DNA of 64,000 nt from a virus (lineage: Duplodnaviria > Caudoviricetes): positions 1-64,000 of IMG/VR virus record IMGVR_UViG_2684622674_000004; one strand, 5' to 3'. The notes under the pieces were generated by a model. That model was not told where the DNA came from, made no database searches, and saw only the letters and a program-made list of their open reading frames with translations. Positions 1 to 64,000 of this stretch are shown in pieces (position 1 is the stretch's first letter; every line of letters starts with the position of its first letter). Made by a program: the position numbers and the translations under genes.

Positions 1-1164
1 TTACACGACTTTCAGTAATTCCAAATTATCCGATTGGGCCGAATTTGGGACGTGACCTCCAAAAATGCTATCAATTTGCTTCGCGTGAGCACTCAAATGA
101 CGTGGTGCTAGGTGTGCATACCTCTGTACCATTTCGATTGATTCCCACCCGCCCATTTCCTGTAAAACTGTCAGCGGAACTCCAGCCTGAACAAGCCAGC
201 TTGCCCATGTGTGTCGAAGGTCATGAAAACGGAAGTTATCGATTCCAGCCCTCTTTAATGCAAGCCTCCATGCCGTGTTACCATCAACACGCATCTTCCT
301 GACTTCTGCTGCTTTTGTTCCATCAGACTTAGTGCTGGACTTCTGGTGAACGAATACCCATTTCTTATGATTTCCAACCTGGCCTCGAAGTAACCGGCAT
401 GCGGTGTCGTTCAGAGCGACGCCAATTGCCTGACCAGACTTACTTTCCTCTGGATGAATCCATGCAACCTTTCGTTGAAGGTCTACATCTTGCCATTGCA
501 AATCGACAATGTTTGATCTGCGCAAGCCGGTTGCCAGCGCAAACACCACGATAGATTTCAACGGCTCAGAGCATTCGTTTATCAATCGGATAGCCTCATG
601 GGGTTCGAGCCATCTAACCCTTTTCCCTCGCTCTTGCGGTACCTTTATTACCGGCCCTCGCTCAATCCATTTCCAGTCGCGTTCTGCGGCACGCATAATC
701 GCTTTCATTAATGCCAGGTGTTTTGCCTTTGTTGATATGCTAACCGGCACTTCCACAAATGGCTCCACGACATCACCGCGCTTCCTCAGCGAACTTGCTT
801 TCGACTCCCAATTATCCCTATGCTTTCTGTTTGTCATTTTACTGACGGCGGCATAAATTTTTGCTTCGGAAATACTCTTCAGCAAAACACCTTGAAAATG
901 GATGAGCCAGAATCCGATCCGGCCCTTATCCGCATCCAATGATTTTTTATGTGCTTTCTCTTCAAGCCATCGCAAACAAGCATCATCAAATGTCACGTCA
1001 GGGAAATCACCCAGGCGGTCTATTCGCCATTGCTCAGATTTTAATCTGTCGTGCAACTCCTGTGCTTGGCGCTTGTCCTCTGTGCCAAGAGACTGTTTAA
1101 TGCGTTTTCCGTCCGGTGCCGTGAAGTCGGCATACCAAATGGAACCCCTGCGGAAGATTGACAT
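1..1164 (-). CDS. int: Tyrosine integrase, P22/DLP12 type
   Basis: TGLR, FHDLRH, GW..MVQRYAH catalytic motifs; N-terminal arm-binding domain. Confidence 0.95.
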
Positions 1165-1388
1165 TGTATCTCCTTAGTCGCCCCGCCGCCGATCACGGAC
1201 ACAGTGTGTACCGGATCGCTTAATGCAGCAATACAGGCCTTTCGAGTTAGTAGGTAGGGTGATTGTTGTTTGCTTGGGTCTTTCCGAGTGGCAGCCAGGC
1301 GGCCTGATGAAATCCATTTCTTTGCTGTTGATCGCGATACACCAAGGAATTCGCAAGCCTCATCGAATGTGAGACTGTATTTATCCAT
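1041..1388 (-). CDS. xis: Excisionase, P22 Xis-like, overlapping the int 5' end
   Basis: [22 protein letters not shown] closely resembles P22 Xis; position upstream of int. Confidence 0.85.
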
Positions 1389-1417
1389 TTTGGCCTCTTA
1401 TCTCTTTATCAACCCCA

Positions 1418-1642
1418 TCACCGATCCCACTTAAACTGACCATTCAACACACCGATGGCGAAAAGAAGCCAAGCCAGCTTGTAGCCAAGTGGCTTTAGCT
1501 TTTCGTAGTGGCGCAGGATGATAGGGCGGGTGATTGAGTCTTTGTTTATGTTGGCCGGCAGAGCGGCGAGGGTGGTTTTAATTTCGTTGTTACACATTCT
1601 GGCGGTAGATTGGAGCGCGTTATGCCTCTCTTCAGGAGTCAC
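1418..1642 (-). CDS. Hypothetical phage protein
   Basis: 74-aa ORF in the left early operon. Confidence 0.55.
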   Translation of the reverse strand: MTPEERHNALQSTARMCNNEIKTTLAALPANINKDSITRPIILRHYEKLKPLGYKLAWLLFAIGVLNGQFKWDR

Positions 1643-1645
1643 GTA

Positions 1646-1960
1646 TCACTCCTTTGGCTTCCGGTAACCGGCATCGTAAATAGCTTCCATTCCCTTTCTA
1701 TCCCAATCATTTCCAACATCTACGCCTTTGCCGTCAGAAAAATAAATGGATAAAAGGTCATCAACGGTAGTCTTTCTCCGCTCAGCCTCTTCCTCATCAA
1801 GAATCTCATTGCATAGGCCCACGCACTCATTGCAGATATTCACCTCAGGTCCGGTAATTATGCGAACTTCGCTTTCAGGCTTTTTGCAGAATGAGCATGA
1901 AGGCTCTGGCGCAGCTTCTTTGAATTTCCACTTAGCGAAATCAATTTTCATAGCCATCAT
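1646..1960 (-). CDS. ClpX C4-type zinc-finger domain protein
   Basis: CSFCKK...[14 protein letters not shown] matches the ClpX N-terminal zinc-binding domain. Confidence 0.8.
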
Positions 1961-2066
1961 CAGTGAACTCCATTCATAGCATCACCCACCACATAGACAA
2001 TCAGGCAGATAGAGAAGAGAGTGATGATTATCGCCATCAATATCTCTGTTGATAATTTGAGTCGTT

Positions 2067-3008
2067 TCATGCTGTAACCTCCATATATGCCTCTATGAAC
2101 ACTTTTGCCGCTTCAGCATTGATAGCGTTTCCGTAGGCGCACAATCGTCCCACGCGGTTGGCAATCCCATCAGCCAGCGGGGAAGTTCCGGATTCAACTG
2201 GCCGCCATTTCCCATCCCGGCACAAGAGCCAGTCAGCATTTCGCCAGAAGCCGTTAACCGGGCCGGCTGATGGGGTGATAGATGCTCCCGATAACCCACC
2301 GAATTCACTACCACGGTAGTTAAGCTTTCCTGCGTCCCTTTTTTCCCGTTGCTCCTGTTCTGATAGCCTAGCCGCGCTTCGTGGGCCATTGGTGTGGGCC
2401 ACCCCGCCAAGCAAGCGAAGTCCTGAAGATTCGATTGTCGGCCCGCAGCTTTCCTTGCTATCACCTTTTCCCAATCCTGATAGGCGTTCTTCACGTTGCT
2501 GGCGTTCGGCGTCGGCCAGCCAGAAATTTCTATCCCTGATGTGCGGGGCACCGACGCTCGCAGACGGGAACGGCGTACTTGCAAAGGAGTAATCCATTCC
2601 TTCCATGTCAGTTTGAACAAGGTCGATCCAAGCATCGACAGCTTTGCTTGCAACTTGCTCTCCAAAGACGATTGAAGGACGATGCTGTTCGATGAGCCAG
2701 GCAAAAGATGGCCATAGGTGCCGCTCGTCATTAAACCCATCTCCTTTGCCTGACGAGCTGAAAGGTTGGCATGGGCAACTTCCTGTCCAGACTGGCTTAT
2801 CATCGGGCCATCCTGCTTGTCGCAATGCATATGACCAAACTCCAATTCCGGCGAAGAAGTGGCACTGTGTGAATTCTCGTAAATCATCGGGTCTGACATC
2901 TTCAATGCTCCGCTCGTCAACATAGCCCGGTGCGATGTGACCGGCTTTAATAAGGTTTCGCAGCCACTGGGCTGCATAGGGATCAATCTCGTTGTACCAA
3001 GCTGTCAT
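2067..3008 (-). CDS. DNA (cytosine-5)-methyltransferase, alpha polypeptide (orphan)
   Basis: Motifs FFAGIG (I), PCQPFS (IV), GEQV (VI), HIRDR (VIII), YGNAI (X); no motif IX in this frame. Confidence 0.88.
2093..2731 (-). CDS. Probable beta polypeptide of the C5-MTase, nested in an alternative frame
   Basis: Frame open over 2093-2986; AAGGAG 9 nt before ATG 2731; motif-IX-like [13 protein letters not shown] and two GWPTP repeats. Confidence 0.7.
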
Positions 3009-3223
3009 GCCGCCTCCATTATATTTCTCACTTTCGCTTTCACTGACTTCACCGTTTTAACTGGCGTTGGCGGGACAACTTGCCGCAGTACCGGTCTCTT
3101 TGATTTATCGCCGGTTCGTAGCCGCTGCTTTATTTTCATGTCCCACACATAGGCTTCATTGTGGTCACGGCCGTCATCCGCCGCGCGGCCAACAGTCAGA
3201 ATTAGTTCGCTGATATCGTCCAT
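3005..3223 (-). CDS. Hypothetical phage protein
   Basis: Coupled ORF, GGAGG before MDDISEL start. Confidence 0.55.
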   Translation of the reverse strand: MDDISELILTVGRAADDGRDHNEAYVWDMKIKQRLRTGDKSKRPVLRQVVPPTPVKTVKSVKAKVRNIMEAA

Positions 3224-3438
3224 TACGCGGCCTCCGCTAACTTGGTTGGAATGCGCCAGCACTTAATCGAATAATTACCGTTTGGCTTTTCAGTGCATTC
3301 AGCACCAAAGAATGAATTACTTATTGCGCCGCTCGGATTGGGGAAATCACCATTTCCACGGCCTTTGATAAATGCATTTAATGCTCGGGTGGCAAATTCA
3401 ACGCAGCCGGGGTCCGGCGCTGAAATAGTTACTCGCAT
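3223..3438 (-). CDS. Hypothetical phage protein
   Basis: 71-aa ORF with GGAG RBS, stop overlaps next start. Confidence 0.55.
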   Translation of the reverse strand: MRVTISAPDPGCVEFATRALNAFIKGRGNGDFPNPSGAISNSFFGAECTEKPNGNYSIKCWRIPTKLAEAA

Positions 3439-3490
3439 AGGGAATCTCCAGATTTAGTGAAATCCGTTTCTGTGAGTCCGTAGTGGGTGA

Positions 3491-3784
3491 TTAACGCTCT
3501 ATAAATTTCTTCTCGCCATTTACCCATCCTTCCTGATAATCCGTCTCGCCTTTACTCACACAGACTGCGAGGTGTTCAACGTCTTCCCAGTTCATGTTAT
3601 TTGCTGCCCAGTCCTCAATGTCGTATGGGCTTCCTGCGAATAACGGACGGGTATCATCTTCAAGGCTTTCTTCAATGCTTACGCCATCATGCTTGGCGTA
3701 GTAGATGGCCCTATTCATTGCGATAACTTCGACGGGAACGGCCCACTTGCTGCCGTCAGGCATAGTGATTTCTAAGTGCTGCAT
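3491..3784 (-). CDS. Hypothetical phage protein
   Basis: 97-aa ORF with GAGG RBS. Confidence 0.6.
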   Translation of the reverse strand: MQHLEITMPDGSKWAVPVEVIAMNRAIYYAKHDGVSIEESLEDDTRPLFAGSPYDIEDWAANNMNWEDVEHLAVCVSKGETDYQEGWVNGEKKFIER

Positions 3785-3849
3785 AGGTAACCTCTGAATT
3801 TAGGCAATAAAAAACCCGCCGTAGCGAGCCATTGGGATGCGAGAATTTC

Positions 3850-4020
3850 TTACCGATATACTTCTGTGCACATGAGCACAGCGTTGGGCTTGCGCTCTTT
3901 AATCAGCGTTGATATTTGCTGGCATTCGGATTGGGTAGGGTAGATGTCTTCGGTAACGGGTAGGGCATCACAGGCATCAAAGCCGCAGGAGCTGACGAGA
4001 AGAACAAAGCCGATTAGCAT
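3850..4020 (-). CDS. Small Cys-containing exported protein (YebW/DUF1482-like), 56 aa, below the ORF-track cutoff
   Basis: MLIGFVLLVSSCGFDACDALPVTEDIYPTQSECQQ...; start overlaps upstream stop. Confidence 0.55.
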   Translation of the reverse strand: MLIGFVLLVSSCGFDACDALPVTEDIYPTQSECQQISTLIKERKPNAVLMCTEVYR

Positions 4021-4421
4021 CATTCCTCCGCTGGCTTGGCTGCTGTGACGCTTGGTGTCTTATATAAACACACGGGGCAGCCAGATAATTTCCTGCCGTC
4101 TGCTGTATACGTAGCAATTCTTCCCTTATCTGACTTATCAAACTGAACACTTATCGGATACTCTGATCTCCCGTTATTTATTGATACAACATAGCCGTAA
4201 CCAAATTTATCAACTGAGTCGCATACGCGGTCGCCAACATTAAATCCGATTGATAATTTCAGCTCTGCGAGTTGCTCACGCAGTGATAGCAGTTCAATGA
4301 GAAGCATAAGTAACTCGGTGTTGTAGGCGTCACCCTCTGCCATCGCTTCGAGCACCTCAATCTGGTCTGCAAGCCCACCGTCCGGCTTGCGGGTAAATTC
4401 CTGCTCAGTTAGCTTGTTCAT
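4020..4421 (-). CDS. Hypothetical phage protein
   Basis: 133-aa ORF, translationally coupled. Confidence 0.55.
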   Translation of the reverse strand: MNKLTEQEFTRKPDGGLADQIEVLEAMAEGDAYNTELLMLLIELLSLREQLAELKLSIGFNVGDRVCDSVDKFGYGYVVSINNGRSEYPISVQFDKSDKGRIATYTADGRKLSGCPVCLYKTPSVTAAKPAEE

Positions 4422-4632
4422 TGCTCACTCCAATCGTCACACGGCGTAGATTTATATCGACGGGGATTTCACTGCGACCCGTTATTGCCAGCGCAAAATC
4501 TTCCGGCGTCATAGATGCGGTTATAGTCCTACCCATGCCAAACTTGAGCACAATCTCAATGCGCTGCTTATCGCCGCCGATACGTGAGATATCAATAACA
4601 GCCTCTGTTTTTCCCTTACTCAGCATCTGCAT
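4405..4632 (-). CDS. Hypothetical phage protein
   Basis: 75-aa ORF in the operon. Confidence 0.5.
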   Translation of the reverse strand: MQMLSKGKTEAVIDISRIGGDKQRIEIVLKFGMGRTITASMTPEDFALAITGRSEIPVDINLRRVTIGVSNEQAN

Positions 4633-4831
4633 TCCCCTCTGTACGATAGAACCCCAGCTTATTTAGTGCTTTTTCAGCGTTAAATTCGACGGCTTCTTTA
4701 TCTGTTACACCCAACAGCAATACGACAAACTTTTTTCCTTTTGGTGGTTTAAATCTTGCGGCTATTTCTTGCCCATGAAGGGTAAAAGTATTAGCAAAAC
4801 TAGCATCACCATCATGTAATTCAACCATCAT
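4616..4831 (-). CDS. Hypothetical phage protein
   Basis: 71-aa ORF in the operon. Confidence 0.5.
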   Translation of the reverse strand: MMVELHDGDASFANTFTLHGQEIAARFKPPKGKKFVVLLLGVTDKEAVEFNAEKALNKLGFYRTEGNADAE

Positions 4832-5472
4832 CTATTACTCCCTTCACACGCCCAATCAGCGCACCCAACAAAATCATGTGGGTTGTATTGCCAGCTTATT
4901 TTTCCGCAGTGAGGGCAGTTCCAGCGTGTTTTACCTGACGATTTACGTCGAGCCTGACGCTTTAACCAATCAGGCACTCTCAGCCCCGCAGCCTGAATCA
5001 TTGTCCGCCGATTAAGCTGGTCGATATTGAAAGTCCGGCGTTTAACGGCATCAGCAGTCACAAATGGTAGCCACACCAGGCTGCTTTCAGTGACGTCCGG
5101 CTCAGGGAATACTTTAGCTTTGTTGAAATCATCTGTTGGCATCAGGTCAGACAGCCAATACACGTCATTCCCATTCCACTTGTCTTTGATGAATGCGACA
5201 TAACCTGCGCAATCTGTCTCGATAGTGTTCTTGCTGGGAATGAGTTGATGATCAACATGCCAAACAGCAGCTGCATCAATTGCATCGGCTGACACTGGCA
5301 GGTCAATGTCACGCCCAAAATCCCAACTTTTTTGAGCATCTTCGAGGGTGTAAACATGGGCTTTGCTTATATCAGTGGCGTACCCACTACCCTGATAGCA
5401 GTGAAATGCCATGTTGCTGCCTACAGTGTCGCGTAGGCAGGCCATGTAAAATCTATTTTGCATTCGGTTCAC
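4828..5472 (-). CDS. Conserved phage protein with C-terminal Zn ribbon
   Basis: 214 aa; WNCPHCGK...GCADWAC. Confidence 0.65.
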   Translation of the reverse strand: MNRMQNRFYMACLRDTVGSNMAFHCYQGSGYATDISKAHVYTLEDAQKSWDFGRDIDLPVSADAIDAAAVWHVDHQLIPSKNTIETDCAGYVAFIKDKWNGNDVYWLSDLMPTDDFNKAKVFPEPDVTESSLVWLPFVTADAVKRRTFNIDQLNRRTMIQAAGLRVPDWLKRQARRKSSGKTRWNCPHCGKISWQYNPHDFVGCADWACEGSNR

Positions 5473-5818
5473 CCCTCAGGCTGGCGGCGAATCGACGAGC
5501 CATTTCTGAAATTTGACTGTGTGATTCTTTTCCCTGCCAATTATCAGCAAACTCATCAACACCCTGCGCCTTTATCTCGTTAAGCGCCTGAGTGGTGGCT
5601 GGGGCATTAAGTGCTGATTCAACCGCAGATTGTGACCGGTCCCAGCCGATGCCATAAATCTCACTTTCACCGCCAGACCGACGAATCTCTTTCCATCCAC
5701 CAAGCATGTCTCTTGCAGCAACTTTCAGTAGCATGTTCTCAGCAGCGACCGCTCGATAGTTTTTATCTAGTTCGATGTACTCAGCTTTTAACGTTTCATA
5801 ATCAGTATTTTCAGACAT
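5453..5818 (-). CDS. Hypothetical phage protein (Ead/Ea22-region type)
   Basis: AAEN..LK and EIKAQGVDEFA segments typical of lambdoid left-arm proteins. Confidence 0.55.
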   Translation of the reverse strand: MSENTDYETLKAEYIELDKNYRAVAAENMLLKVAARDMLGGWKEIRRSGGESEIYGIGWDRSQSAVESALNAPATTQALNEIKAQGVDEFADNWQGKESHSQISEMARRFAASLRGEPNAK

Positions 5819-5854
5819 AACTGTTTCCTCAGCAGATTGACTGCCGGTAATGGG

Positions 5855-6124
5855 TTATAGGGTGATTTTGTTTTTCTTGGCCCAATTAACGAATGACTGA
5901 GCGCCACCCGTGAATGTCTTGTTCTTGAGCGTCCAACGTCCGGTTGTCATGTAAAACATCACCGTTCCTACGCTGGTCGTGAACTTAAGAGAGCCATTTG
6001 ATTGCTCAGCTTCCGTGCTAATCCCTGCATCCTTTAGCTGCTGCCGGTTGCGCGCTGTGCCAGTAAGTTTCCGCTCTTTATCTACCTGCTTGTGCTGGTC
6101 GAATACCTCACGCATATCTCCCAT
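5855..6124 (-). CDS. Hypothetical phage protein
   Basis: 89-aa ORF with AAGGA RBS. Confidence 0.55.
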   Translation of the reverse strand: MGDMREVFDQHKQVDKERKLTGTARNRQQLKDAGISTEAEQSNGSLKFTTSVGTVMFYMTTGRWTLKNKTFTGGAQSFVNWAKKNKITL

Positions 6125-6160
6125 GAGAATTCCTTTCAGGTTATTTAATGGGGTGGGGGA

Positions 6161-6550
6161 TTAGGCTGCCGAAAGCAGTCGCAGACATTCTTGACGTCGC
6201 GCCAAAAACTCTTCCTGAGTCGAGCAGAACGGGGTAGGGTTGGCTGGCATAAATTCTGGCTTGAGCCGGTATATCGTTCCCTGAGCTGATATCCCTTTAA
6301 TCTCCCACCGCTCTTCCGTGAGCAAGTGGCGCATATTTCTCACATGCGTCAGGCTGATGTGTATTGATATCGTCTCAAAGCCATCACCCAAACCTTTGTA
6401 GAATGAGTCCTTATAATTCAACGTACACCCGCCAGTAGCACCACCAGACAAATAGCGACCGCCACCCACGCTGCCAATTGAACGGTGGAATGAGGTGATA
6501 TAAGCATCTGGATGGGCGCGGAGGCAGGCCAGTATCTGTTCTGGCTGCAT
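6161..6550 (-). CDS. Hypothetical phage protein
   Basis: 129-aa ORF downstream of ssb. Confidence 0.6.
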   Translation of the reverse strand: MQPEQILACLRAHPDAYITSFHRSIGSVGGGRYLSGGATGGCTLNYKDSFYKGLGDGFETISIHISLTHVRNMRHLLTEERWEIKGISAQGTIYRLKPEFMPANPTPFCSTQEEFLARRQECLRLLSAA

Positions 6551-6575
6551 GGTGGTTACCTGTTGGTGTTATTGG

Positions 6576-7082
6576 TCAGAAGGGAATATCGTCTTCAAAA
6601 TCCATTGGTGGCTCGTTATTTTGGTGCGCCGCCTGCTGCTGTCCCTGCGCGTGTTGCTGGCCCCATTGCTGCTGATTCTGTTGTGGGCCTGATTGTTGCC
6701 GTCCTTGGCTTTGAGTTCCCTGTGAATCACCTTGCTTTCCGCCGAGCATCTGCATCGTGCCGCCGACGTTAACCACCACTTCCGTTGTGTAGCGATCCTG
6801 TCCTGATTGGTCTTGCCACTTCCGTGTTTGCAGTGCTCCCTCGATGTAGACCTGCGAACCTTTTCGTAGGTACTCACCTGCCACTTCTGCCAACTTTCCG
6901 AATAGCACAATCCGGTGCCACTCAGTTTTTTCCTTTTGCTCGCCTGTAGCTTTATCCCGCCAGCTTTCTGATGTTGCGAGGGTGATGCTGGCTACCGCAC
7001 CGCCGTTAGGCAGATATCTAACTTCTGGGTCTTGGCCCAAATTTCCGACCAAAATTACTTTGTTTACGCCTCTACTCGCCAT
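6576..7082 (-). CDS. ssb: Single-stranded DNA-binding protein
   Basis: [20 protein letters not shown]...DDIPF, host-like SSB. Confidence 0.97.
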
Positions 7083-7715
7083 TTATGCCGCCTTCTTAGG
7101 TTTGAGTTCTGAGCCGCGATGCTTATACACCTCGACGCACTTTTCCTGATGCGAAGCCGAACGAGCTAACGCATTCCATGCTGGCGTATAAATTCCCTTT
7201 AGCTCATCCAACGACTGGCAACTGCTTGCTTGTGAAGTGAAGTCAGCAAGTATCTGGTCTGGATTTCGTGGTGATGGGTGATGAATTTCAGCATCAGGAT
7301 CGGCTGCTGTTTCTTCGGTTGGGATGCAGAACGCCTGAAATGCAGCGTATTTATATGCGATTGACATAGCTTTATTTGTGGCTTTATCTCCGCTATCCAT
7401 CGCTTCGCCAAAAGTCACAACTGTGTGGATGCTGCCATCTTCAACGCTGACAAAATCAAATTCAGCTCGAACGGTTATATAAAACAATGCACCACCACTT
7501 TTACTAACCCGCTCACATGAAGTCCTTTCAGTGCAGCGGGGAAGAATTAGCAATCCATGCTTAACAAGTGCCGGGGCTAGAGCGTTATAAACAGCATCAA
7601 TCCCCCTAAATGCGTATGTGACTTGACTACCTTGTTTCTTTTCTTTTTTAATGCCTTGTTCAGACAATTCTCCAGCTACAGCACTGATCGCTTTGTAAAC
7701 TAGCTTGGTTTCCAT
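7083..7715 (-). CDS. erf: ERF-family ssDNA annealing recombinase
   Basis: YAFRGIDAVYNAL, GEAMDSGDKATNKAMSIAYKYA motifs; next to ssb. Confidence 0.85.
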   Translation of the reverse strand: METKLVYKAISAVAGELSEQGIKKEKKQGSQVTYAFRGIDAVYNALAPALVKHGLLILPRCTERTSCERVSKSGGALFYITVRAEFDFVSVEDGSIHTVVTFGEAMDSGDKATNKAMSIAYKYAAFQAFCIPTEETAADPDAEIHHPSPRNPDQILADFTSQASSCQSLDELKGIYTPAWNALARSASHQEKCVEVYKHRGSELKPKKAA

Positions 7716-7723
7716 AAATCACC

Positions 7724-7894
7724 TTAAAATGGTTGCTCACCCAAGAAGTAGCGTCGATTAATCCACTCCAGACGTGCCAACTTAAGGCACGCATGCATTA
7801 CCCGCCGCTGTTTTTTTCTTCGGTAATACAGGGCATCCAGAACGTGCTCTTTTCTTTTTGCGATACTTTCCTGCTCTGTGGTTGCGAGGCTCAT
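7724..7894 (-). CDS. Small basic phage protein, 56 aa
   Basis: MSLATTEQESIAKRKEHVLDALYYRRKKQ...; ATGA overlap with the kil stop. Confidence 0.55.
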   Translation of the reverse strand: MSLATTEQESIAKRKEHVLDALYYRRKKQRRVMHACLKLARLEWINRRYFLGEQPF

Positions 7895-7998
7895 TTCGAC
7901 CCCCGATAAAATAGGCTGTATGCGACCTGAAACAGATCATCGTTACCAACGCGGCGAGCATCAACCGCGAGCAATTGAAGTGCTTTTACGATATCCAT
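7891..7998 (-). CDS. kil: Kil-like host-division inhibitor, 35 aa
   Basis: MDIVKALQLLAVDARRVGNDDLFQVAYSLFYRGSK directly after cIII (TAATG overlap), weak similarity to lambda Kil. Confidence 0.5.
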   Translation of the reverse strand: MDIVKALQLLAVDARRVGNDDLFQVAYSLFYRGSK

Positions 7999-8120
7999 TA
8001 AGGCTCACCTCGCTGGTTAAGTGTTTTGGCAATCCATAGCAGAAGCTCTAAAAGTGGATTGCGTGGTGGTTCATCAGAGCAGCCCACGCAAGGCCACCCT
8101 GCACAAGTTAGCTGTTGCAT
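7998..8120 (-). CDS. cIII: CIII (FtsH inhibitor), 40 aa
   Basis: MQQLTCAGWPCVGC...LNQRGEP resembles lambda CIII (AGWPVAGC...LNQPGVP). Confidence 0.75.
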   Translation of the reverse strand: MQQLTCAGWPCVGCSDEPPRNPLLELLLWIAKTLNQRGEP

Positions 8121-8138
8121 GGGTTAACTCCGGATTGA

Positions 8139-9143
8139 TTAGTAGCTAATGCGGGTATGGGGGATTTCTTCGTCTTTCAGTGCAATCAGGACTTCTATTG
8201 CCTGCTCGCGGGTTAAGCTAGTGCGATTGAGAAGAGCGTTTACGATTTCGGTGCCAACAGTTTTGCGATGTGCTTCGTTAGCTGCTCGCGCCGCCGCTTC
8301 ATCAGCAACACGCTTCTCTTCTGCCAGCCGAGCATCTTCTTTCTGCTTGGCTTCACGTTGAACTCGCTCAGCTTCCTGCTGTGCTTTAAGTTTCTCGGCG
8401 GCGATAGCCTCCTGCTTCTCGCGCTCGACACGTTCAGCTAATTCCTTGGCGTCACGTTCGGCTTTGGCTGCGGCATCCTTGGCGGTTTGTTCAGCTCGTT
8501 CCTGAGCCAACTTTGCCTCACGTTCGCGCTGCTCTGCGGCTTCAATGTCACGCTTGGCTTTCTCTTCAACTTCGCGTTTCGCCTTCTCTGCTGCCTGTTG
8601 AGCTATGAATTCTTCATGGGCCTTGCGCAGGCGTTCAATTTCATCAGCTTTCGCTTTGGCGTCACGGTCGAAAGCGTCATTCATTAGCAGGGCCATCTCA
8701 TGAGCCACTTCAATTTCTGCCGCTAGCTCTTCAGCTTTCTTCTTGGCTTCTGCTTCCTGCCTTAGCCGTTCCTGTTCGGCTTCCCACTCAGTCAGCGGGC
8801 GGCGAGTTTCGTCACGTATTTCATCGCATTCAATGACAAATCGGCGAAGTTCGGCCTCAATGATTTTCGGTTGCTCTTTTAGGTGGCGAAGATACTCACG
8901 GCCCGGCTTTTCGATTGCTGTCTTACTGCGTGATGCACTAGCTGCAAGTGACGCTATCCGTGCGCGGCCTTTTGCAGTCGTTACATCTGGAACTTCATTA
9001 ACTGCCTGACGAATTTGGTTGAGGTATTTATCAAGGCCGTTCGTGACGTACAGTGTCGGGTAGGATTCAGGCTTAATGTCGATTACCACCAAGCCGGTGT
9101 TTTCGTCTGCCATGCTCATTTCCTTGTGTTTAGCCCACAGCAA
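8139..9143 (-). CDS. Coiled-coil phage protein
   Basis: PDVTTAKGRARIASLA N-domain plus Ala/Glu/Lys-rich coil; true start probably near 9118. Confidence 0.75.
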   Translation of the reverse strand: MLWAKHKEMSMADENTGLVVIDIKPESYPTLYVTNGLDKYLNQIRQAVNEVPDVTTAKGRARIASLAASASRSKTAIEKPGREYLRHLKEQPKIIEAELRRFVIECDEIRDETRRPLTEWEAEQERLRQEAEAKKKAEELAAEIEVAHEMALLMNDAFDRDAKAKADEIERLRKAHEEFIAQQAAEKAKREVEEKAKRDIEAAEQREREAKLAQERAEQTAKDAAAKAERDAKELAERVEREKQEAIAAEKLKAQQEAERVQREAKQKEDARLAEEKRVADEAAARAANEAHRKTVGTEIVNALLNRTSLTREQAIEVLIALKDEEIPHTRISY

Positions 9144-9194
9144 AACACCGACGATGATGTCAGGCTTACTCTGGGGATTGGTGGGGGTGGGGAG

Positions 9195-9329
9195 TTACTC
9201 GGTTTCTTCTTCGTTAGTTGGTTCTACTACCTGACAATTTATAGCGCCGCATTCTTGGCACTCAGTGTGAGTTAGTGCTGAGAATGGGCCTTTCCAGATA
9301 ACAGGGCCGCCACAATATTGACATTGCAT
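9195..9329 (-). CDS. Small zinc-finger protein, 44 aa
   Basis: MQCQYCGG...TECQECGAINC. Confidence 0.55.
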   Translation of the reverse strand: MQCQYCGGPVIWKGPFSALTHTECQECGAINCQVVEPTNEEETE

Positions 9330-9332
9330 ATC

Positions 9333-9563
9333 TCACCCTCTCGCCTTAATCATTGCGTCTGCCACCGCTCTAGAGTGACTGACGACCCAGTCAACATGGA
9401 GCTGGACTAAGTCGTCTATTAATGACGGATTAGATATGATTGCCGCCATCGCTTTAGCTGAAAAGTAATCGTGCAGTGTCATGCCCTCCGATTCGTAAAG
9501 AGCCGAACCCTCACCCGGAACGAACGGAAACGCTGGGCCGCCTGTTTTAATTTCACCTGTCAT
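9333..9563 (-). CDS. Conserved phage protein
   Basis: GGPAFP...GMTLHDYFSAKAM...ADAMIKAR motif. Confidence 0.7.
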   Translation of the reverse strand: MTGEIKTGGPAFPFVPGEGSALYESEGMTLHDYFSAKAMAAIISNPSLIDDLVQLHVDWVVSHSRAVADAMIKARG

Positions 9564-9634
9564 ACATCACCTCATCTAGTGGTCTTATTGCTGCCACCAA
9601 TAAAGGTAAGTGGCAGGGGTAAGGTCACTGGGGG

Positions 9635-10213
9635 TTACTGTTTGATTTCAAGAGCTGGCTGATTGTTTTGCTTTGCAGTCTGGATAATCATCTCAGCAAA
9701 TTTATCTGATACGTTTTTTCGAATCCCTGCGTTGACCGCATTGGCGATAGCATCGTCGATATCTTTTTGTATTGGTTTAATTTTCGCCTGAACTAACTCT
9801 TCCATCCGCTTACCCATTAAGTACTTAACTAGCGGCATTGCGTCGTAATCGCTACTAAAATTGCCTCTTGAATCGACTTTTTTCTCAAGAGTTTTGTCAA
9901 AGCTGCGTTTAATAAGGTCTGTAATAGTCAGGCAGTCCTGCACATCACCCCACTTATCAGTAACTGTGACTTCTTTCTCCAGCCAATCATCTGCAAATTT
10001 AATGGCTTTCTGCTCAATGGCTTCTTTCGCTACTGAAATTGATTCGTTGATTGCCTGATTAATCTGCGCAGAGGCTTCTTTTTCCACTTTAGCCAAGCAA
10101 TCGCGTGAAATAGCATTTTTAACGCCGCTGATAATTTCTTGCTTAACTTCTGCGTCTAAGTCGCCATCTTCGCCAAGCCATTCAAGTTCTACAGATATGT
10201 TCAATTTCATCAT
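9635..10213 (-). CDS. Hypothetical phage protein
   Basis: 192-aa ORF with GAGG RBS. Confidence 0.65.
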   Translation of the reverse strand: MMKLNISVELEWLGEDGDLDAEVKQEIISGVKNAISRDCLAKVEKEASAQINQAINESISVAKEAIEQKAIKFADDWLEKEVTVTDKWGDVQDCLTITDLIKRSFDKTLEKKVDSRGNFSSDYDAMPLVKYLMGKRMEELVQAKIKPIQKDIDDAIANAVNAGIRKNVSDKFAEMIIQTAKQNNQPALEIKQ

Positions 10214-10262
10214 TCATTCCTCATTTACCCGCCAATAAAAAAGGCCGCGTTATGCGACCTTG

Positions 10263-10568
10263 TTAATCTTCTTTTGTGGTTACGATTTCTATATCGTCCG
10301 GTACCTGAATGGTAAGCAGTGTGCTATACCCATGTTCGTAAACTGAGTAGCTAACAGGCCAATCAGGTATCGCCACACCTTCGCCTACCGGAGCAATCCC
10401 AACGCTCCACAGTCCACTATCCAGATATTGACCAATGACCAACACCTCGCCCTCGGAGGATTTCAGGTGATACTTGCCAACGTCATCGAAGCAGCCTATT
10501 TCTTCACGAATATCTCCTTCGCACTCAAACAGGTCATCACTTTCACCATAAAAACGTAACTCTTTCAT
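10263..10568 (-). CDS. Hypothetical phage protein
   Basis: 101 aa, FYGESDDLFE motif; followed by terminator 10236-10262. Confidence 0.65.
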   Translation of the reverse strand: MKELRFYGESDDLFECEGDIREEIGCFDDVGKYHLKSSEGEVLVIGQYLDSGLWSVGIAPVGEGVAIPDWPVSYSVYEHGYSTLLTIQVPDDIEIVTTKED

Positions 10569-10608
10569 CTCTTCCCCCTTAACTATGTGGTGGGCTTCTT
10601 TGCGAACG

Positions 10609-10851
10609 TTAATCTGCGAGTCCAGAAATATCGATTCCCATCATTTTCAAAGCAGTGGCTGGGTCTAGCTGGAGAATATCCCACCCCAGCTTTGAACGAA
10701 TCTCACCAGATTCAACACGGTCAATGTTCACCATAAAATCAGCAAACTTCTCGCGGTACACTTCTTCTGTTTCGTTTTCTAACGGCTGGCGGAAATTTCG
10801 CATTTTGGCGCGACGCTTCAGACTTTCTAAATTAGGGAATGACATTGGCAT
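10609..10851 (-). CDS. Hypothetical phage protein
   Basis: 80-aa ORF directly after N. Confidence 0.6.
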   Translation of the reverse strand: MPMSFPNLESLKRRAKMRNFRQPLENETEEVYREKFADFMVNIDRVESGEIRSKLGWDILQLDPATALKMMGIDISGLAD

Positions 10852-10856
10852 GGTAT

Positions 10857-11090
10857 TTACCTCGCTGTTAATGATTCTGACTTACGGAAGCCTGCTGCAA
10901 ACTTAGCTACTTCAGGCAAACATATGTTGTCCGCGCTGGGCCGCACTGTGCTGCGAACTTGAATAGGCATCGTTGCCTTGTATACCCGAGCTGTGCAGCC
11001 TGTAAGAGCTATAGCAATGCTCTTCTCTAACCGACCCTCTGCTGCACATTTAGCTCTGTAACGAGCGGTGCGTCGTTCTCTAGAATTCAT
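10857..11090 (-). CDS. N: Antiterminator N
   Basis: Arg-rich MNSRERRTARYRAK; C-terminus LPEVAKFAAGFRKSESLTAR resembles P22 N; downstream of nutL. Confidence 0.88.
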   Translation of the reverse strand: MNSRERRTARYRAKCAAEGRLEKSIAIALTGCTARVYKATMPIQVRSTVRPSADNICLPEVAKFAAGFRKSESLTAR

Positions 11091-11106
11091 GGCGTGTCTC
11101 CGGTGA

Positions 11107-11211
11107 TTGGCTTTGGTGATGTGGTGGACAGTGACGATCTCTGTCTGGGCTGTGACTGCATTTACAGCCATCAGCCTCTACAGCAAGATTTTCACCACAT
11201 CCCAAAGCCAA
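11107..11211 (-). promoter_or_regulatory. Long stem in the N leader, probable RNase III site
   Basis: TTGGCTTTGGTGATGTGGTGGA pairs with TTCACCACATCCCAAAGCCAA; same position as the lambda pL RNase III hairpin. Confidence 0.7.
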
Positions 11212-11223
11212 CTTCTCTTTGGT

Positions 11224-11259
11224 GCCCTCGTATCAGGGCAATCTAATTGTTAAAGAGCG
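11224..11259 (-). promoter_or_regulatory. nutL (boxA + boxB)
   Basis: CGCTCTTTAAC then GCCCT-GATACG-AGGGC on the minus strand. Confidence 0.9.
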
Positions 11260-11304
11260 TGATATCCGTTTCGTACTGCTCCGGCGTCCTGCCGTGTTGA
11301 TGGG

Positions 11305-11350
11305 CTTAATTTAATACTATGGTTGTATTGGTGTCAACAACTATGGTTGT
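11305..11350 (-). promoter_or_regulatory. pL and OL operators
   Basis: TTGACA -35 (11333-11338); 14-bp sites AATACTATGGTTGT and ACAACTATGGTTGT. Confidence 0.8.
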
Positions 11351-11486
11351 AATTAAGTTGTAATTGGTTTTATTTGGTTGTTTTTAAAGTGAATTTAATT
11401 AAAAAATAATTCAGGCGTGACCCTTCGCACCGGCTAACAGGCGTGAAAAGTGTGCTAAATTGGTCGAAATTCAGACGGAGGTGGGT

Positions 11487-11690
11487 ATGTACACAGAAGA
11501 TGCAGACGCGCTATATAACGAAATGTGCAGAGTGATAGGGGATGCGGTGCTTATTTTGGCTGAGGCTAACTATGAGACGAAGAGGGTAGTGATAGCTGAT
11601 GCGCTTAGAACGGCACTGGCGAGTAATCACGAACGGCCGGAGCAGATGAAGACAGCAATGGAGTTGGCGATAAAGCTATTAGAGCAGTGA
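11487..11690 (+). CDS. YdhZ/FumD (DUF2767)-like small protein
   Basis: DALYNEMCRVIGDAVL...KRVVIADALRTALAS resembles E. coli YdhZ; GGAGGT RBS. Confidence 0.7.
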   Translation: MYTEDADALYNEMCRVIGDAVLILAEANYETKRVVIADALRTALASNHERPEQMKTAMELAIKLLEQ

Positions 11691-11710
11691 GATTGTCAGA
11701 TTACAGGCAC

Positions 11711-11736
11711 AAAAAACCCGGCAGCGGGGCCGGGTT
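11711..11736. terminator. Intrinsic terminator between convergent genes
   Basis: AAAAAACCCGGC-AGCGGG-GCCGGGTT. Confidence 0.7.
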
Positions 11737-11744
11737 AAGTAATG

Positions 11745-12836
11745 CTAAAGGCAGCCGACTACATACTTTACATCAGATTCAAGGGACTGAATTTGAGCTT
11801 TGTTAGCTTGTGTTGCCATGCCATATATTGTGTAGCTTTTATGCTGTAATTTACTAAGCGGACAGCCTTCATGGTTGATGATCGCGGCTAATGTATTGCC
11901 ATCTTTTACATTTTTAACTCTTTCTTCAAGATCCACGTCAGTGAAGAGATTTGAGTGAGTTTTTAATAAATCATCTGTAATTCTACGAATTTCTTCAGCG
12001 TGAGATTTAAACGCCTTAGCTGCATCACTTTCATTCGTACGAGATCTGTTCTGTACGAACACATGTAGTTTTGGCAGTTCTATCTTGTTTTGCTTAGACT
12101 CTTTGTTGAAGTCTAGGAACATCTCATCTTGCTCGGAATTATCTATTGAAACCCCAAAAATAAGTTTTACAAGGTTTTTTATTCCTCGAATAGAAGCGGC
12201 ATCGGCTGTGCATGGGATTATTATTCTGTTTGATGCAACAACCCCAAGCTCGGTATAGCTTGCAAAACTCGGGTTACAGTCAATGAAAAAAGTTTTTGGC
12301 CTATTTGGCATGCTTTTGTCTGCTTCAAAAGACTCAATAAGATCAACAAGTAAATATCGACTTTTTTTCCAGGCTTCTTTTACTGGCGAAGAACCAATGT
12401 GAGAAATCAATCTAGAACAAATATCTAGGTCTACATCCCCCGGCAGGAGATACAGATTTTCAGGCATCTTTAGGTTAACTTGATTGACCCTTACAAAGTA
12501 AGAGGATTCATTCCCCATACGACTTAAAGGTGATGTGCTAAATCTTTCTTTAATGTATCCCGCGATAGTAGTGTTCCTGTCGCGTAGCGCATTCAAATTC
12601 TCTTCACCAACACCATTACCGCCTAATATAATTTCAGATACATTTGACTGAGGGCAGGCATCAATCACAACGACATCTTCTTCAGGGTGAGAAATAGCAT
12701 ATTCAACAGCAAGGTTGTATGTAAGGAATGTTTTCCCAACACCACCTTTGTTGTTCCAAACTAGATATTTCTTATTGATTCCAGCCATTTGCGCCTGCTC
12801 ATCTGTATCTGAATTTATATAATCTTCCATTATCAT
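11745..12836 (-). CDS. Orphan ParA/Soj-family (deviant Walker A) ATPase
   Basis: NNKGGVGKT, VIDACPQSN, FIDCNPS; AT-rich; own TTGACA at 12933-12938. Confidence 0.85.
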   Translation of the reverse strand: MIMEDYINSDTDEQAQMAGINKKYLVWNNKGGVGKTFLTYNLAVEYAISHPEEDVVVIDACPQSNVSEIILGGNGVGEENLNALRDRNTTIAGYIKERFSTSPLSRMGNESSYFVRVNQVNLKMPENLYLLPGDVDLDICSRLISHIGSSPVKEAWKKSRYLLVDLIESFEADKSMPNRPKTFFIDCNPSFASYTELGVVASNRIIIPCTADAASIRGIKNLVKLIFGVSIDNSEQDEMFLDFNKESKQNKIELPKLHVFVQNRSRTNESDAAKAFKSHAEEIRRITDDLLKTHSNLFTDVDLEERVKNVKDGNTLAAIINHEGCPLSKLQHKSYTIYGMATQANKAQIQSLESDVKYVVGCL

Positions 12837-13018
12837 ATCCTATTAAGCTGTGTCTATAAAATTATTCAAGCTGATAAGTAGAGATAATGGGCGGTAATTA
12901 TCTATTTATCAGTAGGGAAAGCGTTAATCACTTGTCAATTTTTTATTCAGGTCGTTTGGATATCTGAGTTTTTTAAAACAATCTTTACCCACCCCTCTAT
13001 GGGCTAGCAGTGGGTTAG

Positions 13019-13738
13019 CTACCAAGCCATTACTGACCAGTTGATGACTCGACCGATTATTTCAACCGAGCCAAGATCAGCTTCTTCATCAGGGAACTCA
13101 TCTTTGTTGTAACTTCTAATGCTTAGCTTGTTGCCAGGTAATCGATAGAGGATTTTTAAGCGACAAAGTCCATCCTGACAAATGCCATAAATGCCTCCAT
13201 CAACAATCTTTTTATTTCCAGTATCAATTGTTACCGTTGTCTTTTCTGGCATGACAGGAAGCATGCTGTTGCCATGTATAGGGAACGAAACTACGTTTTC
13301 TTTTTGAGCCCCATAGCGACGCAACGTCGCCTTTGAAAATCGCAAAAGAAAAGCATTGTGGTCATCGCCATTTTCTTTCCCATGCCCAGCAGCAAGCTCT
13401 ATATCTTTATAAAACCTAATGTAAACCTCGTCATCTGGTAGAGGGGTATCGCTATCCCACGCATCAACACTTCCCCATTCAGATTCAGGGGGGATAGAAG
13501 AGTCAGATCTATCTGGCTTTACGTTGCTACCTAAATTATTTGCTTCGCCAGATAACCACTGAGGATCTACATTCAGTGCATTAGCCAGCGCAACGAGGTA
13601 GCCAGTCTTTTCGACCTTGCCCGCTTCAATCTTCTGAATCGCCGCCTGCGTAACGCCAGCACGCTCACCAAGCTGTACTTGAGTTAGTTTTGCGGCCTTC
13701 CTCGCCTTCTTCAATCGTTCTGCTAGTTCCATTTTCAT
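13019..13738 (-). CDS. cI: CI repressor (HTH + S24 peptidase)
   Basis: HTH QAAIQKIEAG; Ala-Gly site (LAAGHG); GNSM Ser and RLK Lys. Confidence 0.93.
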   Translation of the reverse strand: MKMELAERLKKARKAAKLTQVQLGERAGVTQAAIQKIEAGKVEKTGYLVALANALNVDPQWLSGEANNLGSNVKPDRSDSSIPPESEWGSVDAWDSDTPLPDDEVYIRFYKDIELAAGHGKENGDDHNAFLLRFSKATLRRYGAQKENVVSFPIHGNSMLPVMPEKTTVTIDTGNKKIVDGGIYGICQDGLCRLKILYRLPGNKLSIRSYNKDEFPDEEADLGSVEIIGRVINWSVMAW

Positions 13739-13842
13739 CTCGCGAAAATACAACCGTAGTAATCACTCGTCAAACAACCATTTGCTTGCAATAAAACAAC
13801 TATGGTTATATATTTATCTCTAATTACAACGGAGGTAGTTTT
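13739..13842. promoter_or_regulatory. OR region: pRM (leaderless cI mRNA), pR and 434-like 14-bp operators
   Basis: Minus TTGACG-17-TATTTT ending 6 nt before the cI ATG; plus TTGCAA-17-TATATT; ACAAC half-sites at 13750, 13774, 13796, 13826. Confidence 0.8.
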
Positions 13843-14070
13843 ATGAACCAAATTATTAAAACCGCTATCGCCATTGTTGGTACTCAAAAGGAACTAGCAA
13901 GAGCGTGCGGCGTAAGCCAATCAGCCGTCCAGAAGTGGCTGCACAACAAGGCAAAAGTAGCGCCTGAAAATGTTGATGCATTAGTTAAAGCAACTGGTGG
14001 TGCTATTGAGGACTATCAGATTCGACCTGACTTGCCACACCTGTTTAAACACCCAGAACAAGCAGCTTAA
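13843..14070 (+). CDS. cro: Cro-like repressor (YdaS family)
   Basis: HTH QKELARACGVSQSAVQKW, IRPDL; divergent from cI. Confidence 0.9.
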   Translation: MNQIIKTAIAIVGTQKELARACGVSQSAVQKWLHNKAKVAPENVDALVKATGGAIEDYQIRPDLPHLFKHPEQAA

Positions 14071-14077
14071 GCACTAC

Positions 14078-14114
14078 CGCTCTTTAACACCACTGACCGC
14101 CCTGACTCGAGGGC
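14078..14114 (+). promoter_or_regulatory. nutR (boxA + boxB)
   Basis: CGCTCTTTAAC then GCCCT-GACTCG-AGGGC. Confidence 0.9.
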
Positions 14115-14181
14115 ACCACTACCAAAGTGACAAGCTCACAGCTTTGTCACGTAACAACATCTAACAAGGGAAGAGTACGCA

Positions 14182-14469
14182 ATGGAACGTGCAAGTAACA
14201 GCAAGAGAATTATGGAAGTTGAATCTGAGCTACGAAGCCGAATGGCTATCAAGGGCCAGAGCAAGTTTGCGCGGGAGGCTGGCTGGGCCGAATCAAAGGT
14301 AAGCCGGTTAAACGTACATGACATGGCAGTGACGTTTGTTCTTCTGGAGAAGATATGGGAGACGAGCGTGATAAGGGAAATCGCAAGGCAGGCTGTGATT
14401 GCGGTGACCGGAAAGCAAAAAGCCCCTGCGCGAACAGAGGCTTCAGAACAATTCACTATGAACTTTTAA
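14182..14469 (+). CDS. cII: CII activator
   Basis: ESELRSRMAIKGQSKFAREAGWAESKVSR; position after nutR. Confidence 0.85.
   Translation: MERASNSKRIMEVESELRSRMAIKGQSKFAREAGWAESKVSRLNVHDMAVTFVLLEKIWETSVIREIARQAVIAVTGKQKAPARTEASEQFTMNF
14191..14204 (-). promoter_or_regulatory. CII binding site of pRE
   Basis: TTGC-N6-TTGC on the minus strand inside the cII 5' end. Confidence 0.75.
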
Positions 14470-14519
14470 CTGGATCAATTCACAGGAGTAATTATGAACG
14501 AGAAGCCAATACTTTTCAA
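14412..14519 (-). ncRNA. OOP-like antisense RNA to cII, with promoter and terminator
   Basis: Minus TTGAAA-17-CATAAT (14519-14491); hairpin plus U-tract at 14417-14443. Confidence 0.65.
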
Positions 14520-15213
14520 TGCTGAGATGGTCAACGCTATTCTCAGTGGCCGCAAGACGCAGACGCGCCGGATTATGAAGGTTCAGCCCGAAAATACACA
14601 CCTAGGACTTCGCCGCATTATTGAGTCAAAGAATAGTAGCGAAAACGGGAAATATTTTTGGTCTCAGTCTGATGCGTGCGGAACGAAACCTCGCTCAAAA
14701 ACTTTCTCATGCCCACTTGGGCATCCCGGCGATCAGTTATGGGTTCGCGAGACATTTTCTCTTCTTGGTAACGAGGATGGTGTTTGTGTCGATTGGCAAG
14801 ACAACATGGTCAAAAGTGATGAGCAAGCGGCCGCCCGCATATACAAGGCTAGCTGCGAACAAAAGCATGGTGATTACGGGCTGTATTCAATCCCTGATTC
14901 AGCCTATTGGAAGCCTGACACTACAAACATGAAGTATGAGGGGTCATGGCGTCCATCCATCCACATGCCGCGCTGGGCTTCTCGCATCAACTTGCTAATC
15001 ACCGGCGTTCGTGTTGAGCGGTTGCAGGATATCAGTGAGCAGGATGCTAGGGCTGAAGGATGCGCGTACGGGAAAGGGAATGGTGAAATTGATTTGGCTG
15101 TGAGGCCAGAGAATCACTTCCCTACTTTGTGGGCATCTATCTACGGCGCTGAAAGCTGGCAGGCTAACCCATGGGTATGGGTAATTAATTTTGAGCGCAT
15201 GGAGGCCAAATGA
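14494..15213 (+). CDS. ASCH/PUA-like phage protein
   Basis: ILFNAEMVNAILSGRKTQTRR, WRPSIHMPRWASRI, NPWVWV motifs. Confidence 0.7.
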   Translation: MNEKPILFNAEMVNAILSGRKTQTRRIMKVQPENTHLGLRRIIESKNSSENGKYFWSQSDACGTKPRSKTFSCPLGHPGDQLWVRETFSLLGNEDGVCVDWQDNMVKSDEQAAARIYKASCEQKHGDYGLYSIPDSAYWKPDTTNMKYEGSWRPSIHMPRWASRINLLITGVRVERLQDISEQDARAEGCAYGKGNGEIDLAVRPENHFPTLWASIYGAESWQANPWVWVINFERMEAK

Positions 15214-16115
15214 ATACAGCGGAAATCTTATTATTTCCCGAGCAAATACCAAGGGAACTCAGGAGCAACAGGATGGAGAACCAGAAGCTTGGTTATGTCC
15301 CGTTGTACCGAAGCATCAAGAAGAAACCTTGGGCCAAAGACGTTTTCCTGAGGACTCTCTGGGAGGACCTGCTATTTGGTGCTCAAAGAAAGCCCCGCAC
15401 GGTTAATTTCAAAGGTAACCAATGGAATCTTCAAGCCGGTCAACTGGTCACGACAGCGGCTGATTTAGGGCTATCTCTGTGCGATAGAGAAGGTAAGCCA
15501 ACAAGCCGTGATGCGGTGGGCAGGATGCTCTCCTTTTTTGTCAAAGAAGGGATGATTGCAACGGGTGGTGAGAAGCGAAAAGGGACGGTAATCACCATCC
15601 TAAATTACGCTGAATATGCCGAAAAAATAGACAATTTACCCGCACATAACGCCGCACTTAAGCCCGCACATGGTGAAGCCAGTAACGGCGCGGCTTTAGA
15701 GGGTAGTGCCGCACATAATGCCGCACTTAAACCCGCACATCATGAACAAGAAGGTAATAACAAGAATATAAATACTAACCCCCTTAATCCCCCAAAGGGG
15801 AAAGTTAAAGGGTTCGATCCTCTTGAGGTTGAAATCCCTGAATGGCTTAGCAGGCAATCTTGGATTGAGTGGGTTAGCTACCGGTCACAATCGAAGAAAC
15901 CAATCAAGTCGATGCTCACCGTTACCAAAGCGTTCAACCTCCTGAAAGAATGTTTTGACGAGGGGCACGACCCATCAGCCGTAATCGACGCCAGCATAGC
16001 CAACAGCTACCAAGGCCTATTCAAACCGAAGTATCCAATCAGCCAGCAGACTCAAGTCGTAAATAACCAGACTCACTGGAACGACAAAGAGGCATGGGAG
16101 AATGAGTTCATATGA
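15210..16115 (+). CDS. Replication initiator O-like
   Basis: Position, internal iterons, C-terminal W..WVSYR domain. Confidence 0.85.
   Translation: MNTAEILLFPEQIPRELRSNRMENQKLGYVPLYRSIKKKPWAKDVFLRTLWEDLLFGAQRKPRTVNFKGNQWNLQAGQLVTTAADLGLSLCDREGKPTSRDAVGRMLSFFVKEGMIATGGEKRKGTVITILNYAEYAEKIDNLPAHNAALKPAHGEASNGAALEGSAAHNAALKPAHHEQEGNNKNINTNPLNPPKGKVKGFDPLEVEIPEWLSRQSWIEWVSYRSQSKKPIKSMLTVTKAFNLLKECFDEGHDPSAVIDASIANSYQGLFKPKYPISQQTQVVNNQTHWNDKEAWENEFI
15639..15741 (+). repeat. Phage ori iterons
   Basis: Six CCGCAC(A/T)T units in two blocks of three inside O. Confidence 0.85.
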
Positions 16116-16807
16116 GCAACTTAACTCGCATTATCGATAGTCGTGACGGTTCTGCGCTGGCCCGCATGGTTGGATCTGCGCCAGAAGCCGTGAAGATGGT
16201 GAATCCAGAAGCTGAAAAGATGGTGGATGCACTATTCAAAAACTTGAAGCAGGTATTCCCAGCCGCCGTATCAACCACGTTTCGCAACCCCGCTGATGAA
16301 GTGGCTGCCAAGCGTCAGTGGATCGCCGCCTTTGCTGAAAATGGTATTCGCAGTCGTGAGCAGTTATCCGCTGGTATGCAACATGCCCGAGCCAGTGAAT
16401 CCCCGTTCTGGCCGTCACCTGGTCAATTCATTGCATGGTGCAAGCAGGGTGCCACCCGCGCCGCTGGACTGCCTGACGCTGATGAGCTTTACGACATGGT
16501 GATGGACTATGCCAAGCGTCGTGACATGTTCAGCAGTGCCGAAGCATTCCCTTGGCCCAGCAATCCGGCTTACTGGATGGTCACAAAGCTTTATTCACAG
16601 CAGCGAGTGCAGGGGTTATCTGAGCAGGACTTACGGAAACGTTGTGGCAAAGAGTTGGCTGACATGTCGAAGCGTATCGAGGCTGGAGAACCAATCCCCG
16701 CACCGGTAGTGCAAATCCCTAAACTTCACATACCGGTTAGTAACGAGAAGGCACTGGATCACATTGCTGAACTGCGAGCCAAGCTGAACATGACGAGGAA
16801 ATCATGA
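16112..16807 (+). CDS. Replication protein P (helicase loader)
   Basis: KRQWIAAFAENGI, PSPGQFIAWC motifs of lambda P. Confidence 0.9.
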   Translation: MSNLTRIIDSRDGSALARMVGSAPEAVKMVNPEAEKMVDALFKNLKQVFPAAVSTTFRNPADEVAAKRQWIAAFAENGIRSREQLSAGMQHARASESPFWPSPGQFIAWCKQGATRAAGLPDADELYDMVMDYAKRRDMFSSAEAFPWPSNPAYWMVTKLYSQQRVQGLSEQDLRKRCGKELADMSKRIEAGEPIPAPVVQIPKLHIPVSNEKALDHIAELRAKLNMTRKS

Positions 16808-17049
16808 ACGCCTTGGGCCAATACATCAAGCATCAGATAGAGCAGCAAGAACGCCATGAGCAAGCCCTCCGCATTAAATTCCTAAGCAAGTTACCTGAAA
16901 ACACCTTTCAAGCAATTTACGAAGAGTGCTTTGGCGCTGATGAAATCGATGATTGTTCAGGTGCAAGGTACAACGGAATTTACTACAGCGAGTGGGATAT
17001 CTATTTCGCATCACATGAGCGTGACAGTTACGCGGAAGTGCTGCTGTAA
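16804..17049 (+). CDS. Hypothetical nin-region protein
   Basis: ATGA-coupled to P. Confidence 0.55.
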   Translation: MNALGQYIKHQIEQQERHEQALRIKFLSKLPENTFQAIYEECFGADEIDDCSGARYNGIYYSEWDIYFASHERDSYAEVLL

Positions 17050-17066
17050 ATCAATTCGAGGAAATC

Positions 17067-17390
17067 ATGATGGAAAAGACAATAAAACAACTGCAAGACG
17101 AAAACGAATTTCTCCGCAAAAGAATCAAAGAGATTGATTTGATTTTCGGGAAGAACCTTTTAGTTATGCAAGCAGCTTGCATTGAGGCAGAGCATGGAAA
17201 GGGCGACAAGGTTGCAATGTCATGGATATTTAACACGCTACTTGGCCCCGGTGAATTTGCGCCTGACGAAGAGAAAGATGCTCAAGCTTACTTCGACCGT
17301 GAATTTAAAATTATCGATAAAGAACTCAGTGATGTTTACGACTGGCTCCATGAGCGCAGGAAGCGGGAAGAAGCAAAGGTGAAATCATGA
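17067..17390 (+). CDS. Hypothetical nin-region protein
   Basis: 107 aa, GAGG RBS. Confidence 0.6.
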   Translation: MMEKTIKQLQDENEFLRKRIKEIDLIFGKNLLVMQAACIEAEHGKGDKVAMSWIFNTLLGPGEFAPDEEKDAQAYFDREFKIIDKELSDVYDWLHERRKREEAKVKS

Positions 17391-17752
17391 TGGACATAAC
17401 TAAATCGCGGGAAGAGTCACGAAAACAATTTGAATACGAGGCCGGGAAAACTCTCTGTCTTCCAACCTCAATCATTGAGTTAGCTCGAAAAGGCGATGGC
17501 TACGACCACGCATTCGACGGCATGAACATTATGCACCCGTTAAATGGTTGGTGGCATTGGTGGCAGGCTAGCCGTGAAAGCATCGAGGTGGAGCTGCCGC
17601 CTAGAAAATCAGCAGATATAGATTCAGAAAAATACCCCGACATGACTATGTACGAAGCGATGATGAGAGAGGGTATTTATAACGATTGTATTTTTGAATG
17701 CGAGAAAATCCTCCGCACTGCCGGCATTCGAATCAAGGGAGAGAGTGAATGA
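17387..17752 (+). CDS. Hypothetical nin-region protein
   Basis: WQASRESIEVELP motif common in lambdoid nin regions. Confidence 0.6.
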   Translation: MMDITKSREESRKQFEYEAGKTLCLPTSIIELARKGDGYDHAFDGMNIMHPLNGWWHWWQASRESIEVELPPRKSADIDSEKYPDMTMYEAMMREGIYNDCIFECEKILRTAGIRIKGESE

Positions 17753-17991
17753 GTAGGTTCATCGCAGTAATTCATGGCTGGCATGTACATAGCAACGGTT
17801 TCACGGTTCACGAAATCGAGGCGCAAGACATAACGCAAGCCGCCAAAGAAGCAGCCTATCTGAAAGACCAGCGCCAGCGTCCATTCGATGAATGTGCGGT
17901 CAAGGTTATCCAAATTTCAGATAGTGAATTTATACAGAAACCCGCGCGACTGTCTTGGCGTGAAAGAATTACGGGAGTGGTAAAACCATGA
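17749..17991 (+). CDS. Hypothetical nin-region protein
   Basis: Coupled 80-aa ORF. Confidence 0.55.
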   Translation: MSRFIAVIHGWHVHSNGFTVHEIEAQDITQAAKEAAYLKDQRQRPFDECAVKVIQISDSEFIQKPARLSWRERITGVVKP

Positions 17992-18422
17992 AAGAATTAG
18001 ATAGTTTCACTGTAGAGAGACTGGAAGAAATAACTGAGTTGAAAGCACTATCATTCCCACCATCACATGCTGAAAGTGCAGCGCTAGCCCGAATCGCGTT
18101 AGCTGCAAAGAGGGCTGAGCCTGTAAACCTTGAATCCGCAATAGAAAAATTCAAGGAGTACAACATTGGCTTTCCAGTTGAAAAACTCAAAGCTGACTTT
18201 GTTATTTCATGGTGCCTAAATAATCTCACCCCACAGTTGAACTCTCCGGAGATACCGGATGGTTGGAAGCTGGCCCCCATTAATCCAACAGCGGCAATGA
18301 TGGCAGCGGCAATGGAATGCGATGATGTGGTCTACGACTTGGACAACGATACTATTTTCTGCGTTCAATTCGATAATATTTATGCAGCCATGCTCGCCTC
18401 CGCGCCGGAGAAGCCACTATGA
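17988..18422 (+). CDS. Eaa-like phage protein
   Basis: LARIALAA and NSPEIPDGWKLAP..PT..M motifs. Confidence 0.6.
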   Translation: MKELDSFTVERLEEITELKALSFPPSHAESAALARIALAAKRAEPVNLESAIEKFKEYNIGFPVEKLKADFVISWCLNNLTPQLNSPEIPDGWKLAPINPTAAMMAAAMECDDVVYDLDNDTIFCVQFDNIYAAMLASAPEKPL

Positions 18423-18667
18423 CCACTAAGCCGACCGATGAAGAAATTCTGAATGCAATAACTAAGTTTGGTTGCAGGATGGAAGTTACGTACGTCATTG
18501 CAAATAGACTCCGGCTAGATGGTTTCAATGGCTTAGATACCAGCTTTGTACGCCGAAGATTGGAGAGGATGGAAAAAGCCGGCAACGTAAAACGAGTCCA
18601 ATCATGCTACGCCAAAATGATTTGCTGGGAGGTAATCACTCACGCTCCGGAGAAAGAAAATGGATAA
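18419..18667 (+). CDS. Hypothetical winged-helix-like protein
   Basis: 82 aa; VRRRLERMEKAGNV. Confidence 0.5.
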   Translation: MTTKPTDEEILNAITKFGCRMEVTYVIANRLRLDGFNGLDTSFVRRRLERMEKAGNVKRVQSCYAKMICWEVITHAPEKENG

Positions 18668-19121
18668 ACAGAAGTATTTACTTCTAAACGAAAGCATCAG
18701 AAATAACGCAATAGCAGCCATCAGAAACACTCCGCTCGATTTCAAATCCCCCCGAGAAGTAATTATCCAGGAACCCAAGCGAAGCCTTCCACAGAATAAC
18801 AAAATGTGGCCGCTGCTTACTGACATTGCCGAGCAAGTTTTCTGGCATGGCGTGAAGTACAGCAAAGAGGACTGGAAGGATTTAATCACTGATCTTGTAG
18901 CAGAAACCAAGAAGCAGGAACGCAGGCAGGCACCGGGCATTACGGGTGGCTATGTCCGCTTTGGTCATCGCACAAGCCAGATGAGAAAGAGCGAGATGGT
19001 AGAAATTATCGAGGCTGCTTACTGGTTCGGCACTGAGCATAACGTGAAGTTTAGCGATGATGCCAAGCGAGATGTGGAGTGGGCCAACAGGTTCGGTGAC
19101 AAGGGGAAGGTGGCAGCATGA
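18660..19121 (+). CDS. ninB: NinB recombination protein
   Basis: RSLPQNNKMWPLLTDIAEQVFWHG, RTSQM motifs. Confidence 0.88.
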   Translation: MDKQKYLLLNESIRNNAIAAIRNTPLDFKSPREVIIQEPKRSLPQNNKMWPLLTDIAEQVFWHGVKYSKEDWKDLITDLVAETKKQERRQAPGITGGYVRFGHRTSQMRKSEMVEIIEAAYWFGTEHNVKFSDDAKRDVEWANRFGDKGKVAA

Positions 19122-19501
19122 AGTTATCGAAAAAACAGCGAGCAGAGCTGCGGGAAATGTTCGGCGGGAAGTGCGCTTACTGCGGTTGTGAACTCACTGA
19201 TAAATTCCATGCCGATCATATTCAACCAGTTATACGAACTGGCGGGGTGATGATTTATCAGGACAGAGACAATATTGAAAATATGGTTCCGTCATGCCAC
19301 CCATGCAATTTACACAAGCATTGCAATAGCTTGGAAGATTACCGAAGAATTATTGATGACGGCCGCAGAGAGTTTTTACGCTCAGGGAAGGGTAAGGCAC
19401 TCGTCAGAATGGGGCTTGTTGATATGAAGCCTGACTCGGTTATTTTCTGGTTTGAAAAATGGCGAGAGGAAAGTTCATGCGACAAAGGCAAAGCAGCATA
19501 G
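19118..19501 (+). CDS. HNH endonuclease
   Basis: CAYCG...HADH...N..PSCHPCN. Confidence 0.88.
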   Translation: MKLSKKQRAELREMFGGKCAYCGCELTDKFHADHIQPVIRTGGVMIYQDRDNIENMVPSCHPCNLHKHCNSLEDYRRIIDDGRREFLRSGKGKALVRMGLVDMKPDSVIFWFEKWREESSCDKGKAA

Positions 19502-19650
19502 TTGCAGTAATGGAAAACTCAATCTTCAAAGTATCCCACCGAACCAAGCCAACCAAGCCAATCCCCGCCAGCGAAATACCCACATATGACGCCATCTATC
19601 CGTTATTAGCTAAACGCTGGCTAAGACTCAGGAGTAGAAAGAATGCTTGA
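19477..19650 (+). CDS. ninE: NinE-like protein
   Basis: ENSIF..PIPASEIPTYD...KRW.R.R.R. Confidence 0.65.
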   Translation: MRQRQSSIVAVMENSIFKVSHRTKPTKPIPASEIPTYDAIYPLLAKRWLRLRSRKNA

Positions 19651-19774
19651 ACTACAGCGATCCGTCTGCGCGTTCTGCCGCGCCACACTGAAGCCTGATG
19701 AAGTTTATTCCTGCGACCAATGCGAACGTGAAAACGCTTCGAGAGAAATGCTGGAGGAAGATGATGGTGATTGA
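19643..19774 (+). CDS. ninF: NinF-like Cys-rich protein, 43 aa
   Basis: CAFCRATLKPDEVYSCDQC. Confidence 0.65.
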   Translation: MLELQRSVCAFCRATLKPDEVYSCDQCERENASREMLEEDDGD

Positions 19775-19851
19775 AATTATTGCAGTTACTGCGCTGGGGA
19801 TTTCCCTTATTCCGGCCGGACTACTCTCATACATCTGGTGGAGGATTATCC

Positions 19852-20142
19852 GTGGCTAATTTACGCAAAGAGGCTAGAGGCCGCGAGTGCCAAGTTAGGC
19901 TGCCTGGTATCTGTAACGGTAATAACGAAACTGTGGTGCTGGCCCACTACCGGCTATCGGGAATATGCGGTACCGGAATCAAGCCACCTGACCTTTTCGG
20001 CGCATGGTGCTGCTCTGCGTGTCATGACGAAATAGACCGTCGCACACACATCATGGATGTCGAGAGTGCGCACTTGGCTCACCTAGAGGGAATGGTGAGA
20101 ACGCAGGCAATTCTACTGTCGGAGAATAAGGTGAAGATATGA
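19852..20142 (+). CDS. DUF1364/YbcO-like putative nuclease
   Basis: GTG start after GGAGG; NLRKEARGRECQVR..CSACHDEID. Confidence 0.8.
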   Translation: MANLRKEARGRECQVRLPGICNGNNETVVLAHYRLSGICGTGIKPPDLFGAWCCSACHDEIDRRTHIMDVESAHLAHLEGMVRTQAILLSENKVKI

Positions 20143-20498
20143 CCGAATATCACATAACTCCCATACCCAAACCAAGGATGACACAGAGTGATAAATGGAA
20201 GAAAAGACCACCAGTTCTACGGTACCGAGCATTCTGCGATGAAGTAAGGCTAAATCGAATATCCCTCCCTGAATCACATTACCACGTAACTTTCGTAATC
20301 CCGATGCCACCAAGTTGGAGCAAAAAGAAGCGCTCCGAAATGGACGGCAAGCCACACCAAACCAAACCAGATAAAGACAACCTCGAAAAGGCGCTGCTTG
20401 ACGCCATTTTTGAAGACGACTGTCGTATTTGGGATGGTCGGGTAACAAAATTGTGGGGCGAAATTGGGAAGATAATCATTCAGGAGATGGCAGCATGA
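20139..20498 (+). CDS. rusA: RusA-family Holliday junction resolvase
   Basis: KPDKDNLEKALLDAIFEDD. Confidence 0.88.
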   Translation: MTEYHITPIPKPRMTQSDKWKKRPPVLRYRAFCDEVRLNRISLPESHYHVTFVIPMPPSWSKKKRSEMDGKPHQTKPDKDNLEKALLDAIFEDDCRIWDGRVTKLWGEIGKIIIQEMAA

Positions 20499-20722
20499 GC
20501 AAAATTACCTACCCATGTGAGACAGGTGCGATTTTTCAGGATGTAATTTTCGTTATTAACCCACGGAATTCATCTGAATTGCTCGGCGAAGCTGATAGGG
20601 CGGCTGAATTCTTTCTGAGTTACTTCCCATACGCAACTCTGGAAAATATCCGTGAAGAAATCGTATATAGCTTCGGCGGTCTATATCTGAACGACTTCCA
20701 GTTAATTCGGGAGGCAGTATGA
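20495..20722 (+). CDS. Hypothetical protein
   Basis: ATGA-coupled on both sides. Confidence 0.55.
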   Translation: MSKITYPCETGAIFQDVIFVINPRNSSELLGEADRAAEFFLSYFPYATLENIREEIVYSFGGLYLNDFQLIREAV

Positions 20723-21207
20723 ATGTAACTCAGTTAAAACTCACCAAAGAGCAGCACGACTGGATTAATGGCTGGCTTGAACTGTGGGGTGCATGGGTTT
20801 ACTCAGGGAGATTAGAGAAGCGCATGAGCAGCATTATAGCTCAGTACATGGCGACAGTAGAACCACAGAAATATCCAGATAGGCCGATGTGTAATGACGA
20901 TGACGGAATGTTGATTTCTCAGGTCGTAGATTCTGTCATGTACATTGATGCAAAGGCCTTCGGGATATTGATGAGCTACTACGTGAACAATTCAACTGAA
21001 TACGCAATATCAGTCTACAGCTACAAGAGTGCAAATCCCCGCAAGATAACCACGCGTGGAGGCAATCGATTTAAGCGCCCATCTCTCTCAACCTGCCGCA
21101 GAGAAGTTAAAGAAATATTGGAGGCCAGTGTCTTTATGATTTACCAACCGCTGCTATCTGCGATGAACAACCGCAAACGTGTAGGTAAAATCCAGAAAGT
21201 TGCATAG
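20719..21207 (+). CDS. Q: Late antiterminator Q, phage-21 family
   Basis: WLELWGAWVYSG, RPMCNDDDGMLISQVVD; followed by a 21-type pR'. Confidence 0.88.
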   Translation: MNVTQLKLTKEQHDWINGWLELWGAWVYSGRLEKRMSSIIAQYMATVEPQKYPDRPMCNDDDGMLISQVVDSVMYIDAKAFGILMSYYVNNSTEYAISVYSYKSANPRKITTRGGNRFKRPSLSTCRREVKEILEASVFMIYQPLLSAMNNRKRVGKIQKVA

Positions 21208-21213
21208 AAACTG

Positions 21214-21256
21214 TTGACACTTTTGAACAAATGAGCAATGATAAGTAGGTAAGGTG
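21214..21256 (+). promoter_or_regulatory. Late promoter pR' with Q-binding repeats
   Basis: TTGACA-CTT-TTGAACAA-ATGAGCAA-TGAT...TAAGGTG, resembling phage 21 pR'. Confidence 0.8.
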
Positions 21257-21291
21257 CCGTATCTGTCTTAAGTCGGTGCCGCAAGCGCAAA

Positions 21292-21320
21292 GAAGCCTCG
21301 GTTAATCGCCGGGGCTTTTG
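21292..21320 (+). terminator. tR' terminator
   Basis: AAGCCTCGG-TTAATCG-CCGGGGCTTTT. Confidence 0.8.
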
Positions 21321-21561
21321 CATTCTACATTCGCATGGGTACTGGATTGGTTAATCCAATCGTTGTGAAACAGTATCCAGCCGAATGCGTTAAGCTATTT
21401 CACTTATGCGTTAAGTAACTCCACGCACAACCATATCGAGCAAGTCCTCGGCATGTTGCCCTCATTGGCGAGGGTATCATTCATTAACTACATGAAAACA
21501 TTAACGTACGATTTTTAAGGCTGCCAATTTGGTGGCCTTTTTTATTTCTGGAGCCAGAACA

Positions 21562-21885
21562 ATGAAAACTTATATCGCTGGCCCCATGACTGGCTTGCCT
21601 AATTTCAATCGCTCTGCATTCAATGCGGCAGCCAAAGAGATATCGGCATCTGGTCACGTCCCGCTGAATCCAGCAATTCTCCCTGACGGATTATCTCAGC
21701 CTGACTACATGTGCATTTGCATGGCAATGCTTCAACGAGCTGATGCTATTTACATGCTTGATGGTTGGCAATCTAGTGCGGGTGCTCGGGCTGAATATGC
21801 TTTGGCTGAAAAGCTAGATATTGAGATTTTATTCCAAGACATGAGCATTGCGCAGATGTTAACGCGTAACGCCTCGTTTAAATAA
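21562..21885 (+). CDS. DUF4406 / nucleoside 2-deoxyribosyltransferase-like protein
   Basis: YIAGPMTGLPNFN, LNPA, DAIYMLDGWQSSAGARAE. Confidence 0.8.
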   Translation: MKTYIAGPMTGLPNFNRSAFNAAAKEISASGHVPLNPAILPDGLSQPDYMCICMAMLQRADAIYMLDGWQSSAGARAEYALAEKLDIEILFQDMSIAQMLTRNASFK

Positions 21886-22072
21886 TTTAGCCCGCCGCCA
21901 GCGCCAATCACCCTCAAACAAAAAACGTATCACCGCGCACCGCAATGCGCACATAACCACGTCGACCCCAACCCTTTGGAATGAGCCTTTGAGGAGTCAG
22001 TTAGTGCTGGCGAGCCTCGACGGGCTGATTTCCTATGCGGCAAAGGTTCATTTCAAAGTAAAGGTAAAACGC

Positions 22073-22600
22073 ATGAATCAAGTTCATATTAACTTTAATG
22101 ATTACTTTATTTATAACTCCATAGACGGAAGTCTTAGGTGGAAAGTTAGGCGTGGTGGCGTTGTTCCTGGAAGTTCTGCGGGGAGCGCTCATCGTAGTGG
22201 TTACTTGCGTGTAGGTCTAAGTGGAAAAACATACACAGTGCACAGGATTATTTGGGAAATGCATAACGGCCCAATACCGGAAGGAATGCAGATTGACCAT
22301 ATCGACCACAATCGTGTGAATAATAGGCTAGAGAATCTACGTATTGTAACCCCCTCACAAAATAGCAAGAACCGCACTCTTCAGGCTAACAATTCTAGAG
22401 GCGTTTGTGGAGTTGTTTGGGATAAATCCAAGCGTAAGTGGTACTCGCAGATAATGATTAATAAGAAGCAGATAAACCTCGGTAGATTTAATGATATTGA
22501 TGAAGCAATTTCAGCAAGAAAGGCTGCAGAAGTTGCGCTTGGATTTCACGTTAATCACGGTAAAGATAAAAAGCCAAACCCATTCATGGGTGCTGCATAA
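22073..22600 (+). CDS. HNH homing endonuclease with C-terminal AP2-like domain
   Basis: HRIIWEMHNG, IDHIDHNRVNNRLENL, LGRF...A..AR. Confidence 0.88.
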   Translation: MNQVHINFNDYFIYNSIDGSLRWKVRRGGVVPGSSAGSAHRSGYLRVGLSGKTYTVHRIIWEMHNGPIPEGMQIDHIDHNRVNNRLENLRIVTPSQNSKNRTLQANNSRGVCGVVWDKSKRKWYSQIMINKKQINLGRFNDIDEAISARKAAEVALGFHVNHGKDKKPNPFMGAA

Positions 22601-22773
22601 ATGACGGACGCTCTCATTTAAACATTCCAATAATTTATCCCACAGCCTAAACAGCCAATCTTCAAAACGCCCTCATCTATTAAAGGATGGCTGCGGCTGT
22701 GGGGTATTCCCTACACAACAGCATACGAACCCGACATACGCCGGGATTAATTTCCCCAATGGGGAGGCAGGAT

Positions 22774-23106
22774 ATGAAAATGCACAACTCCCCAGATGTA
22801 TGGACGCTGATAGTGACGTGGGTAGCAGAGCACAGAGGTGAATTACTGAGTGCCTTGGTTGCTGCGATTATGGCTTTGCTGCGCGGCTGGTATGCGGGCG
22901 GCGGGCGGACACAACGAATGCTTGATGCTGCGATGTGCTCAATCATTGCTTGGTTCCTAAAAGACATCTTTGTGCTGCTCAGTATCGACCAAGGTTGGGC
23001 AATGGTATCGAGCGTATTTATCGGTTACCTCGGCACTGACTATATCGGTTCGGTGCTTAAGCGCATCGTTGGCAACAAGACAGGGGCAGGCAATGCAAAC
23101 CAATAA
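22774..23106 (+). CDS. Lambda-family holin with dual start (Met-Lys-Met)
   Basis: Three hydrophobic segments; ATG AAA ATG at 22774/22780; CCCC-AAT-GGGG hairpin at the RBS. Confidence 0.88.
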   Translation: MKMHNSPDVWTLIVTWVAEHRGELLSALVAAIMALLRGWYAGGGRTQRMLDAAMCSIIAWFLKDIFVLLSIDQGWAMVSSVFIGYLGTDYIGSVLKRIVGNKTGAGNANQ

Positions 23107-23482
23107 ATTTAGCCAGCGCAGTGAAAATAACTTAAAAGGCGTTAACCCGGCATTGGTGAAAGTCGTTCGCCGTGCGCTGGAGTTATCGCCTGTTGATTTC
23201 GGCGTAACTGAGGGGCTTCGAACTGTAGAGCGACAAAAAGAGCTGGTAGCCAAGGGTGCCAGCCAGACGATGAATAGCCGACATATTACCGGTCACGCTA
23301 TCGACGTGTTTGCTTACCCAACTGCAACCGGGTCGTGGGAATGGAAATACTACGAGCAGATAGCAGGAGCATTCAAGCAGGCCGCTAAAGAGGTTGGCGT
23401 TCCTATCGAGTGGGGCGGTGACTGGAAGACGTTAAAAGATGGGCCTCACTTCCAGCTTCCACACAAAGAATATCCGGCATGA
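23093..23482 (+). CDS. Endolysin, M15 L-Ala-D-Glu peptidase
   Basis: SRHITGHAID, WGGDW..DGPHFQ. Confidence 0.92.
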   Translation: MQTNKFSQRSENNLKGVNPALVKVVRRALELSPVDFGVTEGLRTVERQKELVAKGASQTMNSRHITGHAIDVFAYPTATGSWEWKYYEQIAGAFKQAAKEVGVPIEWGGDWKTLKDGPHFQLPHKEYPA

Positions 23483-23937
23483 ACCGCGTAACGGCAATAC
23501 TCATTGCTGTAGCTGTGGCACTGCTATTCGGTGTGACTTATTACCAAGGGAGGGTAGCCACCCTTCAGCGTGACGTCGCAGAAATAACCGCAGTAGCCAA
23601 TCAGCAGAAGAAAGACCTTCAGCTCATCGAAACCCAGCGCCAAGCCGTAGCCGCTATCGATATCAAACACACCAAGGAGTTGGCAGATGCCAAATCTGAA
23701 AATGAGCGCCTTCGTGCTGATATCGCTAATGGCACTAAGCGGTTGCAGCTCAACGCCACATGTACAAAGTCAGTGTCCAAAACCACCGGCCCCGCCAGCG
23801 TCCCTGATGATGCCAGCGCCAGACTTACTAACGCCGCTGAGCGGGATTATCTCAGTCTCCGCGAGCGTATCGGAATTGCAACCAGTCAAATAAACGGCTT
23901 GCAGGCGTATATCAATAACGTATGCCTGGCTAAGTAG
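23479..23937 (+). CDS. Rz: Rz i-spanin
   Basis: N-terminal TM, coiled coil, lambda Rz-like C-terminus. Confidence 0.9.
   Translation: MNRVTAILIAVAVALLFGVTYYQGRVATLQRDVAEITAVANQQKKDLQLIETQRQAVAAIDIKHTKELADAKSENERLRADIANGTKRLQLNATCTKSVSKTTGPASVPDDASARLTNAAERDYLSLRERIGIATSQINGLQAYINNVCLAK
23687..23893 (+). CDS. Rz1: Rz1 o-spanin lipoprotein nested in Rz
   Basis: Lipobox LSGC, Pro-rich CPKPPAPPA. Confidence 0.85.
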   Translation: MPNLKMSAFVLISLMALSGCSSTPHVQSQCPKPPAPPASLMMPAPDLLTPLSGIISVSASVSELQPVK

Positions 23938-24015
23938 AATTCCCCCGACAAGGAATAGATAGCTTCTGAGCCTCGCAATAGCGGGGCTTTTTAACAATTA
24001 ACAAAGGTAAAGACG

Positions 24016-24327
24016 ATGGATGAAGATGATCGTAAAGGCCTGCAACTATGGTTCGGATTAGACCGCGCCTCTTTCTGTGTAATGCCAAGAGTATTCATGC
24101 AGGCAATGCCAGACGAGTGGCAAGAAAAGATGGCTGAGCTTTTGTTTGAGTATGACGAACGAATAGATACAACTGTGTGTGGTGTTCATAGTTGCTTTGT
24201 GACAGCTAAAGGTGCCGAAAATAAATTCATGAAGATGCCAGACGATATCATCAACTACCGCCATCCATCGCCAGAATTCATTTCATCATTCTTGAAGACC
24301 GCGCCAGAAAATAACCAGATTGTTTAA
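24016..24327 (+). CDS. Conserved hypothetical phage protein
   Basis: WFGLDRASFCVMPRVFMQAMPDEWQ; flanked by terminators. Confidence 0.7.
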   Translation: MDEDDRKGLQLWFGLDRASFCVMPRVFMQAMPDEWQEKMAELLFEYDERIDTTVCGVHSCFVTAKGAENKFMKMPDDIINYRHPSPEFISSFLKTAPENNQIV

Positions 24328-24627
24328 CCCCACTGGAGGTTGATCATTATCTTGGCGGCTCGGAAAGACGAGAAGTGGTGTAGCAACGCCGAGAGGAGTC
24401 GCAAAGCCGCGAATAGATAAGCTCAAATTTGAGCACATCTTCAAATATCAAGCCTCGCTTCGGTGGGGCTTTTTTGTACCTGCAATATCTCGTGCCATGC
24501 CCGGCACATTTCAAAGCATAGAGTCTTACAGAAACAAGCCTCGGAGAAATGCTGGTTTAGGCCGGTAGCCATCTCTGTGCGCTGGCGTTTCTGGGCAACG
24601 AGGCTCGTTTCTATAAGGTAACTACCG

Positions 24628-25176
24628 ATGAAAGAATTAACACTGTTCAATACCCCAGTTCGAATTGATGATGATGGGATGGTCTGTCTTACCGATATGT
24701 GGCAGATAGCAAAAGCAAGGGCCGAATCCGGCGATGATAAATTCTTATCGGGAAGGGATATAAACAACCTTCGCCCGTACAAATTTTCAAGACTTGAATC
24801 TACTCAGTTGTTTGTTAAGGAATTATCTAAATGGGATTTGAAAGCCCATTTAAAAACAGTGAGAGGTAAGCACGGCGGAACATTTGGTAGTCGTTATGTG
24901 GCATATGAGTTTGCAGGGCATATTGACCCGGCATTCAAAGTTGGCGTTTACACCGTTCTGGATAAATTCTTCTCCGGTGAATTGATATCACTTGCCAGCT
25001 TCATGGCTGACGCAAACATGATTGATCACGTTATCAAGGAAGAAAAGGCAGAAATAAGCCACTGCGCACGACAAATGAATTACTGGGGTATTGGTGGCAG
25101 GAAGAAACAGTTGCTTGATAAGCGAGAAGAGGTCTATGCCAAGCTGCAAATCAAGATCCCCGGACTGCCGTCATGA
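24628..25176 (+). CDS. KilA-N domain protein
   Basis: DGMVCLTDMW, RGKHGGTF, AYEFAGHIDPAF. Confidence 0.85.
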   Translation: MKELTLFNTPVRIDDDGMVCLTDMWQIAKARAESGDDKFLSGRDINNLRPYKFSRLESTQLFVKELSKWDLKAHLKTVRGKHGGTFGSRYVAYEFAGHIDPAFKVGVYTVLDKFFSGELISLASFMADANMIDHVIKEEKAEISHCARQMNYWGIGGRKKQLLDKREEVYAKLQIKIPGLPS

Positions 25177-25343
25177 CTAAAAATGAAAAGCAGCAACTGG
25201 AGACCATTTGCCGTTACTTGAAAGATGGTTTCCAGTATTTGAATTGTGGCCGGATATCTATTGGCTTATCGAATGTTGAGAAGGCTGAGGTCCTTCTCGA
25301 TGTTCTACTAGCGACGGAAGATCAGAATCAGGCAAAGAAATAA
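25173..25343 (+). CDS. Small hypothetical protein, 56 aa
   Basis: ATGA overlap with KilA-N; MTKNEKQQLETICRYL... Confidence 0.5.
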   Translation: MTKNEKQQLETICRYLKDGFQYLNCGRISIGLSNVEKAEVLLDVLLATEDQNQAKK

Positions 25344-25436
25344 GCAAAGTCCGCGTAAAACTAGAAACCCAAGGTTGAGAGCCACTTTCACAACGGCTCT
25401 CAATCATTACAGACATCCACTTTCAATGTCCTTATC

Positions 25437-25676
25437 TCACATAACAATAGAAACCCCTTGAGTAATAAAGCTTGCGCTTAATAGAGCTATGCCTATTTTT
25501 TGCATGATTTTTATTCTTTTATTTGCTCGAATGATTTTATCATTTTCATTTATTTCCTCTGTGCTTACAAAGTCAGACCCTTCCAATGGAATAAGAGAGT
25601 GACTGTAATAAAACATTATGGATGTGCCTAAAAAACCGAGGAAAACGGAAAAAAGCTGGAGGCATCTCGAAGTCAT
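25437..25676 (-). CDS. Small two-TM membrane protein (moron)
   Basis: AT-rich, antisense to the late operon, two hydrophobic stretches. Confidence 0.55.
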   Translation of the reverse strand: MTSRCLQLFSVFLGFLGTSIMFYYSHSLIPLEGSDFVSTEEINENDKIIRANKRIKIMQKIGIALLSASFITQGVSIVM

Positions 25677-25744
25677 GAAACTTAGTTCCAGTTAGGGAAA
25701 AAATTAGCTTACGTTGTGAATGTTAAAAACCATAGGAATTTATT

Positions 25745-26347
25745 ATGACCAAACCAGATTGGGAGGCCATCGAATCGGCATACCGAGCTGGCTTGATGTC
25801 CATCCGAGAAATAGCCTCACAGCATGGCATAACTCACGGCGCTATTAACAAGCGAGCAAAGCGTGACGGCTGGGAACGAGACCTTAAAGCGAAGATAAAA
25901 GCCAAGGCCGATTCTCTGGTATCCAAACGCGAGGTATCCACACAGGTATCCACCGAAAAGGCGTTATCTGAGCGGATACTGATTGAAGCAAACGCCGAGG
26001 TCATTGCTAACGTCCGTATGGAGCATCGTGGTGACATCCGGCGAGCCAGAGAGATAACCAACGCGCTATTTGATGAGTTGGGTGCTGAGTGCGCAGACAT
26101 TGAGGCTCTTCGCAAATTAGGCGAGTTGATGCTCCAGCCAGATGAGAATGGGCGTGACCGGCTGAATGAAATTTATCAGTCGATAATCGCACTGCCTGAG
26201 CGAGTCAAAGCAGTTAAGGCACTCAGTGACGCTATGAAGAACCTTATTGGCCTTGAGCGCCAAGCCTACGATATCGGCGAAGATAAAGGCGACAACGTTG
26301 TTAGTAAACTCTCCGACCTGATGGATTCATTGTCTCAGGGGGCTTAA
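25745..26347 (+). CDS. terS: Terminase small subunit
   Basis: PDWEAIESAYRAG HTH; directly upstream of terL. Confidence 0.85.
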   Translation: MTKPDWEAIESAYRAGLMSIREIASQHGITHGAINKRAKRDGWERDLKAKIKAKADSLVSKREVSTQVSTEKALSERILIEANAEVIANVRMEHRGDIRRAREITNALFDELGAECADIEALRKLGELMLQPDENGRDRLNEIYQSIIALPERVKAVKALSDAMKNLIGLERQAYDIGEDKGDNVVSKLSDLMDSLSQGA

Positions 26348-27834
26348 TGAAACCTGAGCACCTCAAGCTGTTGGCAGATAAAGACTGGCGGCTGAATAAT
26401 CTTTACTGGATCACCGACAAAGAAGGTAAGCCAATCCGCTTCAGGATGACGCCTGAACAGCGTGAATACTTCGAAGGTATCCACACTCGCAATATCATTC
26501 TTAAAGCTCGTCAGCTTGGTTTCACGACTGAGGTTTGCATTATTCAGTTGGATGCCGCGCTGTTCGAGTCTGCTAAATGCGCTTTGATTGCCCACACATT
26601 GAATGACGCCAGGCGGTTGTTTCGCGAAAAGGTGAAATACGCCTACGACAAGTTGCCCGATGAAATCAAAGCAGCCAATCCGGCAAGTAATGATTCCGCT
26701 GGCGAGTTGGTGTTTAACAAAGGCGGCTCACTTTACGTCAGCACCTCATTCCGTGGCGGTACGCTGCGTTACCTGCATGTTTCAGAGTTCGGCAAGATAT
26801 GCGCTAAGTATCCCGATAAGGCACGTGAGATTGTCACTGGTGCGTTTGAGGCGGTATCGACTGGATGCTTTGCCACTATAGAAAGCACTGCTGAAGGCCG
26901 CGCTGGTTACTTCTTTGATTACTGCCAGACTGCTGAGAAAGCTCAGTTGCAGGGCAAGAAATTATCCCCGCTGGATTGGAAGTTTTTTTTCTTCTCTTGG
27001 TGGAAGAATCCGCAGTACGCAATTGACCCAGTTGAGGCTTTGCCACAGCGACTAGTTGATTACTTTGCTGAGATGGAAGCTAAACACGGCGTTAATTTGA
27101 ACGAGCGCCAGAAAGCCTGGTACTACGCCAAAGAAAAAACGCTCGGCGATGACATGAATCGGGAATATCCAACTATTCCGGCCGAAGCATTCCAGCAATC
27201 AGTCGAAGGCGCTTATTACGCCAAACAGTTCCGCTGGCTCTACACCAATAAGCGGATCTACAAATTACCTGATAACTCACATCTACCGGTTCACACGTTC
27301 TGGGATATCGGCGTGGGCGACTCTACAGCCATCTGGTTTGTGCGTGAGGTTGGCGAAGAGTTCCACGTCATCGACTACTACGAAAACTCCGGTGAAGGTC
27401 TACGGCACTATATGAAGGTGCTGAAAGACAAAGGTTATGAATACGGTGACCACTGGGGGCCGCACGACATAGAAAACCGTGAATTCGGCTCTGATGCTAA
27501 GTCTCGTAAAGAACTGGCGCGGGAAGGTTACGAAATCGATGGGCAAGTTTACTCAATGACATTCAAAGTGGTGCCGAAAACTGGCGTTGATACTGGTATC
27601 GAGTCAGTACGCGAAATCCTCCCGAAATGTGTCTTTGACGATGAGAAGTGCGCTGAAGGCATTACTCACCTCGAAGGCTACCGGAAAGAATGGGACGACA
27701 AGCGCGGTTGCTGGAAAGACAAACCACTTCACGACCACACATCTCACGGCTCTGATGGATTCCGTTACTTTGCTGTAGCGAAGAACAACAAGCGCCAAGA
27801 AGCATTCAGTATCAACATGAGAACCGCATATTAA
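26347..27834 (+). CDS. terL: Terminase large subunit
   Basis: LKARQLGFTT Walker A, ESTAEG, WDIG nuclease, SHGSDGFRY. Confidence 0.95.
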   Translation: MKPEHLKLLADKDWRLNNLYWITDKEGKPIRFRMTPEQREYFEGIHTRNIILKARQLGFTTEVCIIQLDAALFESAKCALIAHTLNDARRLFREKVKYAYDKLPDEIKAANPASNDSAGELVFNKGGSLYVSTSFRGGTLRYLHVSEFGKICAKYPDKAREIVTGAFEAVSTGCFATIESTAEGRAGYFFDYCQTAEKAQLQGKKLSPLDWKFFFFSWWKNPQYAIDPVEALPQRLVDYFAEMEAKHGVNLNERQKAWYYAKEKTLGDDMNREYPTIPAEAFQQSVEGAYYAKQFRWLYTNKRIYKLPDNSHLPVHTFWDIGVGDSTAIWFVREVGEEFHVIDYYENSGEGLRHYMKVLKDKGYEYGDHWGPHDIENREFGSDAKSRKELAREGYEIDGQVYSMTFKVVPKTGVDTGIESVREILPKCVFDDEKCAEGITHLEGYRKEWDDKRGCWKDKPLHDHTSHGSDGFRYFAVAKNNKRQEAFSINMRTAY

Positions 27835-29222
27835 TGGCTAATAACGACATCACCTTTATCCGGCCGGAGCATGGGGCCGCAAGCCCGTTATGGGAAACGG
27901 TTCGCGATGTTTGTCGTGGTCCAGATGCGGTTAAACGTAGACGGCATAAATATCTGCCAAAGCTCGACCCAACCAACAACAGTGAAGAGAACAACCGGCG
28001 CAATGATGATTATCTCCGCCGCGCTGTTTTCTATGCGATTACCGGACATACCAAAAATGGGTTGATCGGGATGGCATTTCGTCGCGACCCCACTGTGACT
28101 ATCGTCGATAAAATGGAATATCTGAAAACCAACGCCAATGGCGCAGGTATCAGTATTTATCAGCAGGCTCAGTCAGTTCTTGAATCTGTGTTAGAAGTTG
28201 CCAGAGAGGGGTTATACGTCGATTACAGCGCTGATATGAAAGGGGCTATCATTCTTAACTATCGCGCCGAAGACATTATCAACTGGCGAACTGAGCGGAT
28301 AAATGGGCGCGATAAACTGGTTTTGGTCGTGCTCCGTGAGTGCGTTGAAGAACCGGATGGGTATGGCTTCAAAGATCGCATCCAATACCGTGAACTAGCG
28401 ATGGACGACGGTCGGTTTGTATGTCGAGTTTGGCGCAATGTCGGGCCGAAAAAGAGCGGCGTATATGTCGTTGATAGCGAATATTACCCAGTGATTCAGT
28501 TTGGCGGTGCATGGGATGAAATACCGTTCACCTTTGTTGGCGCGCAAAACAATGACCCGTCAATTGATGAATCACCTTTATTGGCACTGACTGAAATCAA
28601 TCTCGGCCATTACCGAAACTCAGCCGATTACGAGGATAGTCTGTTCTTTTGTGGGCAGGTGCAGCCGTGGATCAGTGGATTAACCGAAGAGTGGCGCGAC
28701 TGGCTGCAAAAGGCAGGGGTTGCTCTTGGTTCACGTTCTCCAATATTGTTGCCAAAGGACGGGGCTTCAGGGTTTAACCAAGCGCAGCCAAACATGATTG
28801 CCAAGGAGGGGATGGATTCAAAGCGCGACTACATGATCTCTCTTGGCGCTCGATTGGTTGAGCAAAATAGCGCGGTAAAAACAGCAACGCAGGCAACTGG
28901 CGATCAGGCTGCATCTACCTCTGTTCTTGGCATCTGTTGTGCCAACGTTTCAGAGGCCTATACGCAAGCACTGCTTTGGTGTGCGAAATACATGGGGAAT
29001 AAGGACGCAGAGGTCGCGTATTCCATTAGTCAGGAATTTATTCAACGTGTTGCAGACTCAGGAATGTTGGCCGCGATTGTTGCAGCTTGGCAGAGCGGTG
29101 CAATTCGTGACGCGGATATGATCCGGGCAATGCAAAAGCTGGATATTATCGACCCAGAATCTAACCCCAATGATGTTCTGGACGAATTGAAAAATCAGAG
29201 TCCCAGCCTGACAGGTGGCTAA
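27834..29222 (+). CDS. Portal protein (DUF4055 type)
   Basis: 462 aa after terL; NLGHYRNSADYE. Confidence 0.88.
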   Translation: MANNDITFIRPEHGAASPLWETVRDVCRGPDAVKRRRHKYLPKLDPTNNSEENNRRNDDYLRRAVFYAITGHTKNGLIGMAFRRDPTVTIVDKMEYLKTNANGAGISIYQQAQSVLESVLEVAREGLYVDYSADMKGAIILNYRAEDIINWRTERINGRDKLVLVVLRECVEEPDGYGFKDRIQYRELAMDDGRFVCRVWRNVGPKKSGVYVVDSEYYPVIQFGGAWDEIPFTFVGAQNNDPSIDESPLLALTEINLGHYRNSADYEDSLFFCGQVQPWISGLTEEWRDWLQKAGVALGSRSPILLPKDGASGFNQAQPNMIAKEGMDSKRDYMISLGARLVEQNSAVKTATQATGDQAASTSVLGICCANVSEAYTQALLWCAKYMGNKDAEVAYSISQEFIQRVADSGMLAAIVAAWQSGAIRDADMIRAMQKLDIIDPESNPNDVLDELKNQSPSLTGG

Positions 29223-30335
29223 ATGGCAACGATTAACGAAAGGCTACGTGATGAAGCAATAGCACATAGCCTGTTTCAATCGCGTTATGGTGCTGGTGTT
29301 GCCCGTAAAATGGTTAAAGTTCTCAACGAGAGTGACGCAGAGCTATCGGCTCGTCTCATTGTGGCACTTGATGAGTTCAATCCAAACAGTGTCACAGTGA
29401 AGCGCTTAGAGAGCTTGCTAGCGAGTGTTCGACAAGTCAACAAGCAAGCTGTTGATGCGATGTATGCTTCCTTGTCCGACGAACTGCTCGGCTTCGCAAA
29501 GCATGAGGCAGGTTATCAGCTTAGTTTGTTTGACTCCTTATTACCGGAGCTAGTTTTAAATCGGTTCCCGCTAGCATCAATCACTCAAGAGCAGGTTTAC
29601 GCCGCTGCAATGGCTCAACCGTTCCAAGGGAGATTGCTGCGAGACTGGGCTGAGAATATCGAAGCCGATCGGATGACGCGCATTATCAATACTGTGAAAA
29701 ACGGCTATCTGGCTGGCGACACGGTTGAACAGATGGCGCGGAAAGTACGCGGCACCAAAGCAAGAAACTATCAAGATGGCGCGATCGAGGCGGGCCGAAA
29801 GAATGTCACGGCGGTGGTGAAAACGGCCGTCACTCATATGGCTGCTGTCGCGCGGGATAAGTTTGTTGATAACAACAGCAATATTATCGACGCCAAACAA
29901 TGGCTCAGTACATTGGACAATAAAACTTCTCACGATTGCATCATCCGTGACAAGCTCAAATACACGCTGGAAGGCAAACCCATTGGTCACAAGATTCCAT
30001 ACCTTCAGGGGCCGGGGCGCATTCATTTCTGCTGTCGCTCGATGGAAACCTTAATCACCAAATCATGGCGTGATCTGGGGATCGATATCGACGAAATGGA
30101 CGAAGGTACTCGCGCCAGCATGGATGGGCAAGTGCCAGCGGGAACGACATACGGTGAGTGGTTACAGCGGCAATCTTACCGCCGACAGGTTCAGGTGCTG
30201 GGCGAGACTCGCGCCAGACTGATGAAAGATGGCGGTATGCGAACTGATGAATTTTTCACTGATAAAGGGGAGTGGCTGACGTTACAGCAGCTTCGCGATA
30301 TTGACGGTCGGGCATTCTCTGATGCAGGCCTGTAG
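29223..30335 (+). CDS. Minor head protein (SPP1 gp7/MuF family)
   Basis: STLDNKTSHDC, HFCCRS. Confidence 0.88.
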   Translation: MATINERLRDEAIAHSLFQSRYGAGVARKMVKVLNESDAELSARLIVALDEFNPNSVTVKRLESLLASVRQVNKQAVDAMYASLSDELLGFAKHEAGYQLSLFDSLLPELVLNRFPLASITQEQVYAAAMAQPFQGRLLRDWAENIEADRMTRIINTVKNGYLAGDTVEQMARKVRGTKARNYQDGAIEAGRKNVTAVVKTAVTHMAAVARDKFVDNNSNIIDAKQWLSTLDNKTSHDCIIRDKLKYTLEGKPIGHKIPYLQGPGRIHFCCRSMETLITKSWRDLGIDIDEMDEGTRASMDGQVPAGTTYGEWLQRQSYRRQVQVLGETRARLMKDGGMRTDEFFTDKGEWLTLQQLRDIDGRAFSDAGL

Positions 30336-30456
30336 AAAACTACGCTTTAACCATTACCATCAACAGTAAACAACTGAGTTATCCAAAATCTGAGCCTCGC
30401 CATTGTGCGGGGCTTTTTTATGGGCTAGGCCCAGCAATAAATCCCAAGGGGACAGC

Positions 30457-31230
30457 ATGCTATTCCGAAATATCGCACGTAAATATTATGCCGAGGCAGG
30501 TGAGGGTGGCGAAGGTGGTGGCGGGCCAGCCACAACTATCACACCAGAGGTTCAGGCATTGATTGATGCCAGAGTTAATGAATCTGTCACTGGGCTCAAA
30601 ACCAAAAATAGCGAATTACTCGGCAAGCTCAAAGAGCAAGGCGAGAACCTGAAGCGCTATGACGGCATCGACCCAGACGCGGTGAAAAATATCCTACAAC
30701 GATTCTCTGACGACGAAGAAGCCAAGCTTATCGCCGCTGGAAAGATTGATGAGGTACTGGATAAACGCACTGAGCGATTACGGGCTGATGTTGATAAAAA
30801 ACTCAAATTTGCCAATGACCGCGCTGAGAAAGCCGAAAGTTTCAGCAAAAAATTCAGTGATCGGGTGCTTGGTGATGCCATTCGCTCCGCCGCATTGAAA
30901 ACTGGCGCATTGCCGGGTGCTGCTGACGACATCATTCTGCGCGCAAAAGGCGTATTTACTCTCAACGATGAAGGTGAGGCCATTGCCGTTGATAAAGATG
31001 GTTCAGCTCTGCTGGGTAAGGATGGGAAAACACCACTCACCCCGCACGAATGGGCCGAATCACTGAAAGATATTGCGCCGCATCTCTGGCCTCAGGCTGG
31101 AGGCACCAACGCTGGCGGTCATAAGCCGAATGGCGGCGCACTCAAGCGTTCAACGATGACCGCAGCCCAAAAGGCGGATTTTATTCGCACTAACGGGCAG
31201 CAGGCATTTTTAAAACTTCCGAAAGAATAA
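30457..31230 (+). CDS. Capsid scaffolding protein
   Basis: Coiled coil LKTKNSELL; between MuF and the capsid gene. Confidence 0.8.
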   Translation: MLFRNIARKYYAEAGEGGEGGGGPATTITPEVQALIDARVNESVTGLKTKNSELLGKLKEQGENLKRYDGIDPDAVKNILQRFSDDEEAKLIAAGKIDEVLDKRTERLRADVDKKLKFANDRAEKAESFSKKFSDRVLGDAIRSAALKTGALPGAADDIILRAKGVFTLNDEGEAIAVDKDGSALLGKDGKTPLTPHEWAESLKDIAPHLWPQAGGTNAGGHKPNGGALKRSTMTAAQKADFIRTNGQQAFLKLPKE

Positions 31231-31243
31231 GGATTTATAATTT

Positions 31244-32449
31244 ATGACCACAACCGTTAACTCTGACCTGATCATCTATAACGATCTGGCTCAGACATCT
31301 TATCTTGAGCGCCGACAGGACAACCTCGATGTGTTCAACGCCTCATCTAATGGCGCGATTGTGCTGGATAATGCCTTGATTGAAGGCGATTTCCGTAAGC
31401 GTGCTTTCTATCAGCTCGGCGGCAGCATCGAACACCGTGATGTTGACTCTACCGGGAAAGTTACAGGTAAGAAAATTGGTGCTGGTGAATCAGTTGGTGT
31501 GAAGGCTCCGTGGAAATACGGCCCTTACCAGACGACTGAAGAAGCATTCAAGCGTCGTGGCCGTGATGTGTCTGAGTTCTCTGAAATTGTGGGCGTAGAT
31601 GTCGCAGATGCCTCACTGGAGGGATTCATCAAATACGGTATTCAGGCGTTGAGTGCTTCCATTGGTGCTAACCCAGACATGGTTGTTACTGCCAACATTG
31701 AAGTTGATGGCAAGAAAACCCTGACCAAAGGTATGCGTAAGTACGGTGATCGCTTTGGCCGCATTGCGCTGTTTGTTATGCACTCGTCTACCTACTTTGA
31801 CATCATTGATCAGGCGATTGCAGCCAAGATTTATGAGGAAGCTGGTGTTGTAGTGTATGGCGGTCAGCCTGGTACATTAGGTAAGCCGGTTCTGGTTACC
31901 GATACTGCGCCAATTGATGCCATCTTTGGGTTGTTGCCGAACGCCGTGGTTATTACCGAGTCACAGGCTCCCGGCTTCCGCTCATATCCAATCAACGATG
32001 AGGAAAACCTCGGCGTTGGCTACCGCGCAGAGGGGACGATCAATATCGACTTGCTGGGCTATAGCTGGGATGAAACCAACGGCGGCAAGAACCCGAGCTT
32101 GACCGAAATTGGCGCAACCAATAGCTGGAAAAAACACGCAACCAGCAACAAAGTTACCGCTGGCGTGATGATTAAGCTGATTGCTGAAGATGTGGCGGCA
32201 ACAGGTGTCACTCTGAATAAATCGACGACTTCATTGGTTGTTGGTGCAGATGAAACGCTTGTTGCTACTGTCGCGCCATCTGATGCAGCTAATAAATCCG
32301 TTATTTGGACCTCATCTTCTGCCGCAAAAGCCACAGTTGATGCAAATGGTAAGGTGACTGCTGTTGCAGCCGGAAGCGCAACCATTACCGCCAAGTGTGT
32401 AGACGGCAACTTCACAGCAACTTGCGTAGTGACCGTCACTGCCGCATAA
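31244..32449 (+). CDS. Major capsid protein with in-frame C-terminal Ig-like (Big_2) domain
   Basis: GTLGKPVLVTD capsid core; VTLNKSTTSL...ATVD..GKVTAVAAGSATITA. Confidence 0.88.
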   Translation: MTTTVNSDLIIYNDLAQTSYLERRQDNLDVFNASSNGAIVLDNALIEGDFRKRAFYQLGGSIEHRDVDSTGKVTGKKIGAGESVGVKAPWKYGPYQTTEEAFKRRGRDVSEFSEIVGVDVADASLEGFIKYGIQALSASIGANPDMVVTANIEVDGKKTLTKGMRKYGDRFGRIALFVMHSSTYFDIIDQAIAAKIYEEAGVVVYGGQPGTLGKPVLVTDTAPIDAIFGLLPNAVVITESQAPGFRSYPINDEENLGVGYRAEGTINIDLLGYSWDETNGGKNPSLTEIGATNSWKKHATSNKVTAGVMIKLIAEDVAATGVTLNKSTTSLVVGADETLVATVAPSDAANKSVIWTSSSAAKATVDANGKVTAVAAGSATITAKCVDGNFTATCVVTVTAA

Positions 32450-32496
32450 GAGTGATCACTATAGGGGCTTCGGCCCCTTTTCTATTGGAGGATAGG

Positions 32497-32979
32497 ATGT
32501 TAGTCACCGATCCAACCTCACCAGATTTTAACAGCTACGCATCACTCGAAGATTTAGTCGCGTTCGCTTTGGCGCGCGCAGTTAACTTACCTTCTGAAAC
32601 AGAGTCATTACTGATTAAGGCGATGGACTACCTGAACGGGCTTAATTGGTATGGAAGCAGAACCAAACTAACCCAGCCATTACCCTGGCCGAGATCGGGT
32701 ATCACTTTCGACGGATTTAGTTATCCATCAACTAATATCCCTCCACAACTTATTACAGCGCAGTGCATGCTTGCCGTGGAAGCTATTGAAGGAGATTTAC
32801 TGGGTTCGAATAGAGAGGCGGCAATAAAGTCTGAGACTGTATCAGGAGCTGTGTCGATCACTTACGCTGTATCTGATGCCGAGTCATTCACTCCCAATTA
32901 TCCGGCCGTGATGGCAATTCTACGTGGGTTCGTTGCGGGTAGCGGTTTTGCTATTAATGCCACTGCGAGGCGTCAATAA
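32497..32979 (+). CDS. Head-tail connector
   Basis: NSYASLEDL, QPLPWPR; position. Confidence 0.7.
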   Translation: MLVTDPTSPDFNSYASLEDLVAFALARAVNLPSETESLLIKAMDYLNGLNWYGSRTKLTQPLPWPRSGITFDGFSYPSTNIPPQLITAQCMLAVEAIEGDLLGSNREAAIKSETVSGAVSITYAVSDAESFTPNYPAVMAILRGFVAGSGFAINATARRQ

Positions 32980-33329
32980 TGGCTATCAACTACCCACGAA
33001 TGCGAGCGACAGCAATACGATTGATTACCGAAAATGGAGCGACCTACCATCTCACTCGCGGTGGCGGTGTCGAGTTCGTCGGCGGTGTTGAAGTTGATAT
33101 CCCGCTTGAGTCATTCTCGGTTATTGGCGTTATTTCCAGTTATTCCCCCGGTGAGATTGACGGTACCTTAATCCAGAACGGCGATGTGAAAATGTCGGCT
33201 ACGGCTGATGTGGAAATTCGCATTGGTGATCTGATTATGGTTGATGGCAAAAAACACCGAGTCATTAAACCTAATCCAGTAAAACCAGCCACACTGCTGA
33301 TCTGCTACAAGCCACAACTGAGGGCGTGA
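32979..33329 (+). CDS. Head closure/adaptor protein
   Basis: Position; IDGTLIQNGD. Confidence 0.65.
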   Translation: MAINYPRMRATAIRLITENGATYHLTRGGGVEFVGGVEVDIPLESFSVIGVISSYSPGEIDGTLIQNGDVKMSATADVEIRIGDLIMVDGKKHRVIKPNPVKPATLLICYKPQLRA

Positions 33330-33330
33330 T

Positions 33331-33915
33331 ATGGCTGACGATTCCAGCTTTATGGCTTCAATTAATGCGTTTATCGAAAAGGGTAAGCGTAATCAGGAAT
33401 TGGTGGTTCAAAAAGGGGCTATCAAAATTCTCAATCAGTTAGTCACGATGTCGCCGGTTGGAAATCCTGAACTATGGGCCATCAACCACACCGCGAAGTC
33501 ATATAACGATGCTGTGTTTGAGCATAACGAGGATCTAAAGAAAGATTCAGCTAACTTAACCAAAACAGGGCGACTGAAAAAACGGGCTAGGGTGACTGAT
33601 AGCATGGATGTCAAAGCACCTGCTGGCTATACCGGTGGACGCTTTAGAGGTAATTGGCAGGTTGGCCTAGATGTTCAGCCTGACGGTGAAACAGGACGTA
33701 TCGATAAAAGTGGCAATATGACAATGGCTGTTGGCAATTACATGCTTGAGCAGTTCAAGGTCGGCACCAAGGCTATCTACTTCACCAACAATGTTCCTTA
33801 TGCTTATCGGCTTGAGTTTGGTCATTCATCACAGGCTCCAAACGGGATGATCCGCATAACCGCCGAAGAGGCAGCTAAATACTTTGTTGAAGCCGCTAAT
33901 GAGGTGAATAAGTGA
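33331..33915 (+). CDS. HK97 gp10-like neck protein
   Basis: GRFRGNW, NNVPYAYRLEFGHS.QAP.GM. Confidence 0.8.
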   Translation: MADDSSFMASINAFIEKGKRNQELVVQKGAIKILNQLVTMSPVGNPELWAINHTAKSYNDAVFEHNEDLKKDSANLTKTGRLKKRARVTDSMDVKAPAGYTGGRFRGNWQVGLDVQPDGETGRIDKSGNMTMAVGNYMLEQFKVGTKAIYFTNNVPYAYRLEFGHSSQAPNGMIRITAEEAAKYFVEAANEVNK

Positions 33916-34319
33916 GCACTCAACGAATCACCGTATTACTGGAAAAACGGCTTGGAGAATGGGCGGCGATTAAAGGCATTCCGTTGTCTACCGAAAACGT
34001 TAGCTTTGATGATACTGGTGGTATGTATCTGCAATCGCATGTCATGCCAGCCACAACAGACACTATCGATTTAGCGCAGGCTTCCCGCGTATTCAAAGGT
34101 GTGTATCAGATTAATATCAACGCCAAAGCAGGTAGCGGTAAATCAAAATCACATTCCATTGCTGCTGAGTTAATAGAATTGTTTAACCTCAATACTGAGC
34201 TTACAGACGGGGTGGTAACATGCTATATCAACAGCGTTCCCAGCCAGTTTCCCGGCATTACTAACGACACCACATACACAACACCAGTCAGCATGAGTTA
34301 TCGTGCTGACGTCATTTAA
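33912..34319 (+). CDS. Tail terminator-like protein
   Basis: Position before the tail tube; GVYQININ. Confidence 0.7.
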   Translation: MSTQRITVLLEKRLGEWAAIKGIPLSTENVSFDDTGGMYLQSHVMPATTDTIDLAQASRVFKGVYQININAKAGSGKSKSHSIAAELIELFNLNTELTDGVVTCYINSVPSQFPGITNDTTYTTPVSMSYRADVI

Positions 34320-34384
34320 ACCTCAATCAATCCCACATCACCGGCCTATGCCGGTTTTTTTATATCCAAAATCGGAGAATTACC

Positions 34385-35305
34385 ATGGGCTTTGCTCTAC
34401 CTAATGGCGCGGGTATTTACCTGGCTAAAACATATGAAACCGAAGTGGCGGTAACGGCAGTTTCCAATGCTGTTGACGCAGTTCTGACGGTAGCAACGGG
34501 GCATGGCATCGCTGAAGGCGATATTGTGCAACTTACGTCTGGCTGGGGCGCTCTGAATGACCTGGCTGCAAAAGTTACGGCGTCAACAGCGACTTCGCTA
34601 ACTCTCGGCTCAATTGATACATCTAATACTGACCGTTTTGCTGTGGGCGGAGGTGTGGGGACGGTTAAGAAGATCTTAAGCTGGATTGAAATCCCGCAAA
34701 TCACTGAAGTGGCGAACAGTGGTGGCGATCAGCAGATGATTCAGATTCAGTTCCTGAGTGATACCCGCCAGCGCAACCTCAACACGTTCAAAGCTGCACA
34801 ATCCCAAACCCTGACATTGGCACATGATTCTAGTCAGCCGGTTTATTCGGTATTACGCGCGGCTGATGAGTCAGAGCAAACGCTGGCGACCTACATGTAC
34901 GTGCCTAAAGCCAAAGAGAACCGCTATTCAACTGTGAAAGTGTCATTTAATGACATCCCGACCACAGCGATTAATGCCATTGAAACAGTCACTGCGGTGT
35001 TCAACCTTCAATCTCAGGCGATGACTTTTTATAAGTCTGGTGCTCCTGTGGCCGTTACTGGCGTCACTTTAAATAAGACTACTACCACTCTTGCCGTGGC
35101 TGCCACTGAAACCTTGACGGCAACTGTAGCACCAGTAAACGCAACCAACAAATCAGGCGTTTGGTCATCATCAGCACCCGCCAAGGCCTCTGTTGACCCA
35201 GTGACTGGCGTTGTAACTGGCGTTGCTACTGGCGCTGCCAATATCATTTACACAACAGCAGATGGCGCGAAAACCGCTACTTGCGCCGTCACCGTAACCG
35301 CATAA
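34385..35305 (+). CDS. Major tail tube protein with C-terminal Big_2 domain
   Basis: ALPNG start, WIEIPQI, C-terminal VTGVTLNKTT Ig fold. Confidence 0.88.
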   Translation: MGFALPNGAGIYLAKTYETEVAVTAVSNAVDAVLTVATGHGIAEGDIVQLTSGWGALNDLAAKVTASTATSLTLGSIDTSNTDRFAVGGGVGTVKKILSWIEIPQITEVANSGGDQQMIQIQFLSDTRQRNLNTFKAAQSQTLTLAHDSSQPVYSVLRAADESEQTLATYMYVPKAKENRYSTVKVSFNDIPTTAINAIETVTAVFNLQSQAMTFYKSGAPVAVTGVTLNKTTTTLAVAATETLTATVAPVNATNKSGVWSSSAPAKASVDPVTGVVTGVATGAANIIYTTADGAKTATCAVTVTA

Positions 35306-35317
35306 GGAACATGAACC

Positions 35318-35629
35318 ATGGCAGTAAAATTCACCCTGGTACCGTCACCAACATTTAAAGCTGATGTGAAAATCCCTCGCGCTGGTCTGGATGACGGCGA
35401 GTTAACGTTTACCTTTAAGCATTTGCCGCTTAATGAAGTATCGAATATCGAGAAAGCAGAAGGACAAACAGGGTTAGATTTCGCAGAGAAAATTATCCAA
35501 GGCTGGGCGCTTCCCGACGCATTCAACCGCGAAAATCTGGAAGTGCTTGCGAATAACTACCCGAAAGCTATCGAGAATGTCATCAGTGCGTTTTATCGCG
35601 AACTGCTTGGTAACCGCGAAAAAAACTAA
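35318..35629 (+). CDS. Tail assembly chaperone (gpG-like)
   Basis: Ends GAA AAA AAC TAA with a slippery heptamer. Confidence 0.85.
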   Translation: MAVKFTLVPSPTFKADVKIPRAGLDDGELTFTFKHLPLNEVSNIEKAEGQTGLDFAEKIIQGWALPDAFNRENLEVLANNYPKAIENVISAFYRELLGNREKN

Positions 35630-35937
35630 CCTCGGTTGCCACAGCCCTCTATACCCCTGAACCCACCCGCGAAGAATTGGCAGGCAACGGCCTGACACCT
35701 GATGATTTCGACGATGTAATTATCGAGATATGGCCGGATGTTTGGCCTGCTTTCAATGTGATTAGAGCAATGTCCACGCAGTGGCGTACCGGCATGTCTG
35801 GGCCTACTGGGTTGGACTACGGCTGCCTGTCACAAGTCATGGATTGGGTAGGTGTAGAGAGCAAAGCAACCGTGTTTGATGACATAAGGCACATGGAGAG
35901 CGTTGCGCTGTCCGTTATTCACAAGCGGAGCAAGTAA
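35620..35937 (+). CDS. -1 frameshift extension (gpT-like) of the tail chaperone
   Basis: A-AAA-AAC at 35620-35626; the -1 frame is open into ORF 35677-35937 (TQWR..GLDY). Confidence 0.8.
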   Translation, partial: KKLTSVATALYTPEPTREELAGNGLTPDDFDDVIIEIWPDVWPAFNVIRAMSTQWRTGMSGPTGLDYGCLSQVMDWVGVESKATVFDDIRHMESVALSVIHKRSK

Positions 35938-38900
35938 ATGGCAGATATCGCAACAATCTCACTACGCGCGGATACGTCCAGCCTGGAACAAGGTGACAAG
36001 GCGTTAGACCACTTTGGGCAAACAGCGGAGAAGGCCACCAAGCAAGCTGATGGGCTGAATGAGTCTAATACCAAACTGGCTTCATCTTATGATGAGGCCG
36101 CCAAATCACTGGCTAATAATTACAAAGCAACATCCGATTATAACGAAAGCGTTGAACGTAGTGCTAAATCTTCAAAAGCGGCCACTGCCATTATTGAAGA
36201 GCAAAAGGCTGGGCTAAGCGCACTGTTAGATAGAATCAATCCAACTAACAAAGCATTTGCTGAGCTGGATGAAATATCTAAAAAGTTAAGAGCTGCTAAA
36301 AATTCTAACCTGATAAATTCAGAGGAATTTGAGCACTACAACTCAATTCTATTCACAACAGCAGACAAACTAAATAAAGTCGCTGATGCATTAACCGAAG
36401 AAGGCCGAGCAGCAACCGCTCAGGCAGCGGCAGACAGAAAGGCCGCTGAAGCAAAAGAGGCTTTTCTTGCCAAACTACGAGATCAGAATGCTTTGTTCAA
36501 AGCATCTGCTTCTGACTCGGCCACCTATCGTGCAGCGCAGCTAGGCATTACTTCTGAAGCTGCACCAATGATAGCCGCAATCCGGCAACAGGAAGAGGCC
36601 ACCCGCCGCGATGCTGAACAAAAGAAATTAGCCTCAATTGCAGCCCGCGGATTAAAGGACTCAATCAAGCAGCTCGAAGCTGAGGAACGGGCCGCCACGC
36701 AAGCAACTAAAGCTCAGGAGGCTGCGGATATTTCTGCGGCAGCCGCTAAGGCGAATTTTGTTCAACGCTTGCGGGAACAAGTGGAACTACAAGGGAAAAC
36801 GGCTTCAGAGGTTCAGGCATATAAAGCTGCACAAATGGGGGTTACAGAGCAAGCTGCGCCATTCATCGCGAGGCTGAAAGAGCAAGAGGATGCTTGGAAG
36901 AAAGGCACTGTTTCTGCTGGTCAATACCGCATGGCAATGCGCCAACTACCCATGCAATTCACTGATATCGCAACCTCAATCGCCGGTGGCATGCCGTTGT
37001 ACATGATCGCCATTCAGCAGGGCGGTCAGATTAAAGATAGCTTTGGCGGTATTGGTAATGCCAGCAAGGCGCTCTTGAGCCTGATCACTCCGATGACGGT
37101 TGGGCTAGTTGGCGCGGCGGCCGTAGTCGGGGGGCTGGCGCTCGCTTACTACAAAGGCGCAGCAGAAAATGAGGAGTTCAATAAGCAACTCATTCTGACT
37201 GGTAATTATGCAGGCAGAACCGCCTCTCAGCTTCAGGCTATGGCTAAGGGGCTATCTGGCAATGGGTTAACACAATCAGCCCTGTCCTCCGCCATGGCAA
37301 AAGTGGTCGGCACCGGTTCGTTTGATTCATCGCAAATTGAGATGGTTACCCTCGCTGCCGCCAAGATGGAACAGGCAACCGGACAATCCATTGACGCTAC
37401 AGTTAATAACTTTAAGCGCCTTCAGGATGAGCCGTTAAAGGCAGCGAAAGAGCTTGATGATCAACTCCATTACCTAACTGCTTCCGAATATGAGCAAATC
37501 TCTGCCATGGAGCGCTCAGGCAACACCATTGGTGCTGCTAGGGTGGCGATGGAATCCTACTCCAAAGCCATGCGTGACAGGGCTGATGAGGTTGTTAACA
37601 ATGTCGGCTACATGGAACGTTCATGGAATAGTTTAAGAAATACCGCAGCGGGTGCTTGGGATGCCATGCTCGACATAGGGCGGGATAAATCTCTTGATGA
37701 TCGGCTGACTGATGTCAACGCCCGGATGGCAGAAAGTCAGGCTAATCCTGGGCGATATGACAACAACAAGCTTGCTGCCGAAAAAGCTCTGCTCACTGAA
37801 GAAAAGTATCAGAAAGATGTTACTGCCGCTCGGAAAAAAGCCAACCAGAATGCTGATGAGTTGGAGAAAAATAGTCTGCGGGTTATGGATGGTTACCGCG
37901 ACCAATACGCAACGCGAGAGCAGCAACGGACAAAGGAACAACAGAAGTTTAATCAAATTGCGTACCGGTTCAGCGCTGAAGAACAAGCACGTATCCGTTC
38001 TGAGATAGATGCTAAATATAAGGACAGAGCGACACCAAAAGGTCGCGCAGCCGCAGCTTATCAAGACGATGCAGCCACCAAGGCATTGCTCGATAGTCAG
38101 GCGCGCGTTGCTGCTTTGCGTGAACAGGCAACTGTCACATTAACCATGACCGATCAGGAAAAGCAGCTAGCTAAATTCACCCAGCAAATTGCCGACCTGA
38201 AAAGTAAAACCATCCTCACCGCAGACCAGAAATCACTTCTGGCCCGTTCTGGTGAAATCACTGCCAGTATGCAGCTTGAGGCCCAGCTTTCACGTGAAAA
38301 CGCTGAAAGGAAGAAAGCAACAGCAGCTCTCAAGCAGATGGATGATTACACCACGACGATTGCCAATCGAAATGCTCAGGCTCAGGCTAAGTTTGGCAAG
38401 ACCAGCAAGCAAGCGTCTCGTGTTGACCAAGAGTTTCAGCTTGATAATACATTCGACAAGCAGACGGAGGGAGTTACCGGCGCGGCGCTAGAAAAACTTA
38501 CCGAGTCATACAACAAGGCAAAAGCTGAGTTACATGCTGGATTCAAGCAGGAAGATTTGAATGAAGGTGATTGGTTGGCAGGCATGACTCAGGGCCTTGA
38601 GCAGTACGGGGAAACGGCTAACAACGTTTTCTCTGCTACCGCTCAGTTGGCCCAAAACACCATGGGCAGCATGACCTCCATGGCGACCCAGATGATGGCT
38701 ACCGGATCAGCAAACGTGAAGCAATTTGCCACCAACTTTATGACCAGCATTGTCGATATCATCAATCGGTTACTGATTGCTCAAGCTCTTCAGGCTGCGA
38801 TGGGGTGGATTAGCGGTGCTGCATCGGCTGGCGCAGGCGCAGCAAGCGGGGCGGCTAGTAGTGCCAGTTCGGGCGCAATGGGGATGTCTACTAGCTTCAG

Positions 38901-39312
38901 AGCTTATGACGTCGGCGGCTACACTGGCGACGGCGGAAAGTTCGAACCGAAAGGCGTGGTGCATGGCGGGGAGTTTGTCTTTACCAAAGAGGCCACCAAC
39001 CGAATTGGCATCGATAATCTCTACAAGATGATGCGCGGTTATGCTGATGGTGGGGTGGTTAGCAATACAGTCACTGCCGCCGCGCCAATGCTCGGCATGC
39101 AGGGCGGCGGGACGGCTATATCAGTCGATTTGAGTGGCATGACAATAACCACTCAAGGGAATCAGCAACAGGATACTGGTGCAAATAACGGCGAATTGGT
39201 TAGCAAGGCTGCGAGGAACGAAGTCATAGCTATCGTCACTCAGCAACTCGATCGCGCTATGGGACAAAGTGGACGTATCACCAATTTTGTTACTAACAGA
39301 GCGGGGCGTTAA
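35938..39312 (+). CDS. Tail tape measure protein, lambda family
   Basis: 1124 aa, Ala-rich, QLPMQFTDIATS..QQGGQIKDSFGG. Confidence 0.95.
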   Translation: MADIATISLRADTSSLEQGDKALDHFGQTAEKATKQADGLNESNTKLASSYDEAAKSLANNYKATSDYNESVERSAKSSKAATAIIEEQKAGLSALLDRINPTNKAFAELDEISKKLRAAKNSNLINSEEFEHYNSILFTTADKLNKVADALTEEGRAATAQAAADRKAAEAKEAFLAKLRDQNALFKASASDSATYRAAQLGITSEAAPMIAAIRQQEEATRRDAEQKKLASIAARGLKDSIKQLEAEERAATQATKAQEAADISAAAAKANFVQRLREQVELQGKTASEVQAYKAAQMGVTEQAAPFIARLKEQEDAWKKGTVSAGQYRMAMRQLPMQFTDIATSIAGGMPLYMIAIQQGGQIKDSFGGIGNASKALLSLITPMTVGLVGAAAVVGGLALAYYKGAAENEEFNKQLILTGNYAGRTASQLQAMAKGLSGNGLTQSALSSAMAKVVGTGSFDSSQIEMVTLAAAKMEQATGQSIDATVNNFKRLQDEPLKAAKELDDQLHYLTASEYEQISAMERSGNTIGAARVAMESYSKAMRDRADEVVNNVGYMERSWNSLRNTAAGAWDAMLDIGRDKSLDDRLTDVNARMAESQANPGRYDNNKLAAEKALLTEEKYQKDVTAARKKANQNADELEKNSLRVMDGYRDQYATREQQRTKEQQKFNQIAYRFSAEEQARIRSEIDAKYKDRATPKGRAAAAYQDDAATKALLDSQARVAALREQATVTLTMTDQEKQLAKFTQQIADLKSKTILTADQKSLLARSGEITASMQLEAQLSRENAERKKATAALKQMDDYTTTIANRNAQAQAKFGKTSKQASRVDQEFQLDNTFDKQTEGVTGAALEKLTESYNKAKAELHAGFKQEDLNEGDWLAGMTQGLEQYGETANNVFSATAQLAQNTMGSMTSMATQMMATGSANVKQFATNFMTSIVDIINRLLIAQALQAAMGWISGAASAGAGAASGAASSASSGAMGMSTSFRAYDVGGYTGDGGKFEPKGVVHGGEFVFTKEATNRIGIDNLYKMMRGYADGGVVSNTVTAAAPMLGMQGGGTAISVDLSGMTITTQGNQQQDTGANNGELVSKAARNEVIAIVTQQLDRAMGQSGRITNFVTNRAGR

Positions 39313-39314
39313 GA

Positions 39315-39656
39315 ATGGCAATTGAAACATTTCTTTGGCGAACTCAGGGCGTCCCTGAAGGTAGCTTTAACCAGCGGGTCAGAACCGCTCAGTTCGGCGA
39401 TGGCTATAAGCAAGTTGCTGGCGATGGCATGAACCCTGAAACGCAGTCATGGCCGCTGACATTTCAGGGCTTAGAAAAAGAGATGATGCCTATTCTGGCG
39501 TTTATCCGCAGACATACCACTAAGTCCTGCCAATGGACGGCACCTTATGGCGTAGTTGGCCTGTGGCGAGTCACTGCCGACTCCATCAAGGCCGTTCCGG
39601 TTGGCGGTAATGTCATGTCCGTCTCCTTCACTTTCGAGCAATCCTTTAAGCCTTAA
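39315..39656 (+). CDS. Minor tail protein M
   Basis: AQFGDGYKQ motif. Confidence 0.88.
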   Translation: MAIETFLWRTQGVPEGSFNQRVRTAQFGDGYKQVAGDGMNPETQSWPLTFQGLEKEMMPILAFIRRHTTKSCQWTAPYGVVGLWRVTADSIKAVPVGGNVMSVSFTFEQSFKP

Positions 39657-39672
39657 TATCGAGTAACCCAAT

Positions 39673-40425
39673 ATGACAATTAATACTGACTTGCAACGAC
39701 TGGAGCCGGGTAACCGCGTTCGTCTGTATGAAGTGGATGGCTCTCAATTTGATGGCCCGTTATTGCGCTTTCATGCCGACACATTACCCCACACTCCAGA
39801 GGAAATTGCGGTAGCCGATGGTGACGAAACCAAACTACCCGCTAAATCTATCTGGTGGCAGGGGGAAGAGTATTCAGCATGGCCGGTGCAGGTTGAAGGC
39901 ATTGAGATGTCCAGCGATGGGCAAAGTGCGCAGCCCAAGTTATCGGTCGCAAACCTTGATGGAACTATCACCGCGCTGTGTCTGGCCTTTGACGATATGG
40001 TGCAGGCAAAAGTCATTGTTCACGACACGTTTAAACACTATCTGGATGCTGTGAATTTTCCCGAAGGGAATCCCGAGGCTGATCCGGAACAGGAGAAACT
40101 GCAGGTTTACTATATCGACAGTAAATCGACGGAAACCAACGAGGTTGTTGAGTTTACGCTCTCTAGCCCAGCGGACTTACAGGGATTACTGATCCCTACC
40201 CGACAAATTCACTCCCTCTGTACGTGGTGTATGCGCGGTGACTATCGTTCTGGAAATGGCTGTGATTATGCTGGGACGCTGTATTTCGATGAGAAAGGCA
40301 ATCCCACAGATGACCCGAGCAAGGATAAGTGCTCTGGTCTGCTGGTTGATTGCAAAAAACGATTTGGAGCCGATAACCCATTGCCGTTTGGTGGGTTCCC
40401 CGGCGCGGCCCTGATCAAGAGGTAG
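39673..40425 (+). CDS. Minor tail protein L
   Basis: Cys cluster CTW..C..C..C, FGGFPG. Confidence 0.92.
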   Translation: MTINTDLQRLEPGNRVRLYEVDGSQFDGPLLRFHADTLPHTPEEIAVADGDETKLPAKSIWWQGEEYSAWPVQVEGIEMSSDGQSAQPKLSVANLDGTITALCLAFDDMVQAKVIVHDTFKHYLDAVNFPEGNPEADPEQEKLQVYYIDSKSTETNEVVEFTLSSPADLQGLLIPTRQIHSLCTWCMRGDYRSGNGCDYAGTLYFDEKGNPTDDPSKDKCSGLLVDCKKRFGADNPLPFGGFPGAALIKR

Positions 40426-40427
40426 AG

Positions 40428-41132
40428 ATGAGAGATAAAACGCTTAAAGCGATATTGGCTCATGCCGAGGCTGAATACCCCAAAGAGTGCTGTGGTGTTG
40501 TGGCGCAGAAGTCGCGAGTGGAAAAATATTTCCCGTGCAATAACTTGGCTACAAACCCGACTGAACAGTTTCACCTCGATCCCGCTGGCTATGTGGTGGC
40601 CGAAGATTGGGGGATCATCACTGCAATCGTACACAGCCACCCCGACGCAACCACTCAGCCATCCGAATTGGACATGGCCCAATGTGATAATAACGAGCTG
40701 CCTTGGCACATTGTAAGCTGGCCCGAGGGTGATTTACGGACTATCCAGCCGCGGGGTGACGTGCCGCTAATCGGCCGCCAGTTCGTATTGGGGCATACCG
40801 ATTGCTGGGGCTTGATAATGTCCTACTTCAAGCAAACGCATGGCATTGAGTTGAACGACTATCGCGTTGATCGGCATTGGTGGGAGTCTGGTGCGGAAAA
40901 TTTCTATATGGATAACTGGTATGAATGCGGCTTTCGTGAGTTCAGTGGCCCAGCACAACCAGGCGACCTGATTATCATGCAAGTATCTGCCCCAGTCGCT
41001 AACCATGGGGGTATTTTGCTGGAAGATGGCATGCTACTTCACCATCCATACGGGCAACTTAGCCAGCGCGTGCCTTATGGTGGTTATTGGCAAGAAAGGA
41101 CCATGAAGGTGGTTCGTTACAACGGCCTGTAA
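40428..41132 (+). CDS. Tail assembly protein K (JAB + NlpC/P60)
   Basis: HSHPD, DCWGL, NHGGI. Confidence 0.92.
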   Translation: MRDKTLKAILAHAEAEYPKECCGVVAQKSRVEKYFPCNNLATNPTEQFHLDPAGYVVAEDWGIITAIVHSHPDATTQPSELDMAQCDNNELPWHIVSWPEGDLRTIQPRGDVPLIGRQFVLGHTDCWGLIMSYFKQTHGIELNDYRVDRHWWESGAENFYMDNWYECGFREFSGPAQPGDLIIMQVSAPVANHGGILLEDGMLLHHPYGQLSQRVPYGGYWQERTMKVVRYNGL

Positions 41133-41294
41133 TTTAAGTCCGCCTACTTGGTGTTTATATTTAGATGGAAGAATAAATGAAAATAGAAAGCATCGTTTTT
41201 TTAAACGACCACATGACCCTTGACTGTGATCGTGAAGAAGATGTGTTCTGGCTCCAAATATCTGCATCGTTGGGCTGGATTTGCTTTACCCGGA

Positions 41295-41792
41295 TCAGGA
41301 GTGGTGAATCAACGTTTGTAGCCACTGAATTACGTTTGGCGTCTGATTCAACCCCTTGCTTACCAATTCAAGGGCGATGTGTTTTGTGGTCTCGTAAGGC
41401 AGCTCTCGAAGCTGAGACAAAAATTTCTTCTTATCGGGAGAGTCTGGAGCATTTTGGTTAATAAAATCTGCTATTTGTTGGAACGCTTCGTTGTGAAACC
41501 TGACGGTCGTTACCTTCAAAATGGCGCTAAGTCCTTCATCACCTAAAAGAAAATCAACACCATCCTTTGTTGCCTTGAGGGAGTTTAGAAGTAGATTTAA
41601 ATCATAATGTATCTCACCGTATCTGGTTTCCAGAAGCCCATGCTCGAACAAGTAATGGATGTTGGCAATACTGGATTCTGCATCAGTAAAAATACCTTTA
41701 TCCTTAAAATTACAGGCTTCTGTTGGTAGCGGATAGGACTTAACGGCCTCCTGAAGAATAATAAGCTGTATTTCCCTGCTGAATTTGTTCAC
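41295..41792 (-). CDS. Hypothetical moron protein
   Basis: 165 aa, AT-rich; YLFEHGLL, ATKDGVDFL..GLSAIL. Confidence 0.65.
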   Translation of the reverse strand: MNKFSREIQLIILQEAVKSYPLPTEACNFKDKGIFTDAESSIANIHYLFEHGLLETRYGEIHYDLNLLLNSLKATKDGVDFLLGDEGLSAILKVTTVRFHNEAFQQIADFINQNAPDSPDKKKFLSQLRELPYETTKHIALELVSKGLNQTPNVIQWLQTLIHHS

Positions 41793-41897
41793 TGGTTTTT
41801 CCGGTTATCTAATTAACCATTCAAGATAAGTGCAAATCATTTTTACCGATATCCTGACATTTGATCAGTGATCTGGCGCATCCGTGCGCCGGTGGGG

Positions 41898-42575
41898 TTA
41901 TTTTATTTTTATCTTATATAAAGGCACTTCAAGATAAACTGCCTTTATCAAGGTAACCTTACCTGTATCAATATCGTCTTGATGTAAGTGCATCATTGGA
42001 TATCTGATATCAATTGCTGAAAGAGATACGCTTCCTATCCCTTTATCCATAAACACCTGTTTGAATGTCGAAAAGCCATTATCGAGTAGGGCAATCACAA
42101 AATCTTGGTTATTCACCTTTTGTTGGGGATCAAAAGTTACTATCGATCCCTCAGGGAAGCTAATTCCTGTGTTTGTGCTTTTCGCCATTGAATCACCCTG
42201 TATCTCTATGGCAAAGGCAAAATCGCTGACACCTATTTTACACGGATGTAGTTTATGAGTTTTAAGTTCCCATTTACTAAGCCAGCGAGGAACCATTGCT
42301 GGGTCAATCAATGGTATTTGCTTCAAATTTACAGCAGGGATATACGTCCCAAGGTTTGGTGGCTCGCCTTTTCCAGAGGCTAGCCATTCAGGTGATGTAC
42401 CTAATGCAATAGCCAATTTATTCAGGGTTTTTTCTCTAGGCTTAGCCTCACCACCTTCATATGCGGCAATTTGTCGTTGTACAACACCGGCAAGGCTTGC
42501 AAGCTCAGATTGTGTTAACCCAATGGTTGATCTTGCTGTGGCAACACGCTTAGGGAAGAACGAATCAAAACTCAT
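41898..42575 (-). CDS. Second XRE-HTH + S24-domain repressor
   Basis: LTQSELASLAGVVQRQIAAYEGG; GDSM and TFK; no Ala-Gly in the usual place. Confidence 0.85.
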   Translation of the reverse strand: MSFDSFFPKRVATARSTIGLTQSELASLAGVVQRQIAAYEGGEAKPREKTLNKLAIALGTSPEWLASGKGEPPNLGTYIPAVNLKQIPLIDPAMVPRWLSKWELKTHKLHPCKIGVSDFAFAIEIQGDSMAKSTNTGISFPEGSIVTFDPQQKVNNQDFVIALLDNGFSTFKQVFMDKGIGSVSLSAIDIRYPMMHLHQDDIDTGKVTLIKAVYLEVPLYKIKIK

Positions 42576-42647
42576 AAACTCATTATCCAAAATAACTTGA
42601 CTCATAAAACACAATGACCAATACTTGCGAACATTGATATGAGTTTT
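42567..42647. promoter_or_regulatory. Divergent control region with ACTCAT repeats
   Basis: TTGACT-17-AATACT; AAAACTCATA/TATGAGTTTT inverted pair plus two further ACTCAT. Confidence 0.6.
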
Positions 42648-42674
42648 CATGTGTTAAATAGAGAGGAGTTCATA

Positions 42675-42848
42675 ATGTCCGAAAATGTTTCATCTATCAA
42701 GCCGCGTCAAGTGCGTTTTGTTGAAGAGGTAGACCAACGCATTCAAGAGTCAGCGAAGCGTTGTCATAGAAGCATTCAGTCAGAAATTGCTTACCGGATG
42801 GAATTACTTATGAAGTTAGAGGATCGCGGTGATGTTGTTATCCAGTAG
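42675..42848 (+). CDS. Arc-like ribbon-helix-helix protein
   Basis: QVRF..EV..RIQESAKRCHRSIQSEI; GAGGAG RBS. Confidence 0.75.
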   Translation: MSENVSSIKPRQVRFVEEVDQRIQESAKRCHRSIQSEIAYRMELLMKLEDRGDVVIQ

Positions 42849-42849
42849 A

Positions 42850-42936
42850 AATGGCGAAGCCTCGAAGTGCGCGAACACAAACGAGGCTTCTATTTTGTCA
42901 GCAACCTTAAGCGAGTAAACCGACATGAAAAGTATA
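42850..42936 (-). ncRNA. sar-like antisense RNA over the antirepressor leader
   Basis: Hairpin GAAGCCTCG..CGAGGCTTC between arc and ant; minus-strand TATACT within the first ant codons, as in P22. Confidence 0.55.
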
Positions 42937-43494
42937 GCGAAAGTAAAAAGTAATTTCACCTCATTCAAGTTTGATGGTCAAGACGTTCGCGTAATAACAA
43001 AGGATGGCGAACCATGGTTTTTGGCCTCTGACCTTTGTGATGTTTTACATCTAGACACCACTTCAATTCGCAAACTAGATGATGATGAAAAGGGTCTGCA
43101 TTCAATACAGACCCTTGGCGGGGCGCAGAAGGTGGCTGTTCTTTCTGAGTCTGGGATGTGGACATTGGTCCTTCGTTGCCGAGATGCAGTTAGGCCCGGC
43201 ACGATCCCATATCGCGTTCGCAAGTGGGTCACCTCTGAGGTTTTGCCTTCCATTCGAAAAACTGGCGAGTATAAAAACAGTAAATCTTCAAGTGTGGTGT
43301 TGACCGAAAAAGAGTGCCGCTACCGTGTCCGCGTTATCATCTATGACGACTTAATGGGCGGGTGCGCTGAGATGTTTGGTAAGGGGGAAACGATGCGTGA
43401 TATCGCATACGGAGTAGCTAACGATTTGGGGTACAGACCGAATACCTTCACCACTATCCCAATGAATAGGGAAAAGTTGAAGAGGGTATTTTGA
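42925..43494 (+). CDS. Bro-N domain antirepressor-like protein
   Basis: GEPWFLASDLC, LDDDEKG, WVTSEVLPSIRKTGEY. Confidence 0.88.
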   Translation: MKSIAKVKSNFTSFKFDGQDVRVITKDGEPWFLASDLCDVLHLDTTSIRKLDDDEKGLHSIQTLGGAQKVAVLSESGMWTLVLRCRDAVRPGTIPYRVRKWVTSEVLPSIRKTGEYKNSKSSSVVLTEKECRYRVRVIIYDDLMGGCAEMFGKGETMRDIAYGVANDLGYRPNTFTTIPMNREKLKRVF

Positions 43495-43572
43495 TAGGCG
43501 CATGGGATGGCGCAAAAGAAAAACCGCCAGTTAGCGCTGGCGGTCATGTCAAATCAAACTGCGAGGTCTTTA

Positions 43573-44349
43573 ATGACTGATTTAACTTTAGCAAATAAAT
43601 CTCTGCCTGTCATCGCTGGTGTTGAGATTAACACTGATACAGAGGGGCGCTTTAACCTGAACTCGTTACACAAGGCCAGTGGTAAGGGTGAAGATAAATC
43701 ACCTAGCCAATGGATGCGTCGGGCTACCACTAAAGCACTGGTTAATGAGCTAAGTGTAAATTCGCACTTAGGTTATGAAGTAATCAAATCAGTGAAAGGT
43801 GGCGTTGCTCCTGGCACCTTCGCCCACGAACTTCTTGCTGTCGAATATGCTGGGTGGATTTCACCATCATATCGCCTGAAGGTTAACCAGACTTTCCTCG
43901 ACTACAAAGCCGGAAAGCTGAAACCAGCATTCGACCCGATGGCCGCATTAAATGACCCTGAGTTTTTGCGCGGCACATTGCTGACCTACAGTGAAAAGGT
44001 GATCGCCCTTGAACATAAGGTTGAAGAAATGACACCGGATGTTGAAGCTCTAGAGAGAATTGCTAAGTCAGATGGCACTATGTGCATCACTAATGCCGCG
44101 AAACATTTGCAGGTTCAGCCAAAGTTTCTTTTCAAGCTGATGTCAGAGAATCATTGGATTTACCGCCGTACTGGTGGGAGAACGTGGTTGGCATATCAAG
44201 AACGCATTCAGCAAGGAGTGTTAGAGCACAAGGTGACCACCGTATCGAGGGGAGATGGTAGTGAAAAGGTGGTAGAACAGGTTCTTGTTACCGCTAAAGG
44301 ACTTACCAAACTTTCAAAAATGCTTGGCATCAATGGTGTGGCAGCTTAA
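43573..44349 (+). CDS. KilA-N + KilAC (ANT) antirepressor
   Basis: GRFNLNSLHKAS, YAGWISP; CITNAAKHL...VTAKGL. Confidence 0.88.
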   Translation: MTDLTLANKSLPVIAGVEINTDTEGRFNLNSLHKASGKGEDKSPSQWMRRATTKALVNELSVNSHLGYEVIKSVKGGVAPGTFAHELLAVEYAGWISPSYRLKVNQTFLDYKAGKLKPAFDPMAALNDPEFLRGTLLTYSEKVIALEHKVEEMTPDVEALERIAKSDGTMCITNAAKHLQVQPKFLFKLMSENHWIYRRTGGRTWLAYQERIQQGVLEHKVTTVSRGDGSEKVVEQVLVTAKGLTKLSKMLGINGVAA

Positions 44350-44505
44350 ATAGCACGAAAAGAATTTAATGAGTAACTAAAACCCAACCCACTTAACTGT
44401 GGGTTTTTGCGTTGTTTTGCACCATACCCCTGCTATCATGTAACGAACTGTTATGGCTGGGGTGGGAATGGCTCCGGTCAGGATGATGGCGGAGGTGGAG
44501 GAGAT

Positions 44506-44727
44506 ATGCATATACGTGTCGCCAAACTTGAATCAGATGTAGAGCATATAAAAAAATCATTAGATGAGGTTAAGTCTGATGTCCGCGAGATTAAGCGTGA
44601 TATTAGGTCTGAGTTTAATGAAGTCAAATGCGACTCAAAAACTGATTTTAGATTACTTTTTGGTGCGATAATAGCTGTAGCCCTTGGTTTGTCAGGGTTA
44701 ATGGCTAAAGGTTTTCACTGGCTTTGA
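44506..44727 (+). CDS. Coiled-coil protein with C-terminal TM (DUF1640/XhlA-like)
   Basis: RVAKLESDVEHIK...DFRLLFGAII..GFHWL; GGAGG RBS. Confidence 0.65.
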   Translation: MHIRVAKLESDVEHIKKSLDEVKSDVREIKRDIRSEFNEVKCDSKTDFRLLFGAIIAVALGLSGLMAKGFHWL

Positions 44728-44740
44728 TGGGGATAGGGAT

Positions 44741-45046
44741 ATGAAGGTTACTAGAGCAGGATTACTTGCAATGTTATTTTCGGCTACTCTAATTTCGTTT
44801 TCTTCTCGGGCTGAAGATAAAAATGAATCAGCAGAGAAAGTTATAATTTCCCTTGAAACTTCACTTTGTGCAGAGCATTCAGATCGCGCCCAGTGCAATA
44901 GGGATATTGCCTTTTTAGTTGGTATGGCATCTTCTACTGGGTATTTTACTAGCATCTGCGAGAGTACAGGGCGAATTAGCGACGCTTGTACAGAGGCTAA
45001 GGAAGCATATAAAACAATGCAAAGTGACTTTGATAAGGTTAAATAA
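44741..45046 (+). CDS. Exported Cys-containing protein (moron)
   Basis: Signal peptide ending SRA; four Cys. Confidence 0.6.
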   Translation: MKVTRAGLLAMLFSATLISFSSRAEDKNESAEKVIISLETSLCAEHSDRAQCNRDIAFLVGMASSTGYFTSICESTGRISDACTEAKEAYKTMQSDFDKVK

Positions 45047-45408
45047 TGAAGCGAATTATTATTGGCTTGGCGGTTTTGGTTCTGACTGGGTGCGGTATGT
45101 CTCCTAGCGAGATAAAGAGTCAACCGACAGCAAAGTTTGAAAGCAACAAGTCTGTCACTGATATAACGACCTGCCTCATTCCTCGGCTAGATGAGAGAAC
45201 GTTTAATGGTGGGAGGATTAATACTGTATCTAAGCCTATTGAGCATGGTGTGTCACTATCGCCGATCGCAGCTAATATCGAATTTATTGATATAACAAAT
45301 ACCGGCGCTAAAACGCAGGTTATTTATTACGGTGCTGGAACAGGTAGTGCTCTTAGGCCAAAGGCACGAATAAACGAAACTGTGGAAGATATTAATAGTT
45401 GCATATAG
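45046..45408 (+). CDS. Lipoprotein (moron)
   Basis: MKRIIIGLAVLVLTGC lipobox; terminator 45428-45452. Confidence 0.75.
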   Translation: MKRIIIGLAVLVLTGCGMSPSEIKSQPTAKFESNKSVTDITTCLIPRLDERTFNGGRINTVSKPIEHGVSLSPIAANIEFIDITNTGAKTQVIYYGAGTGSALRPKARINETVEDINSCI

Positions 45409-45469
45409 TCCATCAAGCGAATTAACCCAGCCCGCCAAGTGCGGGTTTTTTATTATCTGGAGATAGTTA

Positions 45470-46096
45470 ATGACCGTATTTTCACAAGAAGTAATGACGC
45501 CAATTAAGTTAAGTGGTTCCCTTGCTGCGATGTTTGGGCGTAACCATCAACGATTAGTGAGTAGTTCAGGTGAAGTTTTTAAAGCGCTTTGTGTAACGAT
45601 ACCCGGATTTGAGCAGTATTTAGCTACAGCAAAGCAAAGAGGGTTAACGTTCGCCATTTTTAAAGGTAAGCGCAATATTGGTAAAGATGAATTGGAGCTT
45701 GCCAGCGGCGGCCAAGAAATTCGTATTGTGCCTGTAATTATCGGCAGTAAGCGCGGTGGATTATTTCAAACAATATTAGGTATTGCTTTGATTGGTGCAG
45801 CTATGGCCTTTGCCCCTGCTGGGGTTGGGGCTTTAGGGGTGTTTAGTGCAGGGGGAGTTACCGGTTTTACAGCAATGATGGGCGCATCCATGGCCCTAGG
45901 TGGCGTAATCCAAATGCTCTCCCCGCAGCAGAGTGGGTTAGCTATGAGGCAATCACCGGACAACAAGCCAAGCTATGCATTCGGCGGCCCAGTTAACTCT
46001 ACAGCTCAGGGTAACCCTGTGGGCGTACTCTACGGCAAGCGTCGAATTGGCGGGGCGGTTATCTCGGCGGGTATTTATGCTGAAGATCAAATGTAA
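45470..46096 (+). CDS. Tail assembly protein I
   Basis: IRIVPVIIGSKRGG, AQGNPVGVLYG. Confidence 0.92.
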   Translation: MTVFSQEVMTPIKLSGSLAAMFGRNHQRLVSSSGEVFKALCVTIPGFEQYLATAKQRGLTFAIFKGKRNIGKDELELASGGQEIRIVPVIIGSKRGGLFQTILGIALIGAAMAFAPAGVGALGVFSAGGVTGFTAMMGASMALGGVIQMLSPQQSGLAMRQSPDNKPSYAFGGPVNSTAQGNPVGVLYGKRRIGGAVISAGIYAEDQM

Positions 46097-46137
46097 GAGC
46101 GGTTATTTTAATTAACGCCGAAAGGCAGGAGTGATTT

Positions 46138-46392
46138 ATGACTTTAGAACAGCGTTTAGCAGCAGTAGAAGCAGAATTGGAAAAAATGAAAGCTCAGCAG
46201 AAAGGTCGTAAAGATATCGCGGAGCTGGTGAAGAAAACCATCACGGAGGCTATTAAAAAAGAGCATCGTCCTGGTGGGTTACTTTATCGGTCTGAGCGTC
46301 GAGAAAATGCGGCCATGTCTCAGGCCGCAGTATTTAAAGTAGGTTGTGGGGATACACTAATTAGCTCAGCACAGATTAGTGCTTCTCAGTAG
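46138..46392 (+). CDS. Hypothetical protein
   Basis: AGGAG RBS; MTLEQRLAAVE...RPGGLL. Confidence 0.5.
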   Translation: MTLEQRLAAVEAELEKMKAQQKGRKDIAELVKKTITEAIKKEHRPGGLLYRSERRENAAMSQAAVFKVGCGDTLISSAQISASQ

Positions 46393-46630
46393 GGATAACT
46401 TCTACAGAGTTGAGTATTTTAAGTAGCGCTGTCTGAGCATGTTTATGTGCCGCAGACAATTCACCAGTACTACTTGTTGATTTTACAAATTTAACAATGG
46501 CATCTTTGTTACCAGTAGACACGACAAATGCACTAAAAGTCTGTGCCAGAAGCTCAGTGAGCGCATAATTCTTGCGAGCCGAGTCATCCATTATCGCCAG
46601 AATTTCATCAAGCTTTAGTTGCTTTTCCAT
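46376..46630 (-). CDS. Hypothetical moron protein
   Basis: AAGGA RBS before MEKQLKL; structured leader 46650-46710. Confidence 0.5.
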   Translation of the reverse strand: MEKQLKLDEILAIMDDSARKNYALTELLAQTFSAFVVSTGNKDAIVKFVKSTSSTGELSAAHKHAQTALLKILNSVEVIPTEKH

Positions 46631-46802
46631 TTTTATCCTTATCCCAGAGTAAATCAGCCATTCCTCCGATAGATAACACTCAAGCCGCGCATGGCTAGAG
46701 TGGGCTGACCTTACACAATAGAAGATCAGCCAGTAATCGCCATTGAGTTGATCAATAAACACGCTAATGCCCACACTTAGTGGGCTTTTTTATGGGTGAA
46801 AT

Positions 46803-49800
46803 ATGGCACGTAAACCAATTAAAGGCCGCAAAGGTGGGGGTAGCAATGCCACAACGCCAGTTGAGTCACCGGACAGTATTCAATCGACGGCAAGAGCTAA
46901 AATACTCATTGCTTTGGGTGAGGGGGAGTTCGCCGGAGGTTTGGATGGGACCAATATCTATCTGGACGGCACGCCTATAAAGAACCCTGACGGCACCAGC
47001 AATTTTACCGGGGTGACTTGGGAGTATCGGCCCGGAACGCAGGGTCAAGACTACATTCAGGGCATGCCAAATGTTGAGAATGAGATAACGGTTAATACAG
47101 AACTAAAATCAGATACGCCGTGGGTTCGCTCCGTCACAAATACCCAGTTATCTGCTACGCGTATTCGCCTTGGATGGCCCTCATTGCAGCGTCAGGCGGA
47201 TAATGGTGATGTTGGCGGTTACCGCATTGAATATGCGATTGATGTGTCGACCGATGGCGGAGCTTACTCGACGCTACTCAATACAGCGATAGATGGGAAA
47301 ACAACAACGCTGTATGAGCGCTCTCATCGAATCAATTTGCCTAAAGCTACTACAGGTTGGCAGATCCGCTCTCGTCGCATTACCGCTAATGCTAACTCTG
47401 GACGCATTGCCGATAAGATGAATGTTGAGGCTATTTCTGAAGTCATCGATGCAAAGTTACGTTATCCAAACACCGCACTTCTCTATATCGAATTTGACGC
47501 GACTCAATTTCAGAATATCCCGGTTATTTCGTGTGAGCCAAAAGGTCGGATCATTCGTGTACCAACGACATATGACCCGGAAACGCGTACTTATTCAGGC
47601 GTATGGGATGGCTCATTTAAATGGGCCTACACCAACAACCCAGCATGGGTGTTTTACGACATCGCATTAGCCGAACGATTTGGCCTTGGTCGTCGAGTTG
47701 AGATGAGCCAAGTAGATAAGTGGGAACTGTACAGCATCAGCCAATACTGCGATCAACCTGTTCCAGATGGGCGCGGTGGTAGTGGCACTGAGCCTCGCTT
47801 TACCTGCGATGTGTATATTCAGTCTCAGGCTGAGGCTTTCACTGTATTGCGCGACTTGGCTGCCATTTTCCGTGGCATGACCTATTGGGGCAATAATCAA
47901 CTTTGTGCTTTGGCAGATATGCCACGTGATGTGGATTACATATTCACGCGCGCCAACGTTATTGACGGACGTTTCACTTACGGCGGCGGTTCTGAGAAGA
48001 AGCGATATACCACGGCGATGGTGAGCTGGAGTGACCCCGCAAACAACTTTCAGGATGCAATCGAGGCAGTCTCAGATAACGACTTGGTTCGTCGCTACGG
48101 TGTCAATCAGCTTGATATGACAGCTATCGGCTGCATCCGGCAAACTGAGGCGAATAGGCGTGGACGCTGGGCGCTGCTGACGAACAGCAAAGACCGAACG
48201 GTGAATTTTAATGTTGGGTTAGATGGGGCCATTCCGCTGCCCGGTCATATCATTGGCGTTGCGGATGATATGCTGTCCGGACGGAAGATGGGTGGGCGCA
48301 TTAGCTCAGTATCGGGCCGCAATATCACGCTTGATCGCGTGGCTGATGTAAAAGCGGGGGATCGGTTGCTCATTAACTTGCCGAGCGGTGTAGCTCAGGG
48401 AAGAACGGTGCAGACGGTAAGCGGGAAGATGGTCACTGTTACCACAGCTTATAGTGAAACACCTGAGGCAGAGGGAGGCTGGTCTATCGATGCAGATGAC
48501 TTGGCTATCCAGCAATATAGAGTTACTGGAATTTCTGATAACGACGATAACACCTACTCAATTTCTGCTGTTCAGCATGATCCGGATAAATATGAACGAA
48601 TTGATACAGGCGCTCGGATTGATGAAAGACCCATCAGTGTCATACCTCCCGGCGTCCAGCCGCCACCGACAAATGTTGCTATCGATAGCTTCTCAGCGCT
48701 TTCACAAGGACTCGCAGTAACCACCCTACGTGTTACGTGGGAACCAGCAGCCAGCGCGATAGCATACGAGGCCGAGTGGCGACGTGATAACGGAAACTGG
48801 ATATCAGCTCCGCGCACATCAGCTCAGGGATTTCAGGTTGAAGGTATTTATGCCGGACAATATCAGGCTCGCGTTCGTGCTATTAACCCCTCCGAGATAT
48901 CCAGTATCTGGGCTAATGCTCAGGAAACCACATTAAACGGCAAAGAGGGAAATCCTCCAATGCCAGTGGGTTTTGCGGCCACAGGCATTCTCTTTGGCAT
49001 CACCTTAAACTGGGGTTACCCGGAAGGTGCTGAGGATGCGCTAAAAACCGAGATTGAATATAGCCTGTCTGCTAATGGTACTGACGCCATGTTGTTGAGT
49101 GATGTACCTCATCCACAGCGGAACTACACTATGCAGGGGTTAAGGGCAGGGCAGGTGTTCTGGTTCCGCGCGCGGATAGTAGATAAATCCGGTAATCAGT
49201 CTCCGTGGATAGATTGGGTTCGTGGCATGTCCAGCACTGACACAAGCGCTATTCTCGAAGCTATTGGTGATGATTTCATTAATAACACCGTGGCGGGTCA
49301 GCAACTGCTTAACGATGATTTTATGAATGCCGAAGGTATTCTCGAAACAGCAAAGGCCAATAACGCCAGCATCTGGCAGCAGTGGGCGCAATACGGAGAG
49401 AATAAAGCCGGTGTTATCCACTTAACGACCACGGTTGCCGATGCTGAAAGAGCATTTGCTGAGTTTGAAACCCTTGTTACAGCAACATTTGAAGACCAGA
49501 CCGCAGCGATAGACCAAAAAATGACGGCCGTTGTTGATGCTGATGGTGCTAGCGCAACATACAGCTTAAGAGCTGGTCTGAATTACAACGGTCAGTTTGT
49601 TAGTGCTGGCATGGTCATTGGCGCTGAGTTTATTAATGGGGTCGCTAAGGCGTCGATAGGATTTAATGCTGATAGCTTCATCTTGTTAAGCGGACCAGAG
49701 GGAAATAAATTCTCTCCTTGGGCTGTTGTAAATGGTCAAACATTTATCGCAAATGGGTTTATTCAAGATGGCTCTATTACTAATGCCAAAATAGGTAACT

Positions 49801-50003
49801 ATATTCAGTCAGAGAATTTTGTTGCTGGATCAGTTGGGTGGTCAATAAATAAAAATGGCAATGCTGAATTTAATAATGCAACGTTCAGAGGTAATGTGAC
49901 TATGGATAACACTACAAATGGAATTAGGACAGTTATTAATTATCTCGGTCAGCGAACGTATCATGCCAATGGTCAGGCGGCGATAATAATAGGGTATTTC
50001 TAA
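46803..50003 (+). CDS. Host specificity / tail tip protein J
   Basis: LGEGE, LRYPNTA, FN3 repeats, DUF1983-like IQDGSITNAKIG. Confidence 0.95.
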   Translation: MARKPIKGRKGGGSNATTPVESPDSIQSTARAKILIALGEGEFAGGLDGTNIYLDGTPIKNPDGTSNFTGVTWEYRPGTQGQDYIQGMPNVENEITVNTELKSDTPWVRSVTNTQLSATRIRLGWPSLQRQADNGDVGGYRIEYAIDVSTDGGAYSTLLNTAIDGKTTTLYERSHRINLPKATTGWQIRSRRITANANSGRIADKMNVEAISEVIDAKLRYPNTALLYIEFDATQFQNIPVISCEPKGRIIRVPTTYDPETRTYSGVWDGSFKWAYTNNPAWVFYDIALAERFGLGRRVEMSQVDKWELYSISQYCDQPVPDGRGGSGTEPRFTCDVYIQSQAEAFTVLRDLAAIFRGMTYWGNNQLCALADMPRDVDYIFTRANVIDGRFTYGGGSEKKRYTTAMVSWSDPANNFQDAIEAVSDNDLVRRYGVNQLDMTAIGCIRQTEANRRGRWALLTNSKDRTVNFNVGLDGAIPLPGHIIGVADDMLSGRKMGGRISSVSGRNITLDRVADVKAGDRLLINLPSGVAQGRTVQTVSGKMVTVTTAYSETPEAEGGWSIDADDLAIQQYRVTGISDNDDNTYSISAVQHDPDKYERIDTGARIDERPISVIPPGVQPPPTNVAIDSFSALSQGLAVTTLRVTWEPAASAIAYEAEWRRDNGNWISAPRTSAQGFQVEGIYAGQYQARVRAINPSEISSIWANAQETTLNGKEGNPPMPVGFAATGILFGITLNWGYPEGAEDALKTEIEYSLSANGTDAMLLSDVPHPQRNYTMQGLRAGQVFWFRARIVDKSGNQSPWIDWVRGMSSTDTSAILEAIGDDFINNTVAGQQLLNDDFMNAEGILETAKANNASIWQQWAQYGENKAGVIHLTTTVADAERAFAEFETLVTATFEDQTAAIDQKMTAVVDADGASATYSLRAGLNYNGQFVSAGMVIGAEFINGVAKASIGFNADSFILLSGPEGNKFSPWAVVNGQTFIANGFIQDGSITNAKIGNYIQSENFVAGSVGWSINKNGNAEFNNATFRGNVTMDNTTNGIRTVINYLGQRTYHANGQAAIIIGYF

Positions 50004-51001
50004 TGGCTGAGCCTATTTTATATATTTCCCCTAGTGATGGTGGGAAGGGTATTTACATGACATCAGGAACCCGGCTACTCAAGTTTCTGGGTAATTATGA
50101 TACATTGGGAACGGGAAATCCGCCGTCAATCATACTGAATGGCTACACTGGAGGTCAGCTATATCTGGTTCCAACTTCGTTTGGAGGAGTTTCCATCCCA
50201 GCAGGGTCGGCTAGCGCATATGCGTGGTACGTCACCGGGTATTCAATGAGTGGTAATCGTATCACCTTTACCACTTCAAATAATAATATGGGGTGGGCGA
50301 CATTTTCAGCTTTTGAAATTCCAAACTCACCAGCATTCGGCACTTACGGATTATTTCTGCAAAATTCGGCTAATTTCATGGCTATATCTGATGCGTCGGT
50401 ATTGGGTTTTTGCACATGGAGAGGGCAGGTAACTATATCGTCAGATTGGCAAGTCCCTGCTGGAATTCCGAACCGAGATAACGCTATTGTATTTGCTAAC
50501 TGGGCTGATCCTAATGTGTCGTTATTGTATGACGCCCCAAGTAAGAATATCCACTGCTTTGCTATAAACTCTACAGGTTCAACAGGCAATGGATCTGTTG
50601 TTGCGAATGTTTGCATTTTTACCACGGGTTTCTTCCCCGAGCCACCAAGCCCCGGTACTGCTGGACTTGCTATATTCAATACCTCAGGACAATGTACGTT
50701 CTCATCTCGATACCCACCTTTAATATTGGCTAATACAACTCAATTGAGTTCTACGCCTAACGCGTGGGTGGACACCGTAATAGCCAGACCCATGATCCCC
50801 TTACCCAGCCTTGGGGGTCTCCCTGCGGGGAATGAGCAAAGTGGAGGTTACAGAGGTTGGTATCGCACCGCTATGCGGATGTCTGGTTCTAGCATCACAG
50901 CTGGCCAAGGCGCTTATGTAAATAGCGTACCGATTAATGACAATAAATATGGTAATAGCCCACTGGCTTTACCCATATTGAATACAGATACTTACTTTTA
51001 A
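50003..51001 (+). CDS. Tail-tip accessory protein
   Basis: YGLFLQN and GLAIFNTSGQCTFSS repeats typical of genes after J. Confidence 0.7.
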   Translation: MAEPILYISPSDGGKGIYMTSGTRLLKFLGNYDTLGTGNPPSIILNGYTGGQLYLVPTSFGGVSIPAGSASAYAWYVTGYSMSGNRITFTTSNNNMGWATFSAFEIPNSPAFGTYGLFLQNSANFMAISDASVLGFCTWRGQVTISSDWQVPAGIPNRDNAIVFANWADPNVSLLYDAPSKNIHCFAINSTGSTGNGSVVANVCIFTTGFFPEPPSPGTAGLAIFNTSGQCTFSSRYPPLILANTTQLSSTPNAWVDTVIARPMIPLPSLGGLPAGNEQSGGYRGWYRTAMRMSGSSITAGQGAYVNSVPINDNKYGNSPLALPILNTDTYF

Positions 51002-51020
51002 AATCAATAGGAATGTAACT

Positions 51021-52202
51021 ATGGCTTGGTATAGGTCAGGTACGGTCACGGCTACGGCCGGACAAAATGTAATCACGGGAACGGGAACTCAATGGGCTAA
51101 TAACGTAATGGGGGTAGCCCCAGGACAGGCGCTAATTGTGCCACGGCCTGACGGAAATACATTAATCTATGAAATACTGGCAGTAGATAGTGATACCAAA
51201 ATAAGAATTAACGGGAATGTAGTTGATGCATTAACTTCATCTAATTATGGAATTCAAACAAGTGTATCTAATTCATATTCGGCGCTAGCACGTGAAACAT
51301 CAGCTCAATTAGCTTTGTATCAGCAACTATTACAAGACTGGCAACAGATAACTACTGGAACGGGTAATATCACCATTATAGCACCAGATGGTACTGAGGT
51401 TGTTATTCCTTCATTGGCTCAATTATCACAAGATATAAGTAATAAAATTAGCCAACAGCAATTATCTGTGATTGGTATTGGATTGCTGAATCAGTCCGAT
51501 ATTGCCAATTTCGATTGGCAAAACTTTGTATTCACGGCAGGTGCTAATTACGTCACTACCTATAACACATGGGTAAATCCTCCAGCAGGAATAACCTATA
51601 ACGCAGGCACTCGCGTAAGCATTCGAGTGATTTATATTTCTAATATCGCTGCTGGGCCTAGAATGGGATTAGAAATAACGCCAGATACCAACTCAGCAGC
51701 TAACTTTAAAGTTTATAAACTGCTGTGTGTAGGGGCGGCAGGTTCAAGGGTATTTACTTTTAATCAAGATTGGAACTCAGCTATACCCATACCTATCACC
51801 GGCGGGGGGACTGGCGCAACTACTTTAGCAGGTGCTCAATCTGCGCTTGGAATAGTTACTGATGCTTTCGGTGCCGGCCAGGTTAGTGGAACACCTTGGG
51901 TGAATATGACGTTATATAATGGCTGGACAGTTCTTGGCGCGAATAATAGATGTCGGTATAGAAAAGTGCTTGGAATGGTGTTTATGGAATTTGCTGCTGC
52001 GGGAGGAACTGTTTCTACTATCACTACCTTACCTGTCGGATACCGCCCATTAGTCAGTGTTATTGCTCCTGCTGTTGGGACTCCCGCCTCAATTTCCAGC
52101 ATATCTCCTCGACTAACAATTGACGCCGCTGGCGGAGTTACTGCTGATGGTTATGCGGCAGGTTCTCCAATTACCGCTGTTTTTTGTTTCTCATTGCAAT
52201 AG
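51021..52202 (+). CDS. Side tail fibre / receptor-binding protein
   Basis: WYRSGTV anchor, GGTGATT, C-terminal TLPVGYRP head. Confidence 0.85.
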   Translation: MAWYRSGTVTATAGQNVITGTGTQWANNVMGVAPGQALIVPRPDGNTLIYEILAVDSDTKIRINGNVVDALTSSNYGIQTSVSNSYSALARETSAQLALYQQLLQDWQQITTGTGNITIIAPDGTEVVIPSLAQLSQDISNKISQQQLSVIGIGLLNQSDIANFDWQNFVFTAGANYVTTYNTWVNPPAGITYNAGTRVSIRVIYISNIAAGPRMGLEITPDTNSAANFKVYKLLCVGAAGSRVFTFNQDWNSAIPIPITGGGTGATTLAGAQSALGIVTDAFGAGQVSGTPWVNMTLYNGWTVLGANNRCRYRKVLGMVFMEFAAAGGTVSTITTLPVGYRPLVSVIAPAVGTPASISSISPRLTIDAAGGVTADGYAAGSPITAVFCFSLQ

Positions 52203-52210
52203 GATTACTC

Positions 52211-52651
52211 ATGAAATTAAATATTTTAGATGTCCAAGGGTTTTATATTGGTGATTATGTAGAAGGTGACTTGCCTGATAACTGGACGTCAGATTTGCTG
52301 GGTAATGGCTACTATAAAGCCCAGTATCAGGGGGCAGTTAAGAACGATGAAACAGGTGAATGGACAGTCGGGAAATGGGTGGAAACTAGCGGCCCATCAC
52401 CTGAAGATATCGAGAAAGTAAAAGAGTCACTTATTGCCGCTGCAAACGCAGAAAAAACAACACTCATGTCTCATGCGTCCGTCATGATCGGCGCATTATC
52501 AGATGAAATTGAGGGACTGGAAGATAACGATGATGTTGTGCCGGATAAACTGCGCACTGATTTGAAAGCGTGGAAGCAATATCGAGTTAAGGTGAAAAAC
52601 GTCGATGTTTCACTTGTGCCGGATATTGAGTGGCCGACAGCGCCGGAGTGA
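52211..52651 (+). CDS. tfa: Tail fibre assembly chaperone
   Basis: LKAWKQYRV...DIEWPTAPE. Confidence 0.88.
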   Translation: MKLNILDVQGFYIGDYVEGDLPDNWTSDLLGNGYYKAQYQGAVKNDETGEWTVGKWVETSGPSPEDIEKVKESLIAAANAEKTTLMSHASVMIGALSDEIEGLEDNDDVVPDKLRTDLKAWKQYRVKVKNVDVSLVPDIEWPTAPE

Positions 52652-52693
52652 TGGGAGGGCAGGGATGCCTATGAGGTGGGGGTGGGGCGGAAA

Positions 52694-52754
52694 TGGGACG
52701 TTGAGTCTAATTTACTGTAATCATGTTTAACCAAGTTTGCGCAAGTTGGGACGT
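52694..52754 (+). promoter_or_regulatory. Probable integrase arm-type sites
   Basis: TGGGACGT at 52694 and 52747, also at 46-53 near the other prophage end. Confidence 0.6.
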
Positions 52755-52806
52755 GTGATCGACGGCTGGCGCGGTATCTAGTTGGTTTTAAAGGTAGATC
52801 TAGGAA

Positions 52807-52851
52807 CTTCTAAGCCGTAGGTCACAGGTTCGAGCCCTGTAGGGCGTACCA
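52807..52851 (+). other. att core: 3' half of tRNA-Arg(UCU); prophage attR and probable satellite attL
   Basis: CTTCTAA anticodon loop, GGTTCGAGCC T-arm, CCA end; no 5' half upstream. Confidence 0.9.
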
Positions 52852-52964
52852 TCTATACTTCTTCTGCCGTCTATCTAAGTCTACTAATCCCTTATATAAT
52901 CAGCCTCTCTGACAATTCCTAGCATCCCAACGTCTACCTACATCCACTGCAATCAACAACAAAG

Positions 52965-53015
52965 TGGGGGTACTATTGGGGGTATGTCTAGGTTCAATGA
53001 AGTGAGATACCCCCA
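52965..53015. promoter_or_regulatory. GGGGGTA repeats, probable P4-type integrase arm sites
   Basis: TGGGGGTA twice plus inverted TACCCCCA before int. Confidence 0.6.
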
Positions 53016-53016
53016 C

Positions 53017-54204
53017 ATGAAATTGAACGCCCGACAAGTCGATACGGCAAAGCCAAAAGAGAAACCTTATAAGCTATCTGATGGCGGTGGATTATTTTTG
53101 TTAGTCAAAACTACTGGTTCACGTTGTTGGCGGCTGAAATATCGGATCGCCGGTAAAGAAAAATTGCTAGCATTTGGGGTCTATCCTGATATCACTCTTG
53201 CTGAAGCTAGAGCAAAAAGAGATGAGGCTAAGCGTATACTTGCAGTGGGCGGCGACCCTGGTGAAGAAAAAAAAGTAGAAAAACAAACCAGAAAAGTCAG
53301 CATTGATAACACGTTCGAAGCTCTTGCCAGAGAATGGCATGCCTATAAAAGGCCCAATTGGTCCAAAGGTTATGCTGATGATTTAATGGAGTCGTTCGAA
53401 AAAGACATATTCCCTTACGTTGGTAAACGTCCAATTGCCGAAATCAAACCTCTAGAAATTCTCGAAACCCTACGCAAGTTAGAAAAGCGCGGCGTCCTCG
53501 ATAAAATGCGTAAGATCCGTCAGGCATGCAGCCAAACTTTCCGTTATGCAATCGTAACTGGCAGAGCAGAGAACAATCCAGCAAGTGAACTAGCTGGCGC
53601 TCTGGCTGTTCAGAAGCATACACATTACCCCCACCTCTTAGCGAACGAGCTTCCCGCATACCTTAATGCTCTCAACGCCTATAGCGGCAGTACAGTCACT
53701 CGAATAGCAACACGGCTCCTTATGCTTACCGGTGTTCGTACAACTGAACTACGGGCTGCTGAGTGGCTAGAATTTGACTTGGACAAAGCCGTCTGGGAAG
53801 TTCCCACCGCCAGAATGAAAATGCGTCGTCCTCACTTGGTTCCCTTGTCAGAGCAAGTTTTGGCATTACTGCGTCAATTACATGAGATTACTGGGCGATT
53901 TAAACTGGTATTCCCCGGTCGTAATGACAGCTTAAAGCCAATGAGCGAAGCCAGTATTAATCAGGTCATAAAACGTATTGGTTATCATGGTAAAGCCACT
54001 GGTCACGGTTTTCGGCACACTATGAGCACCATTTTGCATGAGCAGGGGTTTAATACTGCGTGGATAGAAACACAGTTGGCCCACGTGGATAAAAACAGCA
54101 TTCGTGGTACTTACAATCACGCCCAGTATCTGGATGGCCGCAGGGAAATGCTTCAGTGGTATGCCGACTATATGGATTGCAGAGAACGTCAGTCGAAAGA
54201 TTAG
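53017..54204 (+). CDS. P4-family tyrosine integrase
   Basis: KPYKLSDGGGL, TGVR, HGFRH, QLAH, YNHA. Confidence 0.95.
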   Translation: MKLNARQVDTAKPKEKPYKLSDGGGLFLLVKTTGSRCWRLKYRIAGKEKLLAFGVYPDITLAEARAKRDEAKRILAVGGDPGEEKKVEKQTRKVSIDNTFEALAREWHAYKRPNWSKGYADDLMESFEKDIFPYVGKRPIAEIKPLEILETLRKLEKRGVLDKMRKIRQACSQTFRYAIVTGRAENNPASELAGALAVQKHTHYPHLLANELPAYLNALNAYSGSTVTRIATRLLMLTGVRTTELRAAEWLEFDLDKAVWEVPTARMKMRRPHLVPLSEQVLALLRQLHEITGRFKLVFPGRNDSLKPMSEASINQVIKRIGYHGKATGHGFRHTMSTILHEQGFNTAWIETQLAHVDKNSIRGTYNHAQYLDGRREMLQWYADYMDCRERQSKD

Positions 54205-54241
54205 TTATTAGGTAAAACTCTTCCGTGAGGAATAAAAAAGG

Positions 54242-54350
54242 GTCGGTTCAGTAGGTTCAGTCGGTTCAATATTTTAGTTTGTTGATTTATAGGTTAATTA
54301 ATTCATTTTTTGAACCGACCCTGAACCGACTTTAGGCCATTTGAACCGAC
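54242..54350. repeat. Inverted iteron cluster, probable satellite origin
   Basis: 3x GT(C/A)GGTTCA, AT-rich 42 bp, 3x TGAACCGAC. Confidence 0.75.
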
Positions 54351-54618
54351 CCTAATCGCGTTATCTCCCGAAAACCTGGCTTTTTCTCAGCTAAATCACC
54401 CTAAATATGCCATTGATCAGCTGAAATTGTTCACCACAGTTTGATGTGAAAATGTGAAGTGATGCTGTGCATCGATAGGGTGGGTGCTGGACGAGTATAC
54501 AGTGGTGATTTATAGTAGACCTCAAGAGAATAAGGCTATGCCTAGGCTGATCCCCGAAAACCAGTGCACCTCTACTGGCTGGCATAGTTCCCAGACTAAT
54601 GAGGGTATGAGGTGGTGT

Positions 54619-55500
54619 ATGGGGAAGGCGATAAAAAAAGAACTATCGTGGTTCAATATGAAAAATTATGCGTTTTTGCATAACTTAACGTTAATGGACC
54701 TGATTAAAGAACTGGAGTGGAGAGATTTTTTATTCCGTCACCTAGATGATGACTCGGATATTTTTGAGCATGAATATGAAATAAAATATAATAGGATTTT
54801 CAGTGGTGACCCTAATATTGAAGTCCTTAGCCAAGAAGAGTTGGAGACTGAGGAGCTAATTCACCACATAGGCGAACAGGCCCCTTCTTTAAGAAATATG
54901 TATGGAGAGTTACCGAGACTCTCTTCAAGAGAGGGAGTGAGTCCAGTTACATTCACGGAACTATCTATGTACTCGTTTGCTGCTATTAAGCAGGGATTTT
55001 TTAAAAGAGATGAAGAAAATACCTACATAAAATCTAATGCGATGCTTGCAAGTGTTACTGGTAATATTGATGCTTGTTTTAGTAATAGTGTTCTAACTTC
55101 AATTGATTTGGATGATGCCACTGATGATGAAATTATCACTAGTATGATGCATCTCCTCCCTCTATGGAGGGCTCAGTTATCTCTCCCTGAAAAAGACCAT
55201 GTGGCACCAAAAAGAATTGGTGTAAAAACGTTGCAAAAACTAATTTCTAACAGGGTTATTCCCATACTTGATCTACTTCTCTGGGGCAAAGTGTTCGGTA
55301 AAGAAATAACCAATCCTATGATATCTTTACTAGTTTTTGATGATGACCCTAAGGACACTCAAGCGATAAAAGAGTCTATAAAGCCATTTGCACTAGAGGC
55401 AATGGGAGATAAATATACTCGCCTACTTCGCTTGCATATTAATAAAGATAAAGAGCTAGTCTCGACAAAAATTTCAGAACTAATGCGTAGAGATTTGTAA
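54619..55500 (+). CDS. Hypothetical protein between int and alpA (DUF6387-like)
   Basis: WF....Y start, IDL.ATD.EI, VIPILDLLLW; AT-rich. Confidence 0.7.
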   Translation: MGKAIKKELSWFNMKNYAFLHNLTLMDLIKELEWRDFLFRHLDDDSDIFEHEYEIKYNRIFSGDPNIEVLSQEELETEELIHHIGEQAPSLRNMYGELPRLSSREGVSPVTFTELSMYSFAAIKQGFFKRDEENTYIKSNAMLASVTGNIDACFSNSVLTSIDLDDATDDEIITSMMHLLPLWRAQLSLPEKDHVAPKRIGVKTLQKLISNRVIPILDLLLWGKVFGKEITNPMISLLVFDDDPKDTQAIKESIKPFALEAMGDKYTRLLRLHINKDKELVSTKISELMRRDL

Positions 55501-55696
55501 TGAGAAAAAATCTACGAATTTAGATTTAATTAAAAATCGAGGTTTTTTCATGAATGTTTTTTCTAATGAAAATAAATGAATAAATCTCGAAGTAAATTAT
55601 TTTTTTAATTTCAGCTTATTATATTTTTTCTTGTGATTAAAGTATCTCCTGTACACCAAGGTATATAACCGACCATTACTGAAAACAGGGGTTATT

Positions 55697-55894
55697 ATGT
55701 CACAATCACTTATCCGCCTATCAGAAGTCCAACGCCGCACTGGTTATAGTAAGGCTTGGCTTTACCGCCTTATCAGCCAGAATCGATTTCCTCAATCGAT
55801 TAAAATCGGCACCCGTTCTATTGCCTTCGTTGAAAGCGAAATTGACGAGTGGATCAACCAACGCATCGCTGAATCCCGCAAAGAGGTCGCCTAA
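55697..55894 (+). CDS. alpA: AlpA-family regulator / excisionase
   Basis: LIRLSEVQRRTGYSKAWLYRLI..FP..IKIG.RSIAFVESEIDEW. Confidence 0.93.
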   Translation: MSQSLIRLSEVQRRTGYSKAWLYRLISQNRFPQSIKIGTRSIAFVESEIDEWINQRIAESRKEVA

Positions 55895-56002
55895 TTAAGC
55901 ATATAGGGTGTGCATTTGTTGCGAGTATTTGCGTTAGGTTTAATCCAACATTTGATTTGCGTCGCTACAGACACCAAACGATTTAACGAAGGGTAATTCA
56001 AC

Positions 56003-56515
56003 ATGAAAAAATTAAATGCCTTAATTGGCAGCACCCAAACTCAGCCTAAAATAGTACTCAGCGGTATTAACGTTAATGGCTTGCCTATCGAGTTTGTAGA
56101 TCAATGGACAGAGTATTGGACTAAGCAGAGTTTCGCTATTTCTGTCCCTGCCAATATTCGTCGCCAGTATTATCCCGATGATTCAGCGTTCAGTGTAGCC
56201 ATGCACAAAGCTGGCTATGTGCCGGTTCGTACTCGGAAGCTGACAGGGAAAGACGGACGATTCTGGTTGTATCGAGTAACCGGCAAAGATAAGGGGGTTG
56301 TCGCACCAGTTCCCGCTAATAGCAAGGCTTGTGGCCTATTTGTGCAGGTGTCACATAAGCCTCGATATGGTTATAACGAGGTCGCTTTAGATGGAAAATT
56401 ACTTCATGTATACGGTGACCACATCCGCTTACTGACTAAAAAGCGGGTTCGTGTGAATGGTAAGCAGGTTCAGGGCTACACAGCTAAAGGCCTGCGTGTG
56501 GAGGTGGTGGCATGA
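56003..56515 (+). CDS. Hypothetical satellite protein
   Basis: 170-aa ORF after alpA. Confidence 0.6.
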   Translation: MKKLNALIGSTQTQPKIVLSGINVNGLPIEFVDQWTEYWTKQSFAISVPANIRRQYYPDDSAFSVAMHKAGYVPVRTRKLTGKDGRFWLYRVTGKDKGVVAPVPANSKACGLFVQVSHKPRYGYNEVALDGKLLHVYGDHIRLLTKKRVRVNGKQVQGYTAKGLRVEVVA

Positions 56516-56543
56516 TGCCCACAACTCAAGCCGCCACCCTGAA

Positions 56544-57258
56544 CCGACTATCTTTGAGCGAGTCGGATACTAACCTGATAATTTCGGGTCAGTTGCAAAA
56601 AATTTTGCAGGTGACTTTCGGTTACTTACAAACAGCCCCAGCAATTTCGGTTCTGTTGAAGGGCGGTAATAGTAACGCTCAAAATTTAAACTACGAAACT
56701 TGCGTAGTTCCTGATGCAAGCAATCTATACCAATCTCCAAAATTTAATGGAGATTGCTACTCAGCCAAATATTCGGCTCAGAAAACGCCGCTCAAAAACG
56801 GCAATTCACCGAGTTTACCGGCACACCGTAACCTGTTGATTAAACTTAATTGTGCTGAAATGGAATTAGCTAACTCATTGATTCTTTCGAGGAACGCACA
56901 GTCCGTTTGTCGGGAAATCAAAGGCGAACAGTGTTCGGGTTCGGCTGAACATTACCGTTACTCAGGTTCGTCCGAATATAAACATTGCTTAGGTTCGGTA
57001 GTCATTCGAAACGGATGTAACAATGAAAATCAGCAAGTTACAGGCAAAGAAAAGGGAGGCACTGAGAATACCGCCCTTTGTGGTTATGGTTTTTTCCATC
57101 ATGAGGAAAATCAACATGTTGCAGCGCGGCAGGATTTGCAGCTAGTTAGAAACTATTCGCAAAACCCACACATGCTAAATGATTACTCAAATCTGAGTCA
57201 TGAGGAAAATCAACATCTTGCAGAACAGCATGTTCGTACCTGCGAAATTTTAGTAGGT
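56544..57258. repeat. Dense array of heterogeneous inverted repeats and IHF consensus sites
   Basis: About 15 IRs (e.g. CAATCTCCA/TGGAGATTG, AACTACG/CGTAGTT, CCGACT/AGTCGG); four exact WATCAANNNNTTR; a 26-bp direct repeat. Confidence 0.75.
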
Positions 57259-57437
57259 CAGCCCTTTGGCTCAATTTCTCGTTGCTTAAGTTCCTTTCTA
57301 ATTATGCGCTTTATCCAAGCAGCTAACGATTCATCGCCGTCCTGTCGCTGGGCTTCTTCCATTAAATCTCGCAGTTCAGGATCTAGTCGAAATTGGAATG
57401 GTGGATTGCCACGTCTTTCATTTTTGTGTGTTGACAC
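57258..57437 (-). CDS. Small ribbon-helix-helix regulator, 59 aa, not in the ORF track
   Basis: GTG start; NPPFQFRLDPELRDLMEEAQRQDGDESLAAWIKRIIRKEL. Confidence 0.7.
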   Translation of the reverse strand: MSTHKNERRGNPPFQFRLDPELRDLMEEAQRQDGDESLAAWIKRIIRKELKQREIEPKG

Positions 57438-57573
57438 GTTAAGTACACCCGATGTAATGTGTTTGTGTGTGATGACACATTACATGCACATGAATGAAAA
57501 GGCAACGCCCCGGAGTGCGGAAACACTACCGAGGCGTCTTACCACCAACGATAGATTAGATATCGAGGCAGCT

Positions 57574-57762
57574 ATGTTAAATCATACCCCAACTCGCTTT
57601 AAATTTCTCTTTCTCGCCGTGTGCCGTTCTGACCTGAACGCCAAGCCGCACCGTGAATCAGTCACTGCCCATTCCGAACAAGACGCCCGCCGCTCCCTGG
57701 CTGGTCAGTTTGTACTTTCCTTTGCTGGCCGCATTCCTGCACAGGGGGTATGCAATGCTTAA
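57574..57762 (+). CDS. Icd-like host cell division inhibitor
   Basis: FLFLAV.R, A.SEQDARRSL..FVLSFAGRIP; GAGG RBS; TTGACA at 57431. Confidence 0.8.
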   Translation: MLNHTPTRFKFLFLAVCRSDLNAKPHRESVTAHSEQDARRSLAGQFVLSFAGRIPAQGVCNA

Positions 57763-58213
57763 AAAATACCGTGTTGAATTTAGCGCATTAGACGCTGCTG
57801 GTGGTGCTCTCAAACTGTCATGGTGTGGTGAAGCTGAAAGCCTTGATAAAGCATCTGCCACTGTTCTCTTGGGGGCTACAGAGCGCCGGTTAAGCAACGT
57901 TCAGATCACCAGCATCATGCAGCTCCTTGATGAGGATGATATCTACCCACCTTCATACAAAGAAACTCAAGCCCTGATTGCTGAACTGATGGGCAGCCAT
58001 GGTAAGCCAATCCCTGACACCAGCGAGAATGTATCCCGCACTCGGTTACTTCGCGTTAAAGAAGGTCTGCTTCATTTGTTGACGGTTGTTATTCCTCTGA
58101 TTGAGAACGAGCAGCAACGATTGCAGGTGTATTGGTGGGCTGAGGCGGTACATAACATCGTGCAGTTTGAAGAGCTTGACGCGAAAAATGAGCAGGGGGT
58201 GTGCAATGTCTAA
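57755..58213 (+). CDS. Hypothetical satellite protein
   Basis: Coupled 152-aa ORF. Confidence 0.6.
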   Translation: MLKKYRVEFSALDAAGGALKLSWCGEAESLDKASATVLLGATERRLSNVQITSIMQLLDEDDIYPPSYKETQALIAELMGSHGKPIPDTSENVSRTRLLRVKEGLLHLLTVVIPLIENEQQRLQVYWWAEAVHNIVQFEELDAKNEQGVCNV

Positions 58214-59000
58214 AAAAACTGAGTTAACTCTGGTCGCGGCCAAAGATTTGCAGGTTATTGAGTATCGCGGTCAGCGTGTGGCAACCACCGAGCAGCTTGC
58301 GGCTGGGTATGGTACTGATGTCGAGAATATTCGTCGTAACTTCAACCGCAACAAATCCCGCTTTATTGAGGGGAAGCATTATTTTCAGATCACTGGCACT
58401 GAGCTTGAAAATTTGCGCGGGTCTTTAAGTCCTGCACAAATTTCCAGCAAAACGCGCAGCCTTACTTTCTGGACTGAGCGCGGCGCTGCCAATCACGCGA
58501 AGATGTTAGAAACCGATCAGGCGTGGGAATACTACAACGACCTCACCGAGTTTTATTTTTCTCGACGTGATGCATTGCCAGCACCTGCAACTATTCCCGA
58601 CCTCAGTCGCTTGGAAATCCTTCAACTGGCTATCGACTCCGAGCAAGGCCGTTTAGCTGAAAAGCAACGCGCCGACAAAGCTATTCGTACCAAAGGACAG
58701 ATTAGCCGTAAACGTGAAGCCAGCGCCCTCGGCAAACTAAGCGCAGCCACTCGCAAATGTCGTGTACTGGAAGAACGGCTGGGGGAAAGTACAAAGCATG
58801 CCACGGTGAAAGCTGTAGAAAATGTGACTCACCAGAAGTTTGAATGGCGTCCATTGCGCAAATGGTGTCTTGAAAATGGCTTTAAACCGGAGATGGTGCC
58901 TGATCCACAGTATGGCTCTGTAAAATCATGGCCTCGCGAAGCATGGCTGGCAGTACATAGCATCAATCTGTCCGATGTTATGGGGGTGACTCATGAATAA
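58206..59000 (+). CDS. ORF6N-domain antirepressor-like protein
   Basis: RVATTEQLAAGYG, RFIEGKHYF, WTERGAANHAKMLETDQAW. Confidence 0.88.
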   Translation: MSKKTELTLVAAKDLQVIEYRGQRVATTEQLAAGYGTDVENIRRNFNRNKSRFIEGKHYFQITGTELENLRGSLSPAQISSKTRSLTFWTERGAANHAKMLETDQAWEYYNDLTEFYFSRRDALPAPATIPDLSRLEILQLAIDSEQGRLAEKQRADKAIRTKGQISRKREASALGKLSAATRKCRVLEERLGESTKHATVKAVENVTHQKFEWRPLRKWCLENGFKPEMVPDPQYGSVKSWPREAWLAVHSINLSDVMGVTHE

Positions 59001-59190
59001 ATTAGCGCCCTGCGAAGTTTCCGATCTTCTCAGTCAAATTGCTTCAATTTTAAAAGTCAGTTCAATGCTGATTGCTAGTGAGGATGGTAACGACACGGGT
59101 TATGAACTTCTTTGGATCGCTCAGGAACGCGCTGAAAAAGCGGCGAAAAATATCGAGGGGGTGAATTATGCGCGAACCGCTGCCAAATGA
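58993..59190 (+). CDS. Hypothetical satellite protein
   Basis: Coupled 65-aa ORF. Confidence 0.55.
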   Translation: MNKLAPCEVSDLLSQIASILKVSSMLIASEDGNDTGYELLWIAQERAEKAAKNIEGVNYARTAAK

Positions 59191-59338
59191 TCGTTACAAA
59201 GACAGTCATGGCTCATTGATCACTGTTGATAATGTTGCCTTTAATCGCGTTACTTTTAGCCGTGACGGATATTCATCGCCCTGCATTATGCCACTGGCGC
59301 GGTTCGTTGCTGAATTTACCTTTATCGGGAGAGCATAA
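59168..59338 (+). CDS. DUF4222-like small protein, 56 aa
   Basis: PNDRYKDSHG..TV...RVTFSRDGY..PC..P..RF..EF. Confidence 0.7.
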   Translation: MREPLPNDRYKDSHGSLITVDNVAFNRVTFSRDGYSSPCIMPLARFVAEFTFIGRA

Positions 59339-59340
59339 CC

Positions 59341-59544
59341 ATGAAAGCCAGTGAATCAGTACCTCTGGATATTGCCACGCATAAGGCTGGTCAATTAAAT
59401 GCTCTCTTGCTGTTGATGTTTGAATCCAATGTTGAATTAGATACTACTGACGAAAAGGAATTACTAGGTCTAGCACTGGATCTCGCCGGGCCAGTTGCGG
59501 TTCATTTGCTTGAGCGGGAGGCCGGACAAAATGGAGCGCCTTGA
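59341..59544 (+). CDS. Hypothetical satellite protein
   Basis: 67 aa, GGAG RBS. Confidence 0.55.
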   Translation: MKASESVPLDIATHKAGQLNALLLLMFESNVELDTTDEKELLGLALDLAGPVAVHLLEREAGQNGAP

Positions 59545-59657
59545 TATAGCCAGTAGCTAAATGCCCTGTATTTAATTAGTTAGCATTCCAACATCTAAAA
59601 AATAACAGCCGTCAGGCTGGGGACTCGCTCGGCCTGATGAAAGGAAAGGATATATTT

Positions 59658-60053
59658 ATGACGAACCTGAATCATTCAATCGAATTAAATCGTAAACATA
59701 TTGCAGTGGCATTTATCGCTTATTGTCAGAAACGAAATAGAGGCGAATCCATTGCCAATGTCATTATTAATTCTAGAAAGGTTGTTGTTCTGGAAAATTT
59801 AACTGAGGCAGCAATTTGTAATTGCCTAATACATTCTCTGGAAGTGCTTTGTTTTCAGGAATTCGGGCGTGATGACGGTTCTCGGATCCTTGTGGAAACC
59901 TACACTCAGATGCTGAGTAAAGATAACAGTAAATTGACACCGCACGGCGTCGAGACAATGACGGAAGTCATGAAGGCTACGGTCGTAGAGACTTTGGCTA
60001 ATCCTCATGATAACCGGCATGGGCTGGTATTCAGTCAGGACGGTGCAGCATGA
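59658..60053 (+). CDS. Hypothetical protein (DUF5375-like) upstream of the primase
   Basis: Position; LEVLCFQEFG, LTPHG. Confidence 0.55.
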   Translation: MTNLNHSIELNRKHIAVAFIAYCQKRNRGESIANVIINSRKVVVLENLTEAAICNCLIHSLEVLCFQEFGRDDGSRILVETYTQMLSKDNSKLTPHGVETMTEVMKATVVETLANPHDNRHGLVFSQDGAA

Positions 60054-62719
60054 AACCTTCCATCGACATGATCCGTGAAGTGACGGCTCAGGCCACCCAC
60101 CACTGGCGCGATATTCTTGGTTATCTTGGTATTGATGTACCAGAACGACCTCGTGACCATTCTGCTTGTCCTGCATGCGGCGGCAAAGACAGATTCCGAT
60201 TTGACGATCAGGACGGACGTGGGACTCATTTTTGCAATCAGTGTGGTGCCGGTGATGGGCTTGAGCTGGTACAAAAAGTTAAGCAATGTACCTCCACTGA
60301 GGCGGCGATTATGGTCGCTGATGCGCTGGGAATGGCTCTGAACTCACCCATGCCGGTATCCACTAAGCCTGTAAAACAACCCGCACAGCCAGACATACCA
60401 ATAGCGAATAAGGTTGCGGAGCTGGTGGCGAAAACGGTATCAGGCGAATCTCACTACCTACTTAATAAGGGGCTTCCAAGCCCCTCCCAAGCCCTATTGA
60501 GTGACGGTTCTTTGTTACTGGTACTGCAAACGATGGAGGGCGTGATAACGGGTGCACAGGTGATTAAGTCTGATGGCACCAAACGTCTGATATCTGGAAC
60601 CATCAAAAAAGGTTCATTCATTCCCGTCAGATTCCCGCCGATATCGAGTAATGAGCCGGTTGTAACGGTACTTATCGCAGAAGGTAACGCAACCGGCGTT
60701 ACCGTTTCGTTATTGAGTGATGGGGTTGTACTGGCGGCCATTGATGAAGGGAACCTGATCCATATAGCGAAAGCATGTCGGGAACGTTGGCCTGATGCGA
60801 AAATTATCATTGCTGCTGATAACGACATTAAACCCGGTGAAAAGAATGTCGGGAAAGAATCTGCTGAGAAAGCGGCTACTGCTGTGAATGGTTGGGTTGC
60901 CTTACCACCAACAGATCATAAGGCCGATTGGGATGATTATCGCCAGCAGTATGGGCTGGACGCCAGCATTACCGCGTTTGCTGATTCGCTATATCAGCCA
61001 CATATATTGGCAGAAGAGGAGCCTCCGGTAACGGAGCCTCAGGATGTCAGACGTCCATATGTCGATGAGCGTAAAGGTGGCATGTATTGGGTTGAACCCA
61101 AACTGGATAAAAGTAACGGCAATATTACGGAAAGAGAAAGCTGGCTGAGTGACCCGATATCCGTTGCGGGGATAGGTGAAGATGATAACGAACGGTACCT
61201 GATCCTCTGTTGGACGCCGGAGGGTAGCAATACCGAACGTTCAGAAGCTTTACCCATGCGTGATATTGGCGAACGGGAAGGTTGGTCGCGGCTGCGGGCT
61301 GGTGGTTTGTCTATCACAGCTAAAAGTGGGTTACGGGCAATACTGGCTGATTATCTGCAACGTAGTGGAGAGCGGCAGCTTTGGACAGTTGCCAATGCTA
61401 CTGGCTGGCAGTGTGGGGCATACATTATGCCGGATGGTTCGGTGATTGGGTCGCCTGCAACCCCTGTACTCTTTAATGGCCGTTCATCGGCGGCAAAAGG
61501 CTACACCACTAAAGGTACGCCAGAGAGCTGGCGCAGTAACGTGGCAAAACTCGCTCGAGGCAACCCCTCCATGATGTTGGGTATTGCCTGTGCCTTTGCT
61601 GCTCCGCTCATTGGTCTGGCTGGTGCGGATGGTTTTGGTGTTCATTTATTCGGTGGCTCCTCCGCAGGTAAAACCACGACGGGTAACGCGGCTACCACTG
61701 TTTATGGTGAACCCGAAGCACTGAAGCTCACTTGGTACTCAACAGCATTAGGGCTGGTGAACGAAGCAGCAGCACATAACGATGGATTTATGCCTCTGGA
61801 TGAAATAGGGCAAGGCAGCAATAAGAAGGCTGTTGCTGATGCTGCTTACGCTTTATTTAACGGTGTCGGCAAAATTCAAGGGGCCAAGGAGGGCGGTAAT
61901 CGGGATGTGAAACGTTGGCGAGCAATGGCATTCAGTACCGGTGAAATCGACCTTGAGAGTTATATCCGAGCGGATGGAGGCAAAGTAAACGCGGGTCAAC
62001 TGGTGCGGCTATTAAATGTACCGATTTCCAAGGCCACGGAATACCACGGCTACAAAGATGGTAAAGCCCATGCAGATGCTATGCGGGATGCCTGTAAAGA
62101 CCACTTCGGTGCGGTAGGGCGAGCATGGATTAAGTGCTTAGCCAGCCAGAAAGAGGCAGCGGCGCAAGCTGTCAGGGATGCGGAACGTCGATGGATTGCG
62201 TTATTGCCCGATGAAGCCAGTGAACAGGTACGCCGTGTGGCGTCGCGGTTCGCCATATTGGAAGCCGCCTTGCTCCTTTCTAAGCACCTTACCGGCTGGA
62301 TTGAGCAGGAGTGCCGTGACGCTTTACAGCATGGATTTAATGCATGGGTAAATGATTTTGGTATGGGGAACCGAGAGTCAAAAGCATGGGCGGAACAGGC
62401 TGAATCTTTCTTACAGCGCTTCGGTTATAGCCGTTATTTACCCCATCCTGAAACAGACCCTCGAGATCTACCAATCAAGGATTTGGCGGGATATCGGGAG
62501 AAAAAGCAGGGACTCGACACATTGGTATTCCATACCTTCCCGTCAGTGTTTCGCGACGAGATAGCCGTAGGAGCTAATGCAGTGGCTTTTGCTCAGGTTC
62601 TGGCAGATGCCGGTATGTTGGATAAACCGAGCAAGGGGATCACCAAGAAAACGCTCAGAATTGACGGTAAGCAACCCCGTTTTGTGGTGCTCATGATGCC
62701 TGATGACTTGGAGGAATAA
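60050..62719 (+). CDS. Primase-helicase (P4 alpha Zn-binding + TOPRIM + DUF927 helicase)
   Basis: CPACGGKDRFRFDD, IAEG, AADND, GGSSAGKTT, LDEIGQ. Confidence 0.93.
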   Translation: MKPSIDMIREVTAQATHHWRDILGYLGIDVPERPRDHSACPACGGKDRFRFDDQDGRGTHFCNQCGAGDGLELVQKVKQCTSTEAAIMVADALGMALNSPMPVSTKPVKQPAQPDIPIANKVAELVAKTVSGESHYLLNKGLPSPSQALLSDGSLLLVLQTMEGVITGAQVIKSDGTKRLISGTIKKGSFIPVRFPPISSNEPVVTVLIAEGNATGVTVSLLSDGVVLAAIDEGNLIHIAKACRERWPDAKIIIAADNDIKPGEKNVGKESAEKAATAVNGWVALPPTDHKADWDDYRQQYGLDASITAFADSLYQPHILAEEEPPVTEPQDVRRPYVDERKGGMYWVEPKLDKSNGNITERESWLSDPISVAGIGEDDNERYLILCWTPEGSNTERSEALPMRDIGEREGWSRLRAGGLSITAKSGLRAILADYLQRSGERQLWTVANATGWQCGAYIMPDGSVIGSPATPVLFNGRSSAAKGYTTKGTPESWRSNVAKLARGNPSMMLGIACAFAAPLIGLAGADGFGVHLFGGSSAGKTTTGNAATTVYGEPEALKLTWYSTALGLVNEAAAHNDGFMPLDEIGQGSNKKAVADAAYALFNGVGKIQGAKEGGNRDVKRWRAMAFSTGEIDLESYIRADGGKVNAGQLVRLLNVPISKATEYHGYKDGKAHADAMRDACKDHFGAVGRAWIKCLASQKEAAAQAVRDAERRWIALLPDEASEQVRRVASRFAILEAALLLSKHLTGWIEQECRDALQHGFNAWVNDFGMGNRESKAWAEQAESFLQRFGYSRYLPHPETDPRDLPIKDLAGYREKKQGLDTLVFHTFPSVFRDEIAVGANAVAFAQVLADAGMLDKPSKGITKKTLRIDGKQPRFVVLMMPDDLEE

Positions 62720-62818
62720 GCAGATCGCCTCCATTTGAACTGACCTGAATCGGATTAATCATTCTCTCTGGCGGGGTATGACACCGAGGCCCTGACAGAG
62801 AGTAAAAGAATACGGGGT

Positions 62819-63835
62819 ATGCACATCATGAGAATGACCAAAGAATTACGTGCTGAAGTCTTTCGGCTTAAACAGTCAGGCATTGGCTATAAACGGATAG
62901 CTGACATGACTAACTTGAATTTGAGTACGGTCAAAAGCGCCTGTAAGCGGTCAGGATTATTCGCTGATAATCCCGAACATACAGCGATGTTTACGATACC
63001 AGAGAAGCAATACAGCACAGCACTTATTGTGCCAAAGCCGTTACCCGTGCAGCGGCGTATTACGGGAGACAGGCAGACTGATGCCTATTTGTGGGTGTTG
63101 GAGGTTATTAATACCGGCGAACCGGGACATATTGCGGCGGCAGAGGAAGCCTTGCACAAGCTGACTATCTCCCCCAAAGATGCTCGTGATAATTACACCC
63201 GTTATCTGGAGGCGAATGGTGCGGGATGGACTGCCAGTTTTTCCACAATGATGATGGGCGACCCGCAGCATTATATAGATAGGGCCAGAACCCAATTTAC
63301 CCGTGCAGCAGAGGTCAGGGGGGCATTTGGCAGCTATGAAGCTGCATTGGAACCTACCAAAGCTGAACAACTCATGGAGATGGCCTGTGGTGATATTTAT
63401 GATAATGATTTTGGCTGGACACCTAAGGAAAAAAAGAAGGGATGTATTGAGGGTGAGCGAGTTACTGAGGTATGGGACCTGCGAGCGCAAGCGTCAAAGG
63501 GTTTCGCTGGGGTTTTACCAGAGCCTCATACACTGTCTGATGTTGTAAGAGAATTTCAGTATTGGCAATGGTTATATACGGTGCGTAATGCTGCTTGCAA
63601 AGAAATGGACCCAGGTGGATATGGTTATGATTGTGACGGCCCTATATCAGACCGTGAAACCTATCTTGATAAGAAACTTGAAATCATCCGCCCTCGCCAT
63701 CAACGAGAAGCACTAGAAGTATTGAAGTGGTATTTGCAAAGTGAGCGACATCAGAGTTTTTCAGGCTCAGATAATGATGCGGTATATCTGAATTTGATAG
63801 GCGTGCATATAGGGGATGCGTTGATAGATAATTAA
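62819..63835 (+). CDS. HTH-domain hypothetical satellite protein
   Basis: GYKRIADMTNLNLSTVKSAC HTH; 338 aa. Confidence 0.7.
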   Translation: MHIMRMTKELRAEVFRLKQSGIGYKRIADMTNLNLSTVKSACKRSGLFADNPEHTAMFTIPEKQYSTALIVPKPLPVQRRITGDRQTDAYLWVLEVINTGEPGHIAAAEEALHKLTISPKDARDNYTRYLEANGAGWTASFSTMMMGDPQHYIDRARTQFTRAAEVRGAFGSYEAALEPTKAEQLMEMACGDIYDNDFGWTPKEKKKGCIEGERVTEVWDLRAQASKGFAGVLPEPHTLSDVVREFQYWQWLYTVRNAACKEMDPGGYGYDCDGPISDRETYLDKKLEIIRPRHQREALEVLKWYLQSERHQSFSGSDNDAVYLNLIGVHIGDALIDN

Positions 63836-64000
63836 ATAATGATATCAACATCGCCTAACGTGCTGCTATTGTGGCTGATATTGGTGTTATTATGTCTTTT
63901 CTCGTTACGACTTATGGTAATATATCTACATAGCTAATCAATATAAATAGTGAGTCGTATATTAAATACGGCTCGCTTTTTTATTGGGTAACGTTCAGAG

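Follow-up and report, generated by a model that had tools for sequence, protein, structure and literature searches.

The feature under study, a tract rich in short palindromes (56544 to 57258, plus strand), lies in a satellite within the window, by which we mean the whole 64-kb stretch of DNA that was analyzed. It is preceded on the plus strand by alpA, a homologue of P4 vis (55697 to 55894; Pfam Phage_AlpA, E = 1.2e-18), and by a 170-codon gene of unknown family (56003 to 56515), in which substitutions number 264, 203, and 781 at the first, second, and third codon positions, respectively. The tract is followed by a small repressor gene of the ribbon-helix-helix type on the minus strand (57258 to 57437), which matches a PHROG family of Arc-like repressors (E = 5.3e-6) and whose counterparts in E. 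coli records are named YlcI/YnfO family protein. The control region between this gene and icd (57438 to 57573) contains repeated TGTGTG-TGACAC motifs, and a promoter scan of it revealed no sigma-70-like site with a strong consensus. Next on the plus strand is the Icd-like gene, a homologue of P4 Kil (57574 to 57762; 39% identity over 69 residues, E = 1e-8; PHROG 1743, E = 1.4e-16), whose substitutions fall mostly on third codon positions (26/28/122). It is followed by the satellite's own ORF6N antirepressor gene (58206 to 59000, plus strand; Pfam ORF6N, E = 3.5e-23); the primase of the satellite comprises 889 residues.

A stop-free frame of 416 codons extends through this region on the plus strand (56512 to 57762). 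Its ATGATG start overlaps the stop codon of the 170-codon gene, an ATGA overlap that is kept in 14 loci, and the tract corresponds to codons 11 to 249. The frame then runs antisense through the repressor gene, crosses the control region, and ends in frame as the Icd/Kil homologue, the gene of which is nested at its end. While this frame contains no stop, the other two plus-strand frames contain 26 to 27. In 14 loci the frame begins at the stop codon of the preceding gene, and in all of these (14/14) its stretch ahead of icd is free of stops, whereas the other five frames hold 2 to 30 each; the probability of such openness by chance ranges from 1e-4 to 3e-10 per locus. A stop-free frame of 280 to 534 codons ending at the Icd stop is found in all 21 loci compared (20 related loci and the window), and the open frame is still kept in E. 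coli relatives in which the tract DNA is unalignable. Selection thus maintains an open frame throughout the immunity and promoter region, and the tract is part of a conserved frame with predicted translational coupling and not an intergenic array.

The openness is not accompanied by constraint on the amino acids. Mismatches between the tract and its relatives amount to 168, 209, and 168 at the three codon positions. Its alignable parts diverge by 0.04 to 0.17, approximately the third-position divergence of the flanking genes, and its indels relative to the relatives are net multiples of three. AlphaFold2, run on the tract with 45 sequences, predicted no fold (mean pLDDT of 41.3, pTM of 0.17). 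The 249 residues at the front of the frame gave nothing significant in Pfam or tblastn, with only chance-level tblastn matches to phages (E of at least 3), and short-word blastp against Rha, ORF6N, and AntA proteins returned only motif-sized matches (best E = 0.032). On the codon-position counts, the AlphaFold2 result, and the family scans, an ordinary protein gene was rejected. Databases annotate frames of this kind as "Icd-like protein" of 272 to 500 residues, and gene callers predict them in 73 clusters; the evidence says that only the last ~60 codons of these entries encode a conserved protein.

The arrangement recalls the nested eta and kil genes of P4, reportedly described by Forti and coworkers in 1999. 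In both elements, a long frame starts on the stop of a gene of the alpA operon (the P4 eta frame begins on the stop of vis, the alpA homologue), is kept open, spans the immunity and promoter region of the element, and has a Kil/Icd-type end in frame. The satellite frame is twice as long, however (416 versus 199 codons), and one additional gene lies between it and alpA, so that the coupling is to that gene and not to alpA itself. Whereas P4 Eta matches Phage_ASH (PF10554, E = 3.8e-23), the tract has no such match even at E values up to 10. The satellite frame also overlaps, in antisense, the gene of a protein repressor, and the front of the frame is a string of antirepressor-gene palindromes. 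Finally, no CI/C4-type RNA was detected in the satellite, unlike in P4: Rfam models found no match in the tract and the icd leader, and C4/isrK RNA was absent at E values up to 1 in 52000 to 64000 and at the gathering score in the whole window. A known RNA family (C4/CI or one of the large structured RNAs) was accordingly rejected as an identity for the tract.

Nine inverted repeats quoted as examples in the sequence-only reading were all recovered at their positions. Six are perfect, beginning at 56544, 56594, 56689, 56731, 56763, and 57185, with arms of 6, 7, 7, 9, 4, and 5 bp and spacers of 11, 2, 7, 8, 8, and 4 bp, respectively; three are imperfect, at 56932 (6/7), 57051 (8/9), and 57238 (5/6). 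Counting distinct centers with spacers of up to 12 bp, arms of at least 5 bp occur at 15 centers versus 8.4 expected from 500 dinucleotide shuffles (the fraction reaching 15 being 0.026), and arms of at least 6 bp occur at 6 centers versus 2.3 expected from 1000 shuffles (0.039), which places the tract in the top 4% of the 715-bp segments of the window. Short palindromes are therefore about 2 to 2.5 times as frequent as in shuffled sequence (p of ~0.03 to 0.04), and the excess over dinucleotide-shuffled controls is real but modest. The four exact matches to the consensus WATCAANNNNTTR that had been noticed are present, at 56829 to 56841 and 56871 to 56883 on the minus strand and at 57109 to 57121 and 57208 to 57220 on the plus strand, all being sites predicted from sequence. 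The expectation is 0.06, none of 2000 shuffles reaches 4, and the entire 64-kb window contains only 6 such matches. Across 12 loci, 24 matches were counted; the E. coli loci L001 to L003 have none. The match at 56871 to 56883 forms unit U2 (peptide NSLILS), present in one to three copies in relatives, and the two plus-strand matches each lie within a copy of a 33-nt direct repeat (57099 to 57131 and 57198 to 57230). Two tandem 27-bp copies encoding YSGS repeats (56935 to 56988, plus strand) change in copy number by 27-bp steps among relatives.

By sequence comparison, four of the units are in-frame counterparts of palindromes located inside ORF6N, Roi/Rha-like, and Bro-N genes. Unit U1 (CCGACT-11-AGTCGG, 56544 to 56566, peptide RLSLSES) is identical over 23 nt, and in frame, to part of the ORF6N antirepressor gene of locus L015, and varies hardly at all in 17 of the 20 loci that were searched. 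The palindrome AACTACG-7-CGTAGTT (56689 to 56709, peptide NYETCVV) matches a Roi-like gene of Salmonella phage ST65 at 27 of 29 nt, with strand and frame both in agreement, and its outer arms, AACTAC and GTAGTT, recur in the ORF6N gene of locus L199. The palindrome CAATCTCCA-8-TGGAGATTG (56731 to 56756, peptide QSPKFNGD) matches a Rha-family gene of Erwinia phage Midgardsormr38 at 24 of 25 nt, again in frame. Taken as DNA matches alone, these Roi-like and Rha similarities have weak E values (0.06 and 0.8) and gain weight only through strand, frame, and gene family. The Roi-type palindrome is moreover not confined to antirepressor genes, since Roi-like frames account for only ~21 of its 48 matches in the collection; another frame, of 248 codons, holds 3, a frame of 695 codons holds 1, and the others fall in short frames. 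Unit U4 (AAAGGGAGG-11-CCGCCCTTT, 57051 to 57079, peptide EKG-x5-AL) is the counterpart of the palindrome AAGGGTCTG-9-CAGACCCTT (43090 to 43116, plus strand) within a Bro-N-type gene that belongs to the flanking prophage (with its open frame at ~42925 to 43491). Frame, spacing, and outer arms are shared, whereas the inner arms differ. Both in-window resemblances of the sequence-only reading are exact as quoted, namely, EKGGTENTALCG of the tract versus EKGLHSIQTLGG of the prophage Bro-N gene (at 43087) and RLSLSES versus RGSLSPA of ORF6N. The inner arms of U4 vary on both sides together, and among 45 aligned homologues no residues of the frame are invariant except K-E-K-G and L.

The further likenesses suggested in the sequence-only reading fared unevenly: NYETCVV and the unit beside YSAKYSA do match Roi/Rha-type genes, whereas the searches run here returned no match for the KilA-N label, DYSNLSH, or EENQHV. 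The proposed source in antirepressor-family genes is supported for the four in-frame units, but these derive from the conserved palindromic motif of the domain and not from "variable loops." For ~15 repeats, source genes were traced for only these 4; the palindrome TGCAAAA-2-TTTTGCA (56594 to 56609), for instance, has no source-gene match. A further unit, U3 (CGAACA-g-TGTTCG followed by GGTTC, 56919 to 56942, peptide KGEQCSGS), is kept at 23 of 24 nt in an otherwise unalignable E. coli relative, and in a scan of the collection 11 of its 12 matches lay in long frames of this kind, 10 of which end as Icd type. Conservation of U1, U3, and U4 far exceeds that of the adjoining sequence; the Roi-type and Rha-type units decay in relatives. 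Gain and loss of units across related loci, as had been envisaged, is seen on alignment: many relatives lack most units, and several keep only ~240 nt of the tract. Comparison of the tract with the rest of the window, including the prophage Bro-N gene, yielded no significant DNA match (best 14 nt, E = 0.15).

Read-through frames of this kind and a variable "Bro zone" of satellites are already described in a published study (PMC10111431). As given there, gram-negative and helper-embedded PICIs have the order int, alpA, Bro-type genes, and primase, the Bro zone consists of variable, domain-swapping antirepressor-family genes, and P4 eta is classed as a Bro-network gene (Tommasini, Mageeney, and Williams 2023, PMC10111431). 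The tract is placed likewise, with the int/alpA zone on one side and the primase zone on the other, and in sibling loci the slot is occupied by whole AntA, ORF6N, or Rha genes. It differs from the Bro zone of that account in having no recognizable Bro-family domain, only motif-sized pieces of 23 to 45 nt; a Bro-network Pfam domain was found in the neighboring ORF6N gene and in the slot genes of loci L014, L017, and L018, but not in the tract. The available part of the PMC10111431 text contains no mention of palindromes in the Bro zone. The type of frame is thus known, and what is new is its content, i.e., in-frame palindrome cores of antirepressor genes.

The least expected result concerns the source families themselves. 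For Bro-N, 26 variants were aligned with 6 satellite U4 variants. Arm positions pair in 86.4% of the alignment cells versus 70.0% in shuffles, and the covariation score is 0.383 versus 0.101, a value reached in none of 500 shuffles and falling to 0.03 to 0.13 when the partners are slid. For 22 of the 26 Bro-N variants, folding is better than in at least 95% of the synonymous recodings. In ORF6N, the folding excess over synonymous recodings is clearest at the homologous motif (30 representatives, with the satellite's own ORF6N gene as reference; -9.6 versus -4.8 kcal/mol). Bro-N and ORF6N genes therefore keep a palindrome at one fixed motif by compensatory changes and codon choice. Rha and Roi genes probably also keep a palindrome at a fixed motif within their coding sequence; this statement covers 13 genes, 3 of them picked by likeness to the tract, because the scan for relatives returned mostly kin of the C-terminal ANT domain. 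No description of a conserved in-gene palindrome of Bro-N or ORF6N was found in full-text literature searches. Inverted repeats kept in coding sequence are reported for Nematomorpha mitochondrial genes (PMC6649704). For yeast genes, template switching between inverted repeats is reported (PMC8604942), which would be a possible route for a joint change of both arms. These cases concern other organisms and another scale, whereas here one fixed motif of a DNA-binding domain family is involved.

On this evidence, we consider it probable that the tract is the front two-thirds of a P4 eta-type read-through frame, neither an ordinary protein gene nor an intergenic array of sites. Ribosomes finishing the alpA-operon gene at 56003 to 56515 would restart on the overlapping ATGATG and would translate 416 codons without a stop, through the tract, the antisense repressor gene, and the icd promoter region, and then into Icd/Kil in frame. 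By analogy with P4 eta, the act of translation would be selected and not its product: translation would spare transcripts from upstream from termination, and icd, ant, and primase would thereby be reached. We infer translation and an effect on termination from this analogy. Because a P4-type immunity RNA is absent, the mechanism that is overridden would have to differ, a protein repressor together with convergent transcription being the candidate. The sequence of the frame would then be scar tissue of the variable Bro zone, made of short in-frame fragments of ORF6N, Roi/Rha, and Bro-N genes, each centered on the palindrome of the conserved motif; the tract would show what a Bro zone may decay into under selection, namely, a ribosome-open frame built of gene fragments. 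A pure scar does not explain the conservation of U1, U3, and U4 or the enrichment of exact IHF matches, and these three units, kept in nearly all relatives, may retain a function in cis, as sites where proteins bind or hairpins form.

In the alternative put forward in the sequence-only reading, the palindromes would be binding sites of antirepressor-family proteins, as perhaps inside the genes of these proteins, and the array together with IHF would sense or titrate helper-phage proteins and so set the fate of transcription into icd, ant, and primase. We regard such a landing pad or decoy as unlikely, although it is compatible with a read-through frame. It accords with the units having counterparts in Bro-N and ORF6N genes, in which the palindromes are conserved through changes in both arms and through codon choice, with the retention of U1 and U4 in nearly all relatives, and with the IHF enrichment (4 versus 0.06 in the tract; 24 matches in 12 loci). 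Clerget and Boccard are said to have found in 1996 that HK022 Roi, an antirepressor-family protein, binds inside the gene that encodes it, next to an IHF site. The roi gene of HK022 has an exact IHF match at nt 153, in the homologous place where relatives carry the palindrome, whereas no strong perfect palindrome was found in its first 300 nt. The Bro-N set is nearly devoid of G-T pairs (2 versus 302 Watson-Crick cells), and ORF6N shows no strand preference (13 versus 16); both features fit double-stranded dyad sites better than RNA hairpins. Against such a role, the tract has no significant DNA match elsewhere in the window, the prophage Bro-N gene included, to the palindrome of which the inner arms of U4 do not correspond. 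Moreover, relatives show degradation of the Roi-type and Rha-type units, several relatives are left with only ~240 nt of the tract, and the E. coli loci L001 to L003 have no IHF match.

An extended version of this idea seems to us rather improbable: Bro-N, ORF6N, and Rha/Roi genes would encode the palindromic target of their own product, with IHF, within the DNA-binding domain, and satellites would have strung such sites into one stop-free, multispecific sensor, in which binding by antirepressor-type proteins of the helper would decide run-on into icd, ant, and primase. A conserved in-gene site copied by satellites would make the DNA targets and modes of action of antirepressor domains directly testable. 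If the genes do encode their own target site, this would be the first general DNA target for very common, poorly understood phage domains.

That the palindromes act as hairpins, on the transcript or in single-stranded DNA, is very unlikely in our view. Such hairpins might interfere with the loading of Rho, make ribosomes pause, or bring about termination or processing of the convergent repressor transcript, and the same hairpins would regulate antirepressor mRNAs. Both strands of the tract fold better than shuffled sequence (z of -3.4 for the plus and -3.75 for the minus strand, 20 shuffles each; z of -1.2 for a neighboring gene), the two arms vary jointly in U4 and in the family palindromes, and the minus strand, downstream of the repressor gene, has terminator-like hairpins at 56803 and 56937. 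The count of terminator-like hairpins is only weakly raised, however (6 versus 2.9 expected), and an intrinsic terminator at U4 was rejected, the scan showing there no more than an inner stem of 5 pairs and a weak T tract. In the Bro-N set, A-C mismatches (26) exceed G-T pairs, and in 19 of the 26 variants the better folding is that of the antisense strand (p = 0.013, weak), but this asymmetry stems mostly from two coding positions, the third base of a Gly codon and a Leu/Pro codon. G-U pairs, usually tolerated by RNA helices, are nearly absent, and ORF6N lacks a strand bias.

It is even less credible that the frame encodes Icd with a long N-terminal extension on which diversifying selection acts, as the database annotation implies. 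An open, translationally coupled frame, the gene-caller predictions in 73 clusters, and the in-frame indels would suit such a fast-evolving protein, but the even spread of substitutions over the three codon positions, the lack of a predicted fold (pLDDT of 41), and the lack of a family match would not. The frame is also antisense to a genuine repressor gene and to a promoter region, a segment swapped for unrelated cassettes among relatives, and its sole invariant residues coincide with the palindrome arms. A replication origin with iterons and IHF sites, as might be imagined from the 27-bp and 33-bp direct repeats, the GGTTCGG-like motifs, the IHF matches, and the P4 ori adjoining vis, was rejected as hardly conceivable: the repeats are too few (2 to 3 copies of two different repeats), mutually different, and not conserved, varying in copy number or presence among relatives with similar neighboring genes; U3 is shared with E. 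coli locus L001, the primase of which ("DNA primase family protein") has 583 residues versus 889; an origin would not need the tract to stay open, as selection keeps it; and, according to PMC10111431, origins that have been mapped in such satellites fall in the replication zone.

Downstream of the tract, the order of icd followed by an antirepressor gene is that of the P1 immI (c4-icd-ant) and N15 immA operons, from which the satellite differs in that a C4-type RNA was not found. Icd homologues occur in N15, PY54, and phiKO2 as well.

The palindrome-rich tract at 56544-57258 lies within an integrative phage satellite occupying positions 52984-64000 of the window. The satellite starts with an integrase gene (52984-54204), followed by a DUF6387 gene, alpA (55697-55894), a 170-codon gene of no known family (56003-56515), a small repressor gene on the minus strand (57258-57437; Arc-like in PHROGs, named YlcI/YnfO in E. 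coli records), an Icd-like gene (57574-57762), a 152-codon gene, an ORF6N antirepressor gene (58206-59000), and a P4-type primase gene (60050-62719). The sequence-only reading had placed a repeat array upstream of the icd-ant operon; the repeats are present, and the tract is itself part of a conserved stop-free frame of 416 codons (56512-57762), in which it forms codons 11 to 249. The ATGATG start of this long frame overlaps the stop of the 170-codon gene; the frame crosses the repressor gene in antisense and then the repressor-icd interval, and its C-terminal end is the Icd-like protein. Relatives were collected via the 170-codon protein, i.e., without selection for an open frame, and two E. 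coli chromosomal relatives were added. The frame starting at the stop of the 170-codon gene contained no stops upstream of icd in 14 of 14 loci, and the five remaining frames of the same region contained 2 to 30 each. The other seven loci carry a whole gene or other DNA ahead of the frame, and a stop-free frame of 299 to 534 codons starts past this insert and finishes at the Icd stop; thus, a stop-free frame ending at Icd is found in 21 of 21 loci. Where a source was named, long-frame homologues came from Yersinia only, and the tract DNA could not be aligned with the E. coli loci except for one 24-nt piece in L001. In two sibling satellites, a whole antirepressor gene separates the 170-codon gene from the long frame (L015, 4021-5622; L018, 4252-5082 and 5061-6317), and the L018 insert is flanked by a junction duplication of approximately 45 nt, so that the long frame starts anew with the same MM. 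For E. coli locus L002 (NZ_CP172108.1, 5445-6233), RefSeq calls the whole long frame a 262-residue "Icd-like protein"; its front holds four copies of a AGTACGCGCAC-like direct repeat in place of the Yersinia units.

The tract does not evolve as an ordinary protein gene, a case that the sequence-only reading had considered. Mismatches to relatives are spread evenly over codon positions 1, 2, and 3 (168/209/168), compared with 264/203/781 for the 170-codon gene and 26/28/122 for icd, and the divergence of its alignable parts is near the third-position divergence of the flanking genes. Its indels are net multiples of three (3, 18, 21, 27, 30, and 48). AlphaFold2, run with a 45-sequence alignment, gave a mean pLDDT of 41.3 and a pTM of 0.17, with one 14-residue helix as the single predicted element in the tract, and Pfam, PHROGs, and tblastn against phages returned no significant match for the 249 residues of the tract part. 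Because mismatches are even, indels are in frame, and neither fold nor family is found, selection opposes stop codons and frameshifts without acting on the amino acids.

This arrangement resembles the nested eta/kil genes of phage P4. The last 69 residues of the long frame are 39% identical to Kil, the C terminus of P4 Eta (E value of 1e-8), and eta begins on the stop of the alpA homologue vis, as the long frame does on that of the 170-codon gene. According to the summary of Forti et al. 1999 in Tommasini et al. 2023 (PMC10111431), Kil is a truncated form of Eta made from an internal promoter. Unlike in P4, no C4/CI-type RNA was found here, the tract lacks the Phage_ASH match that P4 Eta shows (E value of 3.8e-23), and a protein repressor gene lies on the strand opposite the long frame. 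In relatives, this gene is exchanged for unrelated cassettes, with the long frame remaining open. The repressor gene-icd interval contains two 28-nt direct repeats of the TGTGTG-TGACAC type and an 11-bp perfect inverted repeat (57421-57489), which are probably operators of the small repressor; all IMG/VR relatives have unrelated cassettes in its place, and the closest relatives of its DNA come from E. coli plasmids (83.6% identity).

Comparison of relatives shows a mosaic tract in which blocks of approximately 20 to 220 nt are absent, present, or duplicated in varying combinations, and sibling loci hold whole genes in the same slot, of the AntA type (L018), the ORF6N type (L014 to L016), and the Rha type (L017, a match below Pfam's cut-off). 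The proposed origin of the units in antirepressor-family genes held for the four that could be traced. Unit U1 (56544-56566) is identical over 23 nt, in frame, to the FRLSLSES segment of the L015 ORF6N antirepressor gene, which nearby encodes TSLIL, resembling unit U2 (NSLILS, with an IHF-consensus match at 56871-56883 on the minus strand). The unit at 56689-56709 matches, at 27 of 29 nt and in the same strand and frame, a Roi-like gene of Salmonella phage ST65 (QNLNYETCVV versus ENLNYENFVV), and that at 56731-56756 matches a Rha-family gene of an Erwinia phage in frame at 24 of 25 nt; the E values of these two matches are weak taken alone (0.06 and 0.8). Unit U4 (57051-57079) shares its frame, five-codon spacing, and outer arms AAGGG/CCCTT with a palindrome that encodes EKG-x5-TL within the flanking prophage's Bro-N gene (43090-43116). 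No source gene was traced for the repeats at 56594, 56763, 57092, 57185, and 57238 or for the ENQH repeats, and the KilA-N label given to some units found no support. Unit U3 (56919-56942) differs in kind from the four traced units: 11 of its 12 places in the collection are in long frames of the same sort (235 to 443 codons), always read as KGEQ(Y/C)SGS, and 10 of these 11 frames have an Icd-type C terminus. The L001 tract has two ORF6N-type palindromes (CCCTCTTTAAGAGGGG type), like those of ORF6N genes L188 and L189. The viral collection holds 48 occurrences (L025 to L072) of a 21-bp palindrome, AACTACGAAA-N-TTTCGTAGTT. Approximately 21 of them are in Roi-like genes and many others in short, seemingly noncoding frames; this element may also exist independently of antirepressor genes.

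The nine example repeats and the four IHF-consensus matches of the sequence-only reading are all in place, the latter exact. Counted as distinct centers with spacers of up to 12 bp, inverted repeats exceed dinucleotide shuffles, with 15 versus 8.4 centers for arms of at least 5 bp (reached by a fraction of 0.026 of shuffles) and 6 versus 2.3 for arms of at least 6 bp (0.039). The tract ranks among the highest 4% of 715-bp segments of the window, and its folding z scores are -3.4 and -3.75 for the two strands (20 shuffles each), compared with -1.2 for a neighboring gene. Four IHF matches compare with 0.06 expected (reached in 0 of 2,000 shuffles) and six in the entire 64 kb. Pooled, 12 related loci gave 68 centers versus 31.2 expected, some loci being clearly enriched and others not, and 24 IHF matches; none was found in the E. 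coli loci L001 to L003.

In the source gene families, such palindromes are themselves conserved. For Bro-N, the DNA encoding the motif DEKG-x5-T(L/P)GG fell into 26 distinct variants across 76 relatives of the prophage gene, the motif being missing in three relatives. The inner five residues are diverse (LHSIQ, VGLTD, GYSLP, IKNID, TKKIR, VTSSY, and AQIFR), and the DNA remains an inverted repeat. When these variants were aligned with six satellite U4 variants, 86.4% of cells paired (70.0% in shuffles), 55 cells had both-side changes (14.3), and the covariation score was 0.383 (0.101), each value being reached in 0 of 500 shuffles; sliding the partners lowered the score to 0.03 to 0.13. Pairs changed on both sides (6 versus 5.2) and further pair types (15 versus 14.1) were unremarkable. 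In 22 of the 26 variants, the folding of this segment surpasses that of at least 95% of synonymous recodings, and in 16 the segment ranks within the top three 39-nt windows of the gene. Among 30 ORF6N representatives below 85% identity, the mean folding-energy excess over synonymous recodings is clearest at reference residues 72 to 75 (-9.6 versus -4.8 kcal/mol), i.e., the LRGSLSPAQ motif homologous to U1, and in 15 the gene's best window falls at residues 71 to 77. Of 13 antirepressor-family genes (a small set of Rha/Roi and others), three of them picked by likeness to the tract, eight carry, at nt 143 to 230, a perfect repeat whose arms are 7 bp or longer, including the Rha genes L017 and L080, picked without regard to such likeness; four have no such repeat anywhere.

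A double-stranded dyad site appears to fit these patterns somewhat better than an RNA helix, since wobble pairs are nearly absent (302 Watson-Crick, 2 G-T, and 26 A-C cells in the Bro-N set, the A-C cells mostly from two coding positions) and strand preference is inconsistent, with 19 of 26 Bro-N variants (P = 0.013) and only 13 of 30 ORF6N segments folding better as the antisense strand. One precedent is HK022 Roi, which Clerget and Boccard (1996) reportedly found to bind a site inside its own gene, beside an IHF site. At the homologous place in the HK022 roi frame (nt 153), there is an exact IHF match, and no strong palindrome was seen in that region. Template switching between repeat arms, as treated in PMC8604942, would likewise give paired changes.

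On balance, we favor as rather likely the reading that the tract is a decayed Bro zone, the variable antirepressor-gene zone of phage satellites (PMC10111431), assembled from in-frame, palindrome-centered pieces of antirepressor genes and retained as a translated spacer within a read-through frame of the eta type. A pure scar fails to explain why U1, U3, and the arms of U4 are conserved far above their surroundings (K-E-K-G and L are the sole invariant residues among 45 aligned long-frame homologues) or why IHF matches are so strongly enriched. Because both features go beyond a scar, we think that these three units still act in cis. Such action would leave room for the landing pad for phage proteins proposed earlier, which the same two features would suit; it is nevertheless improbable, as the tract units show no significant DNA match to genes of the co-resident prophage, the inner arms of U4 are unlike the prophage's Bro-N palindrome, relatives show decay of the Roi-type and Rha-type units (e.g., NLNCETFGG), and some relatives have a tract of only approximately 240 nt. 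Read-through frames and variable Bro zones are already known kinds. Full-text literature searches gave no account of a string of antirepressor-gene palindromes within a read-through frame or of a conserved in-gene palindrome in the Bro-N and ORF6N families, and searches aimed at Roi found nothing useful; the "Bro segments" tabulated in the supplement of PMC10111431 may overlap with the present units.

The satellite integrase gene lies approximately 330 bp beyond prophage tail-fiber-type genes (51021-52202 and 52184-52651), and the junction lacks a tRNA gene (51021-52984). The satellite may be embedded in, or lie beside, its helper prophage; helper-embedded PICIs are among those described in PMC10111431. 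The Rfam int-alpA RNA motif (54535-54605; 42.4 bits, above the gathering score) falls inside the 5' part of the DUF6387 open reading frame, and the true start of this gene is probably downstream of the listed GTG at 54484. In the prophage part, Rfam isrJ matches at 30350-30416 with 39.6 bits (gathering score, 37).
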